Below are positions 1-64,000 of a stretch of DNA of 64,000 nucleotides, piece after piece. This DNA is from a virus. The notes under the pieces were generated by a model. It was not told the DNA's origin, searched no databases, and was given only the letters and a program-made list of their open reading frames with translations. The stretch spans positions 306 to 64,305 of IMG/VR virus record IMGVR_UViG_3300036802_000013; one strand, 5' to 3'. How positions within the stretch are numbered: the stretch's first letter is position 1; every line of letters starts with the position of its first letter. The position numbers were made by a program, and so were the translations under genes.

Positions 1-1
1 T

Positions 2-595
2 AAATACCACGCTCACTCGGTATTCAAAACGTTTAATACTACGCCATGTACGAAGCCAGCAGGGAAAGAGGACTTATACGACAAAGCGTGCGACTTACTG
101 TACAAGGATGCGAAAGCAGCAGAAGAGGCAGGGGCATCAGAGGCAGACGTTAAGGAAATTCGTGATCGTGCGTACAACCTAAAGGCGAAAGAGCGCTACC
201 TTATCGGATTCATTAACTTAGAAGACGGAAAGCCTATCGTTGTTGACTTCACAGCGAAGCAAGGTAAGGCAGTCGTAGCGGAGTTACAGAAACGTAAAAC
301 GAAGTTATCTCGTTTCGCATTCGAATTAACTAAGACAGGCTCTAGTACTGATACTGTAGTTTCATTCGGCGTAGTACTGGACATGGAGGAAGATATTACG
401 GACAAAGAACGTGAACACTTCGAAAAATCCGCAGACTTCGAGTTCGATATGGCTTTATTCGAGACTGTATTCAGCGTTAACGACGAAGAGAAGCAGTTAG
501 AAGACTTACGAGCGTTCAGTTTCGACGTATCTCGTTTAGGCTTCGGCGATACTACTATCGACGAGAAGAAAGAAGACGAAGACACAGATTTCTAA
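2..595 (+). CDS. Single-stranded DNA-binding protein (5' truncated)
   Basis: Frame open from the window edge (KYHAHSVF...) into the 383..595 ORF; acidic tail ending in F (DEKKEDEDTDF); directly upstream of the DNA polymerase. Confidence 0.65.
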   Translation, partial: KYHAHSVFKTFNTTPCTKPAGKEDLYDKACDLLYKDAKAAEEAGASEADVKEIRDRAYNLKAKERYLIGFINLEDGKPIVVDFTAKQGKAVVAELQKRKTKLSRFAFELTKTGSSTDTVVSFGVVLDMEEDITDKEREHFEKSADFEFDMALFETVFSVNDEEKQLEDLRAFSFDVSRLGFGDTTIDEKKEDEDTDF

Positions 596-625
596 TTCTG
601 TCAAGTGTATGAAAGGAGGGGCGCA

Positions 626-694
626 ATGAATCGTAGAGACGACCGACGTAGACCGTCACCTATCGTAATTGATACGGGCGGCTGGGACGACTAA
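626..694 (+). CDS. Putative 22-aa peptide MNRRDDRRRPSPIVIDTGGWDD
   Basis: Strong RBS AAGGAGG at 613-619, ATG 626, TAA 692-694, followed by a hairpin. Confidence 0.45.
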   Translation: MNRRDDRRRPSPIVIDTGGWDD

Positions 695-752
695 ATAACA
701 GGGGGCAGGGCGAAAGCCTTGCTCTTTTCTGTATCTAATTGGAGGCGAAAGT

Positions 753-2531
753 ATGGAATTGAAACTAGAGTTAAATCTAACTATGAACGATAACAGCGAA
801 GAGAAACGAAAGAAGGTAGCACAAACGAAGGAAAAAGTCAAGGCGGCGGACGAAACCGTAGAGGAAGCATTCGACCGTATCGCAGCTATGGCACTAACTG
901 ACAAGGAAAAGGAGCAGCTAGAAGTAGCACGAGAAGCTGTACGTAATGGTGAAGCTGGACGATTAGAAAGCGGAAAGATGAACAAGGGTGAGGCGCTATC
1001 TATTGGCGAGAAAGTAATGCGCAAGAGAGAGAATGCAGCGAAAGCGGGGCGTATTAAGTCGGTAATCGACACGCAGCCCGATAACTTCCATGTACTCGTA
1101 AACGATTCGGAGCTAGAGCCATTCATGGAAAGACTGCGCTTAGAAGTAACGTTACAAAAAGAACAGTGGAGCGACCGCTTTAAAGTGCTAGGTGTAGAAA
1201 GCCTTACGGCTAACGACTTCGAGGGTACAGGCATCGACAGTTATTTAGATTTATCTATCGGCTTTTCGATATGGCTGCCGATTCTAAACGAAGGATATTA
1301 CCTTGCGTATGGACACGTAGCACTAGCGGAAGATCACACGATACCGAAAGAGTATGCGCACAAAGAAAGCGACCCGCAGCTATCACGCACAAAGGTACTT
1401 GCGAATATCAGCAAATACTTAGGGGCTGAAAAGCATGGCAAGTCTTTCCATATGGGAAGCGCACGTTATGACTTACATATCGCAGAGAATGACGGCTACA
1501 CTATCGACGGCTGCGTGTGGGATACGCTCGACGCAATGAAAGTAATGACCGAGAACCTAGACAGCTACGGACTAAAGCCGCTGATACAGCGCTACGGAAA
1601 GCGATTTTTAGGTATTCAAAACGAAGTTTTCACATTCGAGGACTTATTCGGAAAGCGCAGCCCTGCACCGTTTAATACGTTGATCGTAGGCATTTACGCT
1701 ATTTACGACGTGTACTACGGCTGGAAGCTAACAGAGTGGCAGTTCGAAACGATGAAAAAGACCGATAACCTACTTAACTGTTATGCAGAAATCGACAGTA
1801 AAATACCGCAGGTCGATGTATACATGTGCCGCACTGGGTTTAACGTAGACCTCGAAGAGTTAAAAGAGCTAGAGGTAGAGTTCGCAGAGAAGGTACAGAA
1901 GGCGATAGATTCCGTGTTTACTGCGTACAAAATAGACGAGCAGTTCTTATACGACATGTCTCACACTCTCAACGGCGCAAAAATACAGAAGTGGAAGGAA
2001 ACAATGCACCGCAAGATAGATAAGAAGAAGGAGCAGCTACAGAAGGCGAAAGATGTCAAAGCCGAATGCGAAAAGAACGGCAAGACGAAGCTCAAAAAGT
2101 ACACGAATGCGTTAGACAAGATTAAGCAGCACCAGCGAGAACTAAAAGAACTACAGCGAATGCTAGTCGAAGAGGATAACGACCTATTCATTAAGTCATT
2201 CGAGTTCACGAATAATAACCATATCGGCTACTTAATCTACGACTTCTTAGAAATCGAAGACAAAACGTACAGAATACAGAAAGGTAAGAAGCGTAGTACA
2301 GCGTCAGACGTATTAAAGATTTACTACGAAGACGAGGAAAGTCTAGCGCCGCTAGCTACCGTGGCGGAATACCAAACACTACTAAACACATTCGTACTAA
2401 AGATACCGCAAGCAATGGAAGTAGACGGACGTTTTCACAGCGAATTTAAGGCGGGCGGAACGTCTACAGGGCGGTATAGTTCCGCAGCATACAGCGGCAG
2501 ACCTATCGACATCTTAGACGAGTTTAAATAA
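753..2531 (+). CDS. DNA polymerase family A, N-terminal part (3'-5' exonuclease and thumb)
   Basis: Exo motifs DFEGTG, YDLH, YAIYD; ends just after GTSTGRYSS (TGRLSS motif). Confidence 0.85.
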   Translation: MELKLELNLTMNDNSEEKRKKVAQTKEKVKAADETVEEAFDRIAAMALTDKEKEQLEVAREAVRNGEAGRLESGKMNKGEALSIGEKVMRKRENAAKAGRIKSVIDTQPDNFHVLVNDSELEPFMERLRLEVTLQKEQWSDRFKVLGVESLTANDFEGTGIDSYLDLSIGFSIWLPILNEGYYLAYGHVALAEDHTIPKEYAHKESDPQLSRTKVLANISKYLGAEKHGKSFHMGSARYDLHIAENDGYTIDGCVWDTLDAMKVMTENLDSYGLKPLIQRYGKRFLGIQNEVFTFEDLFGKRSPAPFNTLIVGIYAIYDVYYGWKLTEWQFETMKKTDNLLNCYAEIDSKIPQVDVYMCRTGFNVDLEELKELEVEFAEKVQKAIDSVFTAYKIDEQFLYDMSHTLNGAKIQKWKETMHRKIDKKKEQLQKAKDVKAECEKNGKTKLKKYTNALDKIKQHQRELKELQRMLVEEDNDLFIKSFEFTNNNHIGYLIYDFLEIEDKTYRIQKGKKRSTASDVLKIYYEDEESLAPLATVAEYQTLLNTFVLKIPQAMEVDGRFHSEFKAGGTSTGRYSSAAYSGRPIDILDEFK

Positions 2532-2533
2532 TA

Positions 2534-2562
2534 CCGATCTCATTAACGTTCTGCGCCTAGAG
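2534..2562 (+). promoter_or_regulatory. Phage-specific promoter motif (CC-N17-GCGCCTAGAG), overlapping a terminator-like hairpin
   Basis: ccga...gcgcctagag with the fixed 19-nt offset; upstream of the Mom-like gene. Confidence 0.65.
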
Positions 2563-2612
2563 AAGCGCAGGGCGTTTTTATTTTGCCCTAATAAACCACA
2601 AGGGGGCTACGC

Positions 2613-3362
2613 ATGGAACGGCAAGTACATTACGTAAAAGAAGTACCGAAGGAGCTAGTAGTAGATATGCTGCACAAGTTCCATTATTCGAAAGTATTAC
2701 CACGCATTAACAAAGTATTTCTAGGAGGATACAACGACAAACACGAGCTAGTCGGAGTTATGACGCTAGGGTGGGGTGTAAGACCACTACACACGATACG
2801 AAAGTTATTCCCGTCTTTAGAAAGTAAGGATTACTTCGAAATCGGACGCATGGCACTCGACGATAAATGCCCGAGAAATTCAGAGACGCAGTTCATGTCT
2901 TTATGCAATAAGTACGTAAAACAAAACTACCCGCATGTTAAGGCTATTTTTACATGGGCGGACGGAATGCTCGGTAAGGCTGGGTACGTATACCAAGCAG
3001 GCAACTTCCTATACGGGGGCTTTTCGTGGACAGATTCGTATTTCACAGATACAGGCGAGAAGGTACACCCACGAATGATAGTGAGCAAGCGAGGCAGCCG
3101 ACCAAAGTATGAAGAGGTTAAAGCGGCTGGGTGGAGTCACTACAAAGGCAAGCAGTTCCGATACATTACTTTCTTATGTTCGAAGACCGAAAAGAAGCGA
3201 CTCATACGAGAAAGTACCGTTACATGGACGATTAAAGGTGCGCCAAAAGAGCATGATCTTGCGTGGAAGGTAAAAACAGACGACGGCTGGGTTTTATCAG
3301 AGCGACCATTCTACGACAAACAAAGTACAAACTTCTATAAATCAAAAAAAGATAAATCGTAA
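2613..3362 (+). CDS. Mom-family (GNAT-fold) DNA adenine modification protein
   Basis: HYSK, EIGRM, PRNSE and TWADG..G..G.VYQA.NF.Y.G motifs typical of Mu Mom homologues. Confidence 0.75.
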   Translation: MERQVHYVKEVPKELVVDMLHKFHYSKVLPRINKVFLGGYNDKHELVGVMTLGWGVRPLHTIRKLFPSLESKDYFEIGRMALDDKCPRNSETQFMSLCNKYVKQNYPHVKAIFTWADGMLGKAGYVYQAGNFLYGGFSWTDSYFTDTGEKVHPRMIVSKRGSRPKYEEVKAAGWSHYKGKQFRYITFLCSKTEKKRLIRESTVTWTIKGAPKEHDLAWKVKTDDGWVLSERPFYDKQSTNFYKSKKDKS

Positions 3363-3364
3363 TA

Positions 3365-3393
3365 CCAAGAAACGAAACGCCTTGCGCCTAGAG
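3365..3393 (+). promoter_or_regulatory. Phage-specific promoter motif
   Basis: ccaa-N15-gcgcctagag. Confidence 0.7.
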
Positions 3394-3441
3394 AAATGCA
3401 AGGCACATTTGAAACAAAACAAATCATAGGAGGTCATTAAC

Positions 3442-4818
3442 ATGACAAAATACACAGGATACCAAGCAATCGAATTAATTAACAATGGGATTAGCGTAGC
3501 GGAGGAAAAAGCGCCACATATCGAGTACTTCAAAGACGCATCAGACAACGTAATTAAAACGTTCAATAACCGTACAGGTAATGTAGAGGCAGTTATGCAG
3601 CTATCAGAGTTCTTAAATAAAGAGTTCGTAACGGTAATGGATTTATTAAAAGTAGGCGAGTACGTGAAAGTAGCGCACGGTGGTAATGGATTCTCGAAAG
3701 AGGGCGACATTTTACAGCTTAAAAGCGTATCGGGCGTTGGTGGATTCGAAACGAAGAAGCTAGACGGAAAGTACGGTGGATTCAAATACACATACAACTT
3801 AGTACGAGCTACAGATGCGGAAGTGTTAGCAGCAAAGCAATCGTTATTAAAAGAGGGCGGTCTTGCAAAAGTAATCGCTAATACAAATAATCACGAGTTC
3901 CCTATCGGAGAAATCGTTAAGTTAGAAAAAGAAAGACGCAAAGGAACGGCAGACGTTTACTTTAAATCTTACTATCTTGACGGTCACGACTGGTGGTGTG
4001 TGCGCCCTACGGACTTACTTCCGTTAACAGCCGAAGAGGTTGCGGAAATGGAGCAGAAAGAAAAAGAGGAAAAGGAACGCAAAGAGAAAGAAGCAGCAGC
4101 GAAAAAGCTACGTGAGCAACAGGCTGCTTTAAAAGTAGGCGACATCGTGAAAGTACTCGAAAACGGCTCGCACGGGTTTAAAGCGGGCGACGTACTTCGC
4201 ATCTACGATATCGTGAGCTATGGTCAGAATCAGATTCGCTGCGAACGCTTAGACGGCAAACGAATCAGCAAAGACTACTTCTATAACTCAGAGCTAGCGT
4301 TAGCTACAGATGCGGAAGTGTTAGCAGCGAAGAAAGCGCTACTAACGAAGGGCAGCTATGTAAAAGTGACTTGCCGAGGTTTTAACACAAACGTACAAGT
4401 AGGCGACATCGTAAAAATCGTAACTAACGATAGCTCTCGCATTCCTTTCGAAATCGAAACGCTAGAGGGCAAAGAGTTAGGCTGGATTCCTGCGGCAGAC
4501 GTAGAGCCAGTAACAGATGCGGAAGTAAAAGAGTCGAAAGCTAAGTTAGAAGAAGAGCGCAAAGCAGAAGAGCTTCGTAAGAAGTGGGACGAAATCGGTC
4601 GAGAAGTAGGCGAAATCAAAGCGGGCGATATCGTACGAGTTATCGCACGAGGTTCATCAGACTTCAAAGTAGGCGAGCTTGCTACTGTACAAAGCGCATG
4701 TAAGAAAGTCGCACACTTAACTAATGAGCGTGTTAAATCGCACAACGCTAACTGCCTAGCTCTTAAACGTTTCGAGTTAGTAGTGCCAGTAGAACAACGC
4801 TTCGACAAAACAGCGTAA
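3442..4818 (+). CDS. Modular hypothetical protein with repeated SH3/KOW-like beta domains
   Basis: Repeated (L/I)K(V/A)G(D/E).V(K/R)V starts and ATDAEVLAAK linkers; identical 27-bp DNA repeat at 3807-3833 and 4302-4328. Confidence 0.7.
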   Translation: MTKYTGYQAIELINNGISVAEEKAPHIEYFKDASDNVIKTFNNRTGNVEAVMQLSEFLNKEFVTVMDLLKVGEYVKVAHGGNGFSKEGDILQLKSVSGVGGFETKKLDGKYGGFKYTYNLVRATDAEVLAAKQSLLKEGGLAKVIANTNNHEFPIGEIVKLEKERRKGTADVYFKSYYLDGHDWWCVRPTDLLPLTAEEVAEMEQKEKEEKERKEKEAAAKKLREQQAALKVGDIVKVLENGSHGFKAGDVLRIYDIVSYGQNQIRCERLDGKRISKDYFYNSELALATDAEVLAAKKALLTKGSYVKVTCRGFNTNVQVGDIVKIVTNDSSRIPFEIETLEGKELGWIPAADVEPVTDAEVKESKAKLEEERKAEELRKKWDEIGREVGEIKAGDIVRVIARGSSDFKVGELATVQSACKKVAHLTNERVKSHNANCLALKRFELVVPVEQRFDKTA

Positions 4819-4831
4819 GGGGGTCGCATTT

Positions 4832-5905
4832 ATGGGCTACCCTGTCACGGTAACAGATGCGAACTACCACGACATAGTAACGAAGCTCATAACAGATAAC
4901 ACGAAGGTACGCAAGGGTAGTAACCTGCAAAACATTCCAGCTAGGGGCGATGGGCTACGAGTACGTGGCGCATTCAAACCGCAGGAAGGCTGGTACTACT
5001 TTGCTGCCGATTTATCACAAATAGAGCCTCGTATTATGGCGCACATCATGTACGTAAAGTATGGCGACAATTCACTACGCAGCATTTTCACAGAAGGGCG
5101 AGACTTATATACGACAATGGCTATGATGGTATTTAACTTAGAAGAGAAATACTGCGTAGACAAGGCGTACGATCCTACGGGACGTTTTAAACCTCGTGCG
5201 ATGATGAAGACAGGCGTACTAGCGAAGTCTTACGACCAAAAGGTAGACAATTTCTGTACGAAGATGGGTGTAACTCGTGAAGTAGGCGACATGTTCTACG
5301 AGAAGTTTGATACGGCGTTCCCTTCATTCATTACGATGGTAAGGGACTTCCGTACCTTCGCACTAGAGAACGGCTACAGCGAGACACTATTCGGCAGAAA
5401 GCGAAGATTCCCGCTACTAAAAGAGTACAAGACGTTAGTACAGCGAAACGAACGCAAGCTAATCGACTTATACATAGAGCGTAAGCGACTTCGTAACAAA
5501 AAGAACCAAACGAAGAACGACGCAGCAAGACTCGTAATACTACAGGAAAAGATAGATGAACTAGCAGAAATGCGCAACCTAGTTTCGTACTGGGAGCGTG
5601 CTAGCTTTAACTCGGTAATTCAAGGTACAGGGGCGGACATACTCAAAAAGAACATGATTCGCTTGTACCACGAATGCCGAGCGAGAGGCTGGGAGCTAAA
5701 CGCATCTATTCACGATGAAATTAAATGCGCAGTACCTCTAAAAGATTTAACGCTAGAGAATGCGGACTTAATAACGGACATCATGACGAAATCCGTAGAG
5801 CTATCGCTACCGCTAAAGTCAGATACAGTTATCGAGACAGTATGGGGCGCAGAATACGGGCTAGACGAATGGGACTTCGAAAATGCGAAACCTCTAGCAG
5901 CATAA
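4832..5905 (+). CDS. DNA polymerase family A, C-terminal catalytic part
   Basis: NLQNIP, motif A ADLSQIEPR, motif B R..MK.......Y, NSVIQGTGADILK, motif C IHDE. Confidence 0.9.
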   Translation: MGYPVTVTDANYHDIVTKLITDNTKVRKGSNLQNIPARGDGLRVRGAFKPQEGWYYFAADLSQIEPRIMAHIMYVKYGDNSLRSIFTEGRDLYTTMAMMVFNLEEKYCVDKAYDPTGRFKPRAMMKTGVLAKSYDQKVDNFCTKMGVTREVGDMFYEKFDTAFPSFITMVRDFRTFALENGYSETLFGRKRRFPLLKEYKTLVQRNERKLIDLYIERKRLRNKKNQTKNDAARLVILQEKIDELAEMRNLVSYWERASFNSVIQGTGADILKKNMIRLYHECRARGWELNASIHDEIKCAVPLKDLTLENADLITDIMTKSVELSLPLKSDTVIETVWGAEYGLDEWDFENAKPLAA

Positions 5906-5907
5906 TA

Positions 5908-5936
5908 CCAAGAAATGAAAAGCCTTGCGCCTAGAG
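5908..5936 (+). promoter_or_regulatory. Phage-specific promoter motif
   Basis: ccaa-N15-gcgcctagag. Confidence 0.7.
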
Positions 5937-5978
5937 AAGCGCAGGGCGAAATTGATACAAAACAGGAGGCGAAAGAAA

Positions 5979-6338
5979 GTGATTACATTAGAAACGAAGG
6001 ATAAACGATGGCACGAAATGCGAGAGGATTTAGGAGAGCGGCTGGTTAATGCTGGGTTTATCAAGAAGACGGACGAAAAGTATATTTACGGAAATCGCAC
6101 ATTCGGAAAAGTTTACGGTATTCAAGTAGTAAATGGCACGCCCTCAGATGTACGAATAGAGGGGCTATCGTTACAAACTACGTATGATTTCCATAACTGC
6201 GAACTAAGTGTATGGGGGACGGCGCAAAGATATGCGGGCGCTGCGTATTCAGTAGGCGAGCTAGTAGAGCTAAGAGATTTACTAACAAGATGGCAGAGCG
6301 ACTGGGAACGAAAACTACACATGGAGGCGGCAGCATGA
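5979..6338 (+). CDS. Hypothetical protein
   Basis: RBS GGAGG, GTG start at 5979 within the 5925 ORF. Confidence 0.6.
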   Translation: MITLETKDKRWHEMREDLGERLVNAGFIKKTDEKYIYGNRTFGKVYGIQVVNGTPSDVRIEGLSLQTTYDFHNCELSVWGTAQRYAGAAYSVGELVELRDLLTRWQSDWERKLHMEAAA

Positions 6339-6511
6339 ACAAGGTTTATATCGCACTAATATTCGATAAGGACAAAATGCCGATGGCATACACACCCGAC
6401 GCAGATACATACGAAGAAGCAGTAGAGCTAGGTGCGCAGGGATTAGACGAAATCGAGAACGCACACTATTTTAAAATCGAACAATACTACACAAAGGGAG
6501 CGAGCAAATAA
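6335..6511 (+). CDS. Hypothetical protein
   Basis: RBS GGAGG, ATGA overlap with the previous gene. Confidence 0.6.
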   Translation: MNKVYIALIFDKDKMPMAYTPDADTYEEAVELGAQGLDEIENAHYFKIEQYYTKGASK

Positions 6512-7125
6512 TGGCATACAAAGAGGTATTTACTATCTTAGACTTCGAAACTACAGGGCTAGATCACAATAACGAGCAGGTCGTAGAGGTTGCTGCGATT
6601 CGCACAGACTTAGAGCAGGAGTTAGGGAGACTACACTTATTAGTAACGTTACAGGACGGCAAGAAGCTGCCCGATTTCCTTCTAGATAATACTGATCTTA
6701 CGGACGAAATGCTAGATAATGGCGTCGAAGAGCTGCAAGCTATGATTATCTTAGCGGCATTCATCGGTAACAGTACGGTAGTAGCTCACTATGCGCCGTT
6801 TGACTTCGCATTCTTGAGCGGTTACGGCATTCAGCCGCCACTATTCTTATGCACACGCTCAATCGAACGTTTCTTACATCCGAAATTAAGTGCAAGCCTA
6901 TCACCAACTGCGGAACGTTACGGCGTTAAGTTAGAGGGAGCGCACCGAGCTATGAACGATATCGAGGCGACAGCAGGCGTACTAAAGGCGCAGCTAGGCG
7001 TAATTAAAGCACGAGGCATCGAGCGTCACGAAATCCAAAATATGATTTTCGATAGCGCAGAACGTCCGAACCGCTTTACGCCATTCTTAGCACGAGTAAA
7101 GGGGCTAGAGAATGAAAACAAATAA
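6511..7125 (+). CDS. DEDDh 3'-5' exonuclease (DnaQ-like)
   Basis: LDFETTG, VAHYAPFD, AHRAMND motifs. Confidence 0.9.
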   Translation: MAYKEVFTILDFETTGLDHNNEQVVEVAAIRTDLEQELGRLHLLVTLQDGKKLPDFLLDNTDLTDEMLDNGVEELQAMIILAAFIGNSTVVAHYAPFDFAFLSGYGIQPPLFLCTRSIERFLHPKLSASLSPTAERYGVKLEGAHRAMNDIEATAGVLKAQLGVIKARGIERHEIQNMIFDSAERPNRFTPFLARVKGLENENK

Positions 7126-7324
7126 AGAGAAGACAGCGATATACGGCAAACGTGTAGAGATTACGCAGGAAGGTCGATACCACGGCAAGGTAGGCACAGT
7201 ACTAGACGGGTATAACTCTATGAATGCGACACACGACCACGTATATATTATCGACATCGGAACGGAGTTTCTTGTGCCTATGCACGAGGACTTCGTAAAA
7301 GAGATTAAGGAGGCTGCGGTATGA
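7112..7324 (+). CDS. Hypothetical small beta-barrel protein
   Basis: Coupled ORF; G.RV.I...G..G.V pattern. Confidence 0.55.
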   Translation: MKTNKEKTAIYGKRVEITQEGRYHGKVGTVLDGYNSMNATHDHVYIIDIGTEFLVPMHEDFVKEIKEAAV

Positions 7325-7512
7325 ACCACCTAGAGATTAAGATTAACGAAGTAATACACGAAGAGCCATACGAAAGTCATACATTCCCCGATAGTAAATT
7401 TATTAAGGCTACGTTACTTATTAATGCGGCAAGCAATCTGCAAACAGTAACGAGAGTATTCACTAAAGCAACGTGGGAGCGTGTAAAAGAGCAAGGGTAT
7501 TACATCGGATAG
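7321..7512 (+). CDS. Hypothetical protein
   Basis: RBS AAGGAGG, coupled ORF, terminator follows. Confidence 0.6.
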   Translation: MNHLEIKINEVIHEEPYESHTFPDSKFIKATLLINAASNLQTVTRVFTKATWERVKEQGYYIG

Positions 7513-7536
7513 GGCGCTATATGCGCTCTTTTTTTT
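7512..7536 (+). terminator. Intrinsic terminator, GGGCGC family
   Basis: gggcgc-tatat-gcgctc followed by a T run. Confidence 0.75.
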
Positions 7537-7552
7537 ATTTGAAAATTAATTG

Positions 7553-7684
7553 TTGACATGTTTAAAGTGTCGGTATTAAGATCGAAAACGTAGACAACGA
7601 ACTACACGACCTATCAAAAGGTCGATGCGTCATGGACGAAGAAAAGCGCATCCACAGCGAAAACAAAACGAAAGAGGTAATGAC
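7553..7684 (+). promoter_or_regulatory. SigA promoter with operator and long structured leader
   Basis: TTGACA 7553, TAAGAT 7577, GTAG-N8-CTAC hairpin 7590-7605, two further hairpins, AAACGAAAGAGG RBS. Confidence 0.7.
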
Positions 7685-7930
7685 ATGTACGTAATTAAAT
7701 GCGAAGGTTTCAGAGAAGAAAAAGGATACAATACAGGCGGGTTGCTATGGGATATCAAAATGCTAGAAATTGATATGATGCAATCAAGACACGAATTTGA
7801 TAGCGGCGTAAAAGAGCTATTCTACGGACTAGCGAAATGCGGCGAAGTTAAAACAGTATCAGCGGGACGTGCAGCGAAGGTACAGGGCGTTCTTACAAAA
7901 CATAACTATATCGTAGCGTTAGGCTACTAA
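7685..7930 (+). CDS. Hypothetical cassette protein
   Basis: ATG 7685 after the conserved RBS; terminator follows. Confidence 0.65.
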   Translation: MYVIKCEGFREEKGYNTGGLLWDIKMLEIDMMQSRHEFDSGVKELFYGLAKCGEVKTVSAGRAAKVQGVLTKHNYIVALGY

Positions 7931-7998
7931 ACACACGCACACACGGGCGCTCTTTTTGAGCGCTCTTTTTTGCGTTTAAATTTATTCTTGACAAATCA

Positions 7999-8027
7999 CC
8001 AACATTGCGAATCACCTGCGCCTATAA
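7999..8027 (+). promoter_or_regulatory. Phage-specific promoter motif
   Basis: ccaa-N15-gcgcctataa. Confidence 0.65.
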
Positions 8028-8071
8028 AAACGAAAGGGCGCAAAAGCCTAATAAAAACAAGGGGTGACGCA

Positions 8072-9184
8072 ATGAGCGGACTATTTACACAAGTGAATAT
8101 TAACAGCACGTACAAGCCAGCAGCCGCTACAGCAAGCGGCACAGTAGAGAAGCGAGGTGACAGCGACTTAGCAAACGATATTCTCGACATGTTCGACAAG
8201 TGGCACGCACATCGGGAAGTATGGGACGACGATTTAGATGCGAAGATTTTCCAAATGGAATATGAAATACGCAAGACGAATCGCAAGCGCCTGCCGTGGG
8301 GCAAGAAAGGTACTAGATACTTTAGCCCGTCAAGTGCGAACAGTGACTCACGAGAGTTATACATGAAGCTAACAGGCTCGCAGCGTGACCAAGAAGAGGG
8401 GCAAGCGCATCAAGGGCGTTGGCGTCGCATGGGTAGCTCATACGGCGACATGCTGCAACGTGACCTACTTTACATCGAGAAGCACTGGGAGAAGGAGTTC
8501 GGCGAGAAGCCGCCTTTCATTCCGTACTACGTCGAAGTTAACGGCAAGATGTATCCTGCGTGGGAGAAATTCGCACAGGAAATCAAACACGTAGAACATA
8601 ACGGGCGCACTATCTCTATCTTAGGGCAATGCGATGGAATCTTAGTAGACACTCGCACAGGCGAATTAGTTCTATTAGAGATTAAGTCGAAACAGACGTC
8701 TGCTGCGCAAACAGGTTTCTACAGCATGAAAGAAGCTAAAGACGACCACATGAAACAGACGGTACTTTATTCGGAGCTATACGAAAAATACGGCATTAGT
8801 CGAGCGATAGTTCTGTACGGCAACATGTCTAAGAAGACGTGGAGTATGCAGAAAGAAGAGTACGCAAAAAATCCCGACCTTCGGGCGTTCGAAATCGAGC
8901 TAACCAATATCGGGCGTCAAGAAATTCTTGACAAATTCGATAAGGTACTAGTCGCAGTCGAAACGAAAAACCCGCCAGTATTCGATATCACGAAATTCAC
9001 GTTCAATAACTTCAAAGCTGCTACAGTGGCGAGCTTAACGACGGAAGAGTACGAAGATATCGCAGTACAGGTACAACGCATCAGCCGAAGCCGTATGCCG
9101 CAATGGAAGAAAAATGGCGTGCTGGAAGCGTGGGATTACATCAAAAAGAACTGGAAGGCGGAAGAATGCAACGCCGTTTTCTAG
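8072..9184 (+). CDS. PD-(D/E)xK exonuclease (Cas4/RecB-like)
   Basis: FSPSS, GQCDGI, LEIKS and Q...Y motifs; start after RBS GGGGTG. Confidence 0.75.
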   Translation: MSGLFTQVNINSTYKPAAATASGTVEKRGDSDLANDILDMFDKWHAHREVWDDDLDAKIFQMEYEIRKTNRKRLPWGKKGTRYFSPSSANSDSRELYMKLTGSQRDQEEGQAHQGRWRRMGSSYGDMLQRDLLYIEKHWEKEFGEKPPFIPYYVEVNGKMYPAWEKFAQEIKHVEHNGRTISILGQCDGILVDTRTGELVLLEIKSKQTSAAQTGFYSMKEAKDDHMKQTVLYSELYEKYGISRAIVLYGNMSKKTWSMQKEEYAKNPDLRAFEIELTNIGRQEILDKFDKVLVAVETKNPPVFDITKFTFNNFKAATVASLTTEEYEDIAVQVQRISRSRMPQWKKNGVLEAWDYIKKNWKAEECNAVF

Positions 9185-9684
9185 GGCTTGACTTATCAAT
9201 GAGCAGCGCAGGCGTAGCAATTATCGACCTAGTAGACGGGTCTTTAGAGCTGCGCACAGCGTATCGCATTAAGACGAACCCGAAACAGCGGCACGGGCAG
9301 CGACTTAATCAGATTGCGCAAGAACTACGCAGCACATTAAAAGAGTACGAGCCTTTCGACACTATCATTCGTGAAAAAGGGTTTAGTAGATTCGCTGCGA
9401 CAACGCAAGCACTATTTAAAGTCGTAGGGGTTAGCGATTTAGTTTTACGAGACTATCATATCGTGGAGCTATCGCCGACAAGTATTAAACGCATTATGAC
9501 AGGCAGCGGAAAGGCAGGAAAACAAGAGGTAGAACTAGCAGTACGGGACGTACTCGGGCTGGGTGATGATTACATCTTCATCAGCGACGACGAGAGCGAC
9601 GCATGTGCAGTAATTCTAGCTTACTTATTAGAGAATAAGATTCTCGAAGAAAAAGAGCCGAAAGAGAGCGGGGAAAATAAATGA
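9166..9684 (+). CDS. RuvC-like Holliday junction resolvase
   Basis: LGLDLS...G, P..IK...TGSGKA.K, DESDA. Confidence 0.85.
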   Translation: MQRRFLGLDLSMSSAGVAIIDLVDGSLELRTAYRIKTNPKQRHGQRLNQIAQELRSTLKEYEPFDTIIREKGFSRFAATTQALFKVVGVSDLVLRDYHIVELSPTSIKRIMTGSGKAGKQEVELAVRDVLGLGDDYIFISDDESDACAVILAYLLENKILEEKEPKESGENK

Positions 9685-10334
9685 CAAAGGGGAAAAAGCC
9701 AGTGTTAGTAATCGACGGAGTAGTAGGATGCGGAAAGACAACGTTAGCAAAGATTTTAGAGAAGGAGTTAGATATGCCTCTATACGAGGAAATCGGCAGT
9801 CAAGATACTATTAACTTACTAGACCGATTCTATGCGAAGCGTACACGATGGGGATTCACGTTACAGATTCATTTCTTAAATACGAGATTCCGCCAAATTA
9901 AGGATATTCACGAAAACGGGGGCGGCATGTTAGATCGCAGTATTTTCGGTGATAGATTATTCGCTGAAATGATGGCAGAGGACTTAGAAGACGGCGGCGA
10001 AGGTATGACGTGGGAAGAGTTCCGCACATACTCGACGTTACTAGACTCTATGCTAGAACATGCGCAAGCACCTACGTTACTAGTATATCTAGAGTGCGAC
10101 GTAGATACGGCAATCGGACGAATTAACAAACGTGACCGAGGGCTAGAAAGTCAAGTAGAACGTGGATACTGGGAACGCCTAAACGACAAGTATACGACAT
10201 GGTTCGAAGGGTACAACGCATCGCCTAAGATTAAGATTAACGTAGCTAACCTAGACTATGCAAACAACGAAGAAGACCGCAAGAAGGTAGTAGAATTAGT
10301 TAAGTCGGAACTAGCGAAGGTAGAGGGGCGCTAG
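9681..10334 (+). CDS. Deoxynucleoside kinase
   Basis: IDGVVGCGKTT, DRSIFGD, RI.KRDR..E. Confidence 0.9.
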   Translation: MTKGKKPVLVIDGVVGCGKTTLAKILEKELDMPLYEEIGSQDTINLLDRFYAKRTRWGFTLQIHFLNTRFRQIKDIHENGGGMLDRSIFGDRLFAEMMAEDLEDGGEGMTWEEFRTYSTLLDSMLEHAQAPTLLVYLECDVDTAIGRINKRDRGLESQVERGYWERLNDKYTTWFEGYNASPKIKINVANLDYANNEEDRKKVVELVKSELAKVEGR

Positions 10335-10365
10335 TTCTGCGCCTCCAATTAGAGGGGGAAAACGA

Positions 10366-11571
10366 ATGGACATGTTAAGAGGAATCTTAGGTATTATCGG
10401 CATTCTAGCTATTGCATTCTTACTATCGAAGGGAAAGAAACACATTAAGGTACGTACGGTAGTCGTAGCGCTAGTAATGCAGCTCGCTTTCGCATTCATC
10501 GTACTAAAATGGAGCGTAGGACAGAAGGCACTAAAAGCAGTTAGCGACGGCGTGCAACACTTTATGAATTTTGCTAACGAGGGTACATCGTTCGTATTCG
10601 GCAGCCTAGCCGACCAAAAAGCACACGGCTTTATTTTCATCTTACACGCACTAATGGTAATCGTATTTATTAGCGCACTAGTATCGGTTTTATATTACTT
10701 CGGCATCATGCAACGAGTGGTAGGGTTCTTCGGGTCTTTCTTCTCAAAAGTGTTAGGCGTATCTAAAATCGAAGGCATTAACGCAGTAGGTTGCGTAGCG
10801 CTAGGCGCATCGGAAGCACCTATTTTAATCAAGCCATACTTAGCGAAGCTAACGAAAGCAGAACTATTTACGGTAATGACATCGGGGCTTACATCGGTAG
10901 CGGGTTCAATCTTAGTAGGTTACGCAGCACTAGGCATTCCACTAGAATACTTATTAACTGCGTCAATCATGGCAATTCCAGCCAGCTTACTTATGGCGAA
11001 GATTATCATGCCCGAGCGTGAAGAAACGAAAATCAAAGATGTAACTCTAGTAAAAGATACAGAGAGCGCAAACATGTTCGACGCTGCTGCGAAAGGTGCG
11101 GGCGAAGGTATGCACATCGTATTCCAAGTAGCTGCGTGTTTAATGGCGTTTATCTCTATCGTAGCAATGCTTAACGGTATTCTAGGTGGTATCGGTCATT
11201 TATTCGGTTACGATGGGTTATCGCTACAATTAATCTTAGGCTACCTATTCGCACCGTTGGCGTTCTTAATCGGCGTGCCGATGGGCGATATTATGACGGC
11301 TGCCTCTTTCATCGGAGAGAAAACAGTATTAAACGAGTTCGTAGCGTACATGCACTTAGCAGGCGCAGACCTATCGCCGAAGGGCTTAATGGTAGTATCG
11401 TTCGCTTTATGCGGGTTCGCTAACTTCTCGGTTATCGCAATCTTACTAGGCAGCATCGGTACATTAGCACCTAGCCGACGTACAGACGTGGCGAAGATGG
11501 GACTACTAGCAATGGTAGCTGGACTACTAGCTAACTTATTAAGTGCTGCGGTAGCGGGTTTAATGTTCTAA
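10366..11571 (+). CDS. nupC: NupC/CNT-family nucleoside transporter
   Basis: Multi-TM 401 aa; G.SFVFG, SEAP..IKPY, K.VLNEFVAY, FALCGFANF. Confidence 0.92.
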   Translation: MDMLRGILGIIGILAIAFLLSKGKKHIKVRTVVVALVMQLAFAFIVLKWSVGQKALKAVSDGVQHFMNFANEGTSFVFGSLADQKAHGFIFILHALMVIVFISALVSVLYYFGIMQRVVGFFGSFFSKVLGVSKIEGINAVGCVALGASEAPILIKPYLAKLTKAELFTVMTSGLTSVAGSILVGYAALGIPLEYLLTASIMAIPASLLMAKIIMPEREETKIKDVTLVKDTESANMFDAAAKGAGEGMHIVFQVAACLMAFISIVAMLNGILGGIGHLFGYDGLSLQLILGYLFAPLAFLIGVPMGDIMTAASFIGEKTVLNEFVAYMHLAGADLSPKGLMVVSFALCGFANFSVIAILLGSIGTLAPSRRTDVAKMGLLAMVAGLLANLLSAAVAGLMF

Positions 11572-11635
11572 GAAAACAGATCATAAAGAAGGCGGGGCGA
11601 AATGCCTCGCTTTTTTCTATATAGGGGGAAACGAA

Positions 11636-11896
11636 ATGATAACATATACACTCGTATTAGTAGACAAAGCGAAAGAAGCTCGCAGACTAAACGCATTGTA
11701 TCGAGAGAGAACTACCGATACATTTCGAATCGAAGCCGTAGGGGTGGGCGAAGTTGTTCACGGAAGAAGGCACGGGGCGCAGCGACCTAACATGCTTATT
11801 GATATGATTCAAGAAGTTCCGCAGGGCTACCCACATTTCGAAGAGTGGTACGCTATGGTTAGGAGGGCGCTTTCACATGACGCAATCTATATGTAA
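11636..11896 (+). CDS. Hypothetical protein
   Basis: RBS GGGGA, coupled to the next ORF. Confidence 0.55.
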   Translation: MITYTLVLVDKAKEARRLNALYRERTTDTFRIEAVGVGEVVHGRRHGAQRPNMLIDMIQEVPQGYPHFEEWYAMVRRALSHDAIYM

Positions 11897-12209
11897 CGAA
11901 GATATTAAGGCACTAATCACTAGGCGCAGATATCAAATATTAGTACACGCCTGCATATACTATCGCTTAAACGATAACATAGTGAGCGATTATACTTACG
12001 ATGCGTGGGCGAAAGAGTTAGCGAAGCTGCAAGAAGAGTACCCAGCCGAAGCAAAGGCGGCAGAGCTTGCGAAGGAGTTCGAAGAGTTTAACGGTGACAC
12101 TACTAGCGGATTTAATCTGCCGATACATCACCCGTACACGGTATCGAAAGCGATACACCTCGTACAATATCATCATAATAGACATAAAAAAGGGCAGTCG
12201 CTTAGTTAG
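11877..12209 (+). CDS. Stand-alone NAD-dependent DNA ligase domain Ia-like protein
   Basis: H...YY....VSD..YD....EL..L...YP pattern; no KxDG adenylation motif. Confidence 0.65.
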   Translation: MTQSICNEDIKALITRRRYQILVHACIYYRLNDNIVSDYTYDAWAKELAKLQEEYPAEAKAAELAKEFEEFNGDTTSGFNLPIHHPYTVSKAIHLVQYHHNRHKKGQSLS

Positions 12210-12624
12210 CGCTGCCTTCTTTCATACGTTCTATTTCTTCTCTTTTTGCGATTTCTCTTTCTACGTTGTAAATGCTATCCGATTCCGTGTAGCGTGATTC
12301 TTGAATAGGTACAAGCTGGATAATTTCGTCTAAGCTAACGCCTAGCACCGTAGCCACTCGTACAATATGTGCGATGTTAAGAAGAATCGTTCTGTTTTCG
12401 CATATATCATTTAGTGCAGGCTGCGATAGCCCACATAATTCTGATAGTGATCGTTGAGAAAGACCGATTTTCTTTAGGTAGTCGCCCAGTACAATCTTTA
12501 CGCCCGTAGGTGTTTTAGATTGGTGTATAGGGGCGATTCCCTTATACTTGTCTTTTTCCCAAACCTCGCTATCTTGTGTTGCCTTGTTAAAGTCGATGTA
12601 TTTTAATGCGTCCATATTGCGCAC
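12202..12624 (-). CDS. XRE-family HTH regulator
   Basis: GLSQRSLSELCGLSQPALNDI...VATVLGVSLDEII. Confidence 0.8.
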   Translation of the reverse strand: MRNMDALKYIDFNKATQDSEVWEKDKYKGIAPIHQSKTPTGVKIVLGDYLKKIGLSQRSLSELCGLSQPALNDICENRTILLNIAHIVRVATVLGVSLDEIIQLVPIQESRYTESDSIYNVEREIAKREEIERMKEGSAN

Positions 12625-12720
12625 TCACCTTTCTGTTATAGCGTTCCCGTATTAAGTTAATTTTATAATAGCATCATCGAATAGTATGCGCAAGGGATAG
12701 GCTGTAATTTAATTAAAAAG

Positions 12721-12749
12721 TTGACAGCGTACGCATTACAGGATACAAT
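12721..12749 (+). promoter_or_regulatory. SigA promoter of the hicB-like gene
   Basis: TTGACA-17-TACAAT. Confidence 0.7.
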
Positions 12750-12788
12750 ATAAGCAGCTTAAAATATTGAATGATAAGGGGAATCTAT

Positions 12789-13106
12789 ATGCAAGGTAAA
12801 AAGTATGCGGTAGTTATCACGGAGAAGACATGTGAGAGCAACTGGGATAAAAATACGTTTATGGCACTACTTCCAGCGTTCAATAACGGATATGTATATG
12901 CGAGAACATACGCAAGCAATCTAAAAGAGTTACTTGTTAACGTGGAAGACTTAATAGAGCAGGAAGAGTCGTACTTATTAAATAAAGGGCAGCAGCTTCC
13001 GACTTATATAGAAGTAACTAGCGAAGGCGCTTCCGAGTACCTGCCGCTAGATGAATTAGAAGCAGACGAAGCATTCGTAAATACATTCGTTACTACGTTA
13101 CCTTAG
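12789..13106 (+). CDS. hicB: HicB-like antitoxin (no DNA-binding domain)
   Basis: Y.VVI...FMALLPAF...TYA.NL.EL..NV pattern; next to a hicA-like gene. Confidence 0.55.
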   Translation: MQGKKYAVVITEKTCESNWDKNTFMALLPAFNNGYVYARTYASNLKELLVNVEDLIEQEESYLLNKGQQLPTYIEVTSEGASEYLPLDELEADEAFVNTFVTTLP

Positions 13107-13136
13107 GGTAGCGTATTTTTTGTTTAAAATTAATTG

Positions 13137-13220
13137 TTGACATGTTTACGCTATTAGTTTAGTATAAGGAACGTAGACAACGAACTACACAGCGAATACA
13201 AAACGAAAGAGGTACATAAC
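13137..13220 (+). promoter_or_regulatory. SigA promoter with conserved cassette leader
   Basis: TTGACA-17-TAGTAT, GTAGacaacgaaCTAC 13173-13188, AAACGAAAGAGG. Confidence 0.75.
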
Positions 13221-13460
13221 ATGGCGAAGAAAGACAAGTTAATTGAAAAGGCAATGCGCAAAGGTAAAACGATGAAAGGCACGGAGCTTCGAAAAGTTGC
13301 CGAGGCGTACGGCTGGTATCGTGACCCACAGCAAGGTAACGCTACTTCTCATAAGCATTGGATACACGACGAATACGACCATAAAGTAACGATAATGGCT
13401 CGTGACCATAGACCGAAAGAGGTAGAGGGGGTACTAAAACAGCTACGTATAATTGATTGA
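13221..13460 (+). CDS. hicA: HicA-like mRNA interferase toxin
   Basis: Basic 79 aa; EL.K.AE.YGW...TSH...H...VTI..H pattern. Confidence 0.65.
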   Translation: MAKKDKLIEKAMRKGKTMKGTELRKVAEAYGWYRDPQQGNATSHKHWIHDEYDHKVTIMARDHRPKEVEGVLKQLRIID

Positions 13461-13505
13461 TAGAGGGCGCTATAGGCGCTCTTTTTCTTTGTTTAAAATT
13501 AAATG

Positions 13506-13535
13506 TTGACAGGTTTAACCTTTCAATGTTATTCT
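13506..13535 (+). promoter_or_regulatory. SigA promoter with operator variant
   Basis: TTGACA...TATTCT; TGACA-N9-TTTCA. Confidence 0.6.
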
Positions 13536-13568
13536 TTTTACGAGCTAATAAAAACGGAGGTTATACAT

Positions 13569-13937
13569 ATGACAGAACAATTAAGCCTATTCGAAGCATT
13601 CGGCGTAGAGCTATTCGACGCACGCATACATGACGAGGCAGTAAAAGAAGCGAAAAGAAACTCTATGAAAAACGCAACGGCTGCGAAGACAACGACAGTA
13701 GCAGTACCAGCGGTAGAACCAAAAGAAGAAATTAAGCAAACTATAGATAGAGCGCTAGCGCCTACGTGGAGAGTTGAGCTATTCGATAAGGATAAGGCAC
13801 AACGTTTCGCATGGTATCGCTGCGAGGACGAAGAAGAAGCGAGAGCCGCTACGAAGAAAGAGTACGCAGGATTATTCGCTATAATAGAAGTGCGAGAGTC
13901 AGAATACACGCTCGAAGAAATCGAAGCTATGGACTGA
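13569..13937 (+). CDS. Hypothetical protein with N-terminal QLSLF (beta-clamp-binding-like) motif
   Basis: RBS GGAGG; starts MTEQLSLF. Confidence 0.65.
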   Translation: MTEQLSLFEAFGVELFDARIHDEAVKEAKRNSMKNATAAKTTTVAVPAVEPKEEIKQTIDRALAPTWRVELFDKDKAQRFAWYRCEDEEEARAATKKEYAGLFAIIEVRESEYTLEEIEAMD

Positions 13938-13944
13938 TTAATAC

Positions 13945-13973
13945 TTTACATTTACGCATACTGCGTATATAAT
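13945..13973 (+). promoter_or_regulatory. SigA promoter containing a TTACGC-N5-GCGTAT operator
   Basis: TTTACA-17-TATAAT with the palindrome in the spacer. Confidence 0.65.
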
Positions 13974-14006
13974 AGGTCGTAGATAATACGAAAAGGTGGA
14001 ATACAT

Positions 14007-14309
14007 ATGAACGGTAAAAAACTATGGACTATATTACGTGGCATTGCGTGGACTAACATAGGTATGGGCGTTTTAGGGTTCTTGTACGGTCTTAGTCTAA
14101 CGGTAACGACAAATAGCACATACTCAACGTACACAGAGCCGCACCCCGACCGCTGGGTCGCAGCGTTTACGCTATTGCTTGCGGGCTTAATGTCTAGCCT
14201 TGTTTTCTTCTTCCTTGCAAGAGTACTTGAAGACAGCGCAACGAAAGAAGTTATTCTACGTGATATGTTAAAGAAAATCGACTCATTAGATAAGAAAACG
14301 AAGTACTAG
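14007..14309 (+). CDS. Two-TM membrane protein
   Basis: Two hydrophobic segments; own promoter and terminator. Confidence 0.7.
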   Translation: MNGKKLWTILRGIAWTNIGMGVLGFLYGLSLTVTTNSTYSTYTEPHPDRWVAAFTLLLAGLMSSLVFFFLARVLEDSATKEVILRDMLKKIDSLDKKTKY

Positions 14310-14361
14310 GGCGCTATAGGCGCTCTTTTTTTTATGCCCAAATTATCATCGAAATAATATG

Positions 14362-14441
14362 TTGACAGCGTGCGCCTTTCAGTGTAATATAATAAACGTA
14401 GCAGGCGAGCTACTAGAAAGCATACGAAAGAGGTCGTACAT
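14362..14441 (+). promoter_or_regulatory. SigA promoter with conserved cassette leader
   Basis: TTGACA-17-TAATAT, GTAGCaggcgaGCTAC 14398-14413, ACGAAAGAGG. Confidence 0.75.
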
Positions 14442-14603
14442 ATGAACAAAGAAACAATTGAAAAGTTAAAAGAGGAATCGGTATTCGTTTACTACGCTAC
14501 CGAGAACCCGCTAGGCTGCTTATTCTTAATCGTGTTTAACGCAGTACTACTAGTCGGCAGTTACTTCATTATCAAAGTAACGCTAGATTTAGTAATCGGG
14601 TAA
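14442..14603 (+). CDS. 53-aa membrane peptide
   Basis: MNKETIEKLKEES...LFLIVFNAVLLVGSYFII...; below the ORF-track cutoff; conserved RBS. Confidence 0.65.
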   Translation: MNKETIEKLKEESVFVYYATENPLGCLFLIVFNAVLLVGSYFIIKVTLDLVIG

Positions 14604-14657
14604 CACAGGGGGCGCTCGAAAGGGCGCTCACTCTTATATAACTAAAGGGGATATCAT

Positions 14658-14762
14658 ATGATTTCGTATATCAAAAGATTAATATGCAAAATGCGAGGCT
14701 ATCACAGAATGGACTATACATATGATTACTGCGTTACATGCGGAAAGAAGAGAAGCAAGTAA
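14658..14762 (+). CDS. 34-aa Cys/His peptide
   Basis: MISYIKRLICKMRGYH...CVTCGK; RBS AAAGGGG. Confidence 0.5.
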   Translation: MISYIKRLICKMRGYHRMDYTYDYCVTCGKKRSK

Positions 14763-14968
14763 TGTACGGGTACTTTTACAACGGCAATACAGTTAATTAT
14801 TACTACAGTATAATTACGGACGAGATATATTACTACTTCGTGCATGACAGCGGACACGAAGGCAACGAGGCGCAGACAGTCGGCATATACCGAGGACTGA
14901 CGCTAGAGCAATTCATACACGTATGCAGGGAAGACGAAAACGGACAACTACATAAGGAATTTAGATAG
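14762..14968 (+). CDS. Hypothetical protein
   Basis: TAATG coupling; terminator follows. Confidence 0.55.
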   Translation: MYGYFYNGNTVNYYYSIITDEIYYYFVHDSGHEGNEAQTVGIYRGLTLEQFIHVCREDENGQLHKEFR

Positions 14969-14994
14969 GGCGCTATAGGCGCTCTTTTTTTATG

Positions 14995-15023
14995 CCAACT
15001 TTTCGAAGCTGCTGCGCCTAGAG
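14995..15023 (+). promoter_or_regulatory. Phage-specific promoter motif
   Basis: ccaa-N15-gcgcctagag. Confidence 0.7.
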
Positions 15024-15045
15024 AACTGCGAAGGGAGGTGCGACA

Positions 15046-15822
15046 GTGGGCGCAAAGCTATACGCAAAGCTAGGAACTATGGCAGCAGGTAAAAGCCTAG
15101 AGCTGCTAAAGACAGCCGACACATTCGAGCGCACAGGTAAACGGGTTATGATCCTAACGCCTGCGCTAGACACTCGCCACGGTATCGGAAAAGTTACGAG
15201 CCGTATCGGGTTGCAGCGTGACGCTATACCAATTACAGAGGCGGACGATATCGCACAGTTAGCGTATACGTACGATCCGCATGTAGTGCTGGTAGACGAA
15301 TCGCAGTTCTTATCCGCAAGTATGGTGCAGGAACTAGCCTGCGGCGTTGTGGACGAGCTGGACATACCTGTAATAGCGTTCGGACTAAAGAACACTTTCC
15401 AAAACAAACTATTCGAAGGTACAGCGGCGCTAATGGTGTACGCAGATAGTATCGAAGAAATCAAAGGGCTATGCCAGCATTGCGAACGCAAAGCGATCAT
15501 GAATCTTCGACTAGTGGACGGTGTGCCATCGTACGAGGGCGATACGGTACAGATAGGCAGCGAAGAGTATATAAGCGTATGCCGCAAACATTATTACAAA
15601 AACAAGGAGGAAATACCTTATGAAGAAGTTAGTACCAATCAAATGCGAGTTAAGACAATCACCACGCCAGCCGAGAACGTTTCACCTAATCGAGCTGAAG
15701 ACGGGCAGAGAGAAGTTAGTAGCGTTTGGCGGAATCTTTCCGTTAAAGGCATCAAAAAAACTTATGCACGAATTACAAAACGACTACGGGGTAAAAGTCG
15801 TAAACATGCACGACTTCTATAA
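15046..15822 (+). CDS. tdk: Thymidine kinase
   Basis: GTMAAGKS.ELL, VDESQF, F...LFEG, C..C...Y.SVCRKHY. Confidence 0.92.
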   Translation: MGAKLYAKLGTMAAGKSLELLKTADTFERTGKRVMILTPALDTRHGIGKVTSRIGLQRDAIPITEADDIAQLAYTYDPHVVLVDESQFLSASMVQELACGVVDELDIPVIAFGLKNTFQNKLFEGTAALMVYADSIEEIKGLCQHCERKAIMNLRLVDGVPSYEGDTVQIGSEEYISVCRKHYYKNKEEIPYEEVSTNQMRVKTITTPAENVSPNRAEDGQREVSSVWRNLSVKGIKKTYARITKRLRGKSRKHARLL

Positions 15823-15865
15823 AGAAGTACGCAAGCAGATTAAAGGGGGCGTATTGAATGGGTAG
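15620..15865 (+). CDS. Hypothetical protein overlapping the TK tail
   Basis: Strong RBS AAGGAGG at ~15604; coupled to the next gene. Confidence 0.6.
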   Translation: MKKLVPIKCELRQSPRQPRTFHLIELKTGREKLVAFGGIFPLKASKKLMHELQNDYGVKVVNMHDFYKEVRKQIKGGVLNG

Positions 15866-16595
15866 GACAAAGGTAGCCGTAGGTGTATTCGCTGCGTTGC
15901 TACTACTCGTAATCTTCCCGCTGGGTATAAGCGAAATCAAAGAAGGCAAAGAAAAGATCGCAACGCTCGAAACTGATTTACTACGTGAAAAAGCCGAGCA
16001 TACAAAGGCTTCGAAACATTACCAGCAGGAGAAGGAGAAAGTAGACGGGCTTAATAGTCAAGTTAATGCGTTAGAGGACGAGCTAGGGAATGCGAGAGCA
16101 GAACTAGGGGAGGCGCAGCAAGAAACAAAGGCAGCAAAAGAAGAAGCAGAGGTAGCGAAAGCCGAGGTAGAAAAGTTAAAAAAGGCTAGAGCGTCCGCCG
16201 TTAAAAAACCGCCAGTACAACGAGAGGAAGCAAAAGCGCCACCGAAAGAGGCGCAAGCACCGAAAGAAGTACAGGCAGCACCAGCGAAGGCAGAAGAGCC
16301 AAGCGGAAACGGTGGGCGCAAAGTATCATTTATCGTCACTGCATATGGAGCAGACTGCGCAGGGTGTCAAGGTAAGACGGCAAGCGGTACAGACTACGCA
16401 AAAGGTCGAACTATCGCAGCACCACCGCAGTACGCTTTCGGCACTAGAATCGAAATACCCGAACTAGGCGGCACATTCGTCGTCGAAGACCGAGGCGGTG
16501 CGATACAAGGAAATAAGCTAGACCTATTCTACGGTACAGAGGCGGAAGCATTGGGCTTCGGGGTACGAGTTGTAGAGGGAATAGTATACGACTAG
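15858..16595 (+). CDS. Membrane-anchored coiled-coil 3D-domain (peptidoglycan-active) protein
   Basis: N-terminal TM, coiled coil, TAY...G.TASG...IAAP..FGT...VEDRGGAI.G.KLDLF. Confidence 0.85.
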   Translation: MGRTKVAVGVFAALLLLVIFPLGISEIKEGKEKIATLETDLLREKAEHTKASKHYQQEKEKVDGLNSQVNALEDELGNARAELGEAQQETKAAKEEAEVAKAEVEKLKKARASAVKKPPVQREEAKAPPKEAQAPKEVQAAPAKAEEPSGNGGRKVSFIVTAYGADCAGCQGKTASGTDYAKGRTIAAPPQYAFGTRIEIPELGGTFVVEDRGGAIQGNKLDLFYGTEAEALGFGVRVVEGIVYD

Positions 16596-16624
16596 GGACG
16601 CTTAACGGCGTCTCTTTTTTTATG

Positions 16625-16653
16625 CCAAAATTACGATCCTGCTGCGCCTATAG
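16625..16653 (+). promoter_or_regulatory. Phage-specific promoter motif
   Basis: ccaa-N15-gcgcctatag. Confidence 0.7.
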
Positions 16654-16692
16654 AAATGAAAGCAATACAAAAACGAAAAGAGGTAATGAAAC

Positions 16693-16866
16693 ATGAAAGA
16701 AATTACATTCGCTCGCATATGGTTCTTAGTAGGCGCAGGAGACATCGCAGCAGCAGTACATCAATATCACAAGGGAGAAGGCATGTTCATGGTAGTATTC
16801 GCAGCACTAGCCGCGGTACTTTGCTATGTTATCGGATTCTCATACGTAAAGGGGCGTAGTGAATAA
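16693..16866 (+). CDS. 57-aa membrane peptide
   Basis: MKEITFARIWFLVG...; RBS AAGAGG; TAATG coupling. Confidence 0.6.
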   Translation: MKEITFARIWFLVGAGDIAAAVHQYHKGEGMFMVVFAALAAVLCYVIGFSYVKGRSE

Positions 16867-17444
16867 TGGATACATTACAAACGAGAGAACCTGTAGTAAT
16901 CGGACTAGCGGGCAAGATGCGAACGGGTAAGGATACAATCGCCCGCCTTATGTCACAGGTAAAGCGTGGTAGCTTCCATAGAGCGGCATACGGTGACGAA
17001 TTAAAGAGCGATTACCACGAAAAGCACGGATTCCCAACAGACGGAAAAGCTCGCAAGGGCTACCAAGACCACGGACAAGCCGAACGAAAGAAAGACCCGC
17101 TTGTATGGGTAAAGAAGTTAGATTCTACTTTAGTAATCCTGCGTGAGCTTATGGGTCAAAACGTAGTAATTACGGACGTACGCCAGCCGAACGAGGTCGA
17201 GCATATTCGAAAGATGGGCGGCTATATCATTCGTGTGAACGTTGACGACGAAATTCGTCTCGCTCGTATGAATGCCAAAGGCGACAACTTTACGCAAGCT
17301 GATCTTGTTCATGAGACAGAAATGTCTATCGACACTTTCGACGTAGATTACGAGCTTACGAATAACGAGGGTATCACGGAATTAGTACACCAACTAGACC
17401 CGATTCTATTAGATATCGACAGAAGATGGAGGGAGGGCGAATAG
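16866..17444 (+). CDS. Deoxynucleoside monophosphate kinase
   Basis: IGLAGKMRTGKDT, VVITDVRQPNE, H.TE. Confidence 0.8.
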   Translation: MDTLQTREPVVIGLAGKMRTGKDTIARLMSQVKRGSFHRAAYGDELKSDYHEKHGFPTDGKARKGYQDHGQAERKKDPLVWVKKLDSTLVILRELMGQNVVITDVRQPNEVEHIRKMGGYIIRVNVDDEIRLARMNAKGDNFTQADLVHETEMSIDTFDVDYELTNNEGITELVHQLDPILLDIDRRWREGE

Positions 17445-17582
17445 ATGGAAGAGTGCTGCGTAGTGTGCGGCGCACATATCCAACAGGGCGATATATGTTA
17501 TCAGCATTATAATCAGCTCGCATGTAGTGAAGGGTGCGCATTAGATTTAGCAGGGGTAGAAGAGGGCATTATGGGCGAATAA
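17445..17582 (+). CDS. 45-aa Cys-rich zinc-finger-like peptide
   Basis: CVVCG...CSEGC; RBS GGAGGG. Confidence 0.5.
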   Translation: MEECCVVCGAHIQQGDICYQHYNQLACSEGCALDLAGVEEGIMGE

Positions 17583-17609
17583 AAAAGACGCTCGTATGAG
17601 CGCCTGTTA

Positions 17610-18125
17610 TTAGTTAGCTTTCGCTTCGGCTTTCGCTTTCGCAGCGGCTTCGGCTTGTTGCTTGCGATTTAGTTTTGGGTTTGGTACTGCTGCTGCTTTC
17701 GCTTCGGCTTCGGCAGCGGCGGCTTCCATAGCTGCTACTTTTTCTTCATGTATGAATGAGAATACACCTACATAGTCTTTGAAATCTTCGTCTAAGAAGT
17801 ACTTAACACTTTTCTTTTCTTCACCGTCGGGCTTAATTCCAGCTTGTTCTATGAATGTTTTAGCGCTCGCATAGGCTCTATCACCACTAAAGCGGAATGG
17901 TTTTTTCTCGGGGTCTGCATGTTCACTATCGAAACGCACTAGGTAGATCGTACCGTCAACGTGTCCTATCTGTACATCAGTAGGTACTGACTTCGTAATA
18001 CCGAAACGTTTCTGCGTATCAGAGTTCATGTATATGCGTCCCTGCGAGTCCACGGAAATATAAGGTTTTTCAGACTTTTGTTTCTCATTAGAGAAGATAC
18101 CGAAATCAATTTTCTTTCCAGTCAT
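17610..18125 (-). CDS. Hypothetical protein (possible AbrB-like fold)
   Basis: ISVDSQGRIY pattern; isolated minus-strand gene with terminator at 17581-17605. Confidence 0.65.
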   Translation of the reverse strand: MTGKKIDFGIFSNEKQKSEKPYISVDSQGRIYMNSDTQKRFGITKSVPTDVQIGHVDGTIYLVRFDSEHADPEKKPFRFSGDRAYASAKTFIEQAGIKPDGEEKKSVKYFLDEDFKDYVGVFSFIHEEKVAAMEAAAAEAEAKAAAVPNPKLNRKQQAEAAAKAKAEAKAN

Positions 18126-18200
18126 AAATAATCAACCTTTCATATATAGAATTTTCATTATCTAGTATACACGTAAATCTAAAAGGAGGCAATACGAAAC

Positions 18201-18557
18201 ATGGGCGTATCTAATTACGACAAGGAAGCAGGCACAAAGAAATACGAAATAAAATACACGCTAGATACTACAGAAGGGGTCGAAAGGATTCTAGAAGACA
18301 CGCACAAGATACGTAGTAGGGCTTTCGAGCGTGGCGACATGGCGGCAATCGACTTACTAGTAGACCTAGAGGCGGCTATAGAGAAAGCGCCGTTAACAGA
18401 CAAGCAACGTAGAGCAATAGAACTATACTACGAAAACGATTTAAGCCAAGAAACGACGGCTAAACTAATGGGCTGCGATACCTCGACAGTAAGCAGACAC
18501 CGAAAAGCGGCAGTAAAACACATTACGAACGTATATAAACAATGGGAATATAACTAG
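18201..18557 (+). CDS. Sigma70 region-4-type HTH regulator (possible late activator)
   Basis: LTDKQRRAIELYY..DLSQE..AKLMGC...TVSR. Confidence 0.8.
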   Translation: MGVSNYDKEAGTKKYEIKYTLDTTEGVERILEDTHKIRSRAFERGDMAAIDLLVDLEAAIEKAPLTDKQRRAIELYYENDLSQETTAKLMGCDTSTVSRHRKAAVKHITNVYKQWEYN

Positions 18558-18570
18558 GAGGATAACGACA

Positions 18571-19140
18571 ATGATAGCAGGAAACCAGATCATAAACTTC
18601 AAAGGGTACAAAGAGCAATTTATTACGGTATTTACAGGCGACTATAAAAAGCTATTCGCAGAGGAAACGGAAAAGCTAGTAAAGCTAATGCTACCGCTAC
18701 CCGAGCGTATGGAAGCCGTAGAGTTCTTAACAGAACGATTCTTCGAAGACGTGGGGCGTATGCCTACCGATGTCTATGCGACAGACTCAAATAATAAGAG
18801 AATCAACGCACTAGACTTACTTTCTAGTCACATCTTATACGAGAGCTTAGAAGGCGACGCACGCCCCGACAAAATTACGCTCGAAGAGTTCCCAGTAGTG
18901 ACCGAAAGCCAAACGAAGCGCCGCCGCATCAAACGTGGAGAAATCAGCGTAGACGTTACAAAGGCATGTGCGTCTATCGCTAACGATGGAAGGAACTACC
19001 GAGAGCCTACGAGACGAGTGCGTAAGCCATACGAAAACGACAAAGTAGAACAACTAGCGGCTGAAAAGATGCGTGAAGCGGACGCCACATATAAGGCTGC
19101 TACGTCACCGAGTAAGATCACGAAAGGGCGAGTAGCCTAG
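18571..19140 (+). CDS. Hypothetical protein
   Basis: RBS AGGAGG; ORF. Confidence 0.65.
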   Translation: MIAGNQIINFKGYKEQFITVFTGDYKKLFAEETEKLVKLMLPLPERMEAVEFLTERFFEDVGRMPTDVYATDSNNKRINALDLLSSHILYESLEGDARPDKITLEEFPVVTESQTKRRRIKRGEISVDVTKACASIANDGRNYREPTRRVRKPYENDKVEQLAAEKMREADATYKAATSPSKITKGRVA

Positions 19141-19187
19141 TACCATTATAGGTGGCTCGTACTACTTATATACGTAGGAGGTGCAAA

Positions 19188-19436
19188 ATGTTAACTAGGT
19201 TTAGGCTAAAGCCAAATATACGCAAGGTACTTAAAAAGCAAGGGCTATCTATTAGCCGACGAGAATACGAGTACTTATGTTACTGTAATAGTATTATCAT
19301 AAACACAAGCCCAGCGAATCCGAAGGAGCGACTAAAAGACGGCGTGAACATCATCGAAGTTATTCACGAAGGTCATAGCGCTAAGTTTTGGATAGAAGTA
19401 TATAGAAAGAGAGTTATTAGAGCTTACGTTATGTAG
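19188..19436 (+). CDS. Hypothetical protein
   Basis: RBS AGGAGGT; terminator follows. Confidence 0.55.
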   Translation: MLTRFRLKPNIRKVLKKQGLSISRREYEYLCYCNSIIINTSPANPKERLKDGVNIIEVIHEGHSAKFWIEVYRKRVIRAYVM

Positions 19437-19463
19437 GCTCTTTTTTATGCCCTAAAATAAAAG

Positions 19464-19549
19464 TTGACATGTTAAAGTTGTCAGTGTAATATAATAAACG
19501 TAGACAACGAACTACACAGCGAAACTAAAAACGAAAGAGGTAATTACAA
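19464..19549 (+). promoter_or_regulatory. SigA promoter with operator and conserved cassette leader
   Basis: TTGACA-17-TAATAT; TGACA-N9-TGTCA; hairpin 19500-19515. Confidence 0.8.
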
Positions 19550-19831
19550 ATGAAAAACGCATTATTAGCACTTGCAATCGGAGCAACTACATTCGTCGGA
19601 GGCATGTACGTAGCACGCCACGAAGAGGATCGTACGGTATCGCAAGATTTTAAGGTTACTATCGTAGAAGGTACTGCAATCGTAGGAAGCGGCAAGGAAA
19701 ATCACGGCATTTACTTAACAAATGACGGCGAATTTAAGGACTACGACAGCATTAAAGTGGGCGATATGATTCGTGTAACGTTCGGTAATGCGGACGACGA
19801 TATCCGCAATGTAGAAAGACTAAAATATTAA
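19550..19831 (+). CDS. Secreted or anchored small OB-like protein
   Basis: N-terminal hydrophobic stretch; IKVGD.I.V. Confidence 0.65.
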   Translation: MKNALLALAIGATTFVGGMYVARHEEDRTVSQDFKVTIVEGTAIVGSGKENHGIYLTNDGEFKDYDSIKVGDMIRVTFGNADDDIRNVERLKY

Positions 19832-19891
19832 GAGACAGGGCGCTATATGCGCTCTTTTTTTATTGCTGCGAAACTTTTTTCGAAAATATCG

Positions 19892-19973
19892 TTGACACGA
19901 TAAACATGTCAGTGTAATATAATAGACGTAGCAGGCGAGCTACTAAAACATAAAACGAAAGAGGTAATCACAC
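19892..19973 (+). promoter_or_regulatory. SigA promoter with operator and conserved cassette leader
   Basis: TTGACA-17-TAATAT; TGACA-N9-TGTCA; hairpin 19928-19943. Confidence 0.8.
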
Positions 19974-20237
19974 ATGAACACACTTAAACCATTAAAACAA
20001 TATGAGGCAGAAATCGAAGCGAAATTACTTCACTACATCGAAAACCCCGACGCTCACGGCTGGCACTTCACAGACAGCGAGTTCATCGGATATAGAGACG
20101 GGCATTTTAAAGCGAGAGCTAAACATCCCGACGACAACGACTTAGCGGTATTCCGCTTCGACCCTTACACATTCGTTGTAACAGTCGAATTTAAGAGATT
20201 CAGAGGTACAGAGTACCATATCGGTACACTTGCTTAA
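19974..20237 (+). CDS. Hypothetical cassette protein
   Basis: Conserved RBS; terminator follows. Confidence 0.65.
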   Translation: MNTLKPLKQYEAEIEAKLLHYIENPDAHGWHFTDSEFIGYRDGHFKARAKHPDDNDLAVFRFDPYTFVVTVEFKRFRGTEYHIGTLA

Positions 20238-20296
20238 AACGGAGCGCTTCGGCGCTTCTTTTTTTTTATGCCTTAAAACTTTTTTAACGAATTGTG

Positions 20297-20436
20297 TTGA
20301 CATGTTCAACGTGTCAGTGTAATATAATAAGCGTAGGGTGCAACGAACACCACACAGGGCTATCGAAAGCCCGCTGCGTCATGGACATAGAAAAGCGCAG
20401 CACACAGTAAACTATAAACGAAAGAGGTAATCACAC
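20297..20436 (+). promoter_or_regulatory. SigA promoter with operator and long structured leader
   Basis: TTGACA-17-TAATAT; TGACA-N9-TGTCA; leader homologous to 7590-7684. Confidence 0.8.
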
Positions 20437-20934
20437 ATGAAATTTTCAATCACATTAGCAAACTTAGGAGTATACAACGAGGGCGAGTTACACGCAGAAA
20501 GCATTCTCTTCCCAGCAGAAACGAAAGAGGTTGCAGCAGCGTATAACCGAGTATCATATAGCGGAATGAATGACGTAATTATCATATCTGATAACGCACC
20601 ATTCGAAATTCACCAATACGAGCAGCTAGCAGTTTTAGAGCGTATCGGGAATCTCGACGAAGATACATACGAAGCATTCCTAATCCTAGCGAATCATATG
20701 TCACTTAACTTAGCTTGCGAAATGGCACGCCGCAATGAGTTTCGCATCTACCGAGAGGTGAAGGACGTAGGCGACGTAGCTTATCAAATTCTACAAGAAG
20801 ATGCAGACTTTCAAGAGCTGCCCGACTTCGTAAAACGTCACTTCGATTACGACGGATACGGCGAAGAGCTGGAAAGCGAATCTTCTTTCTATGAAGACTT
20901 TGCAAACGAAGCGCTTTTAGTAATTCATGATTAA
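20437..20934 (+). CDS. ardA: ArdA antirestriction protein (type I R-M DNA mimic)
   Basis: ANLG.YNEG.L, very acidic, ..HFDY..YG.EL C-terminus. Confidence 0.8.
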   Translation: MKFSITLANLGVYNEGELHAESILFPAETKEVAAAYNRVSYSGMNDVIIISDNAPFEIHQYEQLAVLERIGNLDEDTYEAFLILANHMSLNLACEMARRNEFRIYREVKDVGDVAYQILQEDADFQELPDFVKRHFDYDGYGEELESESSFYEDFANEALLVIHD

Positions 20935-21003
20935 ATGCCAGGGCGGGAAACCGCCTTTTTATTTTGCGAGGGCGCTATATGCGTCCTTTTTGTCGTGGAC
21001 TCG

Positions 21004-21032
21004 CCAAGATATCGAACATGCTGCGCCTATAG
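21004..21032 (+). promoter_or_regulatory. Phage-specific promoter motif
   Basis: ccaa-N15-gcgcctatag. Confidence 0.7.
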
Positions 21033-21063
21033 AAATGAAAAGACAAGCGAAAGAGGCGAGATC

Positions 21064-21759
21064 ATGGAAACTAAGAAATTCTTATTCAATCGTAACGGCA
21101 TCAAAGTAGGATACGACAAAGCAATAGAGCAGCCTAGCGTGGACGTGCTAAAGAATACGCCTGCATTATGGAATGCTTCACTACAGGACGCACTAAAGTA
21201 CGGTGGCGAGCTTACAAAAGCTGCTATAGGTGCGATGAATCTGCGCCACGATAAAAAGTACATCGTAGTAGATACAAAGGTACATATGCTTATGCCTAAC
21301 ATGTGTCCAGCTATTCCAAATTGGCACAGCGACGGCGTACCACGAGGCAACGAATTACGACCCGAAGCGAAAGCAGCACCCGACATCTTCGCACAGGACT
21401 ATATGCGAGACAGCCGTTTCCATTTACTCGTGACAGGTGAAGGCTGCCTAACCGAGTTCATTACGAAGCCCGTCGAACTGGACGTACCAGCAGAGCCAAA
21501 TACGGCGCTATACGGAATGGTTAACAAGCAAGTAAGGGAAATGGTAGCAGCAGGCGAATTAGACGTATTCACAGCGCCGTCGTGTACGGCTATCGAGTTC
21601 GATTGGTTCGATATTCATAGAGGCGTGCAGGCAACTAAACACGAATGGCGTTACTTAATACGAGTAACAGAAACCGACCACATGCCGCCGCAGACGGATT
21701 TACGACAGGTATTACGTACGCAGCAACAAGTATATGTACCGACTGATTTCGGATGGTAA
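21064..21759 (+). CDS. Putative 2OG-Fe(II) dioxygenase-fold protein
   Basis: WHSD (HxD) ... IHRG ... WR; start after RBS GAAAGAGG. Confidence 0.55.
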   Translation: METKKFLFNRNGIKVGYDKAIEQPSVDVLKNTPALWNASLQDALKYGGELTKAAIGAMNLRHDKKYIVVDTKVHMLMPNMCPAIPNWHSDGVPRGNELRPEAKAAPDIFAQDYMRDSRFHLLVTGEGCLTEFITKPVELDVPAEPNTALYGMVNKQVREMVAAGELDVFTAPSCTAIEFDWFDIHRGVQATKHEWRYLIRVTETDHMPPQTDLRQVLRTQQQVYVPTDFGW

Positions 21760-21771
21760 GGGGGAGTAGGG

Positions 21772-21984
21772 ATGGAAGGTTTTACGTTTAAATTCGGTGA
21801 TAAGGTCGAGTTAGCTAGTCCAAGAGATACGGAGAGTCATTATGAAGGCTTATTCGGTGTAGTTGTTGGCTCGGAGTACGACGAAGGCTACAAATGCTAT
21901 CAAGTATGGTTCGAAGGTGACTATGAACCTGAAACAAGGTACGAAGATGAGTTGAAGTACAAGGAGAAAGGGGCGATAGAATGA
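21772..21984 (+). CDS. Hypothetical SH3-like protein
   Basis: FKFGDKV...G.VV...Y.V.F...EDEL. Confidence 0.6.
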   Translation: MEGFTFKFGDKVELASPRDTESHYEGLFGVVVGSEYDEGYKCYQVWFEGDYEPETRYEDELKYKEKGAIE

Positions 21985-22184
21985 AAACAGTATTTAACTG
22001 TACGCAAGTATCTGCCGACACGATAGAGGTATATAGAGCTGCCGACGATATTGTAATAGAGCTAGATGTAGGCGTAGACTTCGATACATCGGTACTCATT
22101 TCGGTAGAAGATGCGAAGAAGCTACGCAAGTCACTAAAGAAGCTAATACGAGAGGCGGAAGAGAACTATGTTAGTGTGTGCTAA
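21981..22184 (+). CDS. Hypothetical protein
   Basis: Coupled ORF with RBS. Confidence 0.6.
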   Translation: MKTVFNCTQVSADTIEVYRAADDIVIELDVGVDFDTSVLISVEDAKKLRKSLKKLIREAEENYVSVC

Positions 22185-22296
22185 ATGCAGAAGAGCAGCA
22201 ACAGGGCTTTACAATTCAACGACGCAGCCGCAGCTTTTAATATGTAAAAAATGCAAAGCGAAAGAAAAAGATCAGGAAAAAGGAGAGTGTAATTAA
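22168..22296 (+). CDS. 42-aa CxxC/CxxC peptide
   Basis: MLVCAKC...ICKKCK; RBS GAGG; TAATG coupling. Confidence 0.5.
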   Translation: MLVCAKCRRAATGLYNSTTQPQLLICKKCKAKEKDQEKGECN

Positions 22297-22715
22297 TGAC
22301 TAATTTATTCATGGCAGTACACAAGGAAAAGGGTCACATTATCGCAGGTGCAAAGGGGCAGGCATGTTTCTTCGATAAGTCTTTCTTAGGGCGTTCTATC
22401 GGACAGACAAGCAACAAAAAAGGGGATTACGTTATTATCGAGTTCAACCCTACGAGAATCATCGCAGCAGCAAACCCGAAAGAGTTTAAAGTAACTGAAA
22501 TACACGGCAAGGATTGGAACGACGAGGCACGTTACGAGCTATCAACGCCTGCTGGTGGTTTCTGTATCGGCTCACTAAGCGAATGCCCCGAAGACGCTTC
22601 TCTAGGGCGTGACCTAAGTTTTGCATATGACGTCGTAGACTTAATGCGTGAAGCATACGAGGCGGGATTACGTGGTGATAAGTTTATCGTAGAACAGGAG
22701 GACGAAGAAGAATAG
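22296..22715 (+). CDS. Hypothetical protein
   Basis: RBS AAGGAG; terminator follows. Confidence 0.65.
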   Translation: MTNLFMAVHKEKGHIIAGAKGQACFFDKSFLGRSIGQTSNKKGDYVIIEFNPTRIIAAANPKEFKVTEIHGKDWNDEARYELSTPAGGFCIGSLSECPEDASLGRDLSFAYDVVDLMREAYEAGLRGDKFIVEQEDEEE

Positions 22716-22743
22716 GCGCTCAAATAGAGCGCTCTTTTTTATG

Positions 22744-22772
22744 CCTAAATAACGAGCCTGCTGCGCCTAGAA
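22744..22772 (+). promoter_or_regulatory. Phage-specific promoter motif
   Basis: ccta-N15-gcgcctagaa. Confidence 0.65.
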
Positions 22773-22803
22773 TAACGAGGACAAAAAGAAAGGGGGCGCT
22801 TAT

Positions 22804-23097
22804 ATGGCGCAAGAAATCACGGTAGGAACGTTAGCAAGATTAACGGATAGTTTCACTATTGCCGAGGTATGGGACGACGACACTCTAAAGATTTATAAAG
22901 AGGACTGTACGCATTTTGTGCGTGGTACGGTCGTGGAAGTTCTGCACTTATTCGAAGGTGAAGGGTGTCCGCAGCAGGCTGTAATTTACTCGGAGGTGCT
23001 GAAAGAGGCGACGACGTGTGCAGTAGACTTTCTAGAGCCTATGAAGGTTATACATGTAAGCGGGTATGTGCCTGCGGGCAAAATGATACGGGGGTGA
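22804..23097 (+). CDS. Hypothetical protein
   Basis: RBS AAGGGGG. Confidence 0.6.
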   Translation: MAQEITVGTLARLTDSFTIAEVWDDDTLKIYKEDCTHFVRGTVVEVLHLFEGEGCPQQAVIYSEVLKEATTCAVDFLEPMKVIHVSGYVPAGKMIRG

Positions 23098-23822
23098 GGG
23101 ATATCAAACGGCTACGAACGAAGAAAGAGAAGGTAGAGTACATCTTGCAGCATTACCCCGAAACACGGGTAAGCGATAGACTTCTAGTGCTTACGTATTG
23201 GCGTCACTTCGACAACATTACGAAGATAGACGACTGCGTAAAGGCTACGAGTTCCGAAACGATCACACGGCTGCGCCGCCTGCTGAATGAGAGCGGCAAG
23301 TATGTAGTATCCGACGAGGATCGTAGAGCGCTACATGCGAAGGAGCAGGAAAAAGAAAACGAGTTCCGTAGGTTGCTCGAAGAGAATGCGTTTGACGACG
23401 GTTTTATATCTATAAAAGCGCCTAGCGTACGCAAGACACTTCACATAGACCTAATACGTGCAGACGAAAGGGTATTGCATGACTTGCGCAATGTAGGCGG
23501 CGTATACACGTTCTACGATGCGTATAGTAATCCGCTATACGTCGGCATATCTAAAGACCTATTTACTCGTATGCAGTCACATATAAACGAAATCAGCACA
23601 AACAAAAGACTACGTGAACTTATGCGGGCTGGTATCGTACATCGAGTGGACTTTATGTATGTGGGTAACGTGTACAGTCGAGACATATACGAGACTTATC
23701 TAATTAAGTCGCTGCGTCCTTTCTGTAATTTAGGGAAGACGAACAAGGGGCGCACGTCCAGCGAGCAGGGCGATATACTACAGGGATATACGAACCACAT
23801 TAACGAGAAGAAGGGCGCTTAG
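23094..23822 (+). CDS. GIY-YIG nuclease-domain protein with N-terminal HTH-like region
   Basis: GGVYTFY...PLYVGIS..L..R..SH...E..LI...P..N; GTGA coupling. Confidence 0.75.
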   Translation: MRDIKRLRTKKEKVEYILQHYPETRVSDRLLVLTYWRHFDNITKIDDCVKATSSETITRLRRLLNESGKYVVSDEDRRALHAKEQEKENEFRRLLEENAFDDGFISIKAPSVRKTLHIDLIRADERVLHDLRNVGGVYTFYDAYSNPLYVGISKDLFTRMQSHINEISTNKRLRELMRAGIVHRVDFMYVGNVYSRDIYETYLIKSLRPFCNLGKTNKGRTSSEQGDILQGYTNHINEKKGA

Positions 23823-23843
23823 TATGCGCTCTTTTTTATTTGA

Positions 23844-23872
23844 CCAGAAACGTGATCATACTGCGCCTATAG
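23844..23872 (+). promoter_or_regulatory. Phage-specific promoter motif
   Basis: ccag-N15-gcgcctatag. Confidence 0.65.
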
Positions 23873-23906
23873 AAATGAATCACACAAAATAAAGGGAGCG
23901 ATACAC

Positions 23907-24200
23907 ATGCAAGTAGAGATTAAAGAGCAGGTAGACACGGTAGCAAAGGCAGGCGACTTAGTAGTAATGCGATGGACTCACCAGCCGTACGAATGGGTCG
24001 GACAGATTACGAAGACAAGCGCATCAGACAACGCATACTTACATGGACTAGACGGCAAAAGTCAGTACTACCGTGTACGAGGGTTTAAAACAGTAGCGGC
24101 ATTAATGGAGCATTTAAAAACGTCTCGCAGCGTACGAGAGTTAAAGGTATTGCCGCAGGATACGCACAAACTACAGGTAGTAGCGAAGGGGCTAAAGTAA
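23907..24200 (+). CDS. Hypothetical protein
   Basis: RBS AAGGGAG. Confidence 0.6.
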   Translation: MQVEIKEQVDTVAKAGDLVVMRWTHQPYEWVGQITKTSASDNAYLHGLDGKSQYYRVRGFKTVAALMEHLKTSRSVRELKVLPQDTHKLQVVAKGLK

Positions 24201-24805
24201 TGCATGGTAGAACCTGTACTAAATGTACTCAAAAGAAGGGCTTTCGCTCGTTCTATAAAGGTAGCCTTATGTGTAAGGTGTGTAAGGCAGAGCAAGAAGC
24301 CAAAGTAGATGCGGAGTTTTACGAAAGACTAGAAAAGAACGAATTCGACGACGGTAACATAAGCGTAACGCTACCTAGCGTACGTAAAACGCTATCTGTA
24401 TCGGACTTAGAAGAAGACGAGTACCCGTTATACGACCTAGAGGGCGTGGGAGGCGTGTACACATTCTATGATAAGTACGGGAATCCGCTATACGTGGGGA
24501 TAACATCGGACTTTAAGCAGAGGATAAAAAGTCATATAGCAATGAATAAAAGGGCGCAGAACAACTGGAAGCTAAAGGCTTTAATGCTGTATGGTGTGCC
24601 ATATCAGATAGAGCTGCGCTACGTATCATCAGCAAGAAATCGAGACATATACGAAACTTATATGATTAATGAGCTAGAGCCGTTCTGTAATATAAGTAAG
24701 GCGGAAAGCTGCAAAAACGGTCGAGCTGCTAAACGTATGGATATCGGGGTAGTACGAGAGTACAACGAATGGTGTCAACAATACGACGATACAGGGCGCA
24801 TCTAG
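24200..24805 (+). CDS. GIY-YIG nuclease-domain protein with N-terminal zinc finger
   Basis: CTKC...CKVC then GGVYTFY..YVGI; paralogue of 23094..23822. Confidence 0.75.
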   Translation: MHGRTCTKCTQKKGFRSFYKGSLMCKVCKAEQEAKVDAEFYERLEKNEFDDGNISVTLPSVRKTLSVSDLEEDEYPLYDLEGVGGVYTFYDKYGNPLYVGITSDFKQRIKSHIAMNKRAQNNWKLKALMLYGVPYQIELRYVSSARNRDIYETYMINELEPFCNISKAESCKNGRAAKRMDIGVVREYNEWCQQYDDTGRI

Positions 24806-24862
24806 TTTCTTCCTATTATATAGACAACGAAAAAAAGAGCGGTCGCTATTAAGCGCCGCTTT

Positions 24863-25054
24863 TTATTTTGCCGACTTTCTTCGACGTATCCTGCGTTCTG
24901 TTACAATTGCTGCACCGACTGCGGTAGATACCAGCAGGAAAATTACGGCGATAACATCAACGGCAAGGCTATCGAACTTAGACGAGACGCCGACGAATAC
25001 CAGCGCTACAGTTAGTACCGCTAACATTGTTAGAGTTATTTTGTCTTCGCTCAT
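24863..25054 (-). CDS. Two-TM small membrane protein with basic tail
   Basis: Hydrophobic 63 aa ending RRIRRRKSAK. Confidence 0.55.
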   Translation of the reverse strand: MSEDKITLTMLAVLTVALVFVGVSSKFDSLAVDVIAVIFLLVSTAVGAAIVTERRIRRRKSAK

Positions 25055-25141
25055 AATAATAATGTGTAAGACGTACAGTGCCGTGTTATACTAGTTAGTA
25101 AGTACACCGCCCAGTATTGCGAGTACCGAGCGGTATATGTC

Positions 25142-25312
25142 TTACTTGTCTTGCTTATTGCGATTGAAAGAGATGTTAATTTCTATGTAGTTCTCTTCTT
25201 TCTTACGCTTGACACTTACACTAAAGTCTTTCAGTAAAAAGTAAACTACGATTACTGTAAGAGCAGGTGCATTAACTTTTGCTAGGTCTACTAGCGCCTG
25301 TACGTCTAACAC
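25142..25312 (-). CDS. 56-aa single-TM peptide
   Basis: RBS AAAGGAGG, GTG start, MLDVQALVDLAKVNAPALTVIVVYFLLK...; SigA promoter TTGACA (25390) / TATACT (25366). Confidence 0.6.
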   Translation of the reverse strand: MLDVQALVDLAKVNAPALTVIVVYFLLKDFSVSVKRKKEENYIEINISFNRNKQDK

Positions 25313-25469
25313 AAGATAACCTCCTTTCGTTGGTTACTGTACTCTTTCGAGTACTTACATAGTATAACACTAATAGCGTGAACATGTCAACAGGTATTTT
25401 TATGCCTGTTTTGGCGTGCCTTTATACTACTTATTATATACGTATCGTTCGTATTTTATTTAAAATAAT

Positions 25470-26670
25470 TACTTTCGACTATACACGTTTTACCTTATTA
25501 GAAGCCTAAGGGAACGCCTATAAACGAATAGGGCGATATATGTAGCCGAATAAATGTGCGTTAAATGTACGGTAAATGTTCGGTATTAGCGCTATGTGTA
25601 TGAGCCTACATTTCTGTAATTATTACGCTATCATTTACGTTAATAATACGATCCTCTTTTAGCTAAATGATACGATAAATGATGCGTTAAATGTAGCGAT
25701 AATAGGCGTTACTCTAGCGCTCAATGTAAACAAATAAGATAGGTCGATAAATGTATGTTAACCAAGCGCTATAATGTACGCAGATAGGGCGGTATATATG
25801 ACCGCATATTATAGTATCTAGATATAGGGCGATACGTTGGGACAGTAGGGCGCACCATGTACGCATAGGGCTATAGGGTAGGGCGATATACCACGGCATG
25901 TATAGGCGGTATATGTGGGCGCTATGTGTACGGGCATACCGTTTACGTACGATTACAAATAGAAGGATTAACGGGAATGTATCGCAGGCTATTACCTACC
26001 GTTATGTGTGCGTTATGTGTACGCTGTGTCTATGCGGTATGTGTATGGGCTATGGGTATACGTGGGCGTACGGTATGTGGGTACGATGGTATGCGATGGT
26101 AGTACGTGGGTGTGTGGTGAGCGTGGTGTGTGCGTGAAGGATTACTATTCTATTTCATCTGCTCGCCGTCTCGCTGAGGAAGGACACTGAAACTCGGGGG
26201 GTCTTCGAAGTTGTCAAGTACTTTCTTTATGCAACATCTTATTCATTCGAAAGTATATTCAAGAAGTATAATGAACGTTGATATTAAAGCATTCTTCTTC
26301 GTGCATAAACGAATTGTAAATAAAGTATGAATGTAAAAGCGTCTCGAATCCTTTAACAGCAACGATTCAAGCGAATTGACGAATGAAACAAAAGGTCATT
26401 GTGTTGCATTCAGCATACAGAAAACTTGCATACTCATTCATCGAGCCAATCGAACCCGAAGCGAAAATGCCACGCCCCCCAAGCCACCACCACCAGCCCC
26501 CGCAACTGCTGTACGAAAACTACGCAATATATTTTCGAACTCGGGGCGTAACAGTCGATAATACCTGCCGCATACTCTCCGTAAACTCATACAGTCAACT
26601 TCGTTATACACTACGAAAGACACTACGAATACACTACGACACTCTCTCACTATACATTCAGCGCTAACAA
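25470..26670. repeat. Non-coding, strand-asymmetric short-repeat region (possible packaging or terminus region)
   Basis: TAAATG repeats ~25550-25700, TAGGGCG repeats 25530-25890, GT-rich 26000-26135, C/A-rich 26470-26650 with CACTACGA x3. Confidence 0.6.
26381..26411. other. Putative tyrosine-recombinase resolution site
   Basis: GAATGAAACAAA-aggtcat-TGTGTTGCATTC (12-7-12 imperfect dyad); matching half-site TTGTGTTACATTC at 28635-28647 near the recombinase promoter. Confidence 0.55.
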
Positions 26671-26800
26671 TACGAAATTAAATCTATTAATCTAAGTCAC
26701 GCTCTTTTATTCTTCCAAAATTTAACGAATGCCACCCGATTACTTCCGTGATATAATTATGCTATCGGCGAAATCATTTAATCGAAAAGGAGTTTGTGAA

Positions 26801-27388
26801 ATGTATAACGAACGTTTTGCGATTCAACAGCGCATGAGTGAAATTAAAGAAGAACGCAGGGAACTGAAAGACGAGTATTATAAGCTAATGGATAGATTGC
26901 GTGATTTAGATAAAGATAGCGGCGGCGCAGATATTACTGGACTTGCGACAGAGTTAACGAAAGCAGTACAGCTCGTTGCGTCTATTGTACCGCCTGTTAC
27001 TGCGCATCAAGTAATAGAGCGAGTGGTACGAGATTCTAACGCACACGAAACGGTAATCACAACGGATAAGACACCGAGCGAAACAAATCGCAGAGTAGGC
27101 GCAGCAGTACAACAAGCGCAGATTAACGGCGTACCTTCGGTCGAGACGTCACTTAAAAGATTAACACCTACTGACGCAGTACCTAAAGTCGTTACGATCC
27201 TACGTGAGAATGGCGAAATGAAGGCGAAAGACATCGAAAAAGAACTAGCCGACCGTGGATATTTCTGTAATACAAATGTACACGAACTTTTACGCAGGGC
27301 TAAAGTAGACAACCTAGCGCAGAATATTAGCTTTGGCGTGTGGACTGCGATTGAATCAGAGAAAGATCAGCAGGAGAATCACGCATAA
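26801..27388 (+). CDS. Rok-like DNA-binding protein (coiled coil plus winged helix)
   Basis: MYNERFA...RLRDLD resembles the B. subtilis Rok N-terminus MFNERE...KLRELD (from memory); C-terminal wHTH-like segment. Confidence 0.55.
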   Translation: MYNERFAIQQRMSEIKEERRELKDEYYKLMDRLRDLDKDSGGADITGLATELTKAVQLVASIVPPVTAHQVIERVVRDSNAHETVITTDKTPSETNRRVGAAVQQAQINGVPSVETSLKRLTPTDAVPKVVTILRENGEMKAKDIEKELADRGYFCNTNVHELLRRAKVDNLAQNISFGVWTAIESEKDQQENHA

Positions 27389-27494
27389 TATCTTTTTATA
27401 TATAGACCTTACGCAGTAATAGCGTGGGGTCTTTTTTTCGTTCTATTAGCGCCTTCTTTCGCTTCTTTAATACCTTCGCATTAATCTTCTATTA

Positions 27495-27607
27495 TTGCTG
27501 CGTTCTCTTAGAGGATACGCAGTAGACTCTAATATGTTTTATATAGCTATAGTTCTTTAATAGATATAGTTAGTGTGCGTTTGAGCCATGTTAGCTAGAC
27601 CGCACAA
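27495..27607 (-). repeat. Inverted copy of the 56062-56156 origin-like element
   Basis: 27567-27607 is the exact reverse complement of 56062-56102; further shared blocks. Confidence 0.85.
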
Positions 27608-27737
27608 CCTCCTTTAATTTGTTTACCTTTATTTACATTCATATACACGTTTTGCCTAGTTAGAAGTACATATATGTGAAGAGGTTGCGTAGTTTTCTGC
27701 GCAGCTTTTTCGTATTCCTATCGAAAGGGGGCGTTTC

Positions 27738-28022
27738 ATGGAAACGTCAAATATGTGTTTCAGTTCGGCATTACTTGCGCTAAAAGCAGGTAAGCGAGTA
27801 GCACGTCGGGGCTGGAATGGTAAAAACATGTATATCGTTAAGCAAAATGGATATCCGCAAGGCATCCCGATTAATAAGAATACTGCGGAAGCAACGGGTT
27901 TACCCGAAGGTACTGTATGCAAGTTCTTGCCGTACCTAATGATGAAAACCGCAGATAATTCGTTCGTGCCGTGGTTAGCATCGCAGACCGATTTAATGGC
28001 AGAAGACTGGGAGCTAGTATAG
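27738..28022 (+). CDS. tad2: DUF2829 / Tad2-family anti-Thoeris sponge protein
   Basis: F..AL.ALK.GK.VAR.GWNGK.M ... VPWLASQTDL.AEDW. Confidence 0.8.
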   Translation: METSNMCFSSALLALKAGKRVARRGWNGKNMYIVKQNGYPQGIPINKNTAEATGLPEGTVCKFLPYLMMKTADNSFVPWLASQTDLMAEDWELV

Positions 28023-28049
28023 ACGCAAAAAAGACGCTCGTATGAGCGC

Positions 28050-28598
28050 CTACAGGTTTAGTTTTATATAAACATCGTCTATATTGTCTTGCGTGATTCC
28101 AATGTATCGCATAGTGTGCTTTTCGCTGCTATGACCGAACACACTTTGTAAGGTCGTAAGCGGCGTACCAGCCTTGTATGCGTGGTGTCCGAAGGTTTTA
28201 CGTAGTGTATGCGTACCGATTTCGCTTATGCCTGCTTTCGCAGCAGCTTCGTTAAGTATTCGGTATGCTTGCACACGTCCTATCGGCTTTCCACCTTTAC
28301 GAGAAGGGAACATGTAAGCAGTATCGCTATATTCGATGCCTTGCTCTTTTATCTCTCGTTTAACCGCAGTACTTAAAGCCAAACGGCGAGCTTTTCCCGT
28401 CTTCTGTTCAACTACGATAAGATGCTTTTTAAATCTTCCGTTTTCTTCGTAGAAGTCGGACACTTTCAGCGCCAGCAGGTCGGAAATACGAAGACCTAAG
28501 TTAATCCCTAAAACAAATATTAATTTATTTCTACCCGATAGGTATTTTTTCATTGAGCTAATCTTTCTTTTATCTCTAATTGGTTGTACTTCATTCAT
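28050..28598 (-). CDS. Tyrosine recombinase, catalytic domain only (resolvase-like)
   Basis: GLRISD, K, HTLRKTF, GH, Y catalytic residues; start MNEVQPIRD after RBS; SigA promoter 28650-28679. Confidence 0.9.
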   Translation of the reverse strand: MNEVQPIRDKRKISSMKKYLSGRNKLIFVLGINLGLRISDLLALKVSDFYEENGRFKKHLIVVEQKTGKARRLALSTAVKREIKEQGIEYSDTAYMFPSRKGGKPIGRVQAYRILNEAAAKAGISEIGTHTLRKTFGHHAYKAGTPLTTLQSVFGHSSEKHTMRYIGITQDNIDDVYIKLNL

Positions 28599-28712
28599 AA
28601 GTGTTGTCACCTTCCGTATGTATCTCTTTTGTAATTGTGTTACATTCACATTATAAGGGCGATAGCGTGAAGTTGTCAACGCTTTTTTATTTCTAACGAA
28701 AGGGGCGAGAAC

Positions 28713-29132
28713 ATGGCATCTAAAAAAGAGCTTGAATCGAAGCTAAATCTTAAACAACGAGAGGCTGCGTTAATGCTAGTCGAGAATGAGTTAAGCGACG
28801 GCGACGAGAAACGAACGCAGGAGGAAATCGCAGAAGACTTAGGTATCACGAGAATGTGCCTATACAAATGGCGCACTCAAAATCGAGAGTTCATCGAATA
28901 TAAGAACATCTTAGCGGACGAGTTCTTTAGCGAAAAGCGAGCTTTCGTATATCGACAACTGTTTAAGCTAATCGGCGGCAGCCAGCCAAGCGTAAAGGCA
29001 ATCGACTTATACATGCGACGTCATGGTTTATTAACAGACAAGCAAGTAATCGAAGACCACACTACAGGCGGCGCACGTACGGACGAGCAGCTACAGAAAG
29101 AACTAAAAGAGCTAGACGAATTACTAAAATAA
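28713..29132 (+). CDS. Terminase small subunit (HTH)
   Basis: TQEEIAEDLGITR..LYKWR; upstream of terL. Confidence 0.8.
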   Translation: MASKKELESKLNLKQREAALMLVENELSDGDEKRTQEEIAEDLGITRMCLYKWRTQNREFIEYKNILADEFFSEKRAFVYRQLFKLIGGSQPSVKAIDLYMRRHGLLTDKQVIEDHTTGGARTDEQLQKELKELDELLK

Positions 29133-29145
29133 AGGAGCTGATTTT

Positions 29146-30906
29146 ATGGCATGGGTGGGTGATAGATTCCTAAATAGAGAAGAAAGAACGGCACGCATAG
29201 CGCTCGTAGAAGAGCGCTTGCGCAAGCTCGTAGAGCTGTATAAGGCAGACAAGGCGAGCGAGTACCACGTAGAAACTATGCTGCGTGATAAAGAAGAACT
29301 AAAACGACTAAAGCGGGTACACCGTGCAGAAGTAGATAACGCATTCTTTACGATGGAATATCTAAGCGACGGCGGAAACCCCGAAAACGAGGATAACATT
29401 ATACAAAATAGTGACGATGGGTCACCGCACCAAGACCTAGACGAAATGGCGGGAATACATAAGGAGTTCTTCGCATTGTGTGACGAAGTAGACAAGGGTA
29501 CAGGTGTTAACTTAGGTATCGCAGCACCCCGAGGACACTCGAAGTCTGGTATTTTCAGTAATGCGTACGTTTTAAAGGGCATCGCATTCCGCCAGCTTTC
29601 GCACCGTTACGTACTAGTTATCTCGGAAACCGACAACCTATCGAAAAAACTTATCGGCTGGTGTAATAAGCAGCTTAAATTCAATAAGAAGTTAATCGAA
29701 GACTTCGGGCGTCTAATGCACGAGCAAAACACACGCAACGAGAAGGACAACGAAGAGGCGTTTATCACATTAGATAACCAACTAGTCGAGGCATCATCGT
29801 CAGGGAAGCAATTACGTGGAAAACGCCACGGCGCACTAAGACCTACAACATGCGTGACGGACGATCCTTCCAGTACGAATAATGAAGGGACGAAAGAAGC
29901 CCGAGAGAAGTTAATCGAGTGGTACAATGCGGTAGTTTTACCTATCGGGTCGAAGACCACTAACCAAATCATGGTAGGTACGATGGTATCTGCGACAGGT
30001 TTACTAGCGCACGTACTAAAACGCCGTGATTTTAAATCATGTTTCTATGACGCAATCGTAAGCGAACCCGACCACCCGAAACTATGGGAAGAGTACATAG
30101 ACTTGTACTTACACGGCGAAGAGGGCGAGTGCGAAGAGTTCTACGACAAGAATCTACCATTACTTAACATGGGAATCGAGACGGCGTGGGAATGGCGCTG
30201 GACATACAAAGCGCTAATGGAGCGTAAAGCGAACATGGGTACAAAGACCTTTAACTCGGAGTACAGAAACCGAGCATTCTCGGAAGATGAAAAGTTCTTC
30301 TTCGCAGAAAACTTCGGATACTACTACTATGCTACCGACCCAATAACGCACGCTAGGAGCTGCGTATACGATGGCGAGCATTATAGCCTAGCCGACATGT
30401 CAATTAGTGCGGCGTGGGATATCGCTATGGGTAAGAGCGCTCGCAGTTGTTACAATTCATTCATCATTACGGGACGCCACGAAGCAACGGGGCGTATTTT
30501 TGTGTTGGAAGAATATGCAACGAAAGAGCCACCTCATAAATTCATGGAAGGTATTGTGCAGCGTGTAGCATCATACCGCCCAAACATTCTAGTAGTCGAA
30601 ACTATCAACGCACAGCACGAGTTCTACCGCCAGTTGCAAATGGAGCTACCACGACGAGGGCTATACACTACGAAGGTCGTCGATGTCAAGGGGCATAAGT
30701 CTTCGAAAGAGCAACGTATCGAATCATTAGAGCCTTACTGCGTCAACAAAACGCTGATTTTCAACAAGTCGCACAAGATGCTAATAGAGCAGCTAGACGA
30801 GTACCCGTTCGGTGACTACGTAGACTCGGCGGACGCATTACAGATGTCAGTAGAACACGTAGCACGCTCTCGTGGCGTTGTTCGTGATAAACCTTTATGG
30901 ATGTAA
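29146..30906 (+). CDS. terL: Terminase large subunit
   Basis: APRGHSKS, LRG, DD Walker B, VGT, WD.A nuclease, D..DA. Confidence 0.9.
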   Translation: MAWVGDRFLNREERTARIALVEERLRKLVELYKADKASEYHVETMLRDKEELKRLKRVHRAEVDNAFFTMEYLSDGGNPENEDNIIQNSDDGSPHQDLDEMAGIHKEFFALCDEVDKGTGVNLGIAAPRGHSKSGIFSNAYVLKGIAFRQLSHRYVLVISETDNLSKKLIGWCNKQLKFNKKLIEDFGRLMHEQNTRNEKDNEEAFITLDNQLVEASSSGKQLRGKRHGALRPTTCVTDDPSSTNNEGTKEAREKLIEWYNAVVLPIGSKTTNQIMVGTMVSATGLLAHVLKRRDFKSCFYDAIVSEPDHPKLWEEYIDLYLHGEEGECEEFYDKNLPLLNMGIETAWEWRWTYKALMERKANMGTKTFNSEYRNRAFSEDEKFFFAENFGYYYYATDPITHARSCVYDGEHYSLADMSISAAWDIAMGKSARSCYNSFIITGRHEATGRIFVLEEYATKEPPHKFMEGIVQRVASYRPNILVVETINAQHEFYRQLQMELPRRGLYTTKVVDVKGHKSSKEQRIESLEPYCVNKTLIFNKSHKMLIEQLDEYPFGDYVDSADALQMSVEHVARSRGVVRDKPLWM

Positions 30907-30908
30907 TA

Positions 30909-30937
30909 CCAAACTTTTAGCGGGCTTGCGCCTAGAG
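30909..30937 (+). promoter_or_regulatory. Phage-specific promoter motif
   Basis: ccaa-N15-gcgcctagag. Confidence 0.7.
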
Positions 30938-30977
30938 AAACGAGAAGGGCGCAAAGCTCACTAAAAACTAGGAGGTC

Positions 30978-31469
30978 ATGAACATGACAAAAGAAGCAGT
31001 AGTACAAACAGACGAATTTAAGCCGAAGGTAGAGGTAGCGAAGTTACGAGTATATTTAGCGTCTCCATTCTTTAACGAGGAAGAAATCGAACGAGTAGCA
31101 TTCGTAGAGAAGGTATTACGTGATAAGGGGCTAGATGTTTTCTCACCACGAGAACACCAAAACGAACAGCTAACATTCGGCAGCGTAGAGTGGCGCAAAG
31201 CTACTTATAAAAATGACGTAGAGCATATCGTATCTTGCGATATCGTAGTCGCAGTTCACTCGACGGATAGCGGTACAAACTGGGAGCTAGGCGCAGCTCA
31301 TGCAATTAATCGCCCAGTGATCTTATTCGACGACAATACAGACTTACCAAAAAACATCATGCTTACGGAAAGTGCATACGCATTCTTAGAATCTCGTAAG
31401 GCATTAGAAGAATACGACTTCGATGCACGACCATTACAGCATGTTTACTACGAAGGCGAAGTTATCTAA
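30978..31469 (+). CDS. Nucleoside 2-deoxyribosyltransferase family protein
   Basis: VYLASPFF, FSP, ND, DSGTNWELG.A, N.ML. Confidence 0.88.
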   Translation: MNMTKEAVVQTDEFKPKVEVAKLRVYLASPFFNEEEIERVAFVEKVLRDKGLDVFSPREHQNEQLTFGSVEWRKATYKNDVEHIVSCDIVVAVHSTDSGTNWELGAAHAINRPVILFDDNTDLPKNIMLTESAYAFLESRKALEEYDFDARPLQHVYYEGEVI

Positions 31470-31517
31470 TCAAGGGCGCTCTAAGCGCCTTTTTTATTTA
31501 TAGAAGGGGGAAAGGAA

Positions 31518-33152
31518 ATGGATATACTAAAACGAAAGAAACACGACGAGACAAACGAGTACGAATACAAGCCCAATAACACGCTTTTCGAGACGGGCAA
31601 GGTGTTTCCACCTACGGACGACTTAGAACGTCTAGCACGGTACGAGAAGGGGCGCAGACTGTACGAAGGGAAGTTTAAAGACCTACCACAACGAGCGCAG
31701 CTATTACTAAAGGACACGCCGCACGCAGGTCGCTTAAAATCGCTGTACCTTGCGGTAAACCTACTGGACATCATCGTACACAAACCCGCTGATTTAATGT
31801 TCAACGAAGACCCGACGTTCGAAAGCGGAAAGAGCGCAAAGAGCATCGAACAAACTCGCTTAACCTCTATCATAGAAGAAAACGACATCGACTCGCTAGG
31901 GCAAGAGCTAGTAGTGGGCGCAGGTATTCGAGGCGATTCGTTCATTAAAACGTATTTCTCGTATCGACAAGACTTTAGCGAACTACCATTCGTACCCGAA
32001 GGCGTACAGATGGAAGCTATTATAGAGTCGCAAGACCCAGCTACGGTATTCCCCGAGCTATCACGAGGCAGTAAAAAGAGATTTAAAGCTATTAATATAG
32101 CGCAAGTAGAGTGGGTTATTCAGCCCGACGGAAAAGAGACGCCTTACTTAAACGTAGAACGCCATATCGCAGGCTACATTCAGTACCGCCGATTCCGATT
32201 AAGTGAAACTACTAAAATCTCGAATGAGTACGGAATCCCGCAGACGCAGTACGACATATTAGAAGAAGTCGCTACAGAACATGCGAAGAACCTAGTAGAG
32301 ACAGGCGTGCCGATGTTACTAGTTAACCACGTACCGCATAAGTCTACCGATGCGCACTGGGAAGGCATCAGCACTACAGAGAAAATCGAATCGTTAGTCT
32401 ATGCCATCAACGACCGTCTAACGCAAATCGACTATATTCTCATGAAGCATAGCGATCCTACGGCGTACGGAGCAGACCTATTAAACGTCGAGCTTTCATG
32501 GGGTGGCAGATACATTCCAGTACGAAAAGACGAAGTAGCACCCGCTTACATGACGTGGGACGGGAAACTCTCGGACGCTATGAAAGAGCTGGAAACACTG
32601 ATTAACTTAGTTTTCCAAGTTTCAGAGACGCCACAATGGTTATTCGGTACGACAATCGGAAACGCAGGCGGTACAGGAACGTCGCACACCGACGGTGCAG
32701 CGATTAAAGCTCGTTTCATGCCGATTCTATCGAAAGTAAAACGTATTCGTACGCACTTAGATAGAGCATTGCGAGACGCTTTATACAGCGCCCAACTACT
32801 GGAAAACTTCGCAAACGAAGGAAACCCGCTATTTAAGTCGTACACGCCAGTTTATCCAAAGATCAGATGGAGAGACGGAATCCCAGCGAACGAAAAAGAG
32901 TTAGCCGAAGTAATGCAAATCCGTACAGGTGGACGCCCTACAATCGACGTGCGTACAGCTATTAAGGTACAAGATAGCTTAGACGATGCACAAGCCGAGG
33001 AAATCATGGGACGCATCGAAGAGGACGGAGCGCAAGACCGCCTAGCAACGCCGAGCATCTTTAACGAGCATGACCCGCTAGCTAACGATCCGACAGTACA
33101 AAGCCCGAACGACCCTAACGCCCAGCCAGCGCAGAAAGCAGCGGGCGAGTAA
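31518..33152 (+). CDS. Portal protein (SPP1 gp6-like)
   Basis: Position, 544 aa, helical with acidic tail. Confidence 0.8.
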   Translation: MDILKRKKHDETNEYEYKPNNTLFETGKVFPPTDDLERLARYEKGRRLYEGKFKDLPQRAQLLLKDTPHAGRLKSLYLAVNLLDIIVHKPADLMFNEDPTFESGKSAKSIEQTRLTSIIEENDIDSLGQELVVGAGIRGDSFIKTYFSYRQDFSELPFVPEGVQMEAIIESQDPATVFPELSRGSKKRFKAINIAQVEWVIQPDGKETPYLNVERHIAGYIQYRRFRLSETTKISNEYGIPQTQYDILEEVATEHAKNLVETGVPMLLVNHVPHKSTDAHWEGISTTEKIESLVYAINDRLTQIDYILMKHSDPTAYGADLLNVELSWGGRYIPVRKDEVAPAYMTWDGKLSDAMKELETLINLVFQVSETPQWLFGTTIGNAGGTGTSHTDGAAIKARFMPILSKVKRIRTHLDRALRDALYSAQLLENFANEGNPLFKSYTPVYPKIRWRDGIPANEKELAEVMQIRTGGRPTIDVRTAIKVQDSLDDAQAEEIMGRIEEDGAQDRLATPSIFNEHDPLANDPTVQSPNDPNAQPAQKAAGE

Positions 33153-33155
33153 TAA

Positions 33156-34112
33156 ATGAACATTCTACCAATCGAAGGTAGAGCAGTACCGCAGCCGTCT
33201 TACGACTACAAAGTAGGGCGGCTCGTACGTCTTTATAAGAAGGCTTTAAAAGAGATTCAGAGAGAACTAGGTCGGGCGGACGTTACTAATTTAAGTAGGG
33301 CTAACTCATATGCGTTAATGCGCAGCATTCAAGGAAGATTACTAGAGCTAGACAAAGAGGCAGTTAAGTGGATTCGTGAGAATATCCCCGAAGCTACGAA
33401 GCAGGGTACAGCATCGGCATTAGTATCGCTGGGCTACGTGGACACTATCGAAGAGGCTATGTTAATCGCTAGATTCAATCAGACGAACAGACTTCTAGTA
33501 GAAAGCGCAGTAGCGCAATCGCAGAAAGATGTACTAGCAATCACGCAAAACATGAATCTACAGATACAAAAGAAGATACAACAAATAACCCTAAAGGCGA
33601 TAAGTGAAAATATCACGCTAGGGTACGGAATGAAAACTATTCGAAATGAAATGCGAGATCGTATTAAGGAACTACAGGAAGAGCTAAAGGATTCCGCTAA
33701 CGTCGCTATCATCGACTCGGCTTCGAGAAAATGGACAGTCGAACACTACACGGAAATGTTAGCACGCACGAAGTTAACCCAAATACACACACAGGCAACC
33801 CGAAACGAGGCGGTAGACCGTGGGGCATTATATGCGACTATAAGTGTTAACCCTAAAACGTGGGACGCTTGCCGCTATCATCAAGGGCGCATTATTAAAC
33901 TCGACCCAAATGCAGAAGGCAGCTACCCGACCTACGAAGAGTTGCAACGTTCGGGGCAGATATTCCACCCGAATTGCAAACACCACATACAGCCGTTTCG
34001 TATGGTAGAACGATTAAGCGAATCAGCTAGAGAAATAGCCGAAAAGCAGAACGAACTAGGTACGAAAGCAATCGAAGCGGGCGGACGTAAGCCAAACGTA
34101 GAAGAAAACTAA
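33156..34112 (+). CDS. Minor capsid / head morphogenesis protein
   Basis: Y..M..RT...C...G...HPNC.H. Confidence 0.8.
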   Translation: MNILPIEGRAVPQPSYDYKVGRLVRLYKKALKEIQRELGRADVTNLSRANSYALMRSIQGRLLELDKEAVKWIRENIPEATKQGTASALVSLGYVDTIEEAMLIARFNQTNRLLVESAVAQSQKDVLAITQNMNLQIQKKIQQITLKAISENITLGYGMKTIRNEMRDRIKELQEELKDSANVAIIDSASRKWTVEHYTEMLARTKLTQIHTQATRNEAVDRGALYATISVNPKTWDACRYHQGRIIKLDPNAEGSYPTYEELQRSGQIFHPNCKHHIQPFRMVERLSESAREIAEKQNELGTKAIEAGGRKPNVEEN

Positions 34113-34261
34113 AAAACTTTAAAAAAGTTTACATCAGTATGCAAGAATCACACGGTCAGTCGCACATATAGGTGAGGAAGTAAGAAACGATTTCCTTGCC
34201 TACGATGGGCTACAGTCGGACAACTACACTATAAGCGATGGCTTTAAAACAGGGGGACAAC

Positions 34262-34921
34262 ATGGAAGAAGAAACAAAAACACCCGAAACGCAAACAGGC
34301 GGAGAAGAAACGAAAGAAGAAGGTAATCAAACCGAAGAGCTAAAGCAGTTCACGCAGAAGCAAATCGACGAAATGATTATCGCAGCTAAACAACAAGTAA
34401 AGAAGAAGTTCGCAGATTACGACGAAGTTAAAGCGAAAGCCGAAGAGTTAGAAAAAGCTCGAAAAGAGGCAGAACTAGCGGAAATGGGCGAGTTAGAGCG
34501 TACGAAAACTTCTTTAACTGAAAAAGACGAAGAGCTAGCGAAACTACAGAAGCAAATTGCAGACATGGAGTTATCGCAAAAGCGTACTACTGTTATGAGT
34601 GCATTCGAAACGGCAGCTCTAGGAGCTAACATTCCAGCTAAGTATTTAGCAGACGCTAAAGTACTCGCAGGTGTATCCGAAGAAACGGACGTGGAGAAAA
34701 TCGAAGAGTTAGTAACGAAGCTAGTAGCGGAGAAACCTTTCTTAGTAGAAGTAAAAGCACCACAACAGAAGCAAATCGGCGACCCTTCTAATAATGTCCC
34801 AAAAGTCAATGATAAGACTAATGCGGAATTACTAGCAGAGGCAGCAGCGAAAGCAAAGCGCACTCAACGCATGGAGGACAAGCTAGAGTACGTAAATCTT
34901 AAAGCGAAGTTAGGTATGTAG
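34262..34921 (+). CDS. Scaffold protein
   Basis: FTQ..ID, coiled coil, upstream of the capsid gene. Confidence 0.8.
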   Translation: MEEETKTPETQTGGEETKEEGNQTEELKQFTQKQIDEMIIAAKQQVKKKFADYDEVKAKAEELEKARKEAELAEMGELERTKTSLTEKDEELAKLQKQIADMELSQKRTTVMSAFETAALGANIPAKYLADAKVLAGVSEETDVEKIEELVTKLVAEKPFLVEVKAPQQKQIGDPSNNVPKVNDKTNAELLAEAAAKAKRTQRMEDKLEYVNLKAKLGM

Positions 34922-35034
34922 TTGTCAAATGACATCTTACGCCTTTCAGTATACACAACGAAAACAACGAAGTCAAGCGCCTTTTTAGGCGCTATTTTTA
35001 ATTCATCGGAAAACGAAAAGGGGAGAAAACAACA

Positions 35035-36123
35035 ATGACAAAGGTATACAATAACGACTTAATCGGCAAGAAGGAGTCCGTAGTAGACGAGTTTATGCTA
35101 TTAAACCCACTACAAACGCCAATGCTTTCATTAGTAGGTTTCGGTACAGCCGTAACTAGCGTGGAGCATACATGGTTCGAGGACGAAATGTTCGCAACAG
35201 AAGGAAAGACTAAAGCAGCAGCTTTAATCGACGCTACAGAAGTGTCAGTAGAAGCGACAGACGCATTCCGTCAAGGTCAAGTAGTTAAAGTCGGCGAAGA
35301 GTTACTATTAGTAGCAACAGTAGCAGGCGACAAGTTAACTGTAGTACGTGGATATGCGGGTACAGTAGCAGCAGCTATCGTTAAGGGCGCAGTAATCGAA
35401 GTAATGTTCGTAGAGGGTTCAGAAGGTGCAGACGCACGAGACGCTCGTTACAAGCCTCGTAAACGTGTTTCTAACATTACGCAAATCTTCGACGAGTCTG
35501 TAGAAATCTCGGGTACAGCTATGGCAGTAGCTCAATTCGGAGTAGATAACGAGTACGAGAAAGAGAAGCAGAAGAAACAGTTAGAGCTAGCTCTTCAATT
35601 AGAGAAGGCAGTTATTAACGGTATTCGCTACGAGCAAGGTAATAAGCGTATGATGCGTGGTATTCGTTCATTCATCGAAACTAACGTAATCCCAGCAGGT
35701 AACAAAGCTATCACGGACGCTAACCTAATCGAAGCATTCCGTAAAATCTTCGAGAAAGGCGGCTTTAACGCAGGCGGTAACTACAAAATCATCGTAGGCG
35801 CTACGCAAAAAATCGCTATCTCGGCTTTCGGTAATGCGCAAATCCGCTTAGACCGCATGGACAACGGACGAGGACAAGTAGTAGACCACTACGTATCTGA
35901 CTTCGGTGCAGCGGAAATCGTTCTTAACAACAACTTACCAGCAGGTGAGGTATTAATCGTGGACGCTAACCGTATCTCTATCCGTCCTTTACAAACTCGT
36001 GACTTCGCACATGAGTTCTTAGGTAAAACGGGTGACTACATGAAAGGTATGTTAGTCGGCGAGTACACGTTAGAAATGTTCCAAGAATCAGCACACGCTA
36101 AGATTACTGGTTTAGCAGTTTAA
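35035..36123 (+). CDS. Major capsid protein
   Basis: TP.LS, H.W.ED, N.TQIF, GEYTLE pattern; position. Confidence 0.85.
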   Translation: MTKVYNNDLIGKKESVVDEFMLLNPLQTPMLSLVGFGTAVTSVEHTWFEDEMFATEGKTKAAALIDATEVSVEATDAFRQGQVVKVGEELLLVATVAGDKLTVVRGYAGTVAAAIVKGAVIEVMFVEGSEGADARDARYKPRKRVSNITQIFDESVEISGTAMAVAQFGVDNEYEKEKQKKQLELALQLEKAVINGIRYEQGNKRMMRGIRSFIETNVIPAGNKAITDANLIEAFRKIFEKGGFNAGGNYKIIVGATQKIAISAFGNAQIRLDRMDNGRGQVVDHYVSDFGAAEIVLNNNLPAGEVLIVDANRISIRPLQTRDFAHEFLGKTGDYMKGMLVGEYTLEMFQESAHAKITGLAV

Positions 36124-36205
36124 TCGAAGCATACGGGCTAGGGCTTAATCGCTCTAGCTCTTTCTTTTTCAATAAATAAGATCAGCAGGAGAAGGAGGTA
36201 GACAG

Positions 36206-36607
36206 ATGGTTAAGATTACGGACGCAACCGAGTATATAAATGCGAATGTTATCTCTAATGAAGATTGGGTAGAAGCAGAGGACGACAAAAAGACTCGCTT
36301 ACTAAATGCATCAGAGCGAACGTTACGAGATAAATACGAAACAGCCGAGGTAATCCCAAACGAGGCAATATACGAATTTGCGGCGTACTTAGCTATCGTT
36401 TTCAACGACACTAACAAGATGCAGCAGCAAGGTATTGCGGGATTTAGTGTAACGGGAGTCGGTTCTTTCACCTTTAAAGAAAATAACGTAACTAGTGCAA
36501 TCGGACAGCCACTAGACGAGCTTATCCCTGTAAGCGTACAGCGCCTTATCGAAAAGGCAAACGACGGACTAGTACTTACAGGTCGTAAAGTGGGGTGGCT
36601 AATCTAA
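36206..36607 (+). CDS. Head-tail adaptor
   Basis: Position and size. Confidence 0.65.
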   Translation: MVKITDATEYINANVISNEDWVEAEDDKKTRLLNASERTLRDKYETAEVIPNEAIYEFAAYLAIVFNDTNKMQQQGIAGFSVTGVGSFTFKENNVTSAIGQPLDELIPVSVQRLIEKANDGLVLTGRKVGWLI

Positions 36608-36943
36608 ATGGCATTAGTACCTATGAAACAAACGCTAGTAAGACGAAGAGGCAGCGGCGAGCTGGATATCTTCGGGAAGCCAACGCAAGAAACAGAAGAG
36701 GTTACTTTTAAGTGCCGTGCGACAGAAGGGACTCATACGACAACAGACCGAGGCAGTCTAGTACAAGGTGCGGTAGTTGTTGCGGAAGTAAAATTCTTAC
36801 TCGACAAGTTAGCGGACATAACGTATGACGACGACTTAGAGTACATCAACGAGCTAGCAGCGGTATTCAGTGGCAAGCCAAAAAGTATAAAAGTATTGCG
36901 GGATATTGCAGGGAAACCAACGCTAACCGAGGTGCTACTATGA
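36608..36943 (+). CDS. Head closure protein
   Basis: Position; D.FG.P. Confidence 0.6.
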   Translation: MALVPMKQTLVRRRGSGELDIFGKPTQETEEVTFKCRATEGTHTTTDRGSLVQGAVVVAEVKFLLDKLADITYDDDLEYINELAAVFSGKPKSIKVLRDIAGKPTLTEVLL

Positions 36944-37347
36944 GCCTCGAAATCAATACGCAATCTTTCGACTTAGGTATGGTACGAATCGAAGCCGCAA
37001 CGCTATCAGCAGCGAAGACAGCCGTAAACGACTGCGTAGACGACCTTATACGTATCTCATCAAACATCGCACCGATAGATAAAAGTACACTTCGAAAATC
37101 ACACACGAAGTCAGTCACAGCCACGGCAAGCGGCGTTACAGGAGAGGTCGCATATAGTGCAACCGATAGCGGTAGAGGGCGCTTTAATTATGCACTTGCT
37201 ATGCACGAGTGGGTATACACACCGTCGCACGCAGGATCATACGAAGGCTACTACGTCGGACGAAAGTACTTAGAAAGACCACTAAAACAGGAGACGCCGA
37301 AGTACATGCGCTGGATTGGCGACGCAATTAAGGGAGGTATCGGGTAA
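36940..37347 (+). CDS. Neck / HK97 gp10-like protein
   Basis: APID..TLR.S, YA...HE, KYLE.P. Confidence 0.75.
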   Translation: MSLEINTQSFDLGMVRIEAATLSAAKTAVNDCVDDLIRISSNIAPIDKSTLRKSHTKSVTATASGVTGEVAYSATDSGRGRFNYALAMHEWVYTPSHAGSYEGYYVGRKYLERPLKQETPKYMRWIGDAIKGGIG

Positions 37348-37721
37348 TGCGTGTAGCAGAAGTTATCGAATATGTCAAGTCGCTCGTACCGCACACGTAT
37401 TACGCATACTCTTTTCCTACTAATAGCAAGGATGCGTGCGCACTTGTAATCGTAGACGGCGGCTTACCTACCGAAGAAACGGGCGTAAGTCGTCCAGCTA
37501 TTCAACTACTAGTACGAGGAAACGTAGACGACATCGGCGGCGCAGAAGCGACCGCATACGAGATATACGAAGCGCTTAAATATAAGCGTGATTTTATGAT
37601 AGGTGGCACGTCAGTAGTCGAAATGTTCGCAGGGCAATCAGCGCCGTTGTGGACAGGTAAAGACGAGGCGAAGCGACCTATTTTTTCTTTAAACTTTCAA
37701 CTAACAATCAGACCAAACTAA
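37347..37721 (+). CDS. Tail terminator / minor capsid protein
   Basis: P.IQ..VRG, D...R..FS.NF. Confidence 0.7.
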   Translation: MRVAEVIEYVKSLVPHTYYAYSFPTNSKDACALVIVDGGLPTEETGVSRPAIQLLVRGNVDDIGGAEATAYEIYEALKYKRDFMIGGTSVVEMFAGQSAPLWTGKDEAKRPIFSLNFQLTIRPN

Positions 37722-37728
37722 GGGGGAA

Positions 37729-38280
37729 ATGGAAATGGCAGAAGTTACAACATCAAGCATTAACGTACCAATCGGTGCAGCAATCGTAGAATACGGCGAC
37801 GGATTAGATATGGTTACATTCGACATCACGAAAGGCGGTATCACTTTCTCGGTGGCTACATCAGTACAGGACGTAACGGTAGACCAATACGGTGAAACAC
37901 CTGTTAAGTCAATTATGAAAGGTCGTAAGGCAGAGGCGTCAGTACCGTTCGCACTTCACGATTTAGAGAAGTTATCGAAGGTAATGCCAAACGCTAAATT
38001 CACGAAGGAAGGCGAAAAGAAAAAGTTAGTAGTTAATGCGCAAGCAGGCTTCGATATGTTATCGGGTGCTAAGAAAATGGTAATCAAACCAACAGACCCA
38101 GCGGCAACAGCCAACGACTGGATTACTATTCCAATGGCATCAGCTATCGCAGACCCAGACTACACTTACAACGCTGATAACGAGCGTGTAGCGAAAATCT
38201 CCTTCACAGCGTACCCAAATAAGGAAACGGGAGTACTGTACATCTTAGGCGATGAAACAGTTAAAGACATCGTAGCGTAA
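37729..38280 (+). CDS. Major tail (tube) protein
   Basis: T.GG, DQ.G..PV; position. Confidence 0.8.
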   Translation: MEMAEVTTSSINVPIGAAIVEYGDGLDMVTFDITKGGITFSVATSVQDVTVDQYGETPVKSIMKGRKAEASVPFALHDLEKLSKVMPNAKFTKEGEKKKLVVNAQAGFDMLSGAKKMVIKPTDPAATANDWITIPMASAIADPDYTYNADNERVAKISFTAYPNKETGVLYILGDETVKDIVA

Positions 38281-38321
38281 TAAGACGGGCGTATTAGGCG
38301 GATTAATTTCTGCTTAGTACG

Positions 38322-38350
38322 CCCTCTTTTTTGTTTATGTGCGCCTAGAG
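38322..38350 (+). promoter_or_regulatory. Phage-specific promoter motif overlapping a terminator
   Basis: ccct-N15-gcgcctagag. Confidence 0.55.
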
Positions 38351-38390
38351 GTACGTGCAAAACGCACACAAACTACGAAGGAGTGAGGAC

Positions 38391-38810
38391 ATGTTAGAAA
38401 TTTTTAAACGAAAGAAAGCGAAGGAAGTTATGCAACGAGTGGACACGTTAAAACTCGGCGAGAAAACGGTACGTATTAAGAAGATTACACCACGAGAGTA
38501 CAAGGAAATATTCGCCGTAATCGGCAGTATTCCGAATCTAGTATATAACGTAGCCAATGCGCCCGAAGGACAATACCAAACGTATTTACTTACGGCACTA
38601 GACGTAGGCTTAGACGACTTTATTAACGTTGTTTCATCGTTAACGGGAATCGAAGCGGAATACTTACACGACGAAGTAGGGCTTTATGATCTTACGGAAT
38701 ATTTAGCGCAAATGGTAGCGTTCAACGATTTAGACAAGACACTAAAAAACGTAATGAGCCTATTGCCGAAACTGACAGCGGAAGCGACGACAGAAGCGGA
38801 AGCGGAGTAG
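38391..38810 (+). CDS. Tail assembly chaperone G
   Basis: Between tail tube and TMP; slippery A AAA AAC at 38744-38750. Confidence 0.8.
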   Translation: MLEIFKRKKAKEVMQRVDTLKLGEKTVRIKKITPREYKEIFAVIGSIPNLVYNVANAPEGQYQTYLLTALDVGLDDFINVVSSLTGIEAEYLHDEVGLYDLTEYLAQMVAFNDLDKTLKNVMSLLPKLTAEATTEAEAE

Positions 38811-39115
38811 AAGCCGAAGAGACACAGAAAGTAAGTATAGACGAGTTTCTTTTAGAAATGGCTGGGTTAATAGGCGTTACACAACGGGAGATAGAGAACG
38901 ACTTCTATATGGTAGACCTCGCTCGCATGGCGGAAATCAAACGCAAGCAGCAGGCACTACAGAAGCTAGAGCTATTACAAATCGTACACGCAAGACAACT
39001 AGAGCAGAAAGACTACGAAGAGTTAGTGCGTAGATATACAAACGAGGCAGAAATAAAACGAAAAGAAGCGAAGTTCAACCGTAGCAAGTTCGAAGAACTT
39101 CGAGCGATAACATAA
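38744..39115 (+). CDS. Tail assembly chaperone GT extension (-1 frameshift)
   Basis: The -1 frame is open from the heptamer into the 38858..39115 ORF. Confidence 0.75.
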   Translation, partial: KKRNEPIAETDSGSDDRSGSGVEAEETQKVSIDEFLLEMAGLIGVTQREIENDFYMVDLARMAEIKRKQQALQKLELLQIVHARQLEQKDYEELVRRYTNEAEIKRKEAKFNRSKFEELRAIT

Positions 39116-39127
39116 GGGGGAAACTAA

Positions 39128-42100
39128 ATGGCAGGAGGCGCAAATGCGGGTGAGGTACGGGCTAGACTCGTCCTCGACAATTCGCAATTTAGACAAGGAG
39201 TACAACAAGCACGAAGCGACATGAGCGGATTAAGTACTAGCGCAGCATCATCGGCTCAAGGTATGTCCGCATTAACTACAGCTAGTGCGGCAGTAGGTAC
39301 GGCAGTAGTAGCAGCAGTCGGCGCAAGTGTTGGCGCAGCAGCTAACTTCGAGCAAGGTATGGCTCGTGTAAAGGCGATTAGTGGTGCAACAGATACAGAG
39401 TTCGCCCAGCTATCGAAGACAGCGAAAGACCTCGGAGCAAGTACGCAGTTTAGTGCGACACAGGCAGCGGAAGCACTTTCGTACTTATCTATGGCGGGAT
39501 TTAAAACAGAGCAGTCAATTAAGGCGTTACCGTCGGTACTTAACTTAGCGGCAGCGGGACAAATGGACTTAGGACGAAGTGCCGATATCGTTTCTAACAT
39601 TATGACGGGGTTCGGTGTATCAGCAGACGATACAGGACACGCAGTAGATGTATTAGTAAAAACGATGACCACAGCAAACACCGACTTACCAATGTTAGGG
39701 GATGCGATGAAATACGTAGCGCCCGTAGCATCTAGTTTAGGTATTTCGATGGAAGACACGGCGACGGCAGTTGCTAAGATGTCCGATGCAGGTATACAGG
39801 GTTCAATGGCTGGTACAGCATTACGTGCAGCGTTACTACAGTTAAACAGCCCGACAGGTGCAGCAGCTAAAGAAATGGAAAAGCTGGGGCTTAACGTTAA
39901 AGATGCGAACGGCAACATGCTTCCATTACCACAAATTATCGGACGTGTCAACGAGAAGACAAAGGACATGACAGACTCGCAGAAAACAGCGACAGCAGCC
40001 CACTTAGTAGGTACAGAGGCAGCGAGTGGATTCGTAGCCCTGTTAAAAGTAGGCGAGAAAGGTCTAGCAGATTACTCACTAGCATTAAAAAATAGCGCAG
40101 GTACAGCCGAGCAAGTTGCGAAGGTTCAGCAGGCAACGCTAAAAGGTGCGTGGACAGAACTTACATCAGCGGCAGAAGGTTTAGCTATCGGAATCGGCGA
40201 GAAGATGCTACCAGCATTTACAGCAGTAGTTAAAGGTGCAACGGGATTCGTAAACGTTTTAGCGCAGTTAGACCCTAAAATGGTAAGCGCTGGACTAGCG
40301 GCAGCAGGAACGGCGGCAGGCGTTGCATTGCTTGCGGTAGGTATCGGTAAAGCAGTTACGGCAGTACGTACATTCACACTCGCATTAGCAACGAACCCAG
40401 CGACAATGTGGATTACAGGCATTTCGCTTGCGTTAGGTGCGCTAGCAGGTGCTTACGTAGGTACTCGTGAAGAAGCCGAAACATTCCAAGAGGTATCATT
40501 CGATAACTATAAAACGATGGACGAGCAGGGTAAGTCTATAACTAGCGCAGCGGACAGCTACGAGAAGTTACGAGGCTCTATTAAGCTAAATAACGACGAG
40601 CTACTAGAGTACCAGCGATTACAAAAGGACTTAGAAGCTACTACAGACCCTCGTACAAAACAAGAGTTACAAGCGGCGCTAGACGGATTAGTACAGAAGA
40701 GTGGGGCGAATAACGAGCAGATTCAGAAAACTATCAGTCTATCGGACGAGCTTATTAAGCAAGCGCCAGCTACAGACCAAGCATTCGACGGACGAGGTAA
40801 TGCTATCGCTAAGACTACCGATGCAGCACGCCAGTACGTAGCGGAACTAGAAAAGGCGAAAGCAGCCGAGCTAGAGTTACAGAAAGCTAATGCTATGAAG
40901 AACTTAAACCGAGACGCAGAGAAGTACCAAAAGGCGGTAGAGAGTGCGAATAACGCTATCGACCAAACGTACGTCTTAGTAGGGAACGTAGAAGAGAAAG
41001 AGGCATCGTTAGCTAAAACGAAGAAGCTCTACGACGACGACCTAAAGAGTAGCGTCGGGTGGAAACGTGAGGCAGCGCAGGAAGCTATCTCGAAAGCAGA
41101 GCAGGAAGTAACACATGCGAAAGAGGCGGTAAAAGCAAATCAAGCTAATGTTACTACGAAACGTGCCGAGGTTGCGATAGCAGACCAAGCCTTACAGAAG
41201 AACAAGCAGACACTAGACGTAGTACTCGCTGGACAAATGGCGCAGGCAGGCGTTAACTACACGAAAGGTCAAGAAGTCGAGGCTATCGACCAAGCTATCG
41301 CAAAAGAGCAAGAAAAGATTAACAAAATAAACGAAGCGGCGCAGGCTAACGGCAAACTAACGGACGAGCAGAAACAGCAGCTAGACGCAGCAAATGCTAA
41401 TGTTCAAAAGTACGGCGAGGTTAAAGCCGCAGTAGAAGATACGAAGAATGCGCAGGCAGAAGTTACGGCTAAAGTAAATGAAACTACCGACGCAGCGGGT
41501 AATCTTAACAAAGTATACGGCGAGCCAGTATCGAAGGAGGTAAAAATAGAAGACGAGCCAGCAAAGGCATCAATCAGCGCATTAGACCGTCTAGCAGAGA
41601 TAGAGAAGACGAAGAAGGTTAACGCTGATACGGCGGCAGCTAACGGAGAGGTAGATAACACGAATGCGAAGATAGAAGAAGAAAAAACTAAGCCTATGGA
41701 TCTTAACCCTTCAAAAGCGAATGCGAAGTTAGTAGACGCCGAGCTAAAGATACAAGAAGAAAAGGTTAAGCCTATGGACGGAAACCCGACGAAATTAAAC
41801 ATCAAAATCCAAGAGGCTAATAAAAAGCAGGAGGAAGCGAAAACAAAGCCACTTCTAGGAAACCCTATCGACGTTCTCGCAAAGATACAGGATGCCGACA
41901 AAAAAGCACAGGAATCGAAAACGAAGCCTATTCTCGGAAATCCACTCGACGCATTCTCGAAGATATCGGAGACAGATAGAAAGATACTAGAAGCTAAGAT
42001 AAAGCCAGTTAAAGCTGATGCGTCAAGTGCAGACGCTACAATAGCCTCGACTAATGCAAAGATAGAAAAGCCAGCCACGAAGGAAGTTAAGGTATGGTAC

Positions 42101-42499
42101 AGCGGCATTAAGGAGTTCTTCGGAGGCGACCCAGTTTATAAGAAACATAGCGGCGGTACTACGCAAGCAATGAAGACTAAGTTTCATAATGGCGGAAGCC
42201 CTACGATAAACGCCCAGCCGAATAGAGCCAAGTTCGACGAGATAGACGTACGACTACTCAAAAACGAAATGGTACTAACAGCAGGACAGCAAGAGAATCT
42301 ATTTAACATGATTCGAACGTTTAACGCTGGTACGGCGGCTAATCTGATTAAGTCAACCACAGCAGGCGGAGGCGGCGGAAGTAGTACGACAAACATTCAC
42401 GTAGCCGAGTTACATGTGCGGGAAGAAGCCGACGTAGAGAAAGTGGCGAAGCAGTTAGCGCAGCTAGAAAAACAACGACAGAGAGCGAGGGGGATGTAA
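39128..42499 (+). CDS. Tape measure protein (TP901-like)
   Basis: Ala-rich; FE..M..V.A, T.FSA..AA, GI.GS.AGT.LR. Confidence 0.92.
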   Translation: MAGGANAGEVRARLVLDNSQFRQGVQQARSDMSGLSTSAASSAQGMSALTTASAAVGTAVVAAVGASVGAAANFEQGMARVKAISGATDTEFAQLSKTAKDLGASTQFSATQAAEALSYLSMAGFKTEQSIKALPSVLNLAAAGQMDLGRSADIVSNIMTGFGVSADDTGHAVDVLVKTMTTANTDLPMLGDAMKYVAPVASSLGISMEDTATAVAKMSDAGIQGSMAGTALRAALLQLNSPTGAAAKEMEKLGLNVKDANGNMLPLPQIIGRVNEKTKDMTDSQKTATAAHLVGTEAASGFVALLKVGEKGLADYSLALKNSAGTAEQVAKVQQATLKGAWTELTSAAEGLAIGIGEKMLPAFTAVVKGATGFVNVLAQLDPKMVSAGLAAAGTAAGVALLAVGIGKAVTAVRTFTLALATNPATMWITGISLALGALAGAYVGTREEAETFQEVSFDNYKTMDEQGKSITSAADSYEKLRGSIKLNNDELLEYQRLQKDLEATTDPRTKQELQAALDGLVQKSGANNEQIQKTISLSDELIKQAPATDQAFDGRGNAIAKTTDAARQYVAELEKAKAAELELQKANAMKNLNRDAEKYQKAVESANNAIDQTYVLVGNVEEKEASLAKTKKLYDDDLKSSVGWKREAAQEAISKAEQEVTHAKEAVKANQANVTTKRAEVAIADQALQKNKQTLDVVLAGQMAQAGVNYTKGQEVEAIDQAIAKEQEKINKINEAAQANGKLTDEQKQQLDAANANVQKYGEVKAAVEDTKNAQAEVTAKVNETTDAAGNLNKVYGEPVSKEVKIEDEPAKASISALDRLAEIEKTKKVNADTAAANGEVDNTNAKIEEEKTKPMDLNPSKANAKLVDAELKIQEEKVKPMDGNPTKLNIKIQEANKKQEEAKTKPLLGNPIDVLAKIQDADKKAQESKTKPILGNPLDAFSKISETDRKILEAKIKPVKADASSADATIASTNAKIEKPATKEVKVWYSGIKEFFGGDPVYKKHSGGTTQAMKTKFHNGGSPTINAQPNRAKFDEIDVRLLKNEMVLTAGQQENLFNMIRTFNAGTAANLIKSTTAGGGGGSSTTNIHVAELHVREEADVEKVAKQLAQLEKQRQRARGM

Positions 42500-42500
42500 C

Positions 42501-43961
42501 ATGGCATTCACATTCAAAGGAAAACATAGTAATCAATTCTTTCTAGTAAACACAATCGAGCGGAGCTTATTGCCGTCTCACACATCGAAGTTAATAAAGG
42601 CGTCGGGTAAAATCGGCGCTTATAGCTTCGGTTCAGAAATCGACGTAAGTACGTACAAGGTAGCGGCTACAGTAACCGCTGATACAAGCGACGCTCTAGA
42701 GAAGAAGCTCGACGCAATTAAGGTATGGCTACAGGGCGACGAGGGCGAGCTAATATTCGACTTCAAACAACAAGTAAGCTATATCGCACAGCTAGACGGC
42801 GATACGCCTATAGAGCCTTTAGGTACGAGCGCATTTATTAGCTTTAACTTACTATGCGCTAATCCAATCGGCGAAGGACTCGAAAAGTCTTATAAGATAG
42901 CGCAAGGCGAGGGTACGGTCGATATTACGAACGATGGTACAGCGCCAGCACAACCGAGAGTAAAAGTCAAGTTTAACGAAGATGCGTATAACATATCCGT
43001 TATCGGCGCAGATGGTGCAGTAACAGTCGGCACGTATCCCGATGCAACGAAGACTACCTTACCATACGAAGAGCGGGCGCTAGTAGACCAGCTTATAGAC
43101 CCGACAATATGGACGAAAGCAAGCGCAATCGACGACGGCGTTATATATGGTGAGTTCGAAAGTAACGGCTATATGTTCCATCAAAAATCATGGGACTACG
43201 GGAAGGATAAGGGCTTTACTGGGTGGCACGGGGCGTCCGCAGTACGATCACTAAATGAGCCTTTAGATAACTTTAAAGTCGAGCTTACGTGTACTTTCCT
43301 TTCGGAAGATAAGGGAGACATGGGGCGAGTAGAGTTCTATCTATTAGACCAAAACGGCAAGCAATTCGGTAAGGCTAGTATGAACGATGTTACATGGTTA
43401 GGTAATCATCAAATAGCAGTAGCTCGCTTCGGCTCACGGGCAGAGGGAATAAATATGGTTTACGACAGCGGTGCATATCCTGGGGTTTGGCAAGGATGGC
43501 ACGACGGCGTTATCTCTTTCGGCAGAAAGCAGCGTAACGGGTATGTAACGTGGTTCTCTTACTTCGCAATTAAAGATACGAAGACAGGACGACTTCACAC
43601 CGAACTATACCGAGAGTATGCGGACTATACGGGCAGGTGGTTACAGAAGCTAGCAGGTGTACAGCTCGCAGTAGGTGCGTTAGGTGGTGGCGATAAGGTT
43701 TACTATATGACGTTAAATGACCTCGTAGTATACAAGTACAACGAAGGAAATCGAGACGTGTATAATGACAGACCTTTCAAGGCAGGCGATACAGTAGAGG
43801 TAGATATGGAAACAGCAGCAGTTTATCACAACGGACATATAGCAACAGACCTTATCGACCCTTCGAGCGATTTCTTTTCTATTCCGACAGGAAAGTCACA
43901 GCTCGCAGTATTCCCAAACGTAGGAGATACGGAAATCACATTCAAAAACAAATATCTGTAA
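42501..43961 (+). CDS. Distal tail protein (evolved Dit)
   Basis: FTF.G..S, N.GT.PA.P; central beta-rich insertion. Confidence 0.8.
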   Translation: MAFTFKGKHSNQFFLVNTIERSLLPSHTSKLIKASGKIGAYSFGSEIDVSTYKVAATVTADTSDALEKKLDAIKVWLQGDEGELIFDFKQQVSYIAQLDGDTPIEPLGTSAFISFNLLCANPIGEGLEKSYKIAQGEGTVDITNDGTAPAQPRVKVKFNEDAYNISVIGADGAVTVGTYPDATKTTLPYEERALVDQLIDPTIWTKASAIDDGVIYGEFESNGYMFHQKSWDYGKDKGFTGWHGASAVRSLNEPLDNFKVELTCTFLSEDKGDMGRVEFYLLDQNGKQFGKASMNDVTWLGNHQIAVARFGSRAEGINMVYDSGAYPGVWQGWHDGVISFGRKQRNGYVTWFSYFAIKDTKTGRLHTELYREYADYTGRWLQKLAGVQLAVGALGGGDKVYYMTLNDLVVYKYNEGNRDVYNDRPFKAGDTVEVDMETAAVYHNGHIATDLIDPSSDFFSIPTGKSQLAVFPNVGDTEITFKNKYL

Positions 43962-43983
43962 GAACAAATAGGCGTAAGTATAC

Positions 43984-44012
43984 CCGAAACATGGGCGTGC
44001 TTGCGCCTATCG
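43984..44012 (+). promoter_or_regulatory. Phage-specific promoter motif (variant)
   Basis: ccga-N15-gcgcctatcg. Confidence 0.55.
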
Positions 44013-44060
44013 TCATGCAGGGAGACAAGCGCAGCAATGCGCTAAGAAAGGGGAAATCAA

Positions 44061-47000
44061 ATGATAATCGTAACAGACAAATACCAGCGGGCGAAGACGA
44101 TACTATCAAACAGCAGCCCGAAAGCATTAGGCTACTTCGGCGACAAGCACCGAGAGCAGCTAGACGGATTACTTACGTATGAGTTTTCTACGTTAGCGAG
44201 TCACCCTAGCGCAGAGCATCTAGTCGCTGGTAACAGTGTTATTGTGCGTAACTTAGACAAGGCGCTTATGAAGTTTCAAATCTTACGCACAGAAGAAGAG
44301 CAAGAAGACGGCAAGTATGTTAAGCGTGTCTATGCGGAAAACTCGGCAGTAGGTGACCTACACGGCGTTGTCGTAAAAGGAACGTTACTAAAGAGTATTG
44401 GACTAGAGCAAGCAGCCACCCACGCATTACAGGGTACAGGCTGGACGCTAGGGCGTGTCGAGTACGCAGGACTGAAAGACGTAGATTTTAGCGAATACCC
44501 TACGGCACTCGCAGCGCTGTATAAGATTCGTGATATTTACGACTTAGAGCTAGAGTTTTCAGTACACTTCGACGGTGTTAAGGTGCGAGAGCAGTTCGTA
44601 CATTTCGTTAAGAGACGTGGACAAAATACCCGCAAGCGTTTTACCTACGGTAAAGACTTGAAAGGTGTTACACGAGAAGAAGATCGTACCGACCTAGTAA
44701 CCGCATTAGTGGGCGTAGGTAAAGCGGACGAGGAAGGCAACCGCCTAACATTCGCAGACTACGAGGCGATGCACGGGGGTTACTGGAAACCGAAAGGGCA
44801 AGACTGGGTAGGCGACGACGAGGCGCTACAGAAATATGGGAATAATGGTAAGCACATATTCGGTCGATTCGAGCTAAGTAGCGTAGACAATGTGTATGAA
44901 CTACTAGATAAAACAGCAGCCGAATTAAAGAAGGTATGCAAACCTCGCATGACCTACACTGTATCCGTAATCTTACTAGAGCGACTAACAAAGTATGAAC
45001 ACGAGAAAGTACGGTTAGGCGATACGATCATCGTAAAAGATACGACGTTCGAACCAGCTCTACTCGTAGAGGCTCGTGTACTAGAGTTAATTCGTTCTTA
45101 TACAGACCCTAGCGAAGATTCGGTATTACTAGGTGAGTTCGTACCTATCTTCGTAGATAAGAATAGACAAATCGAAGCTATTCAGCAGCAAATCAATTCG
45201 AACATAGCGAAGTGGGAGGCGAAAGGCGAGACGGTAATTAAAAGCGTTAACGAGCCGACCAATAAGACACCCGATATGTTATGGCTGGACTTAAACCTAG
45301 AGCCTAACGTAATGAAGCGCTGGGATGCTACAGCGAAGCGATGGGTAAAGGCTTCGGCAACTACAGCGGAAGAAATCGGAGCGGAGACGCCTACGGGAGC
45401 GCAGAAGAAAGCAGACAAGGCGCAGGACAATGCGGCACAAGATGCGACGGACAAGGCTAACAGTGCGATAGACACAGCTTCGAAAGATGCTACTAATAAA
45501 GCAAATCAAGCCAAAGACGACGCAGTACAGATAGCGGGCGAGGATGCAACCAATAAAGCCGATGCAGCCGAAGAAGCAGCGAAGAGCTATGCCGACGGCG
45601 TTGTAGAATCCGTAGAGGCTTCCATGAAAGAACATGCGGAGCAAGTAGCGAAGAATGCAGAAGACTCAGCGAAGTTATTCACCGAATCGTATGCGGAAAA
45701 AGAGCTATTCATCGGAGACACCGCACCAGCCGATACCACTCGCTTATGGATAGATACGACCAAAAAGCTAAATGTACTAAAGCGTTACAATCCGATTACT
45801 AAGGTATGGGATGCAGCAACGCCAACTACAGCAGGCGAAGTCGGAGCGGAGACACCAGCGGAAGCGCAGAAGAAAGCAGACGCAGCTAAATCAGCAGCCG
45901 AAGCAGCAGCGAAGAAGTATACAGATGGCATTCAAGTTACAGTAGATGAAAATGCGAAGAAGTATGCGGAAGAGCGAGCGAAGGCGGCGGAAGATGCAGC
46001 GAAGGTATTTACTGAATCGTATGCACAGAAAGAAATCAAGGTTCAAAATACAACGCCTACAGATACTACGGTGTTATGGCTAGATACAACCAAAGCGCCA
46101 AACATCATGAAGCGTTATGATCCTTCGACGAGTAAATGGGTAAACGCCTCGCCAACAAGTGCGGCAGAACTCGGAGCAGAAACACCCGAAGGAGCTAAAG
46201 TGAAAGCAGATGCGGCGCAAGCGGCAGCGCTAGCAGCAGCAAAGACAGACGCCCAAACAAAGGCAGATGCAGCGAAGCAAGCAGCGATTACCGCAGCGGC
46301 AGCAGATGCAGCTACTAAATCCGATGCAGCTAAAGCGGCAGCTATTGCAGATGCGAAAGTTAAAGCAGATGCGGCACAAGCGGCAGCCATTAAAGAAGCA
46401 CAAGCACAGGCGGCAGCAGCCGAAGAAGCGGCGAAAGCTCATGCAGACGGAATAGTAACCGCAGAAGAACAAGCCCGTATTACGCAGGCAGATGCTAACT
46501 TAGCAGCAGCGAAAAAGGAAGCGGCAGACAAAGCAGCAGCAGCGGAAACAGCAGCGAAGGCAGCAGCGGCATTAGATGCTAAATCCAAAGCGGACGCAGC
46601 GCAAGCAGCAGCGGCGAAAGATGCTAGTACTAAAGCAGACGCAGCACAGGCGGCAGCGGCAAAAGATGCACAAACAAAGGCAGACGCAGCTAGAGAAGCA
46701 GCGAAAACAGCGGCAGCTATCGACGCAGCAGCGAAGGCAGACGCAGCCAAAGCAGCAGCTATCGCAGACGCACAAGTAAAGGCAGACGCAGCTAAAAACG
46801 CAGCTATCGCAGCAGCAGCAACCGACGCTAAAACGAAAGCAGATGCGGCACAGAAAGCAGCAACCGACCGAGCTAATGCGGTAGAGACATCGGTAAAAGA
46901 CTTCGCAAGCAATGCGGGCAATATCACACAAGGCACTATTGCAGCCGACCGTTTATACGGTGGTACGATAGATGCACAAAAAGCGAATATTGTCAACATC

Positions 47001-49400
47001 AATGCAGGTAACATCATCGCAGGTACTCTAGATGCGTCAAAAGCGAAGATAGTTAACATAGATGCGGGAGCTATTACAGCAGGCATATTAAACGCAGCTC
47101 GTATCGCAGCGGGTACGGTTACGGCGGACAAGTTACATGTATTAGCGAAAAGTCTCGTAGCCAATACCTCGATTACTGGGAACGATTCGACAGGATGGAG
47201 CGTATCTAAACATGCGTCGTCTACGGTAGCATTGCGTGGTTCGGCGAATATGGGCGACGTACTCGTACATGGATTCACTACGGCAGACCACGACGTACCG
47301 ACACTGTATGACTCGACCATGTTCGAGGTAGACCCGAACCAAACGTATAAATTCAATATCGGCATGTTCTTAGACAAGAATAACCGAGACGCATCGCAAT
47401 ACTTCGGATTCAAAGCGTATGACAAGAACGGCGTGGAGCTAGCAGTACAGCCAATAAATCCAACTACGGGCGCACTATCGGGTACACCTCGTACAAATCC
47501 GTATTTTTGGAGCGGGAAAGAAGTGTCCGCATCGTGGCGCTCAATGGAAGGCTATGTACTATCATCGCAAGCAGGTGGAAACGAAGCGCCGCAAGGTCGC
47601 AACATACAGTCGTCTTACATCATGCACCCAGCTACGAAGTTCATACGTATGCGTTTCTATAGCGGTTATTACCCTACTGTTAAAAACGTCGCTATGGAAG
47701 TGTTATGGCATTCACCTTCGGTTACTACAGTAGATAGTGGACTATTCACAGCAGACCGTATCACAGCGGGAACTATCGACGCTAGCAAGATTAATGTACT
47801 TAATGTAAATGCGGGAAATGTTAATACAGGTACGTTAGATGCGAATAAGGTTAATGTAACTAACCTAAAAGCGCAAAACATCGTATCGGGTACGCTAGAC
47901 GCATCGAAGGTAACAGTCGCTAACTTATCGGCAAGTGTGCTACAGGCGGGTATCATCGACGCAAGTAAAGTTACTATCAATAACTTAGATGCTTCGAAGA
48001 TTACAGCAGGTACACTAAGCGCAGATAAAATCAAAGGCGGAACTATCGACGCTAACAACGTTACGATACTTAACTTAAACGCAGGCAATATCGTAGCAGG
48101 TACGTTAGATGCGAGCAAGGTTACAATCGCTAACCTTACGGCTAATGTTATCTCTTCGGGTACGTTGGATGCAGCGAAAGTTACTGTATCAAATCTAAGT
48201 GCAAGTGTAATTCAGACAGGCGTATTAGATGCGGCAAAGGTGCAGGTTAACAACCTAAGTGCGGCTAAGATCACCTCGGGAACAATGAGCGCCGACCGTA
48301 TCACAGGCGGAACTATCGACGCTACTAAAGTAGCCGTTACGAATCTAAATGCGGCTAACATCAACTCGGGAACACTTAACGCAGATAAGGTTACGATATC
48401 TAACGGTAAAGTAGCGATTAACGGCGCAGGCGTAACCGTATCAGATGCGGACTTCTTAGTAAAAGATGCAAAGACAGGATTCACACACTCTATGCAATCG
48501 CAGACGAATCTAATTAGTGACCACTCTTTCGAGTTACTAACGACTACGGGCAACATATCCGAGCAAATCTACAGACCGATAGACCCTACGTATGTCAATA
48601 AGAACGCTATCGACGGGTGGATGACAGTAGGGACGCCGATGATTACCGATGGCTATACTACCGATGCACCAGACGATGCGGCGGCGTACGGTCGTAAGGC
48701 GGTTCGTTGTAATATAAACAACTACATGTGGACGGACTTCCCTGCAAAGGCTGGGAAACAGTATACCATTTCGTTCTACTCTAGTAAGCCGTATTACCTA
48801 GCAACTACAGCCGCACCACAGGTGGCAGTCGAATATATGAAAGCAGGTATCTTAGTTAGCTCGGAAGTAAAGAACTTCGCACAACCGCCTACACCAGTAG
48901 GTCAGTATGTTAGATATGGCTTTACAGTAACAGCGCCAGCAGGACTAAACGACGAAAGAGATAACCGCATTCGCTTACGTTTCCGTACGAATAACTACGA
49001 CTTCCTTATGTATGACGGAATCCAAGCAGTACAAGGAAGCACAGCCGTTCCGTATGATTCGGAAGATAGTCTCTTTATGATGTCAAACAATCGACTAACG
49101 CCCGTACGTATGCAGCTTCGAAATCTTAACATGCAAGGTAACACTCGTATCGAAGGCGGCGGGCTAAGTATCGCAGGTCAGAACATAAACGGCGTAGGGT
49201 TCGAGATGTCCGAGATTCTTCGAATGTGGGGCAAGCCTATCGAAGTTCGAGGCAGCCACGTAAGCGCCGTCGGATTCCAAAGCGCAGATTCTCGCCCCGC
49301 TGGGGTCGATAGAATGATGTGGATAGGGTGGCACGATGATGCAGGAAACGCAATATACGTGCATATCGGCGGCTCATGGAAAGTAGCAGTTAGGCTGTAA
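44061..49400 (+). CDS. Tail-associated hub / tail fibre (Tal) with coiled-coil, beta-repeat and CBM-like segments
   Basis: N-terminal prophage endopeptidase-like domain, KADAA repeats, ~20-aa I.AGT.DA.K..V.NL repeats. Confidence 0.88.
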   Translation: MIIVTDKYQRAKTILSNSSPKALGYFGDKHREQLDGLLTYEFSTLASHPSAEHLVAGNSVIVRNLDKALMKFQILRTEEEQEDGKYVKRVYAENSAVGDLHGVVVKGTLLKSIGLEQAATHALQGTGWTLGRVEYAGLKDVDFSEYPTALAALYKIRDIYDLELEFSVHFDGVKVREQFVHFVKRRGQNTRKRFTYGKDLKGVTREEDRTDLVTALVGVGKADEEGNRLTFADYEAMHGGYWKPKGQDWVGDDEALQKYGNNGKHIFGRFELSSVDNVYELLDKTAAELKKVCKPRMTYTVSVILLERLTKYEHEKVRLGDTIIVKDTTFEPALLVEARVLELIRSYTDPSEDSVLLGEFVPIFVDKNRQIEAIQQQINSNIAKWEAKGETVIKSVNEPTNKTPDMLWLDLNLEPNVMKRWDATAKRWVKASATTAEEIGAETPTGAQKKADKAQDNAAQDATDKANSAIDTASKDATNKANQAKDDAVQIAGEDATNKADAAEEAAKSYADGVVESVEASMKEHAEQVAKNAEDSAKLFTESYAEKELFIGDTAPADTTRLWIDTTKKLNVLKRYNPITKVWDAATPTTAGEVGAETPAEAQKKADAAKSAAEAAAKKYTDGIQVTVDENAKKYAEERAKAAEDAAKVFTESYAQKEIKVQNTTPTDTTVLWLDTTKAPNIMKRYDPSTSKWVNASPTSAAELGAETPEGAKVKADAAQAAALAAAKTDAQTKADAAKQAAITAAAADAATKSDAAKAAAIADAKVKADAAQAAAIKEAQAQAAAAEEAAKAHADGIVTAEEQARITQADANLAAAKKEAADKAAAAETAAKAAAALDAKSKADAAQAAAAKDASTKADAAQAAAAKDAQTKADAAREAAKTAAAIDAAAKADAAKAAAIADAQVKADAAKNAAIAAAATDAKTKADAAQKAATDRANAVETSVKDFASNAGNITQGTIAADRLYGGTIDAQKANIVNINAGNIIAGTLDASKAKIVNIDAGAITAGILNAARIAAGTVTADKLHVLAKSLVANTSITGNDSTGWSVSKHASSTVALRGSANMGDVLVHGFTTADHDVPTLYDSTMFEVDPNQTYKFNIGMFLDKNNRDASQYFGFKAYDKNGVELAVQPINPTTGALSGTPRTNPYFWSGKEVSASWRSMEGYVLSSQAGGNEAPQGRNIQSSYIMHPATKFIRMRFYSGYYPTVKNVAMEVLWHSPSVTTVDSGLFTADRITAGTIDASKINVLNVNAGNVNTGTLDANKVNVTNLKAQNIVSGTLDASKVTVANLSASVLQAGIIDASKVTINNLDASKITAGTLSADKIKGGTIDANNVTILNLNAGNIVAGTLDASKVTIANLTANVISSGTLDAAKVTVSNLSASVIQTGVLDAAKVQVNNLSAAKITSGTMSADRITGGTIDATKVAVTNLNAANINSGTLNADKVTISNGKVAINGAGVTVSDADFLVKDAKTGFTHSMQSQTNLISDHSFELLTTTGNISEQIYRPIDPTYVNKNAIDGWMTVGTPMITDGYTTDAPDDAAAYGRKAVRCNINNYMWTDFPAKAGKQYTISFYSSKPYYLATTAAPQVAVEYMKAGILVSSEVKNFAQPPTPVGQYVRYGFTVTAPAGLNDERDNRIRLRFRTNNYDFLMYDGIQAVQGSTAVPYDSEDSLFMMSNNRLTPVRMQLRNLNMQGNTRIEGGGLSIAGQNINGVGFEMSEILRMWGKPIEVRGSHVSAVGFQSADSRPAGVDRMMWIGWHDDAGNAIYVHIGGSWKVAVRL

Positions 49401-49465
49401 AACAAACGGGCTAGCGTCTACATAGGGCGCTAGTACCTCAACAAAAACTAGGAGGATACAAATAT

Positions 49466-50119
49466 ATGAAACTACAAACAGAAATGCAAGAAGATAGCAC
49501 GATGAAAATACCCGAAGAGATTATACGCAGAGCAGGCGTACTAGTAAATGCGGAAATGGAAATAGAAGGCGAGCCGTCGGGTACAATCACGATTCGACCT
49601 AAAGTACAGCGCCGTGATTTCTGTCAATCATGTTTTAAAACGATATCAACAATTAACTGGACGGGGATTCGTATATGCCGTGAATGCTATGCGAAAATTA
49701 CGGGTCGTGTGTGGGTTGACCTTACGCCCGAACAACTCGCAGCAATTACTAAGAACGAGCCGAAACGATTACGTAACTATGTCGTGTATGAGCAGTTACG
49801 TGAGCTAGACGATATCGAGCGATTATATGGAGAGCCACTACCTTACGACGAGCTGTATTGGTTTATTCGATTACGTAACCGTACGCCTATGGGAATGGTA
49901 CACGGTGACTACGCAGACATGTACGAAGATTTAGTGCCGTCGCTAGATAAGCGAGAGAAAGATCGTATAGCAGCGCTAGAAGTATTCAGCGATAAATATC
50001 GACTCGACTACAGAGGCGCACGGGATTACGACTCGTTCGGAATCTCTACATATCTAAACTGGAGACTATCAGAAGTCGAGCTTAAAGAGCTACGTCAAAT
50101 CATGGGAGGTAAAGCATAA
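49466..50119 (+). CDS. AbrB-like N-terminal domain plus CxxC/CxxC protein
   Basis: MKIPEEI....G...EI...ITIRP, CQSC, CREC. Confidence 0.55.
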   Translation: MKLQTEMQEDSTMKIPEEIIRRAGVLVNAEMEIEGEPSGTITIRPKVQRRDFCQSCFKTISTINWTGIRICRECYAKITGRVWVDLTPEQLAAITKNEPKRLRNYVVYEQLRELDDIERLYGEPLPYDELYWFIRLRNRTPMGMVHGDYADMYEDLVPSLDKREKDRIAALEVFSDKYRLDYRGARDYDSFGISTYLNWRLSEVELKELRQIMGGKA

Positions 50120-50322
50120 TGTCACAAATTCACGTAAATGTCAATCACGAGAATATCCGTAACGAAATGGCGATTCAAATAGCATCATTAGTAACCGAAA
50201 AGGCGATTCTAGCCGAGCAAGTGCGAGTACTCGCTACTGAAAAGCTACAGCTAGAAGAGGCGCTACGACAAGCGTATAGCCCAATAGAAGCGAGCGCACC
50301 CGAAGTAATCGAGGCGCAATAG
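50119..50322 (+). CDS. Small coiled-coil protein
   Basis: TAATG coupling; RBS GGAGG. Confidence 0.6.
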   Translation: MSQIHVNVNHENIRNEMAIQIASLVTEKAILAEQVRVLATEKLQLEEALRQAYSPIEASAPEVIEAQ

Positions 50323-50358
50323 CAATAATATGACAGGATGCGAAAGGAGGTGCGAAGC

Positions 50359-50712
50359 ATGAGCGCAGAGAACACAGCGAAAACGCTAGAGGATGTTATA
50401 CGAGAGCATCAGCAAATCAGAAGAGAGTTACAGGAGGTTAAGCGCAAGGCAGAGTTTGCGGACAAGAACGCAGACCACGCACACAAACGTATCGAAGTAT
50501 TAGAGCGTCGTATGGACGATATTAGCAGAATGTTAGATTCTATCGACAAATCGGTCGTAGTACAAGGCGAGCGCATTACGAGTTTCGATTCTAAGCAAGA
50601 TACATTCCTTTCGAATCAATGGCAGCTTATTAAGTATCTACTACTCTTACTAGCGGGAATTATTACGATTCTAGGGGGCATCGTGGGCGTTAAGATTACT
50701 ATTCCGATTTAG
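50359..50712 (+). CDS. XhlA-like lysis membrane protein
   Basis: Coiled coil plus C-terminal TM, upstream of the endolysin. Confidence 0.65.
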   Translation: MSAENTAKTLEDVIREHQQIRRELQEVKRKAEFADKNADHAHKRIEVLERRMDDISRMLDSIDKSVVVQGERITSFDSKQDTFLSNQWQLIKYLLLLLAGIITILGGIVGVKITIPI

Positions 50713-50716
50713 TACA

Positions 50717-50745
50717 CCAAGAATGCGAAGGGGTTGCGCCTAGAG
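50717..50745 (+). promoter_or_regulatory. Phage-specific promoter motif upstream of the endolysin
   Basis: ccaa-N15-gcgcctagag. Confidence 0.7.
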
Positions 50746-50799
50746 AAGCGAAGGGGCGCTACGGCGTAGCCCTTACAACAAACAACAGGGGGAAATTAA

Positions 50800-51585
50800 A
50801 TGACGGACGAGCTAGTAGTATTAGATGCAGGACACGGCGCACACGACAGCGGTGCAGTAGGTAACGGATTAATGGAGAAAGAGCGTGCCTTAACGTTAAC
50901 TAAGATGGTAGATGAAGAGCTACGAGCTAACGGTGTAAGCACATACCTTACTCGCTCGACAGATGTATTCGTTACATTATCGGGACGTGCAGCAGTAGCA
51001 AACCAAAAAGGCGCAAAAGTATTCGTATCATTCCACTTAAACAGCGGCGGCGGTACAGGTTACGAATCATTCGTATACTTAACTATCGACGGGAAGACAC
51101 AACGCTTACAGGACTTACTGCATGCGGAGGCTATGAAGGTATTAGCGCCTTTAGGATTCAAAGACCGAGGCAAGAAGAAAGCAGACCTTGCGGTAGTTCG
51201 TGAGACTCATATGCCAGCAGTACTAACGGAAAACGGATTTATCGACAATGCGACAGACATGTCACATATCCGTCAAGACGCAGTACTACGCAAATTAGCG
51301 AAGGCTTATGCGAAAGCTATCTGTACTTACTTAGGTAAAGGATTCAACGAAGGCGGCGGCAGCACAGGCGGCTCAACTGGTGGAGACGGACGTTTAGGCG
51401 TTATCTACATTACAGGCACTAACGTTAACTTACGTGATAAGCCTAGCACAAGCAGCAACGTACTTCGTAAGTTAAACGCACCAGAGTCTTACATCGTGTG
51501 GGCTATCGAGAACGGCTGGTACAACTTAGGCGGTAATCAGTGGGTTTACGGCGACCCTTCGTACACTCGTTTCGAGCGTGCATAA
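50800..51585 (+). CDS. Endolysin, N-acetylmuramoyl-L-alanine amidase (Amidase_3 plus SH3b)
   Basis: LDAGHG.D.GA, SFH.N, L.E.GFIDN; Gly linker; NVNLR..PS...GW...GG.QWV. Confidence 0.93.
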   Translation: MTDELVVLDAGHGAHDSGAVGNGLMEKERALTLTKMVDEELRANGVSTYLTRSTDVFVTLSGRAAVANQKGAKVFVSFHLNSGGGTGYESFVYLTIDGKTQRLQDLLHAEAMKVLAPLGFKDRGKKKADLAVVRETHMPAVLTENGFIDNATDMSHIRQDAVLRKLAKAYAKAICTYLGKGFNEGGGSTGGSTGGDGRLGVIYITGTNVNLRDKPSTSSNVLRKLNAPESYIVWAIENGWYNLGGNQWVYGDPSYTRFERA

Positions 51586-51606
51586 GAAAGGAGAAAAGGA
51601 TCACAT

Positions 51607-51849
51607 ATGAAAGCACATGCTAAAGAACTAGCAAAACGCTTTCTGAATAAGGGTACACTATTAGCGGTGGCGGCGCTCGCTGTAAAGCAGGCGCTAGCCG
51701 CTGGGTATATCCCGACGCAGGAAGTAGCAGACAGTATTCTAACGGTCGTAGACTGGGCGCTTAATGCGGCAATGATGGCTGGGTTTATCAATAACGCAGG
51801 TATCGGCGCAGGCTTCCGAGACGTACCGAAAGAACAGCCGCAAGGCTAA
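51607..51849 (+). CDS. Holin
   Basis: 80 aa, two hydrophobic segments, after the endolysin. Confidence 0.7.
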   Translation: MKAHAKELAKRFLNKGTLLAVAALAVKQALAAGYIPTQEVADSILTVVDWALNAAMMAGFINNAGIGAGFRDVPKEQPQG

Positions 51850-51858
51850 AAGAAGACA

Positions 51859-51900
51859 GAAAAAAGCCCCTACGCCAACGAAACGTAAGGGCTTGTCTTT
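51859..51900. terminator. Bidirectional intrinsic terminator
   Basis: A run, agcccctacg-loop-cgtaagggct hairpin, T-rich tail. Confidence 0.75.
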
Positions 51901-52050
51901 TATAAACGAAAGAGTATTAATACATGCGTTCTACAGCAGCTTGCGAGCTAATAAAAACACACGAACATTTTGTATCCACAGCGAAAATTCTAAATACGAA
52001 AAGGTAATTCGTTATTTTATTTGCGCCGTAGAACCGCTGTATTAACTTAC
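51860..52050 (-). ncRNA. Candidate multi-target antisense sRNA
   Basis: Minus promoter TTGCAA (52086) -18- TGcTATACT (52062), long closing stem, terminator, no substantial ORF; four 13-15-nt matches to gene leaders. Confidence 0.6.
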
Positions 52051-52126
52051 ATACGTAGTATAGCATACCCTATCCGCCTATTGCAACGGTTAATTTCTCT
52101 ACTTATATTGTAGTACGTGAAATTAT

Positions 52127-52237
52127 TTACGCAGTCAGCGGAAAATAGTTGTTGACATATTCAAATTGTCAGCGTAACATAGAAAACGTAGACAACGAGC
52201 TACACAGCGAAACTAAAAACGAAAGAGGTTATTAACT
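52127..52237 (+). promoter_or_regulatory. Operators, SigA promoter and conserved cassette leader
   Basis: TTACGC-N5-GCGGAA 52127; TTGACA-17-TAACAT; TGACA-N9-TGTCA; hairpin 52188-52203. Confidence 0.75.
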
Positions 52238-52435
52238 ATGTCATTACCAATTGATTACGCAACTATCATCTTCTTCACGGGGGCTATCTCATGTTTAGCG
52301 GGTCTAGTCTTCGGATTACTTGCGAAAGACTACTATATCAGTGCGAAACACAAGGCGAAAGAAGATGCGAACATGCAACAGACTAAAAAGTACTACGCAT
52401 CTAAAGGCTTACAAAGTTACTACGAAGGGCGCTAA
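52238..52435 (+). CDS. Single-TM small protein
   Basis: Conserved RBS; terminator follows. Confidence 0.65.
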   Translation: MSLPIDYATIIFFTGAISCLAGLVFGLLAKDYYISAKHKAKEDANMQQTKKYYASKGLQSYYEGR

Positions 52436-52687
52436 CAGCGCTCTTTTTTTTATGCGCATAAAAAGAACATTTGTACGGACATCAGACGACGCTTACTACG
52501 AGCGTCTTTTTTATTTGCATCGAAACTACTAAACGCTAATAGGTTCGTTTTGCGACGCCCAGCAGGTCGATAGCGAGCGCTTAACCGTCGTCTAGTAGAT
52601 TAGTACTCTATCAGTTTACTAAACGAAAAAGAGCGCCCTACGTATCTTAAACGTAAAAGCGCCCTGCAAAAAGTTTCTATTAGCCTA

Positions 52688-53065
52688 TTGACTTATACAA
52701 GCTATTAGTATATTATTAGGTTAGTTGTTAGTTACGCAACAAGCGGAACAACAAAAAGAAAAATAGCTCGCTAGTGATTGACGGTCACTATGATGCGAGC
52801 TAAATAACATAGACGTAACACAAAGCGCCTTGACAAGCGCTGAAAGAATCGTTTTGACGGACGATTCATAAAAATTATCTAACAACAATATACCATACAT
52901 ACGAACACGACGCAATATAGGTTTATTAAATATTACCATATTTTTTATGTGTCGATTCATGTACATTATTGGTACATTATAGTAGATAATTAAATACGCT
53001 TAATACGAGCGCTTTGTGTTGCCATCGAAAGGGAGATTCTTTTTATGTCAATTCAAGGCGCTTTT
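52688..53065. promoter_or_regulatory. rep leader with putative antisense or attenuation control
   Basis: TTGACT..TATTAT promoter; minus-oriented terminator 52753-52803; alternative pairings of 52817-52833 with 53009-53020 or 53054-53065. Confidence 0.5.
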
Positions 53066-54073
53066 TATATGAACGAATACGACGAGCTTAAACAGTTCGA
53101 AACGAAAGAGGAAATGAACGAATTAGTAAAGGCGGTACGTTACCACTTTGCAGACGAACTAAATACGACAGCATTAGCGGTACTAGATTACGTATCACAG
53201 TACGCAGTAACGGTTTTAGGAGTTGCTAAACTAAAAGTAAAAACTATCGCAGACGCTATCGGAAAGAGTGTGCGTACAATTAACTACGTAACAAAACGTC
53301 TACATGATCTATCTATTTTAACTAAGGTCGAAACGACTAGAAAAGTTAAAGGCGGAGACGGCGCAAACGTGTATGTAATTAACGCAAATTCTATCACTGA
53401 AAAGCAGGAAGTTGCAGAGGGTTTGCAGGGGGATTGCAGTGCGGGTATTGCAGTGCGACCAGTAAGCGAAACACCTACGGAGAGTAAGGCGGAAGAGGCG
53501 AAAGTGGAAAATGAAACTCTTTACTCTCTTAAACCCCTTCCTAAAACCCTTAATAAAACATTAAAAGATATCGAAAAGAATAATAATACTAATCTAGTTA
53601 AGAGTATAGAACTAGAGGACGAGCCATTATTCGCAGATACTAACAAGTTTTTACGAATCGCTTACGCTGGATTAACTAGCGTTGAAGGTAATCAAATTAC
53701 TAAAAGACTAGTAACAGCGTTCAAGAAGTCAGAGCTTTCTATGTCTACTAAGTGGACTCTACAAGAATACTGCGCACAAAACGAAGACTTTGCTAAAGAA
53801 CTAGGCGAGCGTGTAAGCCTATGTGTACGTAAACACCGTAACGGAGATATTGACACAACGTTATATGGCTATATCTATACAGCAGCAGTTAAATACTTTA
53901 AAGACCACGTAACGCTAGTAGAAGGCAAGCTAACGGAATCTAACGAAGAGGTAGACTTTATGGCATCACCGTTCACACAACGCATTCTAAGCGCTAAGAT
54001 TGAGCGCCCTGTATCATTCGTAGCACCTTTACATAGCACTATCGAAATCAATAACGACGAGTTACCGTGGTAA
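53045..54073 (+). CDS. Plasmid-type HTH replication initiator (Rep-like)
   Basis: wHTH TIADAIGKS.RTI....K.L ... G.GANVY; adjacent to parMR. Confidence 0.7.
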   Translation: MSIQGAFYMNEYDELKQFETKEEMNELVKAVRYHFADELNTTALAVLDYVSQYAVTVLGVAKLKVKTIADAIGKSVRTINYVTKRLHDLSILTKVETTRKVKGGDGANVYVINANSITEKQEVAEGLQGDCSAGIAVRPVSETPTESKAEEAKVENETLYSLKPLPKTLNKTLKDIEKNNNTNLVKSIELEDEPLFADTNKFLRIAYAGLTSVEGNQITKRLVTAFKKSELSMSTKWTLQEYCAQNEDFAKELGERVSLCVRKHRNGDIDTTLYGYIYTAAVKYFKDHVTLVEGKLTESNEEVDFMASPFTQRILSAKIERPVSFVAPLHSTIEINNDELPW

Positions 54074-54240
54074 ACGGATAACATCTGATAACTTTCGCTA
54101 ACTATCGACAAAAGGTACATAACGGTATTTAGCGAAAGTTAATAACGAATATGATTTAAGCGCTTGACGAAATTAACGATACGTAGTATTATTTACTTAA
54201 CGTTGATATTCCACAGCGGAAGTTAACAGAACATAATATT
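54070..54240. promoter_or_regulatory. Putative centromere (parC) and parM promoter
   Basis: TAAC half-sites at ~10-bp spacing; 13-bp inverted repeat TAACTTTCGCTAA / TTAGCGAAAGTTA. Confidence 0.5.
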
Positions 54241-54266
54241 TGATAATTGAATAGGGGGAACTACAT

Positions 54267-55295
54267 ATGACAGTTTATGTAGGCGTTGAAGCAGCAAACT
54301 CTTTCGTAAAGGCAGCGACGGTAAACGAAGAGCTATGCTACCTAAACACGTTAAGAAGAGTTGAATCATTCGAGGACACTGCGGGACTTACGACATACTC
54401 ATACGAGGGTGTTAACTACATCATCGGCGAAGAGGACGGCGTAAGTAGTAGCGCACGTAATGATGACCGTTATGCAAGCGCAGGCTACCGTACAGAGACG
54501 ATGTTAGCAGTTGCTCAATTGGTTAACGATGGTGACGAGGTAGTACTAGGTACAGGTTTACCGAGCGAAGACTACAAGAAAGAAGATAATCACAAGCGAG
54601 CGAAACGCAACCTAATCGGAACACATACGGTACGAATCGGAAACGAAGAGAAGACGTTTACTGTAGTACGTGTGTATACACCTATGCAGCCTATCGGCTC
54701 AGTAGTTAATCGTATTTACGACTATAACCTTACTATCCGTAACGGCATGGAATGGGAGCGAAACGCACGCAAGCTAGTAGTAGATATCGGATTCGGTACG
54801 ACTGACGTAGCGGAAGTTAAAGGCTTACGTACAATTCGTTACGATGGCGTACAAGTCGGAATGATGGAAGCAAACCGCATCATTAAGGACGAGCTAACGA
54901 AGCGAGGCGCTACAGGTATAGTGTCATTCTTGCACATGGATTACCTGCTGCGACATGCTAAGATAGAAACGGCTAAAGACGAATTTACAGGCAAAGAGAT
55001 TCCGACGAAGGTAACAATAGAAACAGGCGGTAAAGAGTACGAGATTAAAGAACTTATGGAGCAGGCACTAGAGTACACAGCACGATTAATTATGCAGCGT
55101 GTAGACAATCTAGGGTACGTCCTAAAGGGTTACGATATGGTTTTATTCACAGGCGGCAGCTTACTAGCTCTACACGGCTACATTAAGCCTTACTTAGAGG
55201 GCGTTAATACAAAAGCCGAGCAAGGAGCGCAAACAGCTAACGCCAAAGGGTACGCTAAATATGCGATGATTCAAGACGCAAAAGCAGTAGCTTAA
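54267..55295 (+). CDS. parM: ParM/StbA-like actin segregation ATPase
   Basis: TGLP, QP.G, VDIGFGTTD, FTGGS, ANAKGY. Confidence 0.85.
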   Translation: MTVYVGVEAANSFVKAATVNEELCYLNTLRRVESFEDTAGLTTYSYEGVNYIIGEEDGVSSSARNDDRYASAGYRTETMLAVAQLVNDGDEVVLGTGLPSEDYKKEDNHKRAKRNLIGTHTVRIGNEEKTFTVVRVYTPMQPIGSVVNRIYDYNLTIRNGMEWERNARKLVVDIGFGTTDVAEVKGLRTIRYDGVQVGMMEANRIIKDELTKRGATGIVSFLHMDYLLRHAKIETAKDEFTGKEIPTKVTIETGGKEYEIKELMEQALEYTARLIMQRVDNLGYVLKGYDMVLFTGGSLLALHGYIKPYLEGVNTKAEQGAQTANAKGYAKYAMIQDAKAVA

Positions 55296-55309
55296 TAGGG
55301 GGTTAACTT

Positions 55310-55594
55310 ATGGCACTAAAGCAGCACGGATTCAAGTTGGACTTAGACAAGCCCGAAGAAATCGAGATTAACGAATTTTTACAAGGCAAGCCGACTACTT
55401 ACATCGTGGTCGAAGCTATGAAACTTTATGTACGCACAGAGAAAGCCAAGCAAGCGGCGATAGATACTATGATAGGAAACATGCAGGCGGGTCTTTTCTC
55501 GCCAGCAGGAGGGCAGCAGGCGGCGTCAAACAACGTCCCAGCACCGCAGCACCAGCCTAGAGCTACCGACGCAATTAAAGAATTTGATATGTAA
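55310..55594 (+). CDS. ParR-like adaptor (RHH)
   Basis: Small gene after parM; beta-helix-helix N-terminus, low-complexity tail. Confidence 0.65.
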   Translation: MALKQHGFKLDLDKPEEIEINEFLQGKPTTYIVVEAMKLYVRTEKAKQAAIDTMIGNMQAGLFSPAGGQQAASNNVPAPQHQPRATDAIKEFDM

Positions 55595-55658
55595 TACAGG
55601 GCGACCCTAACGGGCGCTCTTTTTTTATGGCGATACTTCGGTATCGTCTTTTTTTATG

Positions 55659-55687
55659 CCCAAATATCGAAGCTGCTGCGCCTAGAG
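55659..55687 (+). promoter_or_regulatory. Phage-specific promoter motif
   Basis: ccca-N15-gcgcctagag. Confidence 0.65.
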
Positions 55688-55718
55688 CCATGAATCAAAT
55701 TGACGGGAGGGGTGCAGG

Positions 55719-56057
55719 TTGCAGCAGGACGTACAGCAAGGCGAGGTATTTCTAAAGTTCTTCGTAGGCGCACGTAATGGACTTATGGCGCATTTAGGGT
55801 CGGATTTATGGCATGTGTATTGCGCACTAGCTACCTATATGGATAAGGACGGCGTATGCTATCCGACGCAGAAGCGACTAGCAAAAGACTTAGGCATAAG
55901 AAGGGAAGCAGTCAATAGACGAGTTAAGAAGCTGCTGGAAGTCGAGTGGAAGGGCGAAAAGCTCGTAACAGTTGAGAAGCACCGAGACACACGTACGCAA
56001 GCATATGCGAACACAGTATACAAACTAAATACGAATCTAGCTTTCCGTATATTCTAG
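55719..56057 (+). CDS. Replisome-organiser-type HTH protein
   Basis: VY..LA.Y...G.CYPTQ..LA..LG..R..V.R...KL ... N.Y. Confidence 0.75.
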   Translation: MQQDVQQGEVFLKFFVGARNGLMAHLGSDLWHVYCALATYMDKDGVCYPTQKRLAKDLGIRREAVNRRVKKLLEVEWKGEKLVTVEKHRDTRTQAYANTVYKLNTNLAFRIF

Positions 56058-56061
56058 GAGC

Positions 56062-56156
56062 TTGTGCGGTCTAGCTAACATGGCTCAAACGCACACTAAC
56101 TAGAACCATCTTTATAACTATAGCTATATAAATACTACTGCGTAAAGAAACGCAGA
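56062..56156 (+). other. Putative lytic replication origin
   Basis: TGTGCG...CGCACA dyad plus AT-rich tract directly after the HTH initiator; duplicated, inverted, at 27495-27607. Confidence 0.5.
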
Positions 56157-56174
56157 GATATATACGAGAGTATA

Positions 56175-56203
56175 CCAATAAATAAAGATCAGTGCGCCAA
56201 TGG
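56175..56203 (+). promoter_or_regulatory. Phage-specific promoter motif (variant)
   Basis: ccaa-N15-gcgccaatgg. Confidence 0.5.
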
Positions 56204-56225
56204 AAACGAAAGGGAGGACGATAAC

Positions 56226-56600
56226 ATGGCAAAGCCAAAGTTACCACCTGCGAAAGATTGGCAGGCACGAAATATAGAAGATTGGAATACACATACGTTC
56301 TTTGCGTATTTACAACATGCGCACCGAGAGCGCCGAGGTATCGACTATTACGCAGCAAAAGGCATCAAAGTAGATTTAGCGTTAATTAAGAAGAATTTCG
56401 AAGAACACGGTAAGGAGCTAACGAAACTCTTCATTGACAAATGTTTAAAAGAGTATACGGGTTCGAAGCAATATATGGTGTGTACGTTTTGGTTTATGCA
56501 TACCTTCATGAAAGCGCAAATTATGCCGCAGCTACAAATCGAACAGCAGCGAGCGCAGGACATGGCGCAAGAAGAAGACTACGACGAGGTGGCATTCTAA
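56226..56600 (+). CDS. Hypothetical replication-associated protein
   Basis: Between the initiator HTH gene and the loader; RBS GGAGG. Confidence 0.65.
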   Translation: MAKPKLPPAKDWQARNIEDWNTHTFFAYLQHAHRERRGIDYYAAKGIKVDLALIKKNFEEHGKELTKLFIDKCLKEYTGSKQYMVCTFWFMHTFMKAQIMPQLQIEQQRAQDMAQEEDYDEVAF

Positions 56601-56803
56601 TGAACGATATTAGAGAACGATTAAAGCCAGCATATGCCGCAGTAGAAGCGGAGTACGACATGGTAGCAGGTAAGCAAAGAAAGCTATATCTGCAATATAA
56701 AGAGACGGGAGACACTAGCTACTTAAAGGCTTATAACGACCTTTCATACGCAGAGGAACATCTAGGCAAACTAGTGGATTCATTCGAAAAGGTTATGAAA
56801 TAG
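56600..56803 (+). CDS. Hypothetical protein
   Basis: TAATG coupling; RBS GAGGTG. Confidence 0.55.
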   Translation: MNDIRERLKPAYAAVEAEYDMVAGKQRKLYLQYKETGDTSYLKAYNDLSYAEEHLGKLVDSFEKVMK

Positions 56804-56814
56804 GAGGCGATAAA

Positions 56815-57585
56815 GTGGAAAAGGGCATTTTAAGATATGCGCTGCACGACAACGTAGAGAAAGCCGACTTACTGCCGCACTATATCGCCCTTCATGGGCT
56901 TAGTGGCAAAGGTGGACGAGTTAAGGCGGCAAACGTACCGAAACAGTACCGAGACGCACTAGTAACGGACAGTATCGTACGAGAAAGTGAGCCAGCCGTA
57001 TACAAAGCGCTGGACAGATATATTAAAACGTTCGTACGTCAATTCGGCAGCGACGAGCAAATTATGGGACTGTACCTATACAGCCCGACGACAGGAAACG
57101 GAAAGACTACGACAGCGTGCGCACTATTAAACGAATACATAGTACGCCATTACGTCGGCAGTATCAAACGAGGCTTACAACCTTCTTCACAGCCTGCATT
57201 CTTCTTCGATGCGAACGAGTGGCACACGTTGTACACACAGTTCACTAGACAAAATGTACCACGGCATATAGCAGAAGAGGCAGCAGCGGAATTTTACCGC
57301 CGAGAGAAGATAGCACGTACCGTACCATTTTTAGTAATGGACGATATCGCCGTACGAGAAGATGTTACCGAAGCCTTCCGTATGGACTTGCACCGACTAA
57401 TTAACTACCGAAACGTCGAAGAGTTACCGACGATTTATACAAGTAACGTACCGCTAAAAGAACTAGCTCGCATTTACAACGACCCACGATTACCCGACCG
57501 TATTCGTGACATGACGCAGCAGCTAACATTCACAGGCGAGAGTAAGAGGGGGAGACGAAATGGACAAAACACAAAATCAGCGTGA
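56815..57585 (+). CDS. DnaC/IstB-like helicase loader ATPase
   Basis: TGNGKT, LVMDDI, TIYTSN, DRI, G.SKR. Confidence 0.85.
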   Translation: MEKGILRYALHDNVEKADLLPHYIALHGLSGKGGRVKAANVPKQYRDALVTDSIVRESEPAVYKALDRYIKTFVRQFGSDEQIMGLYLYSPTTGNGKTTTACALLNEYIVRHYVGSIKRGLQPSSQPAFFFDANEWHTLYTQFTRQNVPRHIAEEAAAEFYRREKIARTVPFLVMDDIAVREDVTEAFRMDLHRLINYRNVEELPTIYTSNVPLKELARIYNDPRLPDRIRDMTQQLTFTGESKRGRRNGQNTKSA

Positions 57586-57862
57586 AATGACTGCACGTAA
57601 TGCGGAAAACTTTCACAATCAACTAATGGAGGTAGGAAAACTATGCGCTCGTGGCTCGGGGAAATTCAACATTCAAATGCTGGAAGCGGCACGGCTCGCT
57701 ATAGAGCTGGGGATGTCAGTGGGGGAATCTAGCGAGGCAGCTCGAATCATGGCGCAAGAATTAGGGAATCCGTATGCAATTCCAAAAGAAGATCATAAGC
57801 AGCGAAAAGCAAATCACCGAGCTTTTATTAAGAAGCACAACGGAAAGCGAGGGCATTACTAA
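57560..57862 (+). CDS. Hypothetical protein
   Basis: Coupled ORF. Confidence 0.55.
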   Translation: MDKTQNQREMTARNAENFHNQLMEVGKLCARGSGKFNIQMLEAARLAIELGMSVGESSEAARIMAQELGNPYAIPKEDHKQRKANHRAFIKKHNGKRGHY

Positions 57863-58071
57863 TGCGTAAATTCGAACTAGAAACACTAGACGAAATCGAA
57901 TCGTTATACATGTGGGCTGATAGAAGAGCGCACGGAGAAGAAGGAAAGCGAACATTAACAAGAAAGCAAACGCAGTATGTAATAACGGAATTTAAGAAGT
58001 TAGCAAAACGATATATCGAGATTAAGGAGGCGGCGCAGTATGTCGAGAACGGGCGAGAAGCTGCTAAGTAA
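57862..58071 (+). CDS. Hypothetical protein
   Basis: TAATG coupling. Confidence 0.55.
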   Translation: MRKFELETLDEIESLYMWADRRAHGEEGKRTLTRKQTQYVITEFKKLAKRYIEIKEAAQYVENGREAAK

Positions 58072-59398
58072 AATCATTCAAACAAATGACCCACAAGCAG
58101 TAATCCGTTTCAATTTACGAAGCGACCACTTCCGTACAGACCCCGAACGCAAAGTACTGCGATTCATTAAGGACTATGCGGAGAAGAACCGAAACCAAGC
58201 ACCAGCCTACGATACAGTAGTCGAGCGAGTTGTCGAGTTCAATTATGAGCCGAATGTGGGAGACAGCTACGAGTATCTTGTTAATGACTTGAAAGGGTCG
58301 AACGCAAAATACGGATACTTACAGCTGCTACAAGGCGCAGCAAGTGCGAAGTTTAACGAGCTATCAGATAGCGACGGGATAGCGTACGGGCAATGGCTTG
58401 CCGAGCAGGTAGCGAATGTCTTAGATATGAATAACATCGGCGGGAAAATCGGCGTAGATGCGAAGATAGATATAGAAGACTTCTTAGCAGAGTACAAGCG
58501 CCGCAAGGACGGCGATAGCTTTAAGGTATGGCTATCTAAGTTCAACGAGATTAACGAAGCCATAGGCGGCTATTTCAGCGGCAATATGTATACGTACTAC
58601 GGACGCTCGGGGCGTGGTAAGTCAGCGACGACACTTGCCGAAGTAGTAGAAATGGGAATGCAAGGCGCTAACGTTTTAATATGGGCGCTGGAAATGTCCA
58701 AGTATGAAGTACTCGTACGTATCTATAGTTTAGTGGCTGCGAGAAGTAAGGTATTCAAAACTAAGGTAAAGGGCGTCGAGTATGGCGCAGGATTCAATAC
58801 GAAGCATCTACTAATGGGTGAATTATCCGAAACACACGAGGGTCATTTCGAACATTTCCTAAAGAACATCAACGACTACATTACAGGCAATATCGTAGTT
58901 CGTGGAGTGGATTGTGAAAATTTCATTGACCGTAGTGTAAAAGCATTAGAGAAAGATATCATTAACAGCAAGGCGGACGTAGTGCTAGTAGACCCGTTCT
59001 ATTACATGCGCACACCTAAGAACGACAGCGGCGTAAATGGTGGGAACTACGCAGCCCTTTCGATGCAGCTACGAGCATTAGCAGGACGTACGAAAACTGT
59101 ACTAATGGTAATCACGCAGGCAGAAGAGACGAAGGACGAGCAGGACAAAGACACCGAAGAGCGCATACTAAGACCGCCAATGCGAGCGGAGATTAAGAAA
59201 ACGAAATCCGTACTAGAGGATGCTACGAATACCTTCGGTATAGATACGCTGGACGGCGAGGGCATTATAAAACTCGGCAAAGGGCGTAACGGAGGCGAGG
59301 GAACAGTAGTTAATCTTATATACCTAGCGGGGTATGGAATCATAGAACAAATGCCAACAGGCGCAGCAGCAGCCGAGGCACTAAAAGACGAATGGTAG
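58040..59398 (+). CDS. DnaB-like replicative helicase
   Basis: GRSGRGKS, ALEM, VLVD, ITQ, K.RNG. Confidence 0.88.
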   Translation: MSRTGEKLLSKIIQTNDPQAVIRFNLRSDHFRTDPERKVLRFIKDYAEKNRNQAPAYDTVVERVVEFNYEPNVGDSYEYLVNDLKGSNAKYGYLQLLQGAASAKFNELSDSDGIAYGQWLAEQVANVLDMNNIGGKIGVDAKIDIEDFLAEYKRRKDGDSFKVWLSKFNEINEAIGGYFSGNMYTYYGRSGRGKSATTLAEVVEMGMQGANVLIWALEMSKYEVLVRIYSLVAARSKVFKTKVKGVEYGAGFNTKHLLMGELSETHEGHFEHFLKNINDYITGNIVVRGVDCENFIDRSVKALEKDIINSKADVVLVDPFYYMRTPKNDSGVNGGNYAALSMQLRALAGRTKTVLMVITQAEETKDEQDKDTEERILRPPMRAEIKKTKSVLEDATNTFGIDTLDGEGIIKLGKGRNGGEGTVVNLIYLAGYGIIEQMPTGAAAAEALKDEW

Positions 59399-59409
59399 GG
59401 GGAAAGTAA

Positions 59410-59883
59410 ATGGCAATAGTAATTATTTTCATCGGAGTAATCGTGGCAGGGGTGGCTCTCGCCGTATGGTCTGACTCGGACATATTAGGACTCTTAGGCG
59501 CAATTGCCGTAGGTGTATTACTTACGATATTAACGGGGGTACTCGCAGATCACGCCGACTACAAGGTCGAAAAGGAAGTAACCGAGCTAGTAGCGTTAAA
59601 CGACGGCAGTATGTTCTTAGGTATGGGACGAAGAGAGGACGAACTAACTTACAACTATGCGATTAAGAAAGGCGAAGGCTATGCAATCGACTATATCGAA
59701 GCAGACCAAGTAGAAGAGCTTCGCTACATTAAGGACAGCTCAAAGCCACGTATCGAAACGAGTACGCAAGTATATACGAATAGTTTCGTTAGCTTTTTAT
59801 TAGCGGGACTAGAATCAGAAAAAACGTACATCTACGTACCGAAAGGTACAGTACAAGAAACTTACAAAGTAGACTTAAATTAG
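59410..59883 (+). CDS. Membrane protein (2 TM plus soluble domain)
   Basis: Hydrophobic N-terminus. Confidence 0.65.
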   Translation: MAIVIIFIGVIVAGVALAVWSDSDILGLLGAIAVGVLLTILTGVLADHADYKVEKEVTELVALNDGSMFLGMGRREDELTYNYAIKKGEGYAIDYIEADQVEELRYIKDSSKPRIETSTQVYTNSFVSFLLAGLESEKTYIYVPKGTVQETYKVDLN

Positions 59884-59897
59884 GAGGACGAGAAACT

Positions 59898-60872
59898 ATG
59901 GCAGTTATCAGTATTAAAGGACGAGAGGTAGACGTAGATATCGAAAAGGAGCTAGACCAATTCGTATGGAATCGTGCGAAGTGGGGTACTGACAGATTAA
60001 TAGCGTGTAGCCCGTTCCGTTATGATAGCTCGCCAAGTTTCTACGTTTACTTAGAAGATACGGCGACGGCTTTCGCAGGATCGTGGGGAGATAGTGGAGG
60101 CGGTCAATTTCAGAAGGGACACTTTACGCAGTTACTATCTTTCTTAAAGGATTGTAGCGAAGAGGAAATAATCGACTACTTACTAGAAGAGTATGCGAGT
60201 GACTGGGACGGCGAAAGTAAGTTAATCTTAGACCTATCTCGCCTAAAGGTTCGTGGTAAAACTTACGGACTAGATAAGGCACTAATTGAAGGATTTACGG
60301 GAGTAAGCGAATACTTACGAGGTCGTGGCATTACGGACGAAGTACAGGCGCTCTATAACGTCGCATACGACCCCGAAAATAGTCTCGTAATGTTTCCGTA
60401 CCTAACGCCAAACGGACGCCTAGCAGCGCTAAAGAAGCGTCGTACAGACTCGAAAATGTTCTTTTATGCAGGTGGTGGCGTACCGATGCGTGAGCTAGTG
60501 TATGGTATTGATTTAGCGCATAGAGACGGCATTAAAACGGCAGTCTTGACAGAAGCGGAAATTGATGCTATGTACGCTACGAGCTGCACAGGTATCTTAG
60601 GTATTGGCGTCGGAACGTCGAGCCTATCAGACGAGAAGGTATCGGTTATTATGCGTAGCCCACTCGAAGAGATCATAATCGCCAGCGATAACGACGAAGC
60701 AGGCGAGAAGCTAAAGAGACAGGCTGTAGCAAAACTTAGCGGAATTGTCAAGCTCTACGAAATCGACATGCCCGAAGGGTGTAAAGATTTAAACGACATG
60801 ACACCCGAACAAGTACGAGAAGTAATCGCAAATAAAAAAGCCCTAGTACCTACGTTGTTTAATGCAGCGTAA
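59898..60872 (+). CDS. DNA primase (TOPRIM)
   Basis: CSPF..D..PSF, YL..RGI, TEAEIDA, DND.AG, KD.ND. Confidence 0.88.
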   Translation: MAVISIKGREVDVDIEKELDQFVWNRAKWGTDRLIACSPFRYDSSPSFYVYLEDTATAFAGSWGDSGGGQFQKGHFTQLLSFLKDCSEEEIIDYLLEEYASDWDGESKLILDLSRLKVRGKTYGLDKALIEGFTGVSEYLRGRGITDEVQALYNVAYDPENSLVMFPYLTPNGRLAALKKRRTDSKMFFYAGGGVPMRELVYGIDLAHRDGIKTAVLTEAEIDAMYATSCTGILGIGVGTSSLSDEKVSVIMRSPLEEIIIASDNDEAGEKLKRQAVAKLSGIVKLYEIDMPEGCKDLNDMTPEQVREVIANKKALVPTLFNAA

Positions 60873-60888
60873 GCGCTAGGGCTTTTTA

Positions 60889-61335
60889 CTATAATGGCTT
60901 CGATGGAAACACCTGCACGGCGAACCAAAAGCCTGTAACGAAAAGTATTGTAGCTAGTACAACGAAGAAGCGCACTAATGTACGCCCTATTTTTTCGTCT
61001 GTAAAGGTAACGGTACAACCCCTGCCACGAACCCACCACACGATATATGTACAGTAAGTCTGTATTATCTGCTTCATATTTCTAGGGTATGCGTATAAGG
61101 TGAATCCTTTTTCCGAGTTATCGTTAACACGGATTAGCGCTGCGCCCTTCGCTCGTTTATCGAAGTAGACATTAAGTATTATCCGAGCGCCCACTAGTGT
61201 AGCAAGTATAAAAGCGAATGCTGCACCTGCTGTAAAGATTAGCAAATTCTTAAATATCATCGCACCCTCGTATCCAAAATGAGTTGCGATAAAATGCATA
61301 AATAGCGTTCGCTCTGCCTCTAAGAAGTTAAACAA
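60889..61335 (-). CDS. Membrane protein co-transcribed with the repressor
   Basis: Two TM segments; directly downstream of the XRE gene. Confidence 0.6.
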   Translation of the reverse strand: MFNFLEAERTLFMHFIATHFGYEGAMIFKNLLIFTAGAAFAFILATLVGARIILNVYFDKRAKGAALIRVNDNSEKGFTLYAYPRNMKQIIQTYCTYIVWWVRGRGCTVTFTDEKIGRTLVRFFVVLATILFVTGFWFAVQVFPSKPL

Positions 61336-61347
61336 GTACCATTACCT

Positions 61348-61785
61348 CTATTCTTTTCCGTCCACTGACTCTCTATATAATTCGAGAACTCTACTATAGA
61401 AGTCGTCTTTCTCATCTTCGGTCAGCTTCGTTGTATTTTTGATATCATAAATCATGCGTAATACGTCCGCCCTTTCCGAGAGGTCTTCGACTACACTAAT
61501 TGGAGCTTTCTTGTATGCCGCCGCTAGTTCGCTTTCATCTATCCCGTATGCCTTCGCCATATCGTGCATAATTAGGGAGGATGGAGATTTTAAAGCACGT
61601 TCTACCTCGCTTAGAAACGTAAAGCTCATGCCTATGTGCATAGCCGCATCTTTAAGCGTCCACCCTTTCATGTCACGGGCGTTGCGCAAGAGTCGTGCTG
61701 GTGCTAAGTACTCGTCTTTCGGTGATAAGTCCGAGCTGCTTTTTCGTTTTTTACTTGCTTTTTTCTCTGCTTTTTCGTTTGTCAT
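61348..61785 (-). CDS. XRE/CI-like repressor
   Basis: LRNAR..KGWTL...A..IG.S..FLS.VER...SPS. Confidence 0.85.
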   Translation of the reverse strand: MTNEKAEKKASKKRKSSSDLSPKDEYLAPARLLRNARDMKGWTLKDAAMHIGMSFTFLSEVERALKSPSSLIMHDMAKAYGIDESELAAAYKKAPISVVEDLSERADVLRMIYDIKNTTKLTEDEKDDFYSRVLELYRESVDGKE

Positions 61786-61962
61786 AACAATTCACTCCTT
61801 TTATAATAATAGCCGAATCTCTCTAAACATTACAATGTCCAAATGATGGGATTCTTTACGCTGCTTGTGAAAAAAATAATGGTAAAATTGGTAAGACTTT
61901 CATAGTGAAAGATGTATGCACTACGCCTTTACAAAGGTTTCATAGTTTGTTACAATGAATAA

Positions 61963-62652
61963 TGTTAACTAGGTTACTAGTTTGTGATTTTTATTACGCA
62001 GTCAGCGGAAATAGTGACAAAATAAAAACTAGATACATAAGGCTAACCACCTAGTATTTAGCGGATATAATACGATATATAAAGTGAAAGTTGCGTGTAA
62101 CTCTAACCAAGTTATGCGTAACGTTTTGTGATCTATAATTCATTTATTTTTACATACGAAATTACATATTTAATACAATGGGAAAGTAGCGCCACCACAG
62201 CGCCACTCTCATAATGTTACACCGTTACACCACAACAGTACTTTGCTACAACTCACCACAAGTAAATAGCGAAAGCAGGCGTACACCACACGTCTATTTG
62301 CTTTCACCACAAAAGCGATAAGGACGTGTATTTTAAAAGCGACCTTCGGTACGCTTGTTTGAGTGTGCCTATTTGTGTATTACGGAAAAGGTTTGTCTAG
62401 CGTGTAAGCACTAAAATGTCGATATGGTATGCAGCGTTTAAATACGTGCGCCCATACGTGCCTTAAAGTACCTTACACTTCACATTATATACACAAGTCG
62501 TAATATTGTTAAGAGGAACGCCCGTTCTATTTGGTAATATTTACGCATCTTGCGTAATTTCCCCGTAATATTTGATCTATTTACTTCCAATTTTCGGAGG
62601 GTAAGCGAAGCGCTAGAACACTAGTGCTATCAACGCTTGCCCTCTTTTTTTT
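61963..62652 (+). ncRNA. Candidate multi-hairpin regulatory RNA or attenuator leader
   Basis: Promoter TTTACA-17-TACAAT (61928-61956); seven hairpins with ACCA-containing loops; cUUCGg hairpin; terminator 62597-62652; no long ORF. Confidence 0.6.
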
Positions 62653-62727
62653 GTCCTCTATTTCGCATGAAGCGGAAGTCTAAAAACTATTTTAAAAAAC
62701 TTTTTTAAAAAAGTACCAAACCCAGTA

Positions 62728-62756
62728 CCAAGATTTCTCGAACGCAGCGCCTAGAG
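62728..62756 (+). promoter_or_regulatory. Phage-specific promoter motif upstream of the sigma-like gene
   Basis: ccaa-N15-gcgcctagag. Confidence 0.7.
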
Positions 62757-62797
62757 ATACGAAGACACAACTACATAAACTTTCGGAGGTTATATAA

Positions 62798-63418
62798 ATG
62801 ACAAACTTAAATCAATTAGCAGTAGCAGCAAAAGAAAGCGAAATCGCATTATGGGAGATTAAAGCGCACTTCATGCCGCTAATCGAACGCTTAACATCAG
62901 ACAATTGGCACAAGATGAATAACGAAGTTAATTTTATGGACGACTGTTACCGTCGAATTGAATACGCAGTACGTTCTTACGACCCTATAAAGGGAGCGTT
63001 CGAAGGACGAGTACAGTCACTACTACAGCAAGGCATACGCCAATACTGCGGTAATCGAGGTGGAAAGCGTAAAGTACTAGATTCAATGGAGTATTTAGTA
63101 GAGCGCACGGTTAAGTCCGCTACTAAAGAAGGGAGTCCCGACCAGCTTACAGGGTTCGACGTTACATCGGAAGAGCAAAGCATAGAAGACCAAGTAATAG
63201 AAAACATAACGAGCGAAGAGTTAACGAAGAAGTACGGCGAGAACGACATGGACAAGCTAATACTCGAAATAATATTTAACGCAGATGAAGCGATTAACCA
63301 AAGTGAGATAACGAGAAAGCTAGCTGAAAAGACAGGGCGCACATTCGATAGCGCACGAGGCGCAGTACGCTCGTTCATAAAGAGAAAGAAAGCGCAGGTA
63401 ACTACTAATGCAGCTTAA
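62798..63418 (+). CDS. Phage sigma-factor-like protein
   Basis: Region-2-like A...YDP.KG.F.......I..Y; C-terminal HTH-like segment; 206 aa. Confidence 0.6.
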   Translation: MTNLNQLAVAAKESEIALWEIKAHFMPLIERLTSDNWHKMNNEVNFMDDCYRRIEYAVRSYDPIKGAFEGRVQSLLQQGIRQYCGNRGGKRKVLDSMEYLVERTVKSATKEGSPDQLTGFDVTSEEQSIEDQVIENITSEELTKKYGENDMDKLILEIIFNADEAINQSEITRKLAEKTGRTFDSARGAVRSFIKRKKAQVTTNAA

Positions 63419-63938
63419 ATATACATACCACGCAATAAAAGAAATGCGAGAAGAGTTAGATAAGGATAACGGGTACGGCGCACCGAGACTAACAGACGAA
63501 CAAGTAAGAAGAACTATTAACGAACACATGGAGAAGGCGACTTTTATAAGTAAGATCATGGGCGCAAACAAGAAAGTAGACCGCCTATTCGCACACCGTC
63601 GCTATTGTTTCGTACTGGACTTACATGAAGACGTAGTTATCACGGTATATCGTCGTGAGTTTGCAGCAGGAGAGCTTCGGGACTTAATACGACCGTTGCT
63701 TTTCGAAAAGTTGGACAAATTACACGCAGAAGAGGCGGAGCTAGAGAACCAGCGCATATCCGCAGACATGGCGTATCTAATGACTCAACAACTTAATGCG
63801 AAAATGGGAGGCGCTTGTTTCGAGAATCAAGTGCGGGAAGCTATCGCAAGGCAAGAACTAAAGGCAGTAACTCGCAAGCTCTACGAGTTTCGCATAGAGA
63901 AAAGCAAGATAGCGAAAGGTATTGCCCTTTTCATATAA
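63408..63938 (+). CDS. Hypothetical protein (RelE-like beta/alpha N-terminus possible)
   Basis: T.HA...M.E ... VVITVY pattern plus coiled coil. Confidence 0.55.
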   Translation: MQLKYTYHAIKEMREELDKDNGYGAPRLTDEQVRRTINEHMEKATFISKIMGANKKVDRLFAHRRYCFVLDLHEDVVITVYRREFAAGELRDLIRPLLFEKLDKLHAEEAELENQRISADMAYLMTQQLNAKMGGACFENQVREAIARQELKAVTRKLYEFRIEKSKIAKGIALFI

Positions 63939-63953
63939 ATTTTCGATTTTTAA

Positions 63954-63982
63954 CCAATTGAGCGTACATGCTGCGCCTAGAG
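63954..63982 (+). promoter_or_regulatory. Phage-specific promoter motif
   Basis: ccaa-N15-gcgcctagag. Confidence 0.7.
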
Positions 63983-64000
63983 AAATGAAGGGCGAGGCGT

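Follow-up and report, generated by a model that had tools for sequence, protein, structure and literature searches.

A candidate antisense RNA gene built from copies of accessory-cassette leaders in a Bacillus cereus-group plasmid-prophage

Introduction

In a plasmid-prophage of the Bacillus cereus group, a module of about 200 nt (51897-52100) separates the lysis operon from the plasmid-maintenance region. What does it encode? The phage carries single, unrelated accessory genes in cassettes with a repeated promoter and stem-loop, which are found at 7589, 13172, 14398, 19499, 19928, 20332 and 52187 of the window (the whole 64,000-nt stretch of DNA that was analysed). The module is derived from the borders of these cassettes and has no payload gene. 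A sequence-only reading had proposed that its minus strand gives a small RNA antisense to the leaders of several cassette genes. Classic phage small RNAs that act on the phage's own genes are c4 of P1, CI of P4, OOP of lambda and sar of P22, each directed to one operon. Here, the promoter, the fold, the origin and the predicted targets of the module were analysed and compared with related elements.

Results

A likely minus-strand transcription unit

The putative minus-strand SigA promoter was found with all its elements where the sequence-only reading had placed them: TTGCAA (52086-52081) is followed by an 18-nt spacer, a TG and a TATACT that ends at 52057. The -35 hexamer agrees with the consensus at 4 of 6 positions, and this match and the 18-nt spacer count against a small RNA gene. 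Both hexamers and the 18-nt spacing are kept in all three elements that carry the module, around a spacer whose sequence has diverged. The -35 reads TTGCAC in plasmid p2 of B. thuringiensis HM-311 and TTGCAT in the metagenome locus L009, forming a conserved island between diverged flanks. The spacing of an overlapping plus-strand promoter candidate is destroyed in p2 by a 3-nt deletion.

A terminator had been claimed at 51859-51893, and the corresponding minus-strand hairpin was recovered at 51894-51864 with 13 pairs, a loop of 5 and the tail TTTTCTGTCT. Its folding energy is -21.2 kcal/mol (z -5.2) on the minus strand versus -13.3 kcal/mol (z -2.9) on the plus strand, and its sequence is identical in p2 and L009. 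The sigma-A-type promoter (TTGCAA, 18 nt, TGcTATACT) would give an RNA of about 188 nt that starts near 52049 and has its 3' end at the hairpin 51894-51864 and the following U-run. The coordinates are collected in Table 1.

Table 1. Features of the module and its predicted targets (positions in the window; energies in kcal/mol)
Feature	Position	Strand	Basis or remark
Predicted sRNA, ~188 nt	51862..52049	-	5' end inferred ~7 nt past the -10
-35 hexamer TTGCAA	52081..52086	-	consensus match, putative sRNA promoter
Extended -10 TGcTATACT	52057..52065	-	consensus match; identical in 3/3 elements
Intrinsic terminator, common to the convergent lysis operon	51864..51894	-	terminator scan: minus strand only
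Long closing stem, 5' arm	52028..52045	-	single-sequence and consensus folds; few nt from the inferred 5' end
Long closing stem, 3' arm	51917..51934	-	single-sequence and consensus folds
Anti-leader site 1 (predicted), sRNA nt 43-77	51973..52007	-	antisense to type-1 leaders CACAGCGAAA...ACGAAA(G)AGGTAAT, including the Shine-Dalgarno sequence
Anti-leader site 2 (predicted), sRNA nt 85-118	51932..51965	-	antisense to the leader at 13541 as well as to those of type 2 (GCGAGCTAC...ACGAA)
Single-stranded linker CUCUUUCGUUUAUA	51900..51915	-	antisense to the ardA RBS; not conserved in p2/L009
Operator-like box GTACGTGAAATTATTTACGCA	52113..52133	.	separates the putative sRNA promoter from that of the cassette
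Promoter TTGACA-17-TAACAT of the divergent neighbouring cassette, with the type-1 leader that precedes the 65-aa membrane protein gene	52152..52237	+	
Predicted target, leader and RBS of gene 19550	19514..19544	+	rank 1/85; hybrid -31.5, net -18.0; reached by 0/71 shuffles
Predicted target, leader and RBS of gene 7685	7649..7681	+	rank 2/85; hybrid -32.2, net -17.5; reached by 0/71 shuffles
Predicted target, type-1 leader of the 65-aa gene	52202-52230	+	rank 3/85; hybrid -29.2, net -15.9
Predicted target, ardA RBS, paired by the linker	20412..20427	+	rank 4/85; net -15.2
Predicted target, type-2 leader of gene 14442	14397..14429	+	rank 5/85; hybrid -38.1, net -13.7

The whole predicted RNA folds with -60.4 kcal/mol (z -5.1) as the minus strand and -44.1 (z -3.0) as the plus strand; for the body, the values are -39.3 (z -3.85) versus -28.3 (z -2.2). 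The long stem of the earlier reading, 51917-51934 with 52028-52045, is recovered when the sequence is folded alone and also in the consensus fold. It would open the RNA and shield its 5' end. The apical stretch (51973..52007) has little structure of its own (-8.4 kcal/mol, z -0.86). The sole substitution in the closing stem (52034) sits on a bulged base, and so does an insertion after 51924 in the runs X2, X6 and X8, a partial view of their variation taken from the differences listed for four runs, all contigs. With T51995C, a pair of the seed hairpin is kept on the minus strand only (A-U to G.U). Compensatory changes were seen in 0 of 65 predicted pairs, with just three near-identical sequences alignable. 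A scan of the region against Rfam gave no family at its threshold, and membership was rejected with the best minus-strand scores far below the thresholds: 28.2 bits versus 60 for the Bacillus sRNA ncr1575 (RF02452) and 24.3 versus 90 for MicC (RF00121). Both alignments cover chiefly the terminator and A/U-rich stretches.

The earlier statement that the region has no substantial ORF needs a correction: ORFs of 49-50 aa exist on both strands, but they are broken by indels in the relatives. The 49-aa ORF on the minus strand was rejected, as its start lies inside the -10 and it is frameshifted in p2. Likewise, a plus-strand ORF of 27 aa (51924-52007) differs from p2 by 2 nonsynonymous changes and 1 synonymous one and by the position of its stop, lacks an RBS in p2 and L009, and has its ATG disrupted by the insertion in X2, X6 and X8.

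Conservation among related elements

The core of the module (51917-52046) is 93.8% identical to p2, whereas the 54,205 aligned bases of the genome average 80.9% and noncoding DNA 78.5%. This value is matched or exceeded by 2.7% of 50,791 130-nt windows, so the core is conserved but not unique; when overlapping stretches are counted once, it ranks third among the 3,406 noncoding windows. The conservation is patchy, as the terminator, the body, the -10 and the -35 are kept and the linkers between them have diverged. Such a pattern fits selection better than recent transfer. The conserved promoter, the terminator that favours the minus strand and the strongly conserved, structured body together make a minus-strand transcription unit likely.

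The whole 200-nt module is missing from all three distant relatives examined (pl62, pBwiPL1-3 and pBWB403), in which the lysis terminator directly adjoins the conserved operator-like box. A replication origin or another essential site was rejected because of this absence. The operator-like box is a single copy in the window, allowing up to 3 mismatches, and is near-identical in p2, L009 and the three distant relatives.

The search for homologous proteins from further relatives yielded 4 clusters. No relative of the holin-like protein was found in viral contigs, where the canonical leader pattern also gave no match. The sampling covers one subclade with two complete genomes and fragments, and since all RNA-carrying elements belong to it, the co-occurrence of the RNA with the leader types counts as a single event. 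Plasmid p2 has been assigned to 'Group 2' (PMC8026635); in the main text of that paper, the terms 'antisense' and 'small RNA' do not occur.

The body is made of cassette-leader copies

Four segments of the region had been reported to equal leader sequences elsewhere in the phage, and all four exact matches were confirmed at their coordinates, exceeding chance. Segment 1, TATAAACGAAAGAG (51901-14), equals 20413-26 in the RBS of ardA and has 4 matches with at most one mismatch versus 0.06 expected. The 11-mer AAACGAAAGAG occurs 9 times, always on the plus strand, versus 0.17 expected; six copies lie just upstream of cassette start codons, one is the region's own and two are inside genes, at 20519 within the coding sequence of ardA and at 53100 within that of rep. 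Segment 2, CGAGCTAATAAAAAC (51944-58), equals 13541-55, with 12 of its bases also at 8048. Segment 3, ATCCACAGCGAAAA (51974-87), equals 7650-63, and segment 4, AATACGAAAAGGT (51993-52005), equals 13985-97. When the region is compared with the rest of the window, its five longest exact matches (15, 14, 14, 13 and 12 nt) are all plus to plus and all in leaders. As to the genes named, 20437-20934 proved to be ardA (ArdA, Pfam E 3.2e-16); the hicA assignment is weak, with a Pfam E value of 7e-5 that does not reach the cut-off and a match to a PHROG 'toxin' family at E 3.9e-8.

These matches reflect paralogy, as the segments are plus-oriented copies of the repeated promoter-leader cassettes. Piece by piece, the region aligns with a type-2 leader, with a type-1 leader in its 3' half and with a junction of RBS and ATG. 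It would be from such plus-strand copies of the phage's own leaders that the body arose; in the window phage they include the RBS-ATG piece as a remnant, besides the pieces of the two leader types. A putative RNA from the minus strand is therefore antisense to the 5' leaders common to the single-gene accessory cassettes. By itself, this complementarity is no proof of function, because the segments are paralogous and descent suffices to explain it; selection is not needed.

A row of four seeds, as the sequence-only reading had it, exists in the window phage, but conservation lies elsewhere. Of the four exact matches, three are peculiar to this phage: segment 1 has no counterpart in p2 and L009, and p2 lacks the exact partners of segments 2 and 3. 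Conserved instead are two predicted pairings: the apical sRNA nt 43-77 form an imperfect duplex of 30 nt with the type-1 leader, and a second site, sRNA nt 85-118, pairs with the type-2 leader.

The main alternative is a recombination scar, i.e. a cassette remnant that lost its payloads by leader-leader recombination, with a fortuitous promoter match and no functional RNA. The earlier reading had named a decayed plus-strand cassette leader as the case that would count against it, and this is half true, as the region is built from leader copies. The piecewise plus-strand copies are what a scar would show. Moreover, the cassettes are repeated and their number varies, with 6-7 here versus 3-4 in p2, including a decayed copy at p2rc 21416. 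The lack of covariation and the differences in segment 1, which resemble those of neutral sequence, also point to a scar. In T4-type phages, single unrelated accessory genes are bordered by PeSLs (promoter and stem-loop), which are described as DNA-level modules for recombination and expression in the opening of the abstracts of PMC2839356 and PMC4122927, together with PeSL-mediated shuffling; a loss of payloads by recombination between leaders has been proposed for these cassettes. The repeated borders found here are of the same layout and could mediate shuffling, and the body of the predicted RNA is derived from them. The difference is that these openings do not mention an antisense RNA made from the borders, as is putatively the case here.

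A scar is expected to drift, yet the core is among the best-conserved noncoding stretches. The conserved parts include sequences that have no leader homology, i.e. both stem arms, 51957-51973 and 52008-52027. In addition, the spacer of the promoter has diverged in sequence, but the hexamers and the distance between them are conserved, and the minus strand clearly gives the stronger terminator. We consider a scar rather unlikely, though it deserves to be taken seriously.

Predicted pairing with the cassette leaders

The targets were scanned with 36-nt windows and opening energies over the start regions (85 here, 82 in p2). These windows were used instead of plain RNAduplex runs of the whole RNA against 70-nt genome windows, which gave meaningless long looped duplexes. 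Cassette start regions occupied the ranks 1-5, 7, 11, 12 and 20 among the 85, and the net energies of the top cassettes ranged from -18.0 to -10.9 kcal/mol, compared with a median of -4.9 over all 85. When the RNA was dinucleotide-shuffled (n=71), 6 of the 9 cassette targets beat all shuffles. The summed cassette energy was -123.1 versus a shuffle mean of -45.1 (sd 13), with -103.6 for the best single shuffle and -26.8 for the plus-sense control. The best predicted duplexes cover the ribosome-binding site. In p2, cassettes took the ranks 1-3 among 82; the ardA leader is predicted to pair with site 1 there and with the linker in the window phage. The proposed antisense to leaders and RBSs thus held up, as the predicted pairing lies far above the shuffled and plus-sense controls and also exists in p2. 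The complementarity is above chance and kept in p2, yet it is expected from the paralogy of the leaders.

The neighbouring 65-aa gene

A narrower role was also considered, in which the minus-strand sRNA is real and acts like a type I antitoxin. It would be dedicated either to the adjacent 65-aa gene, as in IstR-1/tisB, or to the lysis mRNA via the common terminator, as in bsrG/SR4 or SprA1. In IstR-1/tisB, the genes for a small RNA and for a small membrane protein point away from each other, and the RNA is complementary to a limited part of the protein gene's 5' leader. The locus resembles this layout in its divergent small membrane-protein gene, the 5' leader of which is complementary to the predicted RNA; this leader is target rank 3/85 here and 2/82 in p2. 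The 65-aa product has a hydrophobic N-terminal stretch and a charged tail, and the RNA module adjoins its gene in 3 of 3 RNA-carrying elements. The predicted RNA and the mRNA of the holin-like gene converge on one hairpin, which makes about 35 nt at their 3' ends complementary.

Against this role, pBWB403 keeps a homologue of the 65-aa gene (with the same C-terminal ...KGLQNYYEGR) without the RNA, so the pair is not co-inherited, and pl62 has a different small membrane gene in this place, again without the RNA. In contrast to IstR-1/tisB, the complementarity extends to many distant cassettes, and the predicted pairing with leaders 30-45 kb away is equal or better. The start region of the holin-like gene is outside the best 25 of 85. 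The 65-aa protein is a putative toxin only: it matched no family in Pfam or PHROG, and its alignment to genome contigs and viral contigs gave no relative, while metagenome contigs gave one locus, L009. An antitoxin-like role of either kind is improbable in our view.

A MITE- or bcr-like mobile repeat, i.e. a 130-bp element with 18-bp terminal inverted repeats and no RNA role, would account for the inverted repeats (51917-34 and 52028-45) that bound the core and for the core being an insertion relative to the distant relatives, but it is close to refuted and hardly credible, as the core is a single copy in the window and dispersed copies were not found with an exact core 23-mer in 185,579 species genomes (0 matches), with the 241-nt region in 72,556 plasmid records (1 match) and 50,697 phage records (0 matches), or with two exact core patterns in viral contigs (0 matches).

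Discussion

Judged from its sequence, 51897-52100 may well be a self-contained gene for an anti-leader sRNA on the minus strand, a reading that we hold at about even confidence. The weakly folded apical part of this RNA would pair with CACAGCGAAA...GAGGTAAT and occlude the Shine-Dalgarno sequence, blocking ribosome binding. A single RNA would then repress the whole cassette set irrespective of the payload, including the cassettes for ArdA, the HicA-like toxin and several small membrane proteins. In the literature on B. cereus-group plasmid-prophages, we found no description of an sRNA of this anti-leader kind.

A close comparison is c4 of phage P1. It is processed from an operon transcript under its own control and has one target operon; the CI RNA of P4 is of the same kind. 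Like the immI c4 system, the module belongs to a plasmid-prophage and is predicted to give a small trans-acting antisense RNA that pairs via short copies of its own target-leader sequence and blocks expression. Unlike c4, it has its own promoter and terminator, is oriented opposite to its targets and could address up to nine dispersed single-gene cassettes. The two have no sequence relationship, and the host here is Gram-positive.

More tentatively, the RNA may be a 'master key' that the phage made from its own cassette borders, one transcript antisense to both leader types that provides a plug-and-play regulon and superinfection immunity; we see this as a possibility well short of even. If it is true, an accessory gene that arrives in a standard cassette would automatically come under RNA control. 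When a related phage superinfects a cell with a resident plasmid-prophage, the RNA of the latter could keep the early cassettes of the newcomer silent, ardA with its anti-restriction function among them, and this would be an RNA-based immunity against common leaders and not against one repressor target. The RNA predicted here would act on dispersed mobile single-gene cassettes through a common leader, and its origin would still be readable in the sequence, where an opposing promoter has captured copies of the leaders. Its confirmation would show a way to couple post-transcriptional control to modular gene shuffling and would provide a handle on the expression timing of anti-restriction, toxin and membrane 'moron' genes in Bacillus cereus-group plasmid-prophages.

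Leader copies in the element

The sequence-only reading had proposed a minus-strand sRNA with four segments antisense to the leaders of accessory genes. All sequence features named there were present: the scans of the window detected a minus-strand promoter, TTGCAA-18-TATACT with an upstream TG (52086-52057), and a terminator at 51894-51864 on the minus strand only. The four exact leader matches (51901-14, 51944-58, 51974-87 and 51993-52005; segments 1-4) exist above the shuffled expectation, and of all exact matches shared with other parts of the genome, the five longest (15, 14, 14, 13 and 12 nt) are plus to plus, every one in a 5' leader. The observation is confirmed, and its interpretation as an sRNA is partly supported.

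The matched segments are pieces of a repeated plus-strand expression cassette, composed of TTGACA-17-TATAAT, a short GTAG...CTAC hairpin, CACAGCGAAA, AAACGAAAGAGGTAAT and ATG. By local alignment, the element contains three leader-derived pieces, in plus orientation throughout. Assembly of the element from leader copies accounts for the antisense match of a minus-strand RNA without any selection, and the later analyses therefore weighed a living gene against a recombination scar with a chance promoter.

The ardA call behind one match stood (Pfam E 3.2e-16). For hicA, the Pfam hit is weak (E 7e-5, below the cut-off), but there is a match to a PHROG 'toxin' family (E 3.9e-8). The reverse complement of p2, the element-bearing plasmid of Bacillus thuringiensis HM-311, has at ~21416-21480 the homologue of window 13172-13225, the cassette preceding the HicA-like gene. 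Its RBS is mutated (AAACGAAATAGG) and the expected start position lacks an ATG, so this cassette looks decayed. Two cassette leaders of the window have, at 7606-7656 and 20354-20404, an extra ~50-nt two-hairpin insert between the GTAG...CTAC hairpin and CACAG, which is also present in the p2 ardA leader.

Coordinates of cassettes, leader copies, flanking genes, best predicted targets and box copies
Feature	Position	Strand	Remark
Cassettes before single unrelated genes	~7589, 13172, 19499, 20332, 52187	+	
Second leader type (GTAGCAGGCGAGCTAC...)	~14398, 19928	+	
Copy of ardA cassette RBS-to-ATG junction	51900-51926	+	27 columns, 1 gap, 3 mismatches
Copy of type-2 leader	51934-51965	+	local alignment
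Copy of type-1 leader 3' half incl. RBS	51974-52010	+	local alignment
80-aa gene	51607-51849		upstream of element, after amidase gene; sole match a PHROG of unknown function
65-aa membrane protein gene	52238-52435	+	downstream of element, driven by promoter-leader cassette
Target	gene start 19550		net -18.0, hybrid -31.5 kcal/mol
Target	gene start 7685		net -17.5, hybrid -32.2 kcal/mol
Target	gene start 52238		net -15.9, hybrid -29.2 kcal/mol
Target (ardA)	gene start 20437		net -15.2, hybrid -18.9 kcal/mol
Box copies	window 52113-52133; L001 ~3698-3718; L009 ~1599-1619; L014 3758-3778; L015 (pBwiPL1-3) ~2787-2807; L016 (pBWB403) ~2779-2799		

Predicted promoter, terminator and fold

The -35 box reads TTGCAA in the window, TTGCAC in p2 and TTGCAT in the metagenome contig L009, and TGcTATACT 18 nt away is retained in all three; the promoter spacer and both flanks have diverged. 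The spacing of an overlapping plus-strand candidate, TTGCAA-17-TATATT, is destroyed by a 3-nt deletion in p2. As minus RNA, the terminator hairpin reached -21.2 kcal/mol (z -5.2), compared with -13.3 (z -2.9) for the plus RNA, since minus-strand G.U pairs turn into plus-strand C.A mismatches. The body folded with -39.3 (z -3.85) versus -28.3 (z -2.2) and the whole RNA with z -5.1 versus -3.0.

The sole substitution in the closing stem (52034) falls on a bulged base, as does an insertion behind 51924 in further relatives (runs X2, X6 and X8); for the four runs with relatives, all of them contigs, the differences are listed incompletely. The pair affected by T51995C survives only in the minus-strand RNA, as G.U. 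None of the 65 predicted pairs covaries in the alignment of the three full element sequences, which are nearly identical. No ORF of the element survives comparison with the relatives, and Rfam gave only sub-threshold matches resting mostly on the terminator, which leaves the element in no Rfam family. A minus-strand transcript probably exists.

Conservation and proposed arrival of the element

The viral record (64,305 bp) has direct terminal repeats, and the window, nearly the whole of it, carries almost all genes on the plus strand. The circular 61-kb p2 is collinear with it at 65-89% identity, and the B. mycoides plasmid pl62 more distantly (64-79%). In the accessible part of PMC8026635, 'Group 2' of the B. 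cereus-group plasmid-prophages includes 'plasmid p2 from B. thuringiensis', pBwiPL1-3 and pBWB403. The 80-aa gene upstream of the element is taken to be a holin; a Rep-like gene and then ParM lie beyond the 65-aa membrane protein gene.

The core of the element is 93.8% identical to p2, against a genome mean of 80.9%, and lies in the top 2.7% of 50,791 130-nt windows. Among the 3,406 wholly noncoding ones (mean 78.5%), it is the third-best non-overlapping window. Parts without leader homology are likewise conserved, and conserved patches (terminator, body, -10 and -35) alternate with diverged linkers. With its leader copies, the element half bears out the case named beforehand as speaking against an sRNA, a decayed plus-strand cassette leader. 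A recombination scar would fit the leader-copy anatomy but not the conservation pattern, and we regard it as unlikely.

A 1.1-kb interval with no called gene (24806-25897) opens with the 130 nt that, of all noncoding windows, are best conserved against p2 (24807-24936, 96%). Among all 130-nt windows, 53666-53795 and 54238-54367 rank first and third (99.2% and 97.7%); one is within the rep gene, the other spans the pre-parM gap and the parM start, and both are candidate cis sites (origin, centromere).

In pl62, pBwiPL1-3 and pBWB403, only about 20 nt or less separate the lysis terminator from the conserved box (A/G)GTACGTGAAATTAT(T)TACGCA, and the ~200-nt element is absent, which suggests that promoter and RNA body, possibly along with the terminator, entered the window/p2 subclade together. 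The lysis terminators of these three plasmids are unlike that of the window, each with its T-run on the plus strand. The box, an imperfect palindrome with a single copy in the window, stands near-unchanged ahead of the first promoter after the lysis genes in each of the six related plasmid-prophages, three of them without the sRNA module, and is probably a protein-binding operator. A ~30-nt motif, CAT.AAACATCTATCTCC.AAA...CGACAA, lies between the last lysis gene and the terminator in pBwiPL1-3 (L015 ~2690-2720) and pBWB403 (L016 ~2683-2715), and is missing from the window and p2.

Predicted targets

Targets were scored with 36-nt duplexes and the opening energies of both partners, from -60 to +20 of each called plus-strand gene (85 in the window, 82 in p2). 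The window's four best were cassette leaders, and the nine cassette genes ranked 1, 2, 3, 4, 5, 7, 11, 12 and 20, with a median net energy of -4.9 for all 85 genes. The proposed targeting held against the shuffled control: six of the nine cassette targets beat 71/71 dinucleotide shuffles of the RNA. The summed cassette energy was -123.1. The shuffles averaged -45.1 (sd 13) and reached -103.6 at best, and the plus-sense control gave -26.8. With p2's own RNA, the top three of 82 were p2 cassettes: the ardA homologue at -18.9, the 65-aa gene at -18.8 and a type-2 cassette at -14.1. The next gene reached -12.0.

The main pairing region, site 1, is sRNA nt 43-77 (52007-51973), which is weakly folded (-8.4 kcal/mol, z -0.86). 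Its predicted pairing spans CACAGCGAAA to GAGGTAA, the Shine-Dalgarno sequence. The proposed row of four seeds fared less well: the matches are real, but p2 and L009 lack segment 1 (the ardA match), and p2 is without exact partners of segments 2 and 3. The p2 ardA leader retains a 13-nt match to site 1, which is lost in the window, where the RNA's linker matches instead; this swap is suggestive but anecdotal. The ParM leader (window 54209-54225; p2 reverse complement 277-304) bears TCCACAGCG and is a mid-ranking predicted partner (8 of 85 in the window, 4 of 82 in p2), which may be coincidental or may connect the RNA to partition control.

A narrower, type I-like role, towards either the 65-aa gene next to the element or the convergent holin-like gene, is improbable, since the 65-aa gene is retained in pBWB403 without the RNA and distant cassettes pair equally well. 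A MITE-like repeat is nearly excluded by the single-copy status of the element.

Proposed mechanism

In the mechanism that we propose, a constitutive sigma-A-type promoter would produce a stable ~188-nt RNA with a closing stem close to the 5' end. The open apical region of this RNA, together with a second site (nt 85-118), would pair with the shared cassette leaders and occlude the ribosome-binding site, and less ArdA, HicA-like toxin and small membrane proteins would be translated. Beyond the existence and conservation of the sequence features, we infer every step. If transcribed, the RNA would likely act on the leaders; as both this and the transcript itself are needed, the chances of a minus-strand sRNA acting on cassette leaders are about even.

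In the sections available of PMC8546580, c4 of P1 is an antisense immunity RNA that represses Ant synthesis in trans. Like c4, the predicted sRNA carries copies of target sequences. Unlike c4, the element has its own promoter and terminator, is oriented opposite to its targets and has many dispersed predicted targets. The cassette leaders that supplied its sequence resemble PeSLs, the cassette borders of T4-type phages, as far as the excerpts of PMC2839356 and PMC4122927 describe them. Taken together, the element is a plausible and computationally coherent candidate for an sRNA gene of the phage, confined to one small subclade.

Follow-up and report, generated by a model that had tools for sequence, protein, structure and literature searches.

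The window, a 64,000-nucleotide stretch of viral DNA analyzed here as a whole, contains a repressor gene and a sigma-factor-like gene separated by a long interval, and the question is what this interval does. We conclude that it holds a conserved non-coding module whose probable role, exerted through RNA, is control of the lysis decision in a phage-plasmid of the Bacillus cereus group. The repressor is of the XRE type; a Pfam search detected in it no peptidase domain of the self-cleavage kind, and the position of its gene is kept in the related loci L011-L014. The product encoded on the other side of the interval has no match in Pfam. Its AlphaFold2 model (pLDDT 73) consists of two helical domains, and all 50 best rows of a Foldseek comparison with PDB contain sigma factors (best E 4.4e-3, probability 0.99, TM ~0.3). 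Thus, the model suggests that this product folds like a sigma factor, as an earlier reading of the same DNA from its letters alone (the sequence-only reading) had proposed. GP52 of phage phi18-2 has no detectable similarity to it (E 3.7). Across the relatives, the identity of the sigma-like protein is 38-56%, and that of the toprim primase is 70-93%. The features of the locus are listed in Table 1.

Table 1. Features of the repressor-to-sigma-factor interval and its flanks, in window coordinates (energies in kcal/mol)
Feature	Position	Strand	Remarks
XRE-type HTH repressor gene, 145 aa	61348-61785	-	Pfam HTH_3 and HTH_31 only; PHROG transcriptional regulator
Proximal promoter-like site of the XRE gene, TTGTAA-18-TATTAT	61806-61835	-	By consensus; L011 counterpart TTGTAA-18-TATATT
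Operator-like palindrome	61856-61872		TTWCGCA-N4-GCGKAA, one mismatch
P+ promoter, TTTACA-17-TACAAT with extended TG	61928-61956	+	Best plus-strand promoter-like site in 5/5 loci
Operator-like site downstream of P+	61994-62010		Exact match
Y1 hairpin, CTAACCA loop (62043-62049)	62029-62061	+	-7.8 on plus, -4.1 on minus; predicted by RNAalifold, compensatory changes
Y2/t1 hairpin, 13-bp stem with three G-U pairs, CTAACCA loop (62103-62109), then GTTTTG	62090-62127	+	Attenuator-like; flagged terminator-like; -14.7 on plus, -4.8 on minus
A+T-rich spacer between the two hairpin groups	62128-62181		From reading the sequence
H_A hairpin, plus-strand loop CACCACA (62193-62199), UGUGGUG on minus	62182-62210	-	GC-rich 11-bp minus-strand stem; flagged minus-strand terminator-like; -16.7 on minus, -10.1 on plus
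Extra CACCACA copy, weak hairpin	62228-62234		Present only in the window; P=0.16
H_B hairpin, loop 62254-62260	62245-62270		TCACCACAAG core invariant across all lineages
H_x2 hairpin, AGGCGT-ACACCAC-ACGTCT	62277-62295	+	Window/L011 lineage only; -9.5 on plus, -2.8 on minus; in L011 pairing kept, three compensatory pairs
H_C hairpin, loop CACCACA (62305-62311)	62298-62318		From folds
P- promoter, TTAACA-17-TATAAT, facing P+	62484-62512	-	11/12 matches; best minus-strand promoter-like site in 5/5 loci
Cheo/LexA-type box, GAAC-N4-GTTC	62516-62527		Predicted; sole such box in the window
Operator palindrome TTACGCATCTTGCGTAA	62541-62557		Exact match on both strands
T2, strong intrinsic terminator, branched hairpin (62596-62645) and T8	62596-62653	+	-30.9
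Operator-like site after T2	62661-62677		Motif match
Sigma-factor-like gene, 206 aa	62798-63418	+	By structure prediction

Hairpin loops and their conservation

Two short motifs mark the interval. With both strands counted, the 64-kb window contains CACCACA 11 times, compared to a mean of 2.68 and a maximum of 8 in shuffled sequences, none of which reached 11 in 100 attempts. Five copies lie on the plus strand of the interval (at 62193, 62228, 62254, 62284, and 62305), as do two copies of CTAACCA (at 62043 and 62103). The sequence-only reading had placed all seven in the loops of hairpins, and constrained folds enclose each of them in this way. For the five CACCACA hairpins the picture is uneven: all are enclosed, but the one at 62228 is weak (-2.8 kcal/mol, on the minus strand only). 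The long G-U-containing stem described earlier around the second CTAACCA was recovered as Y2/t1. The letters of a proposed cUUCGg hairpin are present at 62344-62349, but its closing stem is poor; reading of the L011 sequence showed no counterpart. The coding capacity is low, in agreement with the ~690 nt reported earlier to lack a long ORF: among ORFs of at least 25 aa wholly inside 61962-62590, none exceeds 36 aa. Different lineages have no Shine-Dalgarno-preceded ORF in common, and in the window and L011 there is none between P+ and T2. Elsewhere in the window, possible trans targets are found at 11856, where TGGTTAG and a Shine-Dalgarno sequence overlap, and at 20348, where CACCACA is part of a leader; both are compatible with chance.

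Relatives of the element were recovered by synteny and by a DNA pattern search. The same loops are present in four further lineages of ~60-kb plasmid prophages of the B. cereus group ("Group 2"), namely p2, pBWB403, pBwiPL1-3, and pl62. Strains that carry such prophages include B. thuringiensis HM-311 for p2, B. mycoides KBAB4 for pBWB403, and B. wiedmannii PL1. Close variants of three of the five lineages were found in IMG/VR (L015-L017, L023-L027) and in a metagenome (L021), with a partial one in L003. All five lineages share a strong plus-strand promoter, a facing minus-strand promoter with a LexA (Cheo) box beside it, repeated copies of the repressor operator, and, before the sigma-like gene, a terminator that is very strong. 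Across these lineages, 31 of 31 motif instances are situated in hairpin loops, compared to 26% of 2000 random 7-mers, and 21 of the 31 are individually significant for loop position (P<=0.05).

The claim that selection on structure underlies the identical loops on unrelated stems was borne out, since the five lineages combine invariant loops with covarying stems, the two properties that had been put forward as a check. The mean column identity of the whole alignment (A3) is 54%, and the loop columns are invariant. For Y_last read on the plus strand, 87.5% of the cells are paired, compared to 34-57% in slid controls; five of the eight pairs are doubly changed, and none of 500 shuffles was as good. 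For H_A on the minus strand, the respective values are 94% of cells paired, double changes in five of ten pairs, and again 0/500 shuffles. RNAalifold independently recovers Y_first, Y_last, H_A, and H_B, with compensatory changes in 25 of 51 pairs. Loops that stay invariant while their stems drift freely clearly indicate that a conserved partner recognizes them. A cis-encoded antisense pair needs no identical loops, and so the invariance requires a factor acting in trans; it points to a conserved one.

The intergenic region has no blastn match in phage DNA; viral contigs yielded nothing when searched with the sigma-like protein alone or with the A1 profile, and a search of them with the XRE protein gave a single fragment, L003. 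A viral scan for three CACCACA copies returned at least 117 loci, of which 18 rows passed a filter demanding either YTAACCA nearby or at least three copies in hairpins; among the matches listed, these are mostly coding-type periodic repeats and none resembles this element. Four of the five metagenome pattern matches (L018, L019, L020, and L022) were dropped as chance matches in GC-rich coding DNA. Rfam (release 15) gave four weak matches at E<=10 for positions 61700-62900, the best with 19.5 bits against a gathering score of 76.1; in eight related loci searched at the gathering threshold, the only match was one tRNA, located elsewhere. The H_A+H_B signature is found in none of 71 genomes of the genus scan. 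The H-H-Y pattern has three matches in the same 71 genomes compared to four control matches, and hence the pattern alone is not significant genome-wide.

NCBI and Logan contigs encode 37 homologues of the sigma-like protein, and in GTDB genomes homologues of the gene are found at seven loci. The array is absent upstream of the gene in all six chromosomal cases (L004-L009), extension of the L007 locus revealed no further element, and the match at the seventh, L010, is a fragment of 30 residues only. The chromosomal loci L006 and L010 carry CACCAC motifs and a YTAACCA-capped terminator on one strand. There, the YTAACCA-capped hairpins are followed by T-runs and lie in the 5' leader of a small gene, far from replication genes, most CACCAC copies being outside hairpins; promoter scans around both elements stayed at the chance level. 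In cousins from the B. subtilis group, the arbitrium AimR system occupies the same genomic slot, and thus the slot seems to be an exchangeable decision module.

Promoters, terminator, and strand choice

Both promoters named by the sequence-only reading, the one on the plus strand and the convergent one on the minus strand, were found and are conserved in all five loci. These consensus matches face each other at a distance of ~520 nt. In A3, the -35 hexamer TTTACA of P+ is invariant and its -10 region only partly so, while the TATAAT columns of P- are invariant. The predicted LexA box occupies the same place in all nine loci examined, and its distance to the -35 hexamer of P-, on the upstream side, is 3 nt in the window and 2-3 nt in the five lineages. 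Compared to the Cheo box consensus CGAAC(N4)GTTCG (PMC9700832), the window box matches in the eight core letters and differs in the two outer ones. The operator motif TTWCGCA-N4-GCGKAA, with one mismatch allowed, has seven sites in the window against 0.70 expected, four of them in the switch region. The strong terminator described earlier before the sigma-like gene, T2, has equally placed counterparts in all four other lineages (-23.6 to -26.6 kcal/mol), and its stem covaries with that of L011. The layout around the spacer is also kept in the relatives: a T-run comes first, followed in L012 and L014 by an A-run, and then comes H_A.

The two hairpin classes differ in the strand on which they fold better. 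As read from the pairing table, the helices of Y_last contain 12 G.T and one A.C opposition, whereas those of H_A to H_C contain 17 A.C and one G.T; such an A.C on the plus strand reads as G.U on the minus strand. The minus-strand fold is the more stable one for H_A in all five lineages (by 2.6-7.0 kcal/mol) and for H_B and H_C in three of five each, and H_A is flagged as a minus-strand terminator-like structure in three of five loci. Y_last is more stable on the plus strand in five of seven rows. This suggests that the YTAACCA terminator-like hairpin belongs to the plus strand and that the three conserved CACCACA hairpins are better on the minus strand, with UGUGGUG loops. The bias in wobble pairs and energies in turn suggests two convergent RNA units, a putative leader or attenuator and a putative LexA-linked countertranscript.

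Still, the strand evidence is mixed. H_x2 and the H_C of the window favor the plus strand, Y_first is ambiguous, and the U-tract of H_A is poor in the window and L011. The plus strand of the H region is rich in A+C in all five lineages (C/G ~2), and since A+C richness alone predisposes to A.C oppositions, the argument from strand is weakened. The one-strand arrangement of CACCAC and a YTAACCA terminator in L006 and L010 is better fitted by a same-strand model. Kissing of Y loops with H loops of the minus strand was considered and judged weak, the complementarity being only 4 nt (ACCA with UGGU).

A proposed two-strand switch and other explanations

With confidence just short of even, we tentatively favor an RNA module, read from both strands, that serves the lysis-lysogeny switch of the Group-2 plasmid prophages by gating read-through from P+ into the sigma-factor gene. 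P+ would start an untranslated leader of the early operon, the first 80-165 nt of which would contain two to four YUAACCA-capped hairpins, the last (Y2/t1) serving as an attenuator-like terminator. P-, abutting the LexA box, would produce a countertranscript of ~300 nt (170-300 nt across the lineages) with three to five UGUGGUG-loop hairpins, which would end at the GC-rich H_A. T2 would separate both RNA units from the sigma-factor gene, so that attenuation or antitermination at t1 and T2 would gate the read-through. The leader and the countertranscript would interact as sense and antisense RNAs, and at the invariant loops a conserved partner acting in trans would dock, be it a protein or an RNA of the host. 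We infer the transcription of both units, the direction of LexA action, the binder of the loops, and the effect on sigma-factor expression.

Another scenario, close to that of the sequence-only reading, is one long plus-strand leader RNA from P+ to T2 that shows seven ACCA loops to a single RNA-binding factor, in the style of N/boxB, put RNA, or a sponge, and so decides on the passage of t1 and T2; in a variant, the C-rich loops form a Rho-loading (rut-like) patch. This is possible but unlikely. The sigma gene is preceded by the very strong T2 in all five lineages, and in the window the stretch behind T2 gave no sigma-A-type promoter; some antitermination is therefore needed. ACCA is common to both loop classes on the plus strand, the H region has a plus strand with much C and little G in 5/5 lineages, and the Y loop CUAACCA includes CUAACC, the boxB hexaloop of phi21 (PDB 1NYB; PMC12550061). 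At L006 and L010, two to three CACCAC motifs followed by the YTAACCA-capped terminator share the strand of the gene, with a sigma-like homologue adjacent or nearby, and two matches within ~50 kb flanking sigma-like genes are unlikely by chance, as estimated from the 71-genome rate. However, a single RNA with seven ACCA loops is made doubtful by the three shared CACCACA hairpins: H_A, H_B, and H_C are weaker on the plus strand, where 4 of 15 reach only -1.8 kcal/mol or are weaker, compared to 15 of 15 at -3.1 kcal/mol or better on the minus strand, and their helices are interrupted by A.C. Moreover, the Y loop has 7 nt and that of phi21 boxB has 6, no N-like arginine-rich protein or other candidate binder was found, nothing is encoded before T2, and the conserved P- is left without a role.

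The hairpins could also act as single-stranded DNA, namely as priming or helicase-loading signals of a lytic origin recognized by the highly conserved DnaG-type primase of the phage or by its helicase. The module adjoins the genes for a helicase loader, a DnaB-like helicase, and the toprim primase; the Y group on the plus strand is to the left of the A+T-rich spacer and the minus-strand H group to the right, a geometry that would prime outward leading strands. The primase, being far more conserved than the sigma-like protein, matches the invariant loops, and DNA hairpins tolerate G.T wobble too. Nevertheless, we consider an origin here quite improbable: a Rep/O-like initiator (53045-54073) and a ParM partition module at 53-55 kb probably mark the origin of the replicon, the spacer in L012-L014 has only ~25-31 nt by hand count and resembles back-to-back terminator tails (T-run, A-run), the hairpins are exactly bracketed by two conserved facing promoters, and the T-run-associated YTAACCA hairpins of L006 and L010 are remote from replication genes. 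Highly improbable, and disfavored by us, is the explanation of CACCACA and YTAACCA as double-stranded sites (iterons or operators) of a DNA-binding protein with incidental inverted repeats. They are direct repeats with irregular spacing of 21-60 bp in a region full of protein-binding sites, and most CACCAC copies of L006 and L010 lie outside hairpins; but in the five plasmid-prophage lineages each of the 31 copies lies between inverted repeats that are unrelated in sequence and covary, and helix interruptions exclusively of the G.T or exclusively of the A.C kind are meaningful only in a single strand.

Within the two-strand reading, a bolder version, distinctly unlikely in our estimate, is that the SOS signal reaches the prophage via a LexA-controlled non-coding RNA, with no protein antirepressor or cleavable repressor. 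The UGUGGUG countertranscript would be an RNA inducer capturing the early leader, or else a conserved host factor or RNA that recognizes ACCA or UGGU, and together with the boxB-like YUAACCA hairpins would form an antitermination switch. CACCA is the usual 3' end of tRNA and GUGGU is the core of the T-box bulge, which makes tRNA acceptor ends one candidate target of the UGUGGUG loops. We know of no description of such an antitermination switch in Bacillus phages.

The Group-2 plasmid prophages of the B. cereus group have been described only at the level of gene maps; the Group 2 section of that description does not discuss the switch, and the terms sigma, repressor, and non-coding are absent from its main text (PMC8026635). 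The switch architecture defined by the module combines a repressor in which no peptidase domain was detected with a LexA box, promoters that face each other, hairpins of two invariant-loop classes, and a terminator-gated sigma factor. If the loop partner were identified, the coupling of DNA damage to a decision at the RNA level in a phage-plasmid would become clear, and a mechanism of antitermination or of an RNA antirepressor in Gram-positive phages could come to light.

Relation to known systems

Facing promoters at a decision point, with short structured RNAs that end at hairpins, are known from convergent-promoter and countertranscript switches such as prgQ/prgX of pCF10, par of pAD1, pR/pL of coliphage 186, sar of P22, the CI RNA of P4, and the c4 RNA of P1. 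As in these systems, loops may be the first contact points and repeated short motifs may act on a leader; the YUAA start of the Y loop also agrees with YUNR, the U-turn pattern of loops used in antisense recognition. Unlike them, the present module has one 7-nt loop on three to five unrelated stems, invariant while operators and stems diverged, and a LexA box abutting the countertranscript promoter. The single-strand initiation hairpins ssiA and ssiB of RSF1010 oriV are similarly divided between the two strands close to an A+T-rich segment, and that replicon likewise encodes its own primase and helicase. Here, however, there are several copies with conserved loops, bracketed by promoters and followed by T-runs, and the initiator gene with a likely origin is elsewhere.

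The two analogies of the sequence-only reading fared differently. With CsrB/RsmZ sponges the module shares the repeated display of one short motif in hairpin loops of a non-coding RNA, but the comparison has no basis: GGA is absent from the CACCACA, CTAACCA, UGUGGUG, and UGGUUAG loops, no partner of the CsrA type is implicated, no protein that binds the loops was identified, each strand has only two to five copies, and Rfam gives no match. For the nut-type analogy there is a specific lead. The phi21 boxB loop CUAACC (PDB 1NYB; PMC12550061) is contained in CUAACCA, and in both systems a promoter-proximal hairpin would lie in the untranslated leader of an early operon that has strong terminators to pass. 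On the other hand, an N-type arginine-rich antiterminator encoded before the first terminator has no candidate among Shine-Dalgarno-preceded ORFs between P+ and T2 in the window and L011, the loop is one nucleotide longer, it is present in two to four copies with the last one terminator-like, and the host is Gram-positive. The resemblance of the CTAACCA loop to phi21 boxB may thus serve as a lead only.

A further comparison is provided by GIL01, a tectivirus of Bacillus thuringiensis, likewise a plasmid-type prophage of the B. cereus group with no DNA-damage-cleavable repressor and with a Cheo-type LexA box in the switch region (PMC6182141, PMC9700832). In GIL01, host LexA controls the lytic switch and, aided by gp7, binds immediately downstream of P1 (PMC6182141, PMC9700832), whereas here the predicted box is ~550 nt from P+ on its downstream side and immediately precedes the -35 hexamer of a facing promoter, which apparently serves a non-coding RNA.

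The switch region and its conserved hairpins

The viral record is a 64,305-bp sequence with terminal repeats, almost all of which is covered by the window, and the + strand of the window carries nearly all of its genes. Towards the module, a gene for a DnaC-like loader is followed by those for a DnaB-like helicase, a toprim primase, and a small membrane protein, and then by the minus-strand XRE repressor gene. The module itself occupies a 1,012-bp intergenic gap, beyond which lies a 206-aa gene. HTH is the sole domain found in the XRE protein. The 206-aa protein has no match in a Pfam search; all 50 matches listed in a Foldseek search with its AlphaFold2 model (pLDDT 73) are entries that include sigma factors (best E 4.4e-3, probability 0.99). 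Judged from this predicted model, the label "sigma-like" seems reasonable, though unproven.

Features of the switch region and of comparable positions (window coordinates unless a locus is named)
Feature	Position	Strand	Description
XRE-type HTH repressor gene	61348-61785	-	
Intergenic gap	61786-62797		1,012 bp
P+ promoter	61928-61956	+	TTTACA-17-TACAAT with TG
Y_first hairpin	62029-62061		CTAACCA at 62043
Y_last (t1) hairpin	62090-62127		CTAACCA at 62103; 13-bp stem, three G-U pairs
H_A hairpin	62182-62210		CACCACA loop
H_B hairpin	62245-62270		CACCACA loop
H_C hairpin	62298-62318		CACCACA loop
P- promoter	62484-62512	-	TTAACA-17-TATAAT
T2 terminator	62596-62653	+	-30.9 kcal/mol
Sigma-like gene	62798-63418		206 aa
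Putative XRE operators	61856, 61994, 62541, 62661		TTWCGCA-N4-GCGKAA
AimR arbitrium receptor gene	L149:6563-7873		phage phi18-2, B. subtilis-group cousin
AimR arbitrium receptor gene	L150:6640-7884		B. paralicheniformis p1, B. subtilis-group cousin

The window holds 11 copies of the motif CACCACA where 2.7 are expected; none of 100 shuffles has as many as 11, and five of the copies lie on the + strand inside 62193-62311. Constrained folds place all seven motifs of the region in hairpin loops, as the sequence-only reading had claimed, with the hairpin at 62228 being weak. The 692-nt stretch folds better than its shuffles on both strands (z -4.95 on + and -3.90 on minus; 20 shuffles per strand). 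The two promoters and the terminator described in that reading were all located, and the region indeed has no long ORF, none wholly inside it exceeding 36 aa. The Rfam search that it had proposed matched no family for the region.

Elsewhere in the window, the sole minus-strand CACCACA lies in an unusually G+T-rich stretch with repeated GTGGGT, GGTATG, and GTACG units (26050-26140). Another copy follows a near-consensus TTGACA...TATAAT promoter by ~25 nt in the leader of a gene starting at 20437 (20290-20360). A Shine-Dalgarno sequence at 11856-11885 (TGGTTAGGAGGG, then ATG) is overlapped by TGGTTAG, which is complementary to the CTAACCA loop; from its sequence this site could be a candidate trans target, though chance alone predicts one such site.

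The same synteny and element are found in four plasmids: B. thuringiensis HM-311 p2 (L011), B. mycoides pl62 (L012), B. mycoides KBAB4 pBWB403 (L013), and B. wiedmannii pBwiPL1-3 (L014). Close variants come from IMG/VR and metagenomes (L003, L015-L017, L021, L023-L027). Of the 38 sigma-like homologues listed, the compared loci represent a minority. Three of the four plasmids are putative plasmid prophages that PMC8026635 places in its "Group 2"; the Group 2 section of that paper is silent on the switch, and the terms "sigma", "repressor", and "non-coding" are absent from its main text.

An alignment that spans P+ to the putative LexA box has a mean column identity of 54%, and the invariant elements are the P+ -35 hexamer, part of the P+ -10 region, the P- -10 hexamer, and the loop motifs, while the stems vary. 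Each of the five lineages has two to four YTAACCA hairpins; three CACCAC(A/G) hairpins (H_A, H_B, H_C) are common to all five, with one or two more CACCAC hairpins in the window and L011. All 31 motif instances lie in hairpin loops, compared with 26% of 2000 random 7-mers, and for 21 of them P<=0.05. Stem covariation is clear from the aligned sequences. On the + strand, 87.5% of Y_last cells are paired and five of eight pairs are changed on both sides (slid controls, 34-57% paired); on the minus strand, H_A is 94% paired with double changes in 5/10 pairs. In both cases none of 500 shuffles did as well. From the long alignment, RNAalifold recovers unaided the hairpins Y_first, Y_last, H_A, and H_B, with compensatory changes in 25 of its 51 pairs. 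The feature is real and conserved, and the expectation that loops are kept and stems covary in relatives holds.

The H_A+H_B signature is present in none of 71 B. cereus-group species genomes, and no comparable array occurs among the matches listed (at least 117 viral loci with three CACCACA copies). Within these genomes and listed viral matches, the Group-2 type is the only one in which the element was found.

Which strand folds

The Y_last helices contain 12 G.T oppositions and one A.C, whereas those of H_A to H_C contain 17 A.C and one G.T (counted from the table of helices). An A.C opposition on the + strand is a G.U pair on the minus strand. Fold energies agree with these wobble counts, placing Y_last on + and the H hairpins on minus: the + strand is more stable for Y_last in five of seven rows, and the minus strand for H_A in all five lineages (by 2.6-7.0 kcal/mol), for H_B in three, with two equal, and for H_C in three, with one equal and the window favouring + by 2.9. 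The split is not clean, however, as a lineage-specific hairpin at 62277-62295 favours + in the window and L011, and the preference of Y_first is ambiguous. Moreover, the H region has an A+C-rich + strand in all five lineages (C/G ~2), so A.C oppositions are favoured by chance, a caveat on the strand argument; despite this bias, every interruption of H_A is A.C.

The sequence-only reading proposed a single + strand RNA with seven ACCA loops that titrates a protein or serves antitermination. This model is supported in part: its loop motifs are real and conserved, but H_A, most H_B and H_C rows, and the A.C interruptions fit the minus strand better.

Promoters, terminators, and operators

In each of the five loci, P+ (TTTACA-17-TATAAT with TG) is the best + promoter and P- (TTnnCA-17-TATAAT) the best minus promoter. 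H_A is flagged as terminator-like on the minus strand in three of the five. Y_last is followed by a T-run of differing strength (L012-L014, strong; window, moderate; L011, weak), and T2 is strong in all five lineages (-23.6 to -30.9 kcal/mol). In the window, a search of the interval from T2 to the sigma-like gene gave no sigma-A-type promoter. This interval holds a conserved A/T palindrome (CTTTTTTAAAAAAG-like; window 62690-62715 and matching places in L012-L014) followed 28-40 nt on by GCGCCTAT(A/G); from sequence, the pair may serve as a binding site or as a promoter of an unusual kind.

In every lineage, a GAAC-N4-GTTC box, the putative LexA box, precedes the -35 hexamer of P- by 2-3 nt; the window has no other box of this kind. 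In its core letters it agrees with the Cheo-box consensus CGAAC(N4)GTTCG, as given and applied to B. thuringiensis in PMC9700832. Palindromes TTWCGCA-N4-GCGKAA number seven in the window against 0.7 expected, and the four in the switch are likely XRE operators. The others lie at 13952-13968, 52127-52143, and 52732-52748. Because two outlying palindromes adjoin the Rep/ParM plasmid module, genes for plasmid replication may also be under the control of the repressor.

Phage phi18-2 and the B. paralicheniformis plasmid p1 share with the window the order of helicase, primase, and minus-strand HTH genes. Where the hairpin module lies here, after the HTH genes and before the next early gene, they have AimR. 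By this gene order, the position appears to be a decision-module slot.

Possible mechanisms and known systems

The hairpins would also fit ssDNA priming, given their opposite-strand layout around an A+T-rich spacer and the very conserved adjoining primase (70-93% identity); the spacers are short, however, T-runs are present, and a Rep/O-like and ParM module lies at 53-55 kb. Another explanation, a protein binding a same-strand leader RNA, is favoured by two chromosomal B. cereus-group loci (L006:5960-6140 and L010:1965-2100). There, two or three CACCAC(A/T) motifs precede a long YTAACCA-capped terminator hairpin with a T-run, all lying on the gene strand, a short way ahead of a gene for a small membrane protein. 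A sigma-like homologue is present in L006, and a 30-residue remnant of one in L010. Genome-wide, this motif-terminator pattern is no commoner than a control (3 vs 4 matches in 71 genomes); by an estimate from that rate, chance would not be expected to put two matches within the ~50 kb around sigma-like genes, which favours the same-strand explanation and ties the motifs to the family of the sigma-like gene.

Chromosomal islands also contain a conserved non-coding stretch of ~600 nt with many G+C-rich inverted repeats, flanked by an integrase gene and the sigma-like homologue (L004:2800-3490 and matching stretches of L005-L008). It may be another structured RNA; in L004, L006, and L007 it has no Rfam family at the gathering threshold. 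Adjoining the homologue (L004:5030-5125 and L005:3825-3910, minus strand) is a small hydrophobic ORF of ~29 aa with a KGKK end, which has a Shine-Dalgarno-like GGTGGTG before it and a terminator after it; it resembles a gene for a type I toxin-like peptide.

We propose that both strands of the module are read. An early leader from P+ would carry YUAACCA-capped hairpins and end in an attenuator; from P-, a LexA-linked countertranscript would run to its end at H_A and display UGUGGUG loops; and T2 would gate the sigma gene. Direct pairing between Y loops and minus-strand H loops is limited to 4 nt. Since a cis-antisense pair is complementary with any loop, and the loops are invariant while stems and operators drift, a conserved trans partner would be needed to recognise them.

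A concrete lead toward this partner comes from boxB of phage phi21, the CUAACC hexaloop of which, bound by N (PDB 1NYB; PMC12550061), is contained in the Y loop. As the XRE protein shows only an HTH domain, it is plausible that host LexA carries the DNA-damage signal to the module, as described for GIL01 (PMC6182141). The module would thereby belong with the regulatory RNAs of phage switch regions.
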